Under the pieces are notes generated by a model that did not search any database, was not told the origin of the DNA, and worked only from the letters and a program-made list of their open reading frames with translations. 64,000 nucleotides of DNA from Harriotta raleighana (Eukaryota): positions 1,188,000 to 1,251,999 of the forward strand of contig JBNZDD010013686.1 in assembly GCA_050575255.1 (NCBI GenBank), in the 5' to 3' direction. The position numbers were made by a program, and so were the translations under genes. Below, one piece after another: positions 1 to 64,000 of this stretch; position 1 is the stretch's first letter; each line of letters opens with the position of its first letter.

Positions 1-26770: not shown

Positions 26771-27242
26771 TATCATACATACACCACTGAGTTGGCATTG
26801 GCAAAACAGCTCGGGTTTGCTTTGCTTTGCTATTGATTAAGCGGTCCGAGACACCATCAGACATGAGGGGCACTGTGTAAAGGCAAGCTGTTGTTGTTGA
26901 TGATTGTAAATTTCACCTCATATTGCTCATCATCTGAAGGTTGGATTTCAGCCACATTAGCGTATCAACTGACAATCGTTCAACAAGATAAATGGATCTT
27001 ACATGGAGCTGGCAGTTACTCTCAATGCTGCATTACTCAAATAACTCCATGCAGAGTTATACAAAACATATGGTAATCAACAAGTCCCAAGACTACTTTA
27101 AAAATTTTATGCACAGGATCCAGTCCAGTAGTGAGGTCCCCATTTACCTACTGAACTCGTGTGAACCTCAGCTCCATATAGATAAATAGGAAAGCAGTTT
27201 ATTTTATAAAAAGAGGAATCTCATTTTGCAAACATTCTGTCA

Positions 27243-27340
27243 ACAAAACATACAGTCAATTCACTTTACCGTATCTTCACCTTGAGGCGTCTCAAAGACT
27301 TGATCAAGCGCTATATCAAATGCAAGGATTATTATTGTTG
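27243..27340 (+). mobile_element. SINE 3' fragment
   Basis: TACAGTCAATTCACTTTAC...GCGCTATATCAAATGCAAGGATTATT. Confidence 0.8.
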
Positions 27341-29841
27341 AAAAGAATTTCAGCCCAATAATCAAAGCTGAATTCACTCAGTTTACTGACGACAATGTGC
27401 TGATTTGCACCTTCCCTCATCTTTCTGCCCTGATTCTCCCTTCCCTCCTCGCATTGTTTTTTTTTCTCATTGCTTTGATTTTTGTGCCCCATATTTTACT
27501 GTTTTACTTCCTAGCCCTTTTTCCCACCGCTCCATTCTAATTGGCAAAACACATTTTGATAAATTTCTGCTTCATAATCTTTCTGAGCCAAGATGGGCTC
27601 AGTTACAAAGAATACTTGCTCTGACGTGCATAAATGTTAGCACGTGTAAAATTGGATTCTACACATACGCTGCCAGACACACGGCCAAAAATGGTCCACC
27701 AGAGGGGGAAGAGAGCTGCTAAATGCTTGCTATAGCTAGTGTCAATGTGTACAGATCCTGACATATTTTATGCAATCTCAGAGGATAAAACCCAATTCTT
27801 CAAAAACACTCCCGTCATTTAGGTCTTTAGCACCATCATCATTTCGAAACTTCCTTGATACGCCAAAGAGACATAATTACACAGAATGGCTAGCTCAGTC
27901 TTCTGCATTTTAAGTGGCAGCACAACCATATCATAAACATTTTCAAGGCAAATATGAAATGACACCAACAATCACATTATTGTACACCCACACACTCCCC
28001 CATTTAAAAATGACTGTATTCCTAATCTAGTAGGTGTCCCACACACAGATTCAACCATGTGAGGTCAGTCAGGGAATCAAGTTTTTGACACACCCAACCT
28101 GAACTGGAGGTAAAAAGTGAAGTTGGGGAGGAGGATAAGGGGAGATCAGCTGTATTTATTCTAATCAGGATCAAATTTTCCATTGATCAGTAAACCCATA
28201 ACTGCTGGTACAATAATAACTACAACTTGGAACTGTGACAGCAAAGAACAAGTTTCAGGATTCTTGGTTCAAGCAAAATTCTGCTGTAATAAATTCATAG
28301 TAATACAGTATATACTTAACCTTCAAGTATTGTGCAATCCTAAAGTAAGGGATTTTTTTTTTAAAAAATGAATGTAATGCTCATAATCTTCTTTGAAAAC
28401 CCAAAGTACTTTGTTGGCCAAACAAAATACCTTCAAGGCAATCACAGAAACAAGTTTTGCCTGAACACAGAGGGCAATGAGATTAAACTTTGCATACAGC
28501 AGCTGGGTTTATCTCCTAGCCACAGTTCCATTTATTTACTTTCGACTGTTTCAGCTGGACGTTCTGTCCGCCTCTCCTGACATTGCCCTAACATGAAAGG
28601 CTGCACAGAATGAGTCTTGTGAGGGTAGAAACAAAACAGTACCAGTATGTCAGGGAGGCACTGTCCATATCCCTGACCTGGGAAATACAGAGACCCACAG
28701 TTCAGGCACAGCTGCTTCCAGCTACTGGTGACTAGTTTGCTTCTGCATTCAGAACGTGGGAGGAAGGTGACACTCCTTGTACACTACACCCTTTATTTAA
28801 ATTGTTCCTCTAGAAATTTATTCTTTAAAGGGCATGGTTTGTTAAAACAGATAGATATATATATATATTACAAATATACTGGATAACTAAATCATTAGGG
28901 AATCGATCCTCTGGTCATATGTCCTGGCTAACCTAACCCATGATTTTAAAGCATATCCCCCCCACCCCCTCCGACTGTTTTCTACTCAGCTGTGTCAGCC
29001 TCTCCTCTTAACTCTCACCTCAAAATCCCCAAACCAACCTTGTTTGCATTTTTTTTCCTGAATTCTCTTGAGCTGCACACAGACCATGTGGGAAATGGGC
29101 TCAGCCTGTGTATGGAAATTAACACACAGGCTGTGTTGTCTGCTTAGTTAAAGAAGAACCACCAGTGGTAGGAGTGTAGGAGTATCTCTCATTAAAACAA
29201 AATGTTTTTTTTAATTGATATATGGACTGAAATTTGCAATGTTTCACAATGCGTTTGTTTATTGTGACACTATAATTGTCAGAAGGAATGGGTCATGTAA
29301 CTTTGCACATTTCCTCCCTAGATTTCTTTGGTCGAGTAAATGCTAGAATTACAACATTAGCCCATCTACTGAAAGCAAACAGAGCCCAAAACTCCTTTAA
29401 AATAGACCACAAACAATTAGAATGTCTGGGAATGTAGGTTATAAATTCAGTTACACATAGATAGGAGGGGTTGTTTCAGGCCTTACACAAGAACACCTAA
29501 TCCTGGGATGTGCTGTATTCTGCCTTACAGGTATGAATGGAATGCGTTCCTAAAAAAATTGGGAAATTTCTACCAAAAACATGAATAAAAATGAGAAATA
29601 AAATGGGTATAACTAATCTCACTAAACATATTGTTTTGTTGAAGTTTTCTTTATCTACTATATTTTGCGCTTTTGTTACTGCACTATATATTTTGAAGAA
29701 TTTTTGTATTGCATTTCAAATGCAGTAGTTTAATATTCTCGTTGAAAATATTTCCTTTACTTTAATCACATCTGTCTTTCCCCGCACAGAGCGGAAAAAA
29801 AGGGAGTAAATGTATCTGGGTCTAGATATTTAACACAGATT

Positions 29842-29907
29842 ACGCTTTGAGACGTCGATAACGTGAAAAGCGCTATATCAAATGCAAGGATTGTTAGTAT
29901 TATTATT
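29842..29907 (+). mobile_element. SINE tail only
   Basis: CGCTTTGAGACGTCGATAACGTGAAAAGCGCTATATCAAATGCAAGG. Confidence 0.75.
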
Positions 29908-30321
29908 AGAATTACATACAATGTGCAGCACAGACAGGCCATTTCGTCAATCTAGCCTCAGGATTTCAACAAAATGGTTGTGCTGCCTGTTACGCTTCTG
30001 AATTTAGTTAATCGAATGTTAATTACTAAACAAAGCAGATGCATGATTGTGGATAGGCTGTCCGATTTCCTTGTATTTCTGCAACCATACTGAATTTACA
30101 TTATCACCTTTCCAAATCAGGGCACCTGTGCTTGAAACTCCCTGAAGGACAGCTGCAGAGAAACGATCTCATCTTCACAGAAGAGTGTCAGGGCACTGCG
30201 TTCATCTCAAAATTCCAGAAATCGAGCTGGAAACCCGATCGCAAACAGACACTGCTCAACTCTTCCACTGTCACTGTTGGTCTGTTCCTAGTTACATATA
30301 CTGTACCCTGCTCTCTTTGGA

Positions 30322-30432
30322 CATTTTGCCCCCCAAAACATTCAGTCAATTCACAGTATATTCTGTGAAGCGCTTTGAGGCATCTCAAAGAGGTGACTCA
30401 AAGGCACTATATCAATGCAAGGTTTATTATTT
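30322..30432 (+). mobile_element. SINE 3' fragment
   Basis: Matches family tail. Confidence 0.8.
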
Positions 30433-33054
30433 TTTATCATTTAATCAGCTGGTATATTTTAGTAATAGCAAAGAGCCTCTGATATTAATAATATCAAAAC
30501 ACTTACATCCCAAGAAAAAAAATTATGTTGAAAGATTTTGTTTCACAGTGGCTGGAGTTATACCAAAACTGATGTGAAGCCGCAGTAGAGATCATCTATT
30601 TAAGGTGGTCTCTTGCTGCTTCTGAAATTCAGACTGGTTCTTGTAATTTCATGGGAAACATTATGGGTCTGTGTCAAATTTTGCCTCAAATTCATGCACT
30701 CAATGGTTTTACTGGCCTATAAATTTTAATTCCATTTCACCTGATTCAATTGAACTGTAATCTCATTGCTTTCACTAAGAACAAAATGTTTCTCCAAAGG
30801 AGGACCACAATAGCAGCATCAATGCATCTCTTATATATATATTTTTTCATACTTTTAGTAGGACTGGGGTACTTCTATTAAAACTTACAGGAGTACACTT
30901 CATTCTGCTCACTTTGTTCAGTGATGTAGTGTTTACATGAATCTATATGGGTCCAACTGCTCTAAAGAGAGGAGGCATGCTGGTCACTATTTTTTGGCCG
31001 AAACACTGCTCTCACATGAGACATTCTCTCCCTGATTACTGTTGGGAGATGGACACCATGAAGGTTATTTTTATTGTAGTAAAACACATTTTAAAACAAT
31101 TACATTGACAGGCAGCCAGAGGCAAAGTTTTAATATGATATAAAAAAAATTCTGCAACAGGAAATCCCCACGACTCGACAATGCTGTCCACCTGTCAACC
31201 CTTTGGCTAAACTGCGCTGGAAATAAATGCTGAAGATGGACTAACAGGAAAATAGCATTAAACTTACACAAGAGTCACATCTCAACAATTACTCAAATTT
31301 GCTGAATTGATTTGAAGATCCCGTGGGGGGGACAAGATGCAAAGATAAAATGAACTATATTATTTAAATCAGGTCAACACTCTACTGTAGATCAATATAT
31401 ATATTTTTCAGTTAATTCCTTCCCGTAGTCAGAATAAACAACTGATTTGTGATGTCAAAATTATGGATAATTACACATGAATTGCATAACTTACTCAACA
31501 CATAGCTGCATGCCTCAAAATGGCTGAACTTCAGGGCAATTTCAACCTGTAGCAAATAAATGTCAAGTTTTCTCACATCTAAAGTGACTGAGTTCATCTT
31601 GTGCTGATTGTACGCTGAATAAGGTCAATCCGCAGCCTAAACCAATTATGCAAAAGTAATTCTTTGTTTCTAAATTGACAATAACATTGTAAGCCAATAC
31701 GTGTTACCAGAAAAATAATGCTGTAATAAATTGTTCTAATCCTTCAGATGGACCTACCTCCAGGAGTAATGTTTATGCGAAAGAATGGGATGCAAGATCT
31801 GAACCATATTGGTTCACTTTGCCCCTGAAATCAGAAAAACAATCTTTACACTGATCTCAAAATTTCCTAGACAAGAGAATGCACCATTCTCTGCTGCCGA
31901 GAAAAACAGGGAGAAATATGTGACATATGGTTCATTATGCATTTGCTGTTATAATTACCACAATGAATGAAATATGAAATAATGCAGGAGTAGCTCCTTT
32001 CAGCACTCCAGTAAAACCAAATAAAACTTACTACAACCGCACTGATCATTTTACATTTGCAACACTGAGAAGCAGATGTTTTACTCAATCTGGTTTCGAT
32101 TAGAAGGCCTTAGCTTTCCCAGCAACAGCTACCAGTACAACTGAGCTAGAGCAATACTTTTGCAGCTAAAATTCTGAAGACAACACATCTCTGTGGGAGT
32201 GGGAGGGTGTGAGATAGCACCAACATTAGCCTGATTTTAGTGCAATAATTCTGGCTGCACCCCTGTAGACATGCCAACAGGCTTTATCTTAGAAAGTGGG
32301 TCTGCACTGTGGTTTGATGGATTGATGTGTATTACAGAAACAAAGCATGGCGGATTGCAACTGTTTTCATAATGATGGCTCACGTCCTCTTGTCTTCCTA
32401 TGTCACAAACCTTGTAAGCTACAAGTCCCATGGTGATAGAGCACTGCAAATCCTTGCCCAAGAGGATTATCACACCCTGGCTTTCAAAGGAACTACACTT
32501 CAGATTTAACTCATTCATTTTCCTGAAGAATTACCGGGTGTTTTATCGGTCAATCAGCTACATTGTGATAAATTCTGCAAATAACATTCAGAGCTACGTC
32601 AGCCAACATCTCCAGTGTGCTTGCTTCTTTCCAAGTCCCATTTAGATCCATGCAAGTGAAGGAATTAAATATTATTTTTCAAGGATGCAATTTTACAACT
32701 TGCTGTAATAAGATCAGAACTGTTCAAAATTAAAATGCAAGGCAAATTATTTATGATTATAACATCATAGAAAACACATTCCCTCCCCCCCCACCCATCA
32801 GCGCACAAGTGATTGTGGATTATTTGTTCATTTTGCACTGCACCTATCCCTAAATCCTTTAATATTTTCACAAGTAGTCCAATTTGTTTTCATGTGAATT
32901 GATGCAGTCCCCACTCTTTAGCTAGGAATTGGTTCCAGACATGTGTTCCTCTATGGAGAAATACTATCTGTCTCTTGCAATGCGTCAATTTTTCTCATTT
33001 TAAATCTTTTAAATACAGCTCTGCTCTTTCCACATTCAAATCAAATAGTCTGCT

Positions 33055-33460
33055 CACAACTTTATCATCTGTACATCAGAAGGTTATGGGTTTGAATCCC
33101 AGGTCAGGACTCCGACTCACAAAGTCTAAGTTGATACCCAGTGCAATGCTGGGGTTTGTTGCATTGTCAAATGTATTGTCCTTGGAATGAGATGTTAATC
33201 CAAAGACCTGTCTATTCAGGTGAACGTTGCAGAACCAATGATACTATTTGAAAAGAGAGAGGAGTTTCTGCTGGCATCCTGGCCAACAATACCCCAAATT
33301 AAAAAATGGTCATTGGTTTCATGGCTGTTTGTGGGACACTGCAGTGGGCAATTGTACTGCCTCATTTGCTTACAAATATACAGTCACTCCATTTCACAGT
33401 AAATCCTGTGAAGTGCTTTCGTATGTCCTTCCAATGTGATAAGGCAAGGATTATTATTTT
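33055..33460 (+). mobile_element. Near full-length Deu-domain SINE
   Basis: B box-like GGGTTTGAATCCC, central domain aligning to 17450-17760, tail ...GCAAGGATTATTATT. Confidence 0.75.
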
Positions 33461-34164
33461 TATCATCCATCAATTTAAAGATCAGGATCGGATGGCAACT
33501 CAATCATTTTCTTTCTCCTGAGAGGAACCTTTCTTCATAGCAACAAGTTCAGAATTAGCCGTGTCACCCTCAGCAACACTGCAATGTCATTTTGAAGTAG
33601 GCTGCCCCAAACTACGCACATGATTCCCAATGTGCACACACAACATTGGCTGCAAAGGGGATGAAGTGCTGAATATTGTAATTGTATTTGATCATGATCA
33701 AGAATATAAACTTCATCAGAAATTCATATAACAGCCTTGTCATTGATGCAATTGTTAATTAAAGTTAGAGGATGAGGAACAGGTATAATGCATTTGAAAA
33801 TAACAATGGCCCTTTTAGCAATATACCATCAAAGTGAGATAACCACAAAATTCAACAACTTGCATAATGTACTTGTACACTTACACTTGTATAATGCCTT
33901 TCATGTCAGGAGAACATCCCAAGACGCTGGAGACAATCAGCATATGAAATGAGCTGCAAAATAGGACTCTGGATATAAAGTATCATATGGAAGTATAAAT
34001 GTTGTTGGACAAATAAATAATATTGAATAAAGAATGTATTGCTTAATAAAATAAAAAAAACCTCAAAGACGCATGGAACACACACTGAGCTTGTGAGCAC
34101 ACCAACAAAATGTCAGCTGTCTCTTGGCAATACCACATAATCAACAGGTGATCCTGTTATCCAT

Positions 34165-34208
34165 TCCCCACCCCACCACCTCCCCCCCCCTCCCCCCCCA
34201 CCACCCCC
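34165..34208 (-). repeat. C-rich tract (G-runs on the transcribed minus strand; G-quadruplex-capable)
   Basis: CCCCACCCCCACCACCTCCCCCCCCCTCCCCCCCCACCACCCCCC: five runs of four or more C. Confidence 0.7.
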
Positions 34209-35694
34209 CGGAATAAAGCTGCACCCAGAAGGAAAAACTGTAAATAAAACATTAATGGGAAGGGTGGGCTAGATGGATCCATGCTCTAATTCCTGAAATC
34301 GTTGCTGGGTAATTCTGATATGGCAACAAAATCAACAGGTGACCACGAGAAATTATTCAGGCTCTTTTAGGTTTGTCACACAGACTTGCACACGGAAGGG
34401 AAAAGACGCATCTGGTGTACCCTTTTGTTGAATCAGCAACATTGTCATCCACATGCTCAGCCTTAAATCCTCTTTAGTCGCTGTAGTAACGGCAGAGGGT
34501 GAAAAACAACTAATCAGGCCTGACCTACAGATGTCAGCCTCATTTCAGCTAACTCGGCAGAACTGCCACGCACGCCTGTGATACTGGGAAATAAAAAGTC
34601 TTACTTATACCTCTGGCTGGATTCCACAGATCGCTTCATGGTCCAGTCCTGACCTCTCTCTTTCAGTATGCTTAATCTGCTACCCCAAGGGCACATGGAG
34701 CTCACTCACAGTACGCTCCAGTTCACACTTGCTTACTGCAGCCATTCCTTCAATTGCCTAAACGATGGAAATTCTTCTTATTCACATAACACAAGCCATG
34801 TTGTAAACACTAACAGCTGAGACCACCACATTACCGTCACTGGTATAGATGGCAATTGTGTATAACATGAGGAAGTAATTTTTGTTAGTATTTAACCACA
34901 TACAATTTTCTACGTTTGAGGAAGGTACTGTATTTAAAAAGCTTCTTCAACAAGTTCAGCCAAATTCATTTGAACCCAATTATGAATAAACCAACACGTA
35001 GAGGGTTGAGTGAATTCCCCAAGGACATCATTGATGACAATAATCTGCACTTGGTGCTAGTTTCTGTCCTGTGATAAATGACATGTTGCTTGTTCGGGAA
35101 TAAAGTGCACATTGAAAGCGCAGTTCATTCGTACTGTATTTCACAGATGAAAGAGAAACGAATGAAACAAATACTAAACTTCAAACCCTCTCTATGGTTA
35201 AGATTAGGGGTCGCTAAAGGGTGTCAATAGCAGTTTCATACCACATCAGTGATGCAGGACATGACTAAATAACACCGCTGAAGACCACCTGTAACCCAGT
35301 GCCAGGCCGGAGCGGTGGCCTGTATCTGAGTTTAAGGTTATTGAGGCACGAGTGACGTGCTATGCCTATACTCTGGAGCCCTGGGACTCGATAGCAATTA
35401 TACCAATACCTCATCGGATGCTGTTCTACCTCTCCTCTGACACAAGAGCCCAGAAATATCCTAAAGTGTGAATGAATGGGTTAAGCGCTTCTCTCAGAGT
35501 GGAAATGGAACACGACATGATCATCGATTATTCTACTCACGACTCGACCTAAATAAACCATTTGTGCTCCATCATTCCAGAATTATGAAGCCAGGTTACT
35601 CGGTATCCTACAAATGATCGCCTTCTGTTTTCATCTTTCCTCATGAATTATGGGAACATAGTGTACTGTTAGGTCTATTTACATATCTATAAGT

Positions 35695-35773
35695 AATATA
35701 ATCCTTGCATTTGATATAGTGCCTTATCACGTCATTGAGACATCTTAAAAGTGCTTCACAGGATATGCTGTAA
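35695..35773 (-). mobile_element. SINE tail fragment
   Basis: Reverse complement of family tail. Confidence 0.75.
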
Positions 35774-37241
35774 TATTTTGTGGGCTGAAGTAAAATCTTG
35801 TTGTGAATGTAGAGACATATACTTTCAATTGGCTTGTGCTCAGCAACATCTAAACTACAACAACAACTTGTATTTACTGTATATAACGCCCCTCATGCAG
35901 AGTAGCGTCCTGGAGTGCTTTATGAATGTGCATTACCTACACAGAGCGCAAAACATATTTAAAAGCAATTCTTACTCACAGGGCACTTCAATACCTACTT
36001 CAACTGATTTTTTTTTCCATTCGCAGAATGTTCTGCATTGAGACAGACTCAGACACTGACAGCTTTATAGCCATTTAAAAAGCCAGCAGCTGCTAACAAG
36101 AGCTTGTTATTGGGAGAAAAATGCTGCAAATTTTGACCTCTACATCTTAGAACAGGAAGTGAAACTAAGTTACCCAGAAATGGCCTCTCAAAGCAATTAA
36201 TTTTCAGTCAACACACAGTAAGAGTACCCAGCATATGGGAAAAGTTTAAGGGTTAAAAATAAGTAAAAGGTTCTATTGATAACACCGAGAATTTGTAGAG
36301 GTTCAAAACATGAATTGTGCGATGACATAAATTGCTGGTAAGACCCAATATTTAGCAAGCGATTAAAAACCCCCAAAACAGAATCCGAGAGCAAGTGTCA
36401 ACAAAGTGACACTGACATGTAAACAATGAGCTGAAGATGAAAGTTAAAGCACAAGTTAAACAATGAAGATTTTAAACAGGTAACAATCAAACTAGCCTGA
36501 CGGGAGTGTCGCTTTGAGGAAATCTATCCAAAGTATTCACCACACCCCCCCCACCGCCACCACCATCACCCCCTCACAAGCTCATGGCATGCGCTGCTCA
36601 AGGCAAAACAAGTTACCAGAGCAATGGAGAATCAGTCCTCCCACCTCAGGAAACTCTGCGTCAGATCCTCATTGACAAGAAGTGCAGTGGTCGCCGACCT
36701 ACTTCACAGGCATAAGCAGCACCATGTTCTCCTGATCAGCAGCTGCTGCAGCAGTCGGGTTTCTGTGAGATCAGGAAAGCTGGAGCCGAAGTGGTCTGAT
36801 CGCTCACATAAAGGACAATAACCGGGAGTCAGCTCAGCAATGCCGCCAAAACCGTGGCCCTTCCTCCAGAAAGGCCACCCCTCGAGGAGCCCGCCAATCA
36901 TAGCAGGATCACGAGGCTAGATTTTCACAGAGTGACGAGAGCCTGCCTTTCACAGCCACAGCTTATGGCTGCTGCCTGCAATATAGTGTGCAAAGGCAGC
37001 CAGACAGCTGTAGCTGACTCAAGCTCTCCGGGATACTACCCTGAGTGAAAGCGCTATATAAATGCAAGTTGTCATTTGTCGTTGTTGTTGAAAGAGCAAT
37101 TTTTTTTTTAAAAGAGACGCGAGTTTGCAAGTTATGAAATAAACTTGTAACGTCGCAGATTCTTTTCTGTTTGATCGACCGGCACAGACGAGTTTGAGAA
37201 AGTTTTTTGCACTTCTATCACCCAATTCCCCATCAATACCC

Positions 37242-37350
37242 ATTTCACCCACAAAACACACAGTCACTACGCTTTGCAGTATATTCTGTGAAGCGCTTCG
37301 GGATGTCTCAGTAGCAGGTTATATCAAATGCAAGGATTATTATAATGATT
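37242..37350 (+). mobile_element. SINE 3' fragment
   Basis: Matches family tail. Confidence 0.75.
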
Positions 37351-39354
37351 ATATACAACAGATGTCACTGCAGAAGAAATATGAGCATTTACTAATCTGG
37401 GAGCAGGGCTGAATGAGGTAAACAAAGATGAACTAAAGGGAGGCAGATGTAACAATTAGAATAATTAATGACCTTGTTTAGAAACAGGTGAAGAGATTTT
37501 GGAATCAAATATCCATCGAAGCCACTTTGCGAAAGCTTCTTTTACAACTGCTATAGGGAGTCCATGGGTTCTGTAATTGCTGTAACAAACAGCCCAGCGC
37601 TGAGCAGCAAAAGGGAACTGGTGTCACACAACACGGAGATGTCTGTGATATTTAATAGTGTTACACACAGCTTCGAACATTGCTTCTCTCTAATTACAGG
37701 ATTGAATCTCAGGCTTCTATGGTAATGACTTCTCTCGAAACAAGTTCATTCTTCTAAAGTTTCTGATTTAAACACAGGAGGGAACCCGCAAGTATTCAAG
37801 ATTAAGTATCCAGAGGGAAGCAATAACCAAAATGTTTCCCACTTCTGTTTAAGCGACTTTCTAATGCTTTACATTGACTGGAGTAGAAACAGGTCAAATT
37901 TACAAATTGTTTTGAATAAAAACAGGCTAGTTTGAAACCGAATCAAATGAATTGTTAAGTTAGATTCAATCCATCTTCACGTCTTATAATTTCAACCTTG
38001 ATCTTAAAGATCTGGACGATTCCGCTCTCATTTCATATATATTTTGCTCCCGTTTGTTTTGTTGCTGGCTGTGACCCAGTGAGTTAAGTGTTTTTATCCC
38101 TCCAGCTTTGCAATGGAATATTTTCCCACCAATGATTTAATCATGCCTTGTTTTCACAGATAGCAAAGTAACTGCCACTGATGTGATGGGGGAATTTCCA
38201 TCCCATGCTTATTCTGTTGATGACTTGAAGATTTCTAACCATTGTGATTGTTATCCTGCAAAAGGCGTTGTCCATTCAAATCCAAAACTACAAAGGTCAA
38301 CGCATAATTTTAACCACTTAATCCATCATTTTAATTCCAGTTAGAAAATTGAGTCAAAACAAATGTTCTGCCCACTATATGAAAGGCACATCGAAAACCT
38401 TTTCGTGACTAATAAAAAAAAGATATATTATTGATTTATTGTTTGAAATATCTGTTTCCTGTCACTGAAGTGAGCTCAGGCTGGTTACAAAAATGCCCAA
38501 AATAACCTTTCTGCCACGTAGGAGTGAATAATTTATGGAATTGTTAATGTTTAATTCTGCTGCGCATTATATGCAGTGATGGTTTTTTTTTAGTTCAGCA
38601 TCTGAATAAGCTTCTCTGTTCAATGAAGACTGATTAAATCGGCACGAAAATGCTATCCAAAAACATACCGACAAGTGATGTTTAATGCTTCACCTTAACC
38701 ACTAGACAGTCGACTTAACTTCTACAACATACAAGTCTAACAAACCGAGACATTTGATTTTTTTTCCCCCAGGTCATATACATTACAGCCAAGCACATTA
38801 TTACATAAGTGCACATTTCTGCAGAACTTTATTTAAACTACATTGCAAAATAGGCTACTGGCTTGCAATATTCACGGCAGAAATATATATATATACATAT
38901 ATATATTCTATAACAACACAAAATGGGAAAAGAGAAAGAAAAAACACACACACAAGTCTTTGGCAAANCACACACACACGTCTTTGGCAAATGTCCAGTT
39001 TGTTTTTCTCTCTGGAAGGGGCAAAGACATAGCAAAATTCTGCTTGAAACCACCAAGGTGAACTGTTGACTTCACACGCTCTCTCCAAGCAGCAACGCAT
39101 TCACATTTACCGTGATTTTGGTGTGGAATCACATTAAACGACCTGCCTTGTAAAAACTCACCACAGAAACCCCCCCCCCCCACAGAATGTCAGACTCTCT
39201 GTGACTGAATCATAAGCAACCCTCTTGCTCTGGACAGTCACAACAAGCCTTACCAGAAGCTTCTTTGCCTGACTGCCAGAGCCAGGAGGTGAGTTGGACA
39301 GACATCCAACTGAAACATGCCAGATATACACTGGAAGAGCAGTCACTAGTGCTC

Positions 39355-39705
39355 AACACAACACAACTCACACACACTCTCTCTCACACACACACACACA
39401 CAGCAAAGCTCACAGTTCTGGGTGAGGTTATGACTAGCGCCATTTTAAATGCAGTGATTTCAAATCATTAGGGTTATAACCCGCATATATATATATATAC
39501 AGTCTATACAATAAACTACCGTGTGTCTGGGATATACAAACGTCAGCTGTGTGTGTGTGTGAGTGTGAGTGAGTGTGAGAGAGACAGAGAGAGTGAGAGA
39601 GACAGAGAAGAGAGTGTGAGCAGCTACTGTAGGGGAATTTCAAAAAATGTCGACTGTGGTCAAGAAACGCTTTCGTGACCTGAGAGAGAGAGAGAGGAGA
39701 GAGAA
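39355..39705. repeat. Cluster of (CA)n, (CT)n, (TA)n, (GT)n and (GA)n microsatellites
   Basis: Direct reading at 39355-39402, 39486-39499, 39548-39620, 39682-39704. Confidence 0.9.
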
Positions 39706-40012
39706 GCAAAAAATAAAGAGTCCCAGTCATCCCTGTCACACACAACAGTTTTTATTCGTTTTCACCGATTAGGGGGAGAGAAAGGGTGGCAATTGCTGAA
39801 CGTTGCTGCGGCGTCTTTTATTTCCCTCCCATGAATTCATCTGCCACGTTGAGGCGGTGTTTCTTGTCAGCCTTCTGATAGTTTCCTGCTTCCCTTCTGC
39901 CTCAGCATCGACTGTACATCCCGAAGGCAGAATGGATTTCGCATCCCCTGCTTTGCGATGCAAAAGGCTTTCCAGTCTTTGCCTTTGTCGTCATAGCAAT
40001 TTTATCTGAGAT

Positions 40013-40049
40013 CTCACTCTCACTCACTCACACTCTCACTCACTCACTC
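40013..40049. repeat. (CACT)n simple repeat
   Basis: Direct reading. Confidence 0.9.
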
Positions 40050-40617
40050 TGCTTAACAGTGGTTGTCTCTATGCACTAGGACAAGATCAACAGATCAATT
40101 AAAAGGAATGCCCTACACTCTTCTCACAATAGCTATACTTCACTATACAATGAATCTCAGCCCTTCACTGTGTCCCCCCCCCTTTTTCCCCCCTTTGCTT
40201 GTAGCTCTCTTGTCTCACACAGGCTACAAAGATGTAGGCATAGGATTCAGAGACTCCAGACAATAGCAATGGCATAGCAAAGCCATCACCAATACATTGT
40301 GGGTCCAGCTTATATATATCTATACATGTTTTAAGAAACCCACAGAATAAGAATAACCCCAAGAACGCCTTCATCCTCATGCGTTAATGAATTAATCCAT
40401 CTCCTAAATCGTAGCCAACAGTACATACACGGATCCGGGTTGGAAACGCACAACGCACTTGACTGCGATGTAATCGTTTCACGATCACCGGCGATAATCA
40501 TCAGAGCACCCACTGCACTGTTGCACAACAAGAAGGATTATTATTCAATGTTGATTTTTTTTTTTGCTTTCGCCCTCCCCCTTGGTTATGCAGACAGAAT
40601 GCCTCACAAAGCAGCCT

Positions 40618-41002
40618 GGAGTCATGTAGCTCAGTGTGAGAGCCTTCGCCTTGCAAATGAGAGCACCTGGGTTCAATTCCCAGCCAGGGCGTGAAACCTT
40701 GGGCAAGTGTTCCTTACTCAAACACACCTAGTACAGTAATAATCCTTCACAAAAAACACACACAATCCACCACTGTTTGACTCCTGACTGTTCAGCTCCC
40801 TGGGAAGTCCTTCCAATGTGAAAGGCGCTCTATAAATGTAATCTTGTTGTTGTTTGTAGGACACTGCTGTGAGCAATTGGCTCCTGCGTTTCGCCCACAA
40901 ATATAGAGTCAATTCACTTTACAGCATATTCTGTGAGACGCTTTGAGATGTCTAGAAGACCTGAAAGCCTCTATATAAAATATAAGGATTGTTATTATTA
41001 TT
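40618..41002 (+). mobile_element. Full-length tRNA-derived SINE; nested L2 tail at 40780-40850
   Basis: TAGCTCAGTG...GGTTCAATTCC head, same body and (ATT)n tail; insert flanked by TGTTTG at 40774-40779 and 40851-40856. Confidence 0.9.
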
Positions 41003-41149
41003 TCAGTCATTCTAAGGGCATAACAGTTGGAAATTGTGGACAACTGCAGAGCTATTATACATTCTACCAGTTTCCTACTGAAGCAAGTTTTGATTTGTAT
41101 CTGCATTGGTGCTTTAAATATTTGAGGATTGCATAATAAATCTCAAGAC

Positions 41150-42330
41150 TGATCCGAACCAATAAGGGGTGGTAATAGGATGCGGTTCTCCCTTCACCTG
41201 GCGAAGCTGCCCTACACATTCTTCTAACATTTGCAGTACCAATTCATGGTGGATCTGGAAAGCTAAACCAAGTTAGGATTTATTATGATGCAGAGATTCA
41301 GAGGTTTGACTGGTCACACTGATGCCAGAGGTTGTTTTATGACCTTCCAAAATATCAGCCCTACAATCTTCCCATTGCATCGAACTACGCAGTACTTCTC
41401 CCATTTCGACCACACTCTTCTAATGTCTACCCCCCGTTTTCTTTCATTTAGCCAATTAGTTATCCAAGTCAAATGTTTTGCCCTTCATATCCACTGGAAT
41501 TAATGTGCAACAGAGTCCCCAGTGTGATAATTTATCAGAGACCCATTATGTGGCTCTTTTGCTGTCAACATGAGGTGCCACTGTTCTCAAGAAAGTATGA
41601 GGTTGGAAAATAAAAATCTACCCCTTTTGACACCGTGTTGGCTGCCATTTTTCTGGTTATTTTTATGCAGGTAATGTTCCATTCCGTTTCCAATTCTTCA
41701 AGTAAAGTTAATGAGTCTATATTTCTACCTTCTTGAATTTGGGACCATATTTGCCTGTTGCTGGAAGCTCCCCAGTCTGTGCATAATACTTCTCCTTATG
41801 AAAGACAGCAAACACGGACTCCTGGGGTTTAATTCATCTGTGTCAGGAAATACTGCTTTATTCAGGTTGAGCCTAGTTAGAACTTATACTTCACTAATGT
41901 CAAAGTATCAAAGTTGGAACATATGGTGGATTGATGGATAGCATTTGCTTTGTCTCTTGATTTTTAAAAAACCACAAAGAGCTGTCATTTACTGTCTCTT
42001 GTTAGACCTTAGTTTTAATACACTTTTGAGTCCTTTAATGTTTTAACTTCTTCCCTGACCATCCTCTTGAGGTTAGAATTTTTGGAAAGGTTTGTTTTGC
42101 ATTATGCTTTGCATCTGCTGCTAGGTTACTTTCCAAGTTCCCTCTTGGCTCCCAATATTTTTTTTTAACTTGCTTCTGTAAAATTTTCTAGATTGTCCCA
42201 ATGGTCTCCCTACAAGTTTTTGTAAATCTTCTTTCTTCTCAAACTCCTTTTAGTTTGTTTGCTTTTTTGCTGTATTACAAAGTATACTTGTTTTGTGTTT
42301 GAAGGATTTCTATTTATTCTTGTCAGATAT
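41150..42330 (-). mobile_element. Decayed CR1-like fragments
   Basis: Pyrimidine-rich reverse ORF2-like sequence with many stops; boundaries uncertain. Confidence 0.4.
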
Positions 42331-42717
42331 ATCCAGTCTATATTACTAAGCTCAGACTTAATACCACTGAAGTGTGTATGTCTCTAAAGTATATACAGTA
42401 CTGGCTAGATCTGGGGAATAGCGGAAGATAGCAAAGTAATAAATTATGCAAAAGTAAGACACTAATCCACAAAATAAATCTGGTGGATGTATCCACAAGT
42501 GGGCGGAATAGAATTTAAGCTTCTTTTGATTGCAAATCAATAGACAAAGATTACATCATAAACCGAGAATGGCCATTCAATTTTATGAGTGAGGAAATTT
42601 GAATGGTGAATTTTAGGCAAACATTAAGAGTGAAAAAGATAAGCAAGTGTGGTCTTTTCTAATGGCGAAAGTCATTTACATAAAATGGATAGAAGGAGCT
42701 ATATCAATTTAAAAAAA

Positions 42718-42968
42718 CTTGCATTTGATATAGCACTTTTCTTGTCTTCTAGACACCTGAAAGCGCTTCACAGAATATACTGATTCAATTCACTAAAGTG
42801 AATTTGTGGGCAAAACACGGCAGCCAATCGCACACAGCAGAGTTATGGATTAAAGTGACCAATTTATTACCGGGGTTTTTTCTTGCCCAAGATTTCTCCC
42901 TGCTGGGAATTAAACCCAGGTCTCTCGCTTGCAAGACAAGTGCTCTAACCATTGAGTCACAGGAAACC
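42718..42968 (-). mobile_element. tRNA-derived SINE, internally deleted
   Basis: Reverse complement of the head (…ctaaccattgagtcacagga) and tail (cttgcatttgatatagcac…) of the same family. Confidence 0.85.
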
Positions 42969-43099
42969 TCATGTGCCTTAAGCCTGGTTTTGAACAAACG
43001 TTATTCGGGAGTTTGAAAGGTAATTCATTAATGTCTTTGAGGCAAATAAATACCAGTTACAGTATATACAATAATATTGTGTTAAAATAAGGTAAAATG

Positions 43100-43340
43100 T
43101 TGCTGAATCTCTTCTTTGTAGGACTTTGTTGCCAATTATAAAGTTCACTTTTCAATCTCTGAAAAATTATGCCTAAATTGAGTTTGCTACAAAATGGGAA
43201 GGCCAAAAGGTTAGGCTGGCCTTGGTCCCAATGGCATGGCCACTCTATTGAATATAGAACCACTGACCTTGTAAGAACGTTTTAAACCTTGGCTGCCGGC
43301 CACTTCTATGAATAGTTAAAGTTGCTCCTAGTTTCTTTGT
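43100..43340 (+). mobile_element. Decayed CR1 fragment
   Basis: AAGGCCAAAAGG...ATTGAATATAGAA...AAACCTTGGCTGCCGGCCACTT resembles KANR..GIEYK..KTLVRPHL. Confidence 0.45.
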
Positions 43341-43529
43341 CAGAATGTGCCAAAAGAGCATTTTCTTGAAACCCTTTCGTAAAAGCAATATGCACAAATC
43401 ATGGTCGGCATTCTTACATGGTGTATGGGAACTTCCAGTATCCAGGACTGTCCAATGTTTCGTGTCTGGATTTCAAATGACAGGGAGTCATGGCTGGTTG
43501 AAGAATGGAAGGGAAAGGTGGTCAAAAGT

Positions 43530-43910
43530 TCCGTCAAACAAATAAGGCTTCAGGTGCAATTTGAAGATGGATAGGGAGGTACTCCAAGAGGACTCCTAAA
43601 TGGAAGTTCCAGAGAGTGGGGACAGATGGCTGAAAGCTCACCGATGAGAGCGCTAGTATAAGAGGCAAGTAAGCCAGTTTTTGCTGTGTGGAAAAAATAA
43701 CTGGGGCAGCAGGAATAGGTAGGACAAGGCTTTGGAGGCATTTGAAAATGAGGACAAAATTCATGAATGAGATCTGCTGGAGAATAATGAGCCATTGGAG
43801 CTGAGCGAGGATTGGAGGGATAGGCTCGCAGAGAAGAAAAAGCAAAACGCAGAAAACGTGAGATTTGACCTGCATCATCATGGTGGCTGAGCAAGTCACA
43901 GGAGAGGACG
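43530..43910 (-). mobile_element. Older L2 LINE 3' fragment
   Basis: Translation PIPPILAQLQWL...FVLIFKCLQSL...PTLWN resembles the L2 C-terminus. Confidence 0.65.
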
Positions 43911-45940
43911 GCACACCAACTGTTGGCCATGAGTTCCTTGCTAAATGTTACCTGAACTGATGGTCATTAGTGTCCAATTCCCACCTCCTGATATTTCTGG
44001 ATGGGCTTGGAGGACGTCCAACCCAGTGTGGGGATATTTGAGAAGGCGTGCAATAGCAAAAGTGGTTTAATTTCCAGGCATGCAAGAAATCTTCAGCAGA
44101 TTGTGCCCGGTCTTACATTCTTTATGCTAAATCATGGTGTCAGATGGCAAAGGAAAAAGAAACGTCAGCCAGAAGAGTGAAAACAAGAAGATAAATCTGT
44201 GATAGCAAATCATTTGTAATCACAGTGTAGCAGGGATATGCTGACCCAATCACATACACAGACTTGCTATGGTTTTAATATGCTTGACAACTTTGCAATG
44301 AATATAAACATTTCACCCAGACACCTGCAGTTTGAGGAACTTGAACCATTTAGTGGTCCTTAGTCCTAATCCAGTGCATTCCTTGTTTAACACTTCATTG
44401 AGGTATAGTGTTTTGTTCACCTGTCTTCACCTGAAATAAGTAAGTTTTTTAACCAAGGAGAAACTTGCAGTTCATCATATATTTATTTTGAAATCTTTGG
44501 CGTTCTGATCTTACCCCAGTGGTTCAGGAATTGTATTGAATGAGATTTGGAGTTACATGTGAAAACAGATTGGGAAACTGTTACGCTGAAAGTGATCAGA
44601 TTACCAAAGGACACAGGGCTAGAACTAGAGTAGAGATGACTGTCACTTCTGATGACTGATTGCACTTTGATCTATTTTACATCATGATGTCCACTGTGAT
44701 ATGTACTGCATTGACTCGTTAAGAGGTTTCACAATTTCTCAAACTTGACCAATGATCATATTTACTGCAGTCTGTCTGGGCTCACTCATGCCAACATGAA
44801 TTTAGCTCAGTCTGTCTGGAAGAGTGATGCTGCATTAAATTATACTAATTTAATGCATTAAACTAAACAGATCCCAAGTTAAAAATATTACTTTAAAAGC
44901 GCATTGTACAGAGAATTATTTGGCAAACCTTTTTTTAATCTTTAGGGAGGTCATTTTTATCATCGTAAATTGACATGGAAGAAATACTATTATATATTTG
45001 AGTTGTTTGTTTTATAAAATTGAAAATAAAAAAAAACCTAACACCTTTTCACCAAAAAAAATGCCCTTTTCAAAAAGATGACTGGAATTGATTAAATCTC
45101 CCCAAATGAAAACTTGACCGTAAAACCTAAAGAAAAATGTTATTGAAACTCTAAGCACAAATCTCAGTCTGGCTTCTGTTAATAAAAACCTCAGCACTGA
45201 TTTTCAACCATCATCTTGAAACCTTATTCTAACTTGAAATCCTTAAATGATTTTTCTTTTAATGACATATATATATTATATGATAGTTGGATCAAACCCT
45301 GATTGCCTGCAGCACATTGATGTTCCTTAAAAATATGTTTCAGGCAGAGAGTATTAAATACCTGTGTTTCGACGAAAGGTGTAACTGCTCTAAATTAGTT
45401 TTACCTCTGCTAAGGATTTCAACATTTGCATCTTGAAAACTACCAGCTCTTAAAAAATGTTTTCTTTTTGCCCTAAGCATTGTCACATATAAGTTGGAAA
45501 GGGTTCAAGTCATTAACCTCAGGGCTTGGCCTGCTGAGATGATATCACTGACTGGACCTGCACACATGAAAAGCTTCAAATCTTGGCAAGCATCTAGTGT
45601 ATGTAGCTCAAGGAAAGTTCTCGCCACGCCTCTTGGCTCTGTATGCAGTGCTGTTGTGTTAATACAGGATAAAAAATATAGTGTTAACAGTAACGTTAAT
45701 AATCAGTCATGTACAAAAAGCTGTCAATAAAATTATAATTGGCACATAAACTCTACAGCACTCTACACTTCTAAAACTGCCCATCTTGGCAAATGGACCA
45801 CATAGCTTCAGGAAGATTTTAGTCGAGCAACAGCTCAAATTATACTTAACATCAAATGCAAAGATTATTATTACCTGGTTGTTTCAACTGTAAAGGACAC
45901 ATTTACTTAGCAAAGCATTAACGCTACACTATATACTGTC

Positions 45941-46253
45941 AGTGCCTGTAGCTCAGTGGTTAGACCACTCACCTTGCAAGTGAGAGCACCTGGCTTCATT
46001 CAATTCCAGGCAGGGCGAAAACTTGCGTGAGTTTCTTTACTCCACACGCCTAGTAATAATCCCTAAAAAAAAAATTGGTCATTTCAATCCATGACTGTTT
46101 GTGGGATGCCCCTGTACACAATTGGCTGCCGCATTTTGTGCACAAATATACGGTCAATTCACAATTCAGAATACAGTATATTCTGTGGAGCGCTTTGAGA
46201 CCTCAAGAAGACATGAAAAGTGCTATATCAAATGCAAGGATTATTATTATTAT
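45941..46253 (+). mobile_element. Full-length tRNA-derived SINE
   Basis: CCTGTAGCTCAGTGGTTAGA head through ...ATCAAATGCAAGG(ATT)n. Confidence 0.9.
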
Positions 46254-46769
46254 AAAGATGAATTGTATCAACTGGTTCCGTTCTTATTTTTCACTGTTTG
46301 TATTTTGTACTCTGTGTGGCAATCAGTTATATTTTCCAGAAAGAACCATATCTTGCGTATCCGCTAACTGATAAAATTTACTCCTTCTACGTGTTCCTTG
46401 CTGGTAGGTTTGCTAACAGCATAGTACCATATACACTTTCATGCGTGGTTAATGTGTCACTGCAACCTAGAGCAGGGCAAGTCTGAACAACGTAGCAGGA
46501 GCTAGAGAGAGAATGCAGAGCTCCCAGAGAATGCTTTTATCAACTGATCAATGTGAAAATAAATAGGAGATTAAGAAAGAAGGTAGATTTATAACCTACC
46601 TAGAAAGGAGAGATTGGCTGGTTGAATTCTAGACTGAACAGAAAATGATTCTAAAAAAAATTAGGGGAGCCAAATGCTAATGCTAAAAAATACTTTCAAT
46701 CTTAAACACTAGAAGTGTGGTCAGGGAAGATGTTAAATCCCTGAGGGTGCCAATGGGGGTTGGAAAAAA

Positions 46770-47330
46770 ATGTATAGGAGGACATCGCAAGGCACTGGAC
46801 AGTCATTGTTTCAGATTCGAGCTGGGGTTGGGAACAGGGAGAGTAGAGGGAAAGGGGAAATTTGGGTTGACCGATGGAACCGTCGAAGAGGAGGGTCTTG
46901 AGGCAGGACTTCAAGGAAGTTAGGGATGGGGCGAAGCGGAGAGATGGAAGTCCAGAGGTTGGGGGCAGAGTGGCTGAAGGCTCGCCTGTCGATGGTGGGG
47001 CAGGTGGGTCGGGGGTTACGTAGCAGGCTGAAGCCTGAGTGGAAGGTGCAGGCAGGATGGTAAGGGTAAGGGAGGTCGCAGAGGTAGGTTGGGGCAAGGC
47101 TAAAGAGGGCTTTGAATGTGAGGTCCAGGATCTTGAATTAAACTGGTTGATGGGCAGCCAATGGAGTCAGGTGAGGATGGGGGAGATAGGGTCACGAAGC
47201 TTGGAGTGGTAGAGGACACAGGCCCAGAGTTCTGGATTATCTGCAGCCTATGGGGGGAGGAATTGGGAAGGCCAATTAGGACGTTGGCGTAGTTGAGTCG
47301 GGATGTGATGAAGGCATAAATGAGGGTTGA
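46770..47330 (-). mobile_element. L2 LINE 3' fragment
   Basis: Reverse complement aligns with the 62 kb copy; ORF track shows RFAPSLTSLKSCLKTLLF. Confidence 0.85.
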
Positions 47331-48137
47331 ATAAGGTATTCAATAGGTCATCTCAGAGGTTTGGTCAAGTCATACTCCATATAGTTCTGAACACCACTAC
47401 GTAAGAGAGCTGTTCAGGCCCTGAGGATCCTTACAGAGATATAAAAGATGTAAAACTCGATTGAGATAGTAAATCTGGAACCACGTCCTCCCGATGTGAA
47501 AGGCAGTATACAAATATAATTTTGTTGTCGTTGTTGATGTCTTTATGTGAACCGATCTTGAGAACTGGAAGGCGGGCAAGTTTACACTCGGACATTGCAT
47601 CAGATTATTTTAAACAGCTTGTAAAAACCTAGTAGGGTAACTCAGTTCTTTTTCTAAACGAGTTGACTTTGCCGATTGTGGTGACATTGTGTTCTTTTGG
47701 TTGGTTACATATCAATGGTTTTTAAATTTGGCAACATTTCAATTGAGTAAGTAGGATGTGAGCCTGACGCCACTGTGAGCTTCCAATTCTGACCTATGTC
47801 GTAAAGATTTAAAAAAAATTCTCAGAGTTGATTTATGATTACATACATTTTATTTTTATAAAGGAAAAGAATAAACTACATTTCTAAGGAGAATAATGCC
47901 TCGATTTTTAAAATAAAATCATTGAGGTTATCTTGAAACTGTCTGTAAATTCATATGATGAGAATTGGAGATTATAATAAGAGACATTTCAATCTTGTGG
48001 AACGTGCATTGCTGGTAAATTAATTTATGACCTACATGTTTAAAGTAGAAACATCCTTTCTCAAAATTACTAAGAATCCCCCCTTTGCTTGTGTGAGGCC
48101 TTTTAAATTCTGCTCTAGGAGGTTTATTGACTTCATG

Positions 48138-48227
48138 AATAATAATAATTCTTGCATTTGATATGGCGCCTTATCAAAGCGCTTCACAGAATATACTGCA
48201 GAGTGATTTGATGGTATATTTTGTGTG
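48138..48227 (-). mobile_element. SINE 3' fragment
   Basis: Reverse complement of family tail with a small deletion. Confidence 0.75.
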
Positions 48228-48961
48228 AGAAATAGAAAGGAATGCATTGCTGGGAGAGAGAGAAAGCGACACAAACCTTAACACATTCCAATATCCTCTA
48301 TTGCACCCAGTCTGCTTCATGTGGACATATTTCTGAAAATAGTGCAATAGCTCCTCTACACAAATCAAAAATGAAAATAAGCTTACAACATATCTACCAA
48401 CACGTGCCTTAACTTCTCTTTAATACCTTAGCCATTGCTGCGGCTGACTTGATATTTGGCCTATCCATCAATTCAATTGTGCACTACTGAAAATTGAAAT
48501 CATCTTACTGACAGACTCAATGGGCCAATAGAAAAGTGAGTTAATCCCACGCCTCCTAAAAGGTTAATCATAGAAAATATAGATTCAAACTATTCAATTA
48601 TTCCTGTTCAAAAGATCATTGTCACAATGTCGTACCGTAGATTTTCGATCAATATTCCAGATTTCAGATGATCCTACCCTTTAAGAATAAACAACTCAAG
48701 GTGTGCCACAACAATACTATTATATCTTGCTCCTGAAGTGCTGAATATTACCAAGACTCAAAAGAATTCGGATTTTTTTTTCAACCATTAAGTGTTTTAT
48801 ATATTTGTAGCAAAAATTTGTACACTGTAATCATTGCAGATTGATGCATCACATTTGATTGAAATACACTTCTTCGTAAACTTCTCAATCTTTTGCTGGT
48901 TGACAGGGCAGGGGAGAGGAGGAAGAAATGACCTTGATTTTCATGTGCTTTTCCTATTTGT

Positions 48962-49281
48962 GGAGCTCCTGTAGCTCAGTGGTTAGAGCACTCGCCTTAT
49001 AAGTGTGAGACCTGTGTTTAAATCCGGGCATATCAAGGCGAAACCTTGGGCAAGTTTCCTTACTCCACACACACATGCTTAATAATATTCCGTCCAAAAA
49101 TCCCCGCAATAATAAAAATTGGTAATTTCAATCCACGATTTCTGGTGGGACATCGCTGTGCACAATTGCCTGCTGTGTTTCGCCCACAAATATACAGTCA
49201 ATTCACTTTATTCTGTAAAGCACTTTGAGATATCGATAAGATGTGAAAAGCCCTATATCAAATGCAAGGATTATTATTATT
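48962..49281 (+). mobile_element. Full-length tRNA-derived SINE
   Basis: GGAGCTCCTGTAGCTCAGTGGTTAGAGCACTCGCC head, shared body, (ATT)n tail. Confidence 0.9.
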
Positions 49282-50294
49282 CCTCTCTATAGTGGACATA
49301 ATATGTCCTTTCAGTAAAGTCTGGGAAACGTTTTTTATAGTCTCAATGGTTGGCTTCACTAAAAACTAGCTGCAAAACAGAAATCACTCATTTTAGCCAG
49401 AATGTCATATCAGTTTGGGTGGCCTTGAGGCCTAGTAAAAAAAATATGTGCTACAGAATTACAGAAATGACGGCACAGAATGAGGCTATTCAGCTTATCA
49501 AGACAATGTTTGTGACAGCTATTCAGGATCTATTTTACTTCTCTCTATCCCCAATGCTAGTGGGGATACTCACTGAGTATCACACGAAAATCACTCACAA
49601 ACATGGGACGTTTAATAATTAATCTGAAATCAGGAAATAGTTTACAGATCTTCTACATGAAAGATGAAATTTACTTTATATTTTCTTTTTTGTCTTCAAT
49701 AAGTCTATGGACAGTCATATAGCTGATTCATTGTTATATCTTCTGTAAGTTCTTTATGGCCACAAGACTAAGACCTCATTTACTCACAGAGAGACACTGT
49801 TCAGGCCTTGTCAAGTTCTACCAAATATAATTAGGAAAATGGATAACAGCTGCACACTAAACTGAAAAGGACTGAGACAGAAATAAATGGCAAGACTTGC
49901 TTAAATAATTGTAGGTTTGGATCGCTTACCACACGCATTATAATGAATCTGCAGTATATCATTACTGCTTCAATCGTACATGAAAAGAAAACACCCAAAA
50001 ATCCAAACCACACTATCGTTGGGGGATAGAATTTCCCAATAATCAACTGCAGATTTTATTTCTTGATAAAATCTATAAGCAATAAATGTCACAATCATTG
50101 TCTGAAGTTTAGCCAATATAAGGTGATTATACTTTGTAAACCAAATCTGGACACATATGTGTATCTATATGTGTATATATAAAATATATATACAGTATAT
50201 GTATATATAAATACTGGGGAAATTTGTTGATTAACTGCTGGATACTGTATATCTGTTTTCGAATGTTACTGTTTTTGCAGTTTGTTGCTGAATT

Positions 50295-50374
50295 CAAGAC
50301 GGGGCAAACTTGGCCCGGGACACAATACGTCATCCGGGAATTGTTCCCGGAAATCAGGGACATATGGTCACCTA
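50295..50374. mobile_element. hAT (Blackjack-like) terminal fragment
   Basis: Subterminal CCGGGA/GGGAC repeats ending GGGACATATGGTCACCTA, resembling the TAGGGTGACCA-type terminus; partner end not found. Confidence 0.5.
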
Positions 50375-51026
50375 AGGCTATATCAAGGGCGTACATGGTT
50401 CTTCTGACAAAGGTAAATAATACAGAAGACATAAAGCAATCAAATCAATATTGTAATAGAAGATGAAATTCATCGTTGTGAAGCCTGTCCCTCATTTCAG
50501 GTTTTAAGATCTGTAGAACCCCTTAGCTCAACTTCTTTCTCTGACAATCTGCAGNCAATCTCAAGGTTTTAAGATCTGTAGAACCCCTTAGCTCAACTTC
50601 TTTCTCTGACAATCTGCAGATTTTTTTTTAGAAAATATTTGTTGACACCTAATCACTAGATGTTGATTATTAATACTCTTGAAACACTACCCAGTGTGGA
50701 GCGTGTTATATAAGTGCAAGTTGTTGTTGTTTGTTGACACAACCTTCTCTGCTCTGCTTTTCAACCTTGGCAGTGTTCTGCACTATGGGCCTTGAGTCTT
50801 TGTCTACATTTCTTAGTTGGTTAATTGTGAAGGATTTAGATACCAGTTATTCACTGTTGTTTGTAACATCTCTACATGCCCTTCGATAAAAGTAAGCAGC
50901 AGTCATTTCCAGCCGTGCTTCATTTTCTATTGTGCAACAGGTGCAGTGATAGTGCAACACAACAGGAAACGTCAGATTCCAAAATAAATGAACTACAGAA
51001 TTTGAGAGCACATCTGGAAACATAGC

Positions 51027-51147
51027 AATAATAATAAGAAGAATCCTTGCATTCGACATAGCATCTTATCATGTGACCAAGAGGTCTCAAAGTGCTTCTC
51101 AGAATATACTGTAAAGTGAATTGACTGTATATTTTCCAGGCAAAATG
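51027..51147 (-). mobile_element. SINE 3' fragment
   Basis: Reverse complement of family tail. Confidence 0.8.
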
Positions 51148-51589
51148 CAATGTCACTAAAGACCATATGTCTGACAATATTACAGCTGTTATACACCATT
51201 TTCGAATCTACCTGCAGCGAGGTAGATTAAGCCAAAACACAATTTAAAAATCCTCCTAAACAGCACTCAAAATAATCTATCATTAGGCACTCAAATGAAG
51301 CAGGGCTGAAGAACTTCCCACCACTCTCCCCCTCCGTTTCACCATTCCTGACTGCTGTCATTATAAACCACATCCAATGCACCTCCTCCCCAGTGACATA
51401 CACACATGGTTCATCTGCACACACAAAGGAATCCTAACTGAAACAATAAGAGCAGAATATTTGCAGAGAACAGAAACCTAAGCAGCGTTTGTATAATTGT
51501 GTATCAAAAAGCAAAACATACATTAACAATAGCTGTTCATGATTGACGTGAGCCTCCGAGTTGTGTGCAGAGAATGGCTGTTTCTAATA

Positions 51590-51870
51590 ATTATAATAAT
51601 AATAATCCTCACATTTAATGCCACATCTTTCACAGTAGTGAAAGTGATTCACAAGATTTACCGAAAAGTGTAGTGACTGTGTATTTGTAGGCAAACGCAG
51701 CAGTCAATTTACGCACAGCAATATCCTACAAGCTGTGAACTGCCCAATTTTATTTGGAGGACTTTGGGTCAAGATACCAAGAGAAACCCTTCTCTTTTTG
51801 AATAGTGCCATGGGATCTTTAACAGGCAGGTGGAACCGTGGTTTAACATATCATCCGAAGCATTCTCACT
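51590..51870 (-). mobile_element. Deu-domain SINE fragment
   Basis: AATAGTGCCATGGGATCTTTAAC...GGTTTAACATATCATCCGAAG is the reverse complement of the Deu core. Confidence 0.75.
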
Positions 51871-52849
51871 CTTTTGCATTGCCTCCCAACAGGTAAACAT
51901 GCTTGAACAAGTCCATGGGACTGAAGATTCTCCTGAAGAAAATGCTGCTAGGGATATACATCTGCTGAATAATTTCTGAATAATCAGATACCATGAAAAC
52001 CAATTAAAACTTTTGAAACGGACACATCAGGGAAACATGCGGCTATGAGAGACTTTAATAATATAAAGCAAATTACCTGCTGGGTCACACTTCAGTGTGA
52101 AGTTAAAATGAACATAATATAACAGAAATAAATTGCAATAAATGCCTATACAACAAGAGACCAAAATAAGGTTTGTTAGTGTATTAAACACAGTGTATTC
52201 CAGCGCCTTGCGACGTCCTCCTGACGTGAAAGGCTCTATACAAGTGTAATTTTGTTGTTCTATTGAACAATTTTGATACCAGATTCCTTTTGTTCGTAAA
52301 TAATAAAAGCATTTTGGAATGTTGAATCCTTTGCTGATAAAATAGACACTAGAGAAATTTTCCTAAGTAATATGCAAATAAAGAATAACAGGGTAATACT
52401 GTTTATAAATGCTAACCTTTGGCAACAGCCTATTTACTGCACTCGGTGTTTTCTGCCTGTTCAGTGGGTATCTCTTGCTTGGTACAGAATTATAATCAAT
52501 ACTAAAAGTAACATTGGATAACTACTTATGATAGGGATTTGCATCAGCTTTGCTTTTGCACAATACTTTGGAAAACTACAGTGAATGTACATATAATAAA
52601 GCTTGAAGAATCCAACTTATAAGAACACCGTGCATTATTGTATCCTTGTACATTTGCATACTTTATTTAAATATAAAAATCAGCATTATTTTTATACTTG
52701 CTCCTTATTTTCCACACTCATGGACTTTCAGTTCTGAAGACATATCTTAATAAGTTACAATACGTGGATTCTAAGTACTGTATCTAGCCTTGTTCGTGGC
52801 TATTTGAGGTTATAAATATGACAACACTACAAATAAATGTTAACATGAG

Positions 52850-52888
52850 ACGAAGTTGAAATTCTGAAACAAAAACAGAAGTTGCTAG
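52850..52888 (-). mobile_element. Short fragment of the same Penelope-like terminus
   Basis: tctgaaacaaaaacagaagttgct resembles 56384-56407 tctgaaaacaacacagaagttgct. Confidence 0.4.
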
Positions 52889-53076
52889 ATTTACTCTATT
52901 AGCGTAGCATTTCAGAACTTGTAGAATTTGGCTTTCTTAAATAGAGCCTTCATTTTGAAGTCAGTAAGTTAATTTAAGTAGTACAGAAGATTGACTTCAA
53001 AGGTAAGGAAGACGGAATTCAACAATTTGCCAAATCCTAGATGTTCTAAAATGCTACATTAATAAAGTAAACCTAG
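52885..53076. mobile_element. Fold-back (MITE-like) element, 192 bp
   Basis: 48-bp inverted termini 52885-52932 and 53029-53076 (40/48 match) plus inner inverted repeat TTTGAAGTCA/TGACTTCAAA. Confidence 0.6.
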
Positions 53077-53587
53077 ACCCAGGTGTAATTTTATTCCACG
53101 TGTCTCTACTGGAATGTGCCAGTAACAGTGGAGAAGTCTGTTCTCTCCGTTCAGTCCTCCATTCAGCAATTTTGTTGAAGACTGCCAGACAGTGAAACCC
53201 AGTAAAAATCTTAACTCTGATACAAGGTCTTATTTTTCTTGCACATCCACTGCAAGAAGAGTAACATTTATTTTGTTTAATATTGTACAGTATTTAGAAT
53301 GTCAATGAGACATAGTGCTGGCACATCAAACCTGGTACATGACAAGTTACTAAAATGCAGTTTTCTGGGGGAAGGCAGAAAACTTTATCTTGTTGTATTT
53401 CGACCACAAAATACAACAAAATTTCCCAGTACTGTATAAGGGGATGACAAAAAAGCAGCTGGCTCCATCGTATGCGACAATATTTTAATCCAAAACGATA
53501 AAGCTTATACTTCTTGGGTCTTGATTTATAACTGTACAACTTATATATTGAATTACATATTTAAATGAAGGTACAACAAAATACTGC

Positions 53588-53660
53588 CTGTCCAGCACCT
53601 TGGGACGTCCTCCCGACGTGAAAGGCACTATACAAATGTAATTTTGTTGTTTGTTGTTGT
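53588..53660 (+). mobile_element. Isolated L2 tail, type A (similar at 15030-15087, 47480-47536, 52198-52259; minus 13985-14040)
   Basis: CCAGCACCTTGGGACGTCCTCCCGACGTGAAAGGCACTATACAAATGTAATT(TTG)n, same as the end of the long L2 copies. Confidence 0.8.
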
Positions 53661-53834
53661 ACAATGCATACATTCAGAGTCTTAAAGCCCTAAGCCACGT
53701 GTCTTCATAACTGCTGCAGTGTATTGAGGTATTTTAAGTAAATAGCAGGCCAAGGGGCATTCTGTGGGTGGGGAAGGCAAATTGGACTGACTGATGGTCT
53801 GTGTGTGTGAGTGTTTGTGCGGGAAGGGACTTAC

Positions 53835-53902
53835 CGAGCGTTGCAGTTTCGCGGCTTGTGCTCACTGCTAGCTCTCTGCAGTAACCTGATGCTAAAGAGT
53901 CC
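53835..53902 (-). other. Candidate 68-nt non-coding exon
   Basis: Minus-strand acceptor gttattttccatag|GGACTC and consensus donor CTCG|GTAAGT; CpGs retained; no ATG inside. Confidence 0.4.
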
Positions 53903-53931
53903 CTATGGAAAATAACATAAACTCACCAACA

Positions 53932-54040
53932 CCACAAAATGTACAGTTAATATACAGTACATTTACAGCATGCTCTGTGAAGCTCTTTGATGTGATAGAG
54001 CACTATATCAAAGGCAAGGATTATTTATATGATTATTATT
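53932..54040 (+). mobile_element. Decayed SINE 3' fragment
   Basis: CTGTGAAGCTCTTTGA...GCACTATATCAAAGGCAAGGATTATT. Confidence 0.65.
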
Positions 54041-54631
54041 TTATTATAGCACCCAGGTTGATTATATTTACTGAGGTTTAGAGAATGATTCCTTTACTAA
54101 ATTGCAAGCATCTTGTTCGGCAACCACCTGTGCAAGTGACATCACTAGCTACGAAAGAACGAATGGAAAAAAACCATGTCAATTCACATCCCTGAGAGAC
54201 AGTCCCCACTGACACCAAACTGTTCTGTTGCTTTGCTTTTTAATATGAACTTAATGTGAAAGTTTTAATTGCATTATAACAGCTGTTAACCACAAAGCCT
54301 TAAAATCAAAGATTAAGCAGGTACAACTCCTAGTTGGAGCATTAGTTCACACCATTTATTGTTAATTATTCACAGTGACACCACAAAACATACTCAGAGA
54401 ACCCACATGAGGTGATAATTTCTAGAAGCATCAAACCCTTTTGTGCAATTTACACTTAATCATATGCCCAGAACAGCCAGGAAACTAAGATAACATTTGC
54501 TTAACTCCTTATACTAGTATCATTTACATACAGCATTTAAAATTGAATGTAATTTGCCTCTTGTAGAAGCAACTCCCTTTATTTAATGGAGTTGAAAAAT
54601 GTGCTAATGGTTACTATGAATGTTACTTTAC

Positions 54632-54921
54632 AGTCCTGCAGCTCAGTGGTTAGAGCACTCGCCTCGCAAACGAGAGACCTACAGGTCAAAGCCTTGGGAA
54701 AATTTCCTTACTCCACAAGCCTGATAATAATCCATCAAGAAAAAAAATAGTAAATTGGTCACTTCAATCCACAACTATTTGTGAGAAACTTCTGTGCGCT
54801 ATTAGGTACTGTGTTTTGACCACAAATACACAGTCAATTCATGCCAGAGTATATTCTGTGAAGCGCTTTGAGATGTCTCAAAGACATAAAAAGCACTATA
54901 TCAAATGCAAGGATTATTATT
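54632..54921 (+). mobile_element. tRNA-derived SINE (B box deleted)
   Basis: Head CAGCTCAGTGGTTAGAGCACTCGCC, shared body and tail. Confidence 0.85.
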
Positions 54922-55757
54922 TTTGCGTAATAAAACGTCATATTTTTCAGACAATGTTACTGAACTTATTAAAGTTTATTAAATCTTATTAAGATTACTA
55001 CAATATCTGGAATGAGAGTCATTGTTCCACTACTAGTTAATAAGCATGAACTCTTTCTCTTTCTCTAGACTATAACTGGAAGATCCTGTGAATGTGTGGT
55101 TGATCCCCTTTGGACAACAATACCACAATGGCAACTGCTTTATAAATATTCACATGTATTTAAATAGTTACCTGCCATTTATTATTCAAAGGTATAGGAA
55201 ACAAGTTTACAGAACTGCATGCAACACATGCTTGTTATTGAACTGACATAGAACGGCATATTTATTCTGTGCACATAATCCATCCCAACAAAACTACTGA
55301 CACCTAATCTATGGTCAGACGACTCCCTGAAATGCCTGCCCGTAAGCATTATGGAGTGTTAGGAGTACAATGAATCCTAAACTTTCTATAAGTGCCTGCG
55401 AAATGAAGAATTACAGGTTCTCACAATGATCAAAGTCAAAAAAAAGAGGCGCACCCGTGAACATTCTTATTCCTGCAACCTCTTCATCAACCACATGACA
55501 AGAGAGGGTAAAATGCTGACTCCACCCAAATACAGGGACAATGCTGCTTTGCCCTGCAGAAATGTCCCCACGATAAATGTTGTTCAGCGCAACAATTATC
55601 TTTTTCATTATTAGGCATATCACACAATATTTGTGTACATCGAGAAGGGAGTTGAATAAAATACTTTCACGCTTCCTCTTTGGCAAAGACAGAACAAGGT
55701 TGGCAATGCATTGAAAACACATTTTCTGTGACGCTATGCCGTTATTGTGCATGCAGT

Positions 55758-56022
55758 GGAGCCCTGTAGCTCAGTGGTTAGGTCACTTGCTTTACAAGCA
55801 AAAGACTTGGGTTCATTTCCAGGCAAGTTAGGGAAGGTTCCTTACTCCACACTCCTCATAATAATCTCTCAAAAAAACAATAATAATTTGGTTATTTCAA
55901 TCCATGACTGTTTGTAGGACACTGCTGTGCGCAATTCACTTTACAGTATAATCTGTGAAGTGCTTTGAGACATCTTGATGACCTGAAAAGCACCATATCA
56001 AATGCAAAGATTATTATTATTA
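55758..56022 (+). mobile_element. tRNA-derived SINE, internally deleted
   Basis: GGAGCCCTGTAGCTCAGTGGTTAG...GGTTCATTTCC head, (ATT)n tail. Confidence 0.85.
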
Positions 56023-56351
56023 TGCTATCACTTGAATCTCAGGTGCATATTGCTCTTATTAATAATCATCTTTGCATTTAATATACCTCCTTTCACATCA
56101 TGTGGTGTGGGCTCAAAGTGCTTTCATTCAGCTACCATACATGGAAAACACAGAAAATACACCAAAAATACATGTGATTGTTGAGAGAAAGGCCTCTCCA
56201 TTGCCCTAAGATAACTGCACCTCGTAGGTGTAAGTTTAATTGGCAACCTCATGGTTGCAGCTACCTTGGTGAAGCTCTGTTGTACCCTATCATTATCTGC
56301 CAGCAGATTCTCCAGAATTTAATGCTGACACACTGTATGTTATAAGTAGCT

Positions 56352-56587
56352 AACAAAACACAAAATACTACAGATGCTGGGTGTCTGAAAACAACACAGA
56401 AGTTGCTGGGGAAACTCAGCAGGTCAGGCAGCATCCATGGAGAAAGGAAAGTGAGTCAACGTTTTGGGTCCACGACCCTTCGTCAGAACGCTTCACGTCA
56501 TGGACCCGAAACGTTGACTCACTTTCCTTTCTCCATGGATGCTGCCTGACTTGCTGAGTTTCTCCAGCACTTCTGTGTTTTTTTTGT
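56352..56587. mobile_element. Non-autonomous Penelope-like fold-back element (inverted terminal-repeat pair) with hammerhead-like core
   Basis: Inverted arms 56393-56476 and 56497-56579 (4 mismatches plus 1 indel). Flanked by a 14-bp direct repeat TGTTATAAGTAGCT / TGTTGTAAGTAGCT (56338-56351, 56588-56601). Penelope assignment is inferred from structure and the hammerhead motif. Confidence 0.75.
56455..56489 (-). ncRNA. Minimal type I hammerhead ribozyme-like motif, probably inactive (G12->A)
   Basis: Minus strand reads GUU CUGACGA A GGGUC GUG GACCC AAAAC GUU GAC: CUGANGA box, 5-bp stem II, GAAA box mutated to AAAA (the sister arm keeps GAAAC), palindromic ACGU stem III, stem I GUU/GAC. Confidence 0.55.
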
Positions 56588-57279
56588 TGTTGTAAGTAGC
56601 TTTCCTATTAAATAGTCTTTGTCATCTGGTGTAAAGTATCCCACTCAAGAACCTTTTCTTGCTATTGTGCAGCTCATATTAAAATCTATTTCAAATCTGC
56701 ATGAGGTTTGTCACACAAGATGCATATCAATAACATTGCACTTTTGTTATATTTATTAATAGTTTTCGTATACAGTACCCTGTTCTCATATATATATGAA
56801 GGTTGTAAAATATAGATGCAGCATGCACAAATAATGGAGTCTCTATTCAGAAGTGGTCTGTTACATGTATTGGAACCAGATGCGACTTTTCTTTAATATT
56901 TAACTGTTTTCTGTGAACCTTGTGCCTCTTGGCAGACTCTAGCTCAGCAATTGTGCAGCATCACAGAGGGACACATTATATTCTGGCCAAGCTAAGCAGA
57001 AACGCATCCTGTTTTTCTAAATACATTTCGCTCAGGTGCACAATAAAATAAATATTGACTATGCTTTTGTCGCTATAATTAAAAAGCTACCCAGCCTCTT
57101 ACAACATGACCTGGAGTGTGCACGAGTGGTAACAGCTTGTGCTTGTGGAATTGTAATTCACTTAATTCTGAAACTCTCATGGTCAATTGTGCAGCTCTAT
57201 AATCCTCACCTTCACCTATCTGAGAATTATAGAATAATAGATGAAAGGCAAAATAATACAAATACTGGAACTCTTGCTT

Positions 57280-57440
57280 TTAATCCATGACTGTTTGTTG
57301 GACACTGCTGCACGCAATTGGCTGCCACGTTTTGCCCACACAAATATACAGTCAATTCACTTTACGGTATATTCAGCAAAGCGCTTTGAGACGTCTAGAA
57401 GACGTGAAAAGTGCTATATCAAACGCAAGGATTATTATTC
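57280..57440 (+). mobile_element. 5'-truncated SINE
   Basis: Body and tail match the full-length copies; stem-loop intact. Confidence 0.85.
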
Positions 57441-57857
57441 TTATCATTATCTGCAATATGGTTCTCGTAAGGCGAGTACAATACATTATGTGCCATTGTC
57501 CTGCCTCATTCCAGGGGGTAAAGTGCCCAAGAAAAATAATTAGTTGTGTTTGCAACACAATCAATGCCCTGTATACTCCTCTGTAAAGCTGTTTCTGAAT
57601 TGGTTTAAACTTGTAGATGCTTGAGTGACTTTGATACAGGAGTGCCAATCATTCAAGCAAATCGCCCAAGGGCGAAAAAGCAAATGGTCCACCTTAGCAG
57701 GGCACTCCACCATTCAGTGCACTTTAAAATGACTTGTTGCCCTGATGATTAATACTGACACAATTGAATCAATTATGCCAAAAGCAACCCCGTGAGTGAA
57801 AAAAAAGGTGTGTGCTGATTAGTAAAATGACAAGAAATATATATGACCTTTCTTAGC

Positions 57858-58102
57858 ATCATGGAATCATGGAATTATACAGCACAAAAAGAGGCCACTC
57901 AGCCAACTGTGTCTGTGCTGGCTCTTTGAATAGAGCTGTGCAAATCAATCCCACTCCCCACTTCTCTTCCCCGCAAACTTGTTCTCCCCAAATCATTATC
58001 TACTTCTCTCTTAAAAGTTGTTATTCAATCAGCTTCCACCACGCTTTCAGACAATGCATTCCAGATCTGAATAACTTGCTGCATGAAAAAAATTCTCCTC
58101 AT
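57858..58102 (-). mobile_element. CR1 LINE 3' end
   Basis: (CATGGAAT)2 terminal repeat then TACAGCACAAAAAGAGGCCACTCAGCC. Confidence 0.75.
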
Positions 58103-58199
58103 AACAATATGACATTTATCCCACATCGTTTTTTAACACAAAGAATTCTGTAGAGTTTGAAAAAACTATGATACTACTAATCAACTTTATTTGGAGCTT

Positions 58200-58470
58200 T
58201 ATGTGGGTCTGTGAAACATATCTAAAGGTGGATTTCGAAGGCTAGGATAAAGGTAGCAAGGGAAAATGGTTTGGGAAGAGTTCCAGTAGCAAAGGCATAA
58301 TGGGTGAAAGCTCAACCAGTGATGTGGGAGCAAAGGGATTGAGGAATGAGCAATACAACAATTTGCATTTATGTAGCACCCCTTATGCGGGGTAACATCC
58401 GGGAGGGCTTCAGAGTTGCATAGACCAAACTTGGAAGAGCTGTGGGCACTGGAGAGAGAAAATGCCAAAT
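58200..58470 (-). mobile_element. Decayed L2 pieces including a reverse tail (58355-58410)
   Basis: GGGAAGAGTTCCAG and ACAACAATTTGCATTTATGTAGCACCCCTTATGC. Confidence 0.5.
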
Positions 58471-59554
58471 AACAAATGGTTACCTGAGGGTTTTATTTAG
58501 TTTCTAAATTAGTTTGGGAACTACAAAGAGATAATGTTAGATCGAAGTGCTCACAGTATTTCTGACATATACAGCATTTGATTCTATATACATTTGCCTT
58601 TACAAAATAACATTTAGTTTTAATCAATAATATTTTGTAACATGGTTCTAGACATTTATTTTATATGATCGGCCCTTCACAAATGCAACATATTACTAAA
58701 TGATATATAACAGATTGATTCGGTTGAGATCAATGTCAAAGATATATACAGTATATGAGAAAGAACACATTCCTAAAATGTGATTGCATTGTGCAAGAGC
58801 AAAGAAACAGCTCGCTGAAATCCAAATTTCGTATAATATAGGGAAATGGAACAATCAATTAACTCTACAGCAAGAGATTTTAGGTTCACAAAGTGACATG
58901 AATTTCTATCTAATATTGTCAGACCTGGACATAATAGTCCAATTCAGTTTCTTTGTACTTCATCTAAGGTGCAAAGCTGATACCCTGATCAAATTATCAA
59001 AGTTAATAAAAAAAATCCCACAAGCACTCATCAATTTATCTTGTGATATAAATACTGTTAACAATTTACAACCAATCTCAGACCTACACGTCAGACTAGG
59101 AAAATGAGACAGTCACTGACTCAACACTAGACAAGAACCCCAGAGGAGTGCTAATGACTTCAAAGACAAAACTGTCAGAATGCTAAAAACCCTTTTATCA
59201 ACCTATTTAGAGTAATCAGGCTGCCAAAGCAATTCCTCTGCTTTCATGACAACACAATGAAAATTGTTCTGTTTGAAAGGCAGTGATGGCTGGACTTCTA
59301 TAGATCTGTTCTGGGTAAATGACATGGAGAATCTTGCTTCATTATAGCAGTTTCTCAAAGATGGCTCAGAGATGTATGGTTAACACACATACAGATCTCT
59401 TAGCAAATATACTAAGTAAGCAATGGAGGATGGATTTTAATGTGAAAACGTACTATTTTACAAACTAGTAATTAATAGGATTGGTCAAAGCCAAAATAAT
59501 AGATAGATGTAAAGTTATGTAAGTTAATTCATTGTACACAATGAAGAGATATAA

Positions 59555-59815
59555 ATAATAATCCCTCCAAAAAAAAACACAATAATAAAATTGGTCATTT
59601 CAATCTATGACTGTTTGTGGGACACTGCTGTGTGCAATTGGCTGCCACATTCCGCCCACAAATATACAGTCAATTCACTTTACAGTATATTCTGTGAAGC
59701 GCTTTGGGACGTCGATAAGGTGTGAAAAGTGCTATATCAAATGTAAGTGGAAGTGGAAGTGAGTGACTTGCCTCTGGGTCAGAGTTTGGGGGAAGTGGAT
59801 TATTATTATTATTAT
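59555..59815 (+). mobile_element. 5'-truncated SINE with insertion in its tail
   Basis: Body and tail match; about 50 bp of foreign sequence between AATGTAAG and G(ATT)n. Confidence 0.85.
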
Positions 59816-60449
59816 ACCCAATTAAAAAGGTGGAAAAGGAAACAAAATACTTCAACCTATCAGTTCCCCAAATTCTTTTGCCAAGTCACTCACTTCCATG
59901 TACATGTTCAGTGAATTCAAGGGACAGTCTGATAAAAGTTACTTGAATTGTTGCATTTGGGTTAAAAGCTGAAGCTTGGATACAAAGTCATCATAATTGA
60001 AGTTCAGGAAATCTTAGAACCAAATGCTGCCCGAACTAAACGATTGATAGCAATAACCAAATTCCCCTGTGACACATTGCTCTCTTTGACTGGGTAATGA
60101 GCATGTTTGAGTTTAAAAAAAGACTGTTGATTTCCCCATTACAATTGAGAAGAATGGCAATTCCAGTTTATCACGAAAACCTTTCCTCTGTATCCCATAT
60201 ACCATTTAATATGACCCATCTCCCTTCACCTCACAAACCCTTTAACAGAACAATAGCTCTGTATGAGTCGAGGTTGCCATCGGAGGCTGTCTATGTATGA
60301 AATGCCAGAATAGAATTCTGCTCTATTCTCTCTTTTCTGCTCTCCAATAAAATAAAGCAAAGGAATGATGATAAAATATAGAACAACCTAAACAATCCTT
60401 AGAGCAAGGAGAAATACTCCACTAAAACTATTAAGCGTGTCATACAATA

Positions 60450-61020
60450 TTAATCCTTGCAATTTACAAGGCTTATTGTTTGTTAAAACATCTAAAACAT
60501 CTAACACTTTATGTTAATGTTACTGTAAAGTGACTATAGTGACTGTGTACTTATAGGGAAACACAGCAGCCAATTTCCACACAGTAAAATCTCACAAACA
60601 GAAGGAACAATTTTACTTGATGGATTGTTGCCTCAAGACTCTCCTCTTTGATGGACCCATTGGCAACTCCTAAACACCCTCCTTCCCCACCCTCCCCCTC
60701 CTGTCCTCAGCTTTGGTCTGAAGCAGTGACTGTCCAGCGCTTTGGGACGTCCTCCTGAAGTGAAAGGCGCTATACAAGTGTAATTTTGTTGTTGTTGTTG
60801 TTGGCCAGGATATTAGGAGAAACTCCCTTCTTTTTTCAATGAACAGGGAAATTACACCTCAGTTTAATGTCTCATCTGAAGGACAGCACCAGTGACAATG
60901 AAGTGCTCACCCAACTGAAGTGTCCGCCTGCGACCATGTGCTCGATGTCTCCAATTCATGATTTAAACCCCCAAACTCTGACCCAGAGGCACGTTCTACC
61001 AAAGGAGCCAAGCTGATCTT
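60450..61020 (-). mobile_element. Deu-domain SINE interrupted by a plus-strand L2 3' end (60631-60802)
   Basis: Reverse tail 60450-60630; reverse core/head 60803-61020 (CCTCAGTTTAATGTCTCATCTGAAGGACAGCAC); L2 3' UTR with (TTG)n between them. Confidence 0.7.
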
Positions 61021-61819
61021 TGTACCATTGGTAGAACTACGACAAGCCCAAGCCCATTGCTTCATGGTGCAGGGCCTCATTCCGAACAAGACACTGCTCA
61101 GGATAGTCTTTGACAAACAAACACTGAACAACACTACATTATAATGTTCCCTGAGAGCCAGTTCAGATTCTTACAAACATGTCTTGCCTGTCAGTCCTTG
61201 GTATCTGGAGAACATATTACTGACCCACACTGACACTTGGATCAGCGAAATCAGTGGACGTCTACAGGGAAAATTCTTTGCTAATGCCTCAGGGAAGGGT
61301 GGTGCACATGCTTGGTGTGTCTTTTCTGTGTGAAATACTGAGTCAATGCCTTGGAAGCGTATCACATATTTACATACAAGCAAAATGTAATCGAATAATA
61401 GACAAGCAACCTGGGTGCTTCCCTGACTGCAAAACAACAGCAGATCTGCAGTGTGCAGTAACACAAGTTACTGTTGTGTGCTGTCAGAAGCCAAGTTTTG
61501 AGGAGAAATTTCTATTTTAGAAAACTTAAACTCTGCACGGGAGAGAACAAGTTAAAAGATAGTTAATTTGCCGTGAGTTTAAACTTTCTTCCCATGTCTT
61601 ACATGTGGAATTTGAGTTTACTTCCTCAAATAATCCTTGTAAATTTGTGCATCATGCTGCGTGGCATTACTTCAAAATCCACGTTGACTATAGTTTATGA
61701 CATCTGTGCTCTTTGGACAAGCTTTGATAACTGTCTGAATAATTATTTTCCCCACTGCAAATGATAGGATTTTTACACCACTAGCTCATATCTCCCTCTG
61801 GGCTCAGTTTGCTGATCTC

Positions 61820-62490
61820 AGCCTCAGCATCTTCTTCGACCCTCAACTATTATTTCTATCTCATATCTATGCCATGACCTGCTCTGCCTTCCCTCACCTC
61901 TGCAACATTGCCCAGCTCTGCCACCGTCAGACAGTAGCTTGTCAGCCTTCCTAACTCATCCCTTCACTTGCTGCACATCATCCAGAACTCTGCAGCCCAC
62001 GTACTCTTGTGCACTAGGCTCCATGGACCCTATTACCCACATCTTCACCCAACTCCACTGGCATCCCATCTCACAGAGGACACAGTTCAAGATCCTGGTG
62101 CTAACCTTCAAAGCCCTTCATGGCCTCGCTCCCTCCTACCGCCACAAACTCCTAACCTCCAAACTACCACCTCCCTCTGCTCAGCAGGCTCCGGCCTGCT
62201 TTATGTCCCTGACTTCGCCCTCCAGACCATTGGTATGCAGGCCTTCAGCTACTCTACCCCCACCCTCTGGAACTTGATCTTGTAGTCTCTATGCCTGGCT
62301 CCATCCCTTGTCTCCTTCAAGACCCACATCAAGACCCTCCTTTTTGACTGTGCCTTCGATCAACCTGCACTCCATCCTCCCCATCTCCAAACCCCAGCTC
62401 AAGTCCGACATCCTGACTGTCTAGTGCCTGGGGAGGTCCACCCGACGCAAAAGGCATTATACAAATGTAATTTTTTGTTGCTGTTGTTGT
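61820..62490 (+). mobile_element. L2 LINE 3' end
   Basis: L2 ORF2 motifs LHIIQNSAAHVL and LHWHPISQRTQFKILVLTFKALHGLAPSY with frameshifts; (TTG)n tail. Confidence 0.9.
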
Positions 62491-64000
62491 ATTTACAGAC
62501 CTCTGAAAACTATTAACCAGTGCTTCACTTACTCTCTCAAATTTGCTTGAAGATCCTGGTGTACATAACCTGGCTGTCTAAGGATCATCAGGTGTTGAAT
62601 GGTTTCAAAACAACTCTTGTATTATTGAGCTATCGCTGAACTAAAAGGACTTGATATGGAATTTGTCCAGTCAAATAGAATAGCCAATTTCACTGCTTAA
62701 AGTGGATACTTGGCAGTGGATTTACCAGTGGGCAGAACTGACCAATTAAACTCAAAAGGTTTTGAACCGACAGTGTATTTCACCTGACAAAGTCCACTTT
62801 GAAATCACGACTGTTATTATCACATACCTTATCATGGAAACAACGTGGCCACGAAACAGCAGATTTATATAGATTTCCACTGAAAACGAGACCGATCTTT
62901 TCAAACAAAACATAGTGATTTCAATACTAGTGATACATTTTGACATGAAAATCCTCCCCAATTTACCACCTGCTGCACTGAGCACACATGTAACTCCACA
63001 ACACCATGGAGATAAGGGAAATGTTGAGCTCAATAATAAAGTGAAACAAAAAGTCAGAAATCACGCACTTTAAATAACATTGTGTGTTACACCTGTTGAG
63101 CCTATTCAACCAAATGGTTTCCAATGGTTCTTAATTGTCAGAGAGGTGTCTGATTGTTTATTTAAAACAAAGCAATTCATTTACACATAAATATTTCAGT
63201 CGTTGCAAGAACCTACAGAGCATAAGATTTTCCCACACCAACAATCTCTTGTTATTCCTTTCTTATATCTAAGAATGAAGATGGGGTTCATATTTCATAA
63301 TGTTCATTTCAAATATAAACTCATCCAGTTTCTGTTTAGAAAATGGAAAGCTGAACAGTCGCTTACAATTACTAAGATTTTCTTTGCTCAGCATCAGCAC
63401 AGCTGCCCATGACAAACACCACACTAAGATACCATTTTCCTTTCTCAGCAGGAGCTCTGGGAAAGCCGCTTACAGAACCTTGGGAATAACCACCCGACAC
63501 TGAGCGTCACATAAATAAAGTTTATGAAGCAAAATGTTTCTCACAAATCTCTTGGATGCAGAATATATTGCATGGTAGCAAACTGGGTACGGGTATGGAA
63601 ATGATCAGTAAAATGGCACACTCTTGTGTTCAAACAACAGAATAAGCTTCACACAGTTTACCACTTTGCTGGACACAATCAGAAAATATTCTAACAGCAA
63701 GTGGACCTTAAGTGGACATACATTTAAGATGGCCCATAATGTCAATTCTGGCCATACAAAAAAATTTTTGGACCCACAAAAACATTATTTTAAAAAAAGC
63801 TTGACAGTGAATATATCTTAAGGGATCATATCAAATGTGATCTCTCTCTCTCGGTCTCTTTCTAACTCCCATTACTTCAATTCAATACTGGATCGCATTC
63901 GCCTTGCAATAAAGAGTTTACGCATTACCATGAAGACTGCATCAATGCTAATGTAATTTTAAAGCTTTTACAATAAGATTAAATGATATACATTACCTAA

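Follow-up and report, generated by a model that had tools for sequence, protein, structure and literature searches.

An insert of 236 nt (56352-56587) lies between 14-nt direct repeats with one mismatch in the window, by which we mean the whole stretch of 64,000 nt from Harriotta raleighana that was analyzed. Its inverted arms align as 56404-56476 with 56497-56569 (73 nt, 95% identity) and as 56388-56403 with 56569-56584 (16 nt, 94%). Read as RNA, the insert folds into one long hairpin of -166 kcal/mol (z = -21), a stability reached by none of 200 shuffled sequences. The initial annotation had described a fold-back insert of this length with inverted arms of about 84 bp and a 14-bp target duplication, and repeat and fold analysis confirmed these as real, except that the left arm is 138 nt long and includes a 36-nt unpaired extension (56352-56387). 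The parts of the insert are collected in Table 1, with element positions numbered from the C of the CUGA box (+1). The arms are copies of an end repeat (pLTR); the tail of the long arm matches the descriptions in PMC8557442 and PMC11167929, and the long-arm hammerhead motif follows the layout in PMC4209133.

Table 1. Parts of the insert and its target-site duplication, in window coordinates
Feature	Position	Strand	Remarks
Target-site duplication, left copy	56338..56351	+	14 bp; 93% repeat identity; family mode 14-15 bp
Long arm, an inverted pLTR copy (element -2 to +135)	56352..56489	-	138 nt; 96% to six-copy majority reference
One-sided tail, unpaired	56352..56387	-	36 nt; spans the two family 3' end points (~+99, ~+135)
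Long-arm minimal type I hammerhead	56454..56489	-	G12→A at 56465; predicted cut 56458/56457
Filler at arm junction	56490..56496	.	7 nt; found in this copy alone
Short arm, a direct pLTR copy (+11 to +99)	56497..56585	+	94% over 89 nt
Target-site duplication, right copy	56588..56601	+	14 bp; 1 mismatch

Around the insert, an abundant SINE-like repeat is present at 55765-56022 and 57270-57440, with 13 core matches in the window; its portion at 55765-55825 gave a weak tRNA match (E = 0.052). A CCCH zinc-finger coding exon (PF00642), which we take to be MBNL-like, lies on the minus strand at 21489-21662. The left-arm motif had been placed on the MBNL-sense strand, and it is indeed on the minus strand, but the exon is ~35 kb from the insert, which may or may not sit inside the same transcript. 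A second pLTR stub is found at 17562-17651 (+); it is more decayed, carries an internal deletion, and also starts at -2.

The hammerhead that the initial annotation had pieced together from both arms is present in unbroken form elsewhere in the genome, where the 32-nt motif has 537 exact matches versus none for a reversed control. In a set of 131 arms (87 loci), the commonest letter agrees with the hammerhead at each core position, with losses mostly at CpG, and the core is intact in 37 of the 69 arms that span it. With its core boxes kept in the majority sequence, the family motif bears out the earlier assignment to the minimal type I hammerheads of Penelope kind. It shares with the minimal hammerheads of metazoan Penelope-like elements (PLEs; Cervera and De la Peña, PMC4209133) the CUGAnGA and GAAA boxes, an extra base after A9, G10.1-C11.1, a palindromic 15.2/16.2, the lack of a loop 3, and a short stem I. 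Stem I was correctly given as GUU/GAC (3 bp) for the insert copy, though the family can form 4 bp (AGUU/GACU), and stem II has 5 bp here versus 7-8 bp in the Schistosoma motif (PMC4209133). Cartilaginous fishes are not named in the portion of PMC4209133 considered here.

Unlike the ribozymes of PMC4209133, the copy in the insert is broken on both arms, neither of which holds an intact core. The two are crippled differently, as the initial annotation had noted: the left arm, on the minus strand, carries G12→A, a CpG-type change that recurs in 13 of the 111 arms sampled; the right arm begins at +11, so that it lacks +1 to +10 and hence the first core box (CUGAnGA), while retaining GAAACGUU and one half of stem II. 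Cleavage is not predicted for either arm, and the copy is likely unable to cleave because of the substitution on the left, the missing CUGA box on the right, and the pairing of the arms with each other. An Rfam scan of 55000-58000 returned no hammerhead match at E values up to 10, and a fixed-length core pattern matched twice in the window against 1.36 matches expected by chance. Roughly five stem-II variants restore a pair, by eye no more than neighboring C→T changes (100 of 152 variants, nearly all decayed copies, one family). Minimum-energy folds of monomer and dimer did not form the active core, which says little for such motifs; the Schistosoma motif is reported not to cleave when monomeric and to cleave at a low level when dimeric (PMC4209133).

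Some copies with an intact motif run upstream, across pyrimidine-rich sequence, into a region coding for GIY-YIG and RT. A search of the same genome with the RT of one such copy (locus L061) gave 161 matches among 150 scored of 622 candidates, and of 19 further distinct RT loci, 14 were collinear with the insert arm at 80-97% identity and 5 were not. Copies adjoining such ORFs had been proposed as something to look for, and the finding supports the earlier view of a retroelement mobilized by a Penelope enzyme, the linked ORF encoding RT and GIY-YIG rather than a transposase. By eye, a six-copy majority reading of the ORF contains the motifs DKG and LRYIDD, a C-x4-C-x2-C linker, and GIY-YIG with CCHH; its likely ATG is near +163, ~160 nt downstream of CUGA and beyond the tail. 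The nearest named proteins, from Chiloscyllium and Mobula, are 62-66% identical and carry RVT_1 (PF00078), with PF01541 in some homologues; these matches point to a cartilaginous fish as the likely host. An intact ORF was not found, all translated copies being broken, and Pfam scans of the genome's own broken ORFs gave no match at curated thresholds (GIY-YIG reached E = 0.012 in one scan and was absent from another). One apparent open frame of 2284 aa (G000:C13480, L082/L083) was rejected as an assembly gap, a run of N.

In 13 of the 30 loci that include the ORF N-terminus (three of them being one triplicated locus), a hammerhead and tail lie directly upstream, which is the partial-tandem pLTR layout. 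The arms are therefore the element's pLTR, and both of its 3' end points fall within the tandem RNA. At locus L061, a direct copy of ~1.9 kb is preceded by an inverted copy of ~1.7 kb that starts with the same tail, and 13-bp flanking repeats were identified by eye; the inverted layout of the insert is thus seen there, and also in L084, L085, L089, and L090, with arms of up to ~1.7 kb. With these partial tandems, an inverted truncated copy, and a one-sided tail, the element is an endonuclease-bearing (EN+) PLE. Described EN+ PLEs (PMC8557442; Pen2a_Av, PMC3846280) likewise have partial tandems, an inverted 5'-truncated copy, a target-site duplication, and RT followed by a C-terminal GIY-YIG, and their one-sided tail of 30-40 bp compares with 36 nt on one arm here. 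A CX2-5CxxC linker between RT and endonuclease, a zinc-finger-like motif matched in our element, marks Neptune and Nematis (PMC8557442). Judged from these motifs, the clade is likely Neptune: the linker is shared with Nematis, and Neptune is preferred because it is widespread in vertebrates (bioRxiv 10.64898/2026.07.22.740005). Besides its longer duplications (see below), the family departs from published EN+ PLEs in that the whole insert here consists of just two pLTR ends and most copies have one 5' stop just upstream of the hammerhead. We conclude that the insert is very probably one short, decayed insertion, made of two back-to-back pLTR copies of an RT and GIY-YIG Penelope-like retrotransposon that is likely of Neptune type, and that it is likely inert. 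It is an ordinary decayed stub of a described PLE kind.

The anatomy of such stubs was then compared across the genome. A search with the insert gave 3,833 candidates (40 scored). A second motif, 34 nt long and located 3' of the first, had 1,033 matches versus none for its reversed control. The 87 loci (131 arms) were drawn from the first 100 of the 1,033 matches after merging overlapping rows; this sample leaves out the last five rows and the neighbors of C13463:252851 that lie beyond the fetched stretches. The 87 loci comprise 42 long-plus-short inverted pairs, 2 short-plus-short pairs, and 43 without an adjacent inverted arm. The 3' ends are bimodal, with 67 arms ending near +99 and 64 near +135, 36 nt apart, and the two end points lie behind similar sequence motifs. 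At the other side, 52 of the 131 arms end between -6 and +1 and 21 continue upstream of -6. At base level, 61 of 82 arms (those still carrying -2, unselected for upstream sequence) stop at -2 to -7, that is, 2-7 nt upstream of CUGA, and 21 continue. Copy ends do not fall at the predicted cut (+29/+30).

All 39 inverted pairs in which both arms cover the 3' anchor have distinct junctions; the mirror was thus likely rebuilt at each insertion rather than copied from a master fold-back. The two arms of a pair are, in turn, likely from one source, since they have a subfamily allele at +65 in common in 34 of 38 pairs versus 55% expected at random. The divergence between paired arms is 9.8%, roughly double their divergence of 5.7% from the majority, which fits arms that shared a source and then decayed independently. 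The 5' boundary is reached by the long arm only in 14 of the 39 pairs, by the short arm only in 10, by both in 7, and by neither in 8.

Duplications were found at 37 of 44 inverted units and 14 of 42 non-inverted units, versus 3 of 300 mismatched controls; a single locus was excluded because it lay at a contig edge. They are 8-18 bp long with a mode of 14-15 bp, rather than the fixed 2, 8, or 9 bp that the initial annotation had named as the mark of a DNA transposon, and they compare with 8-10 bp reported for Adineta PLEs. Around 26 of the duplications, the flanking sequence is weakly symmetric, with an A-rich left side and a right side resembling GTT. Six of 51 sites (L141, L166, L195, L205, L207, and L209) overlap one 22-nt stretch of the SINE-like repeat, against ~0.8% expected (p ~4e-6, from local flank density and a small sample); five of these duplications start at about the same base, and their inner structures differ.

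Sequencing reads from elsewhere were also considered. In sequencing runs of three other, related organisms aligned to a tandem copy, loose ends occur at -4 to -2 and fold-back joints at the same boundary, and in one run the contig depth rises ~140-fold across the 5' boundary. Poly(A) reads from a relative cover both strands about equally, 84-86% of them run into unrelated sequence, and there is no pile-up of ends; this pattern is consistent with read-through from scattered copies, and a library of this kind cannot show circles.

These footprints in the DNA suggest how the mirror is made. The element protein would nick the two target strands ~14 nt apart, and both nicks would prime reverse transcription at +135 and +99, internal starts on an uncut element RNA; the two cDNAs would run toward the RNA 5' end and then be joined end to end, with trimming or filler. 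On balance, we favor this two-nick, two-start priming with end-to-end joining as the probable origin of the mirror. It agrees with in vitro work on the anole Penelope protein, which nicks both strands and extends them, initiates at a pair of internal sites delimiting the tail, uses uncut RNA, and is predicted to dimerize (PMC11167929). Two counts go against it: only 14 of the 42 non-inverted copies have a duplication, and in 8 of the 39 pairs neither arm is at the boundary. On this reading, the hammerhead is simply carried with the element, to which it belongs.

The simplest reading of the shared stop at -2 to -4 is that the RNA has its 5' end there, and the stop site would fit a Pol II initiator consensus. 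The Penelope of D. virilis is known to have an internal promoter (PMC2377424). We regard as evenly poised the more specific proposal of an RNA start at about -2 to -4, from which it would follow that priming within the 5' pLTR yields run-off copies of ~100 and ~138 nt; such run-off copies could explain why stubs outnumber long copies. More tentatively, the stubs may record a two-ended insertion in full: a Penelope protein dimer, a fixed stagger of 14-15 nt, weakly palindromic sites, a preference for one stretch of the SINE-like repeat, twin starts, an uncut RNA beginning with the first base of stem I, and occasional telomerase-like re-copying. If so, the hammerhead would mark the start of the transcript and not the excision of a transposing RNA.

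The same parent element could also have produced the mirror if a single cDNA, or an antisense template, folded back and primed itself, which we consider possible though rather unlikely. Self-priming on an antisense template is the published model for inverted pLTRs (Arkhipova 2013, PMC3846280), the agreement of the arms in subfamily alleles is what copying back of one strand would give, and the internal palindromes of the hammerhead could serve a self-priming snap-back. The anatomy of the pairs is harder to reconcile with this, as the boundary is reached now by the long arm, now by the short one, many junctions contain fillers or re-copied bits rather than clean hairpin loops, and the outer ends of the arms sit at two fixed start sites, flush with the duplication. 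Extension of both strands by the anole protein in vitro (PMC11167929) likewise argues for priming from two nicks over self-priming.

The initial annotation had favored a separate, non-autonomous, retrozyme-like family, a short self-cleaved and perhaps circular RNA mobilized in trans by a Penelope partner. Some observations are in keeping with this: short copies dominate, with few arms passing upstream of -6, and all core positions are kept in the family majority. It has also been reported that pLTRs by themselves can drive integration in trans (PMC3846280) and that animal retrozymes are derivatives of PLE pLTRs (bioRxiv 10.64898/2026.07.22.740005). Animal non-LTR retrozymes (PMC7229834; bioRxiv 10.64898/2026.07.22.740005) resemble our stubs in being short and non-coding, with a type I hammerhead related to PLE pLTRs. 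However, the arms proved to be the pLTR of an autonomous element, with the ORF continuous on both sides, all 39 centers differ, and the hammerheads in the copies are uncut, with the predicted cleavage site flanked by sequence on either side, which sets them apart from tandem retrozyme monomers. Retrozymes are head-to-tail tandems that give circular RNAs, mostly with canonical hammerheads (PMC7229834), as in those tested, whereas the stubs are not cut-to-cut monomers; their arms are single or inverted in the 87 loci, at most two of which (L188 and L209) have nearby same-strand repeats. As an account of the fold-back as a unit, a retrozyme-like family is therefore largely refuted and very unlikely, and the fold-back is more likely to be a dead by-product left by insertion than a ribozyme element in its own right. 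An origin as a MITE, or as another derivative of a DNA transposon with terminal inverted repeats, can be dismissed: the insert is short, high-copy, palindromic, and flanked by a duplication, but the arms are unequal, the variable centers are truncated like cDNA ends, the duplications vary in length around their mode, about half of the loci lack an inverted arm, and the continuity with an RT and GIY-YIG ORF refutes it.

Among described systems, the reading as two joined cDNAs has a close counterpart in Poseidon_Ac of the green anole (PMC11167929), with two RT start sites bounding the tail, nicking of both strands, and an uncut RNA template. The ORF of Poseidon_Ac starts inside the hammerhead; here, the likely ATG lies well downstream of it, and the element is Neptune-type by motif. 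Opposite-strand pairs 100-700 bp apart and many solo truncated copies had already been noted for minimal hammerheads (PMC4209133). We found no literature on twin priming in Penelope elements or on shark Penelope hammerheads, nor on the shared 5' stop, the 14-15 bp stagger, or the SINE hotspot, though supplements (PMC4209133 S2-S5, PMC11167929) or Repbase may hold the latter three or the family itself; PMC6155905 contributed nothing specific.

The single insert matters little, as one among thousands of decayed stubs. The family, by contrast, provides numbers on how PLEs form tandem and inverted structures, a question named in PMC8557442, and its regular anatomy hints at the insertion mode of such elements. 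The fixed stagger, twin starts, shared 5' stop, and same-source arms are all testable with the in vitro system already described. In annotation, hairpins of this kind are best labeled PLE pLTR stubs and not MITEs, miRNA precursors, or new ribozyme elements.

Several smaller observations concern the 5' stop. At the junctions of L002, L009, L017, L046, and L168, short pieces of the template's 5'-terminal bases appear re-copied after the stop at -2, which recalls slippage at the boundary of a template. An "AG" follows the stop in 13 of 24 arms versus 8.5% by chance, but a longer repeat is present in only 4 of the 24. Telomerase-like re-copying at the stop is a lead only, as several arms are equally well fitted by one added A followed by the other arm. 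A splice acceptor as the cause of the stop (the site resembles CCCCAG|TT) is disfavored, with no shared upstream exon in 65 junctions and no donor identified by eye; in D. virilis, a Penelope intron does end at helix I (PMC4209133). Splice-acceptor-like sites were observed at L120:1270-1281 and L120:1430-1446, at the 5' edge of stem I and just before the likely ATG, respectively. Finally, an apparent second cluster of 5' ends near -203 (5 arms) is probably an alignment edge where subfamilies differ.
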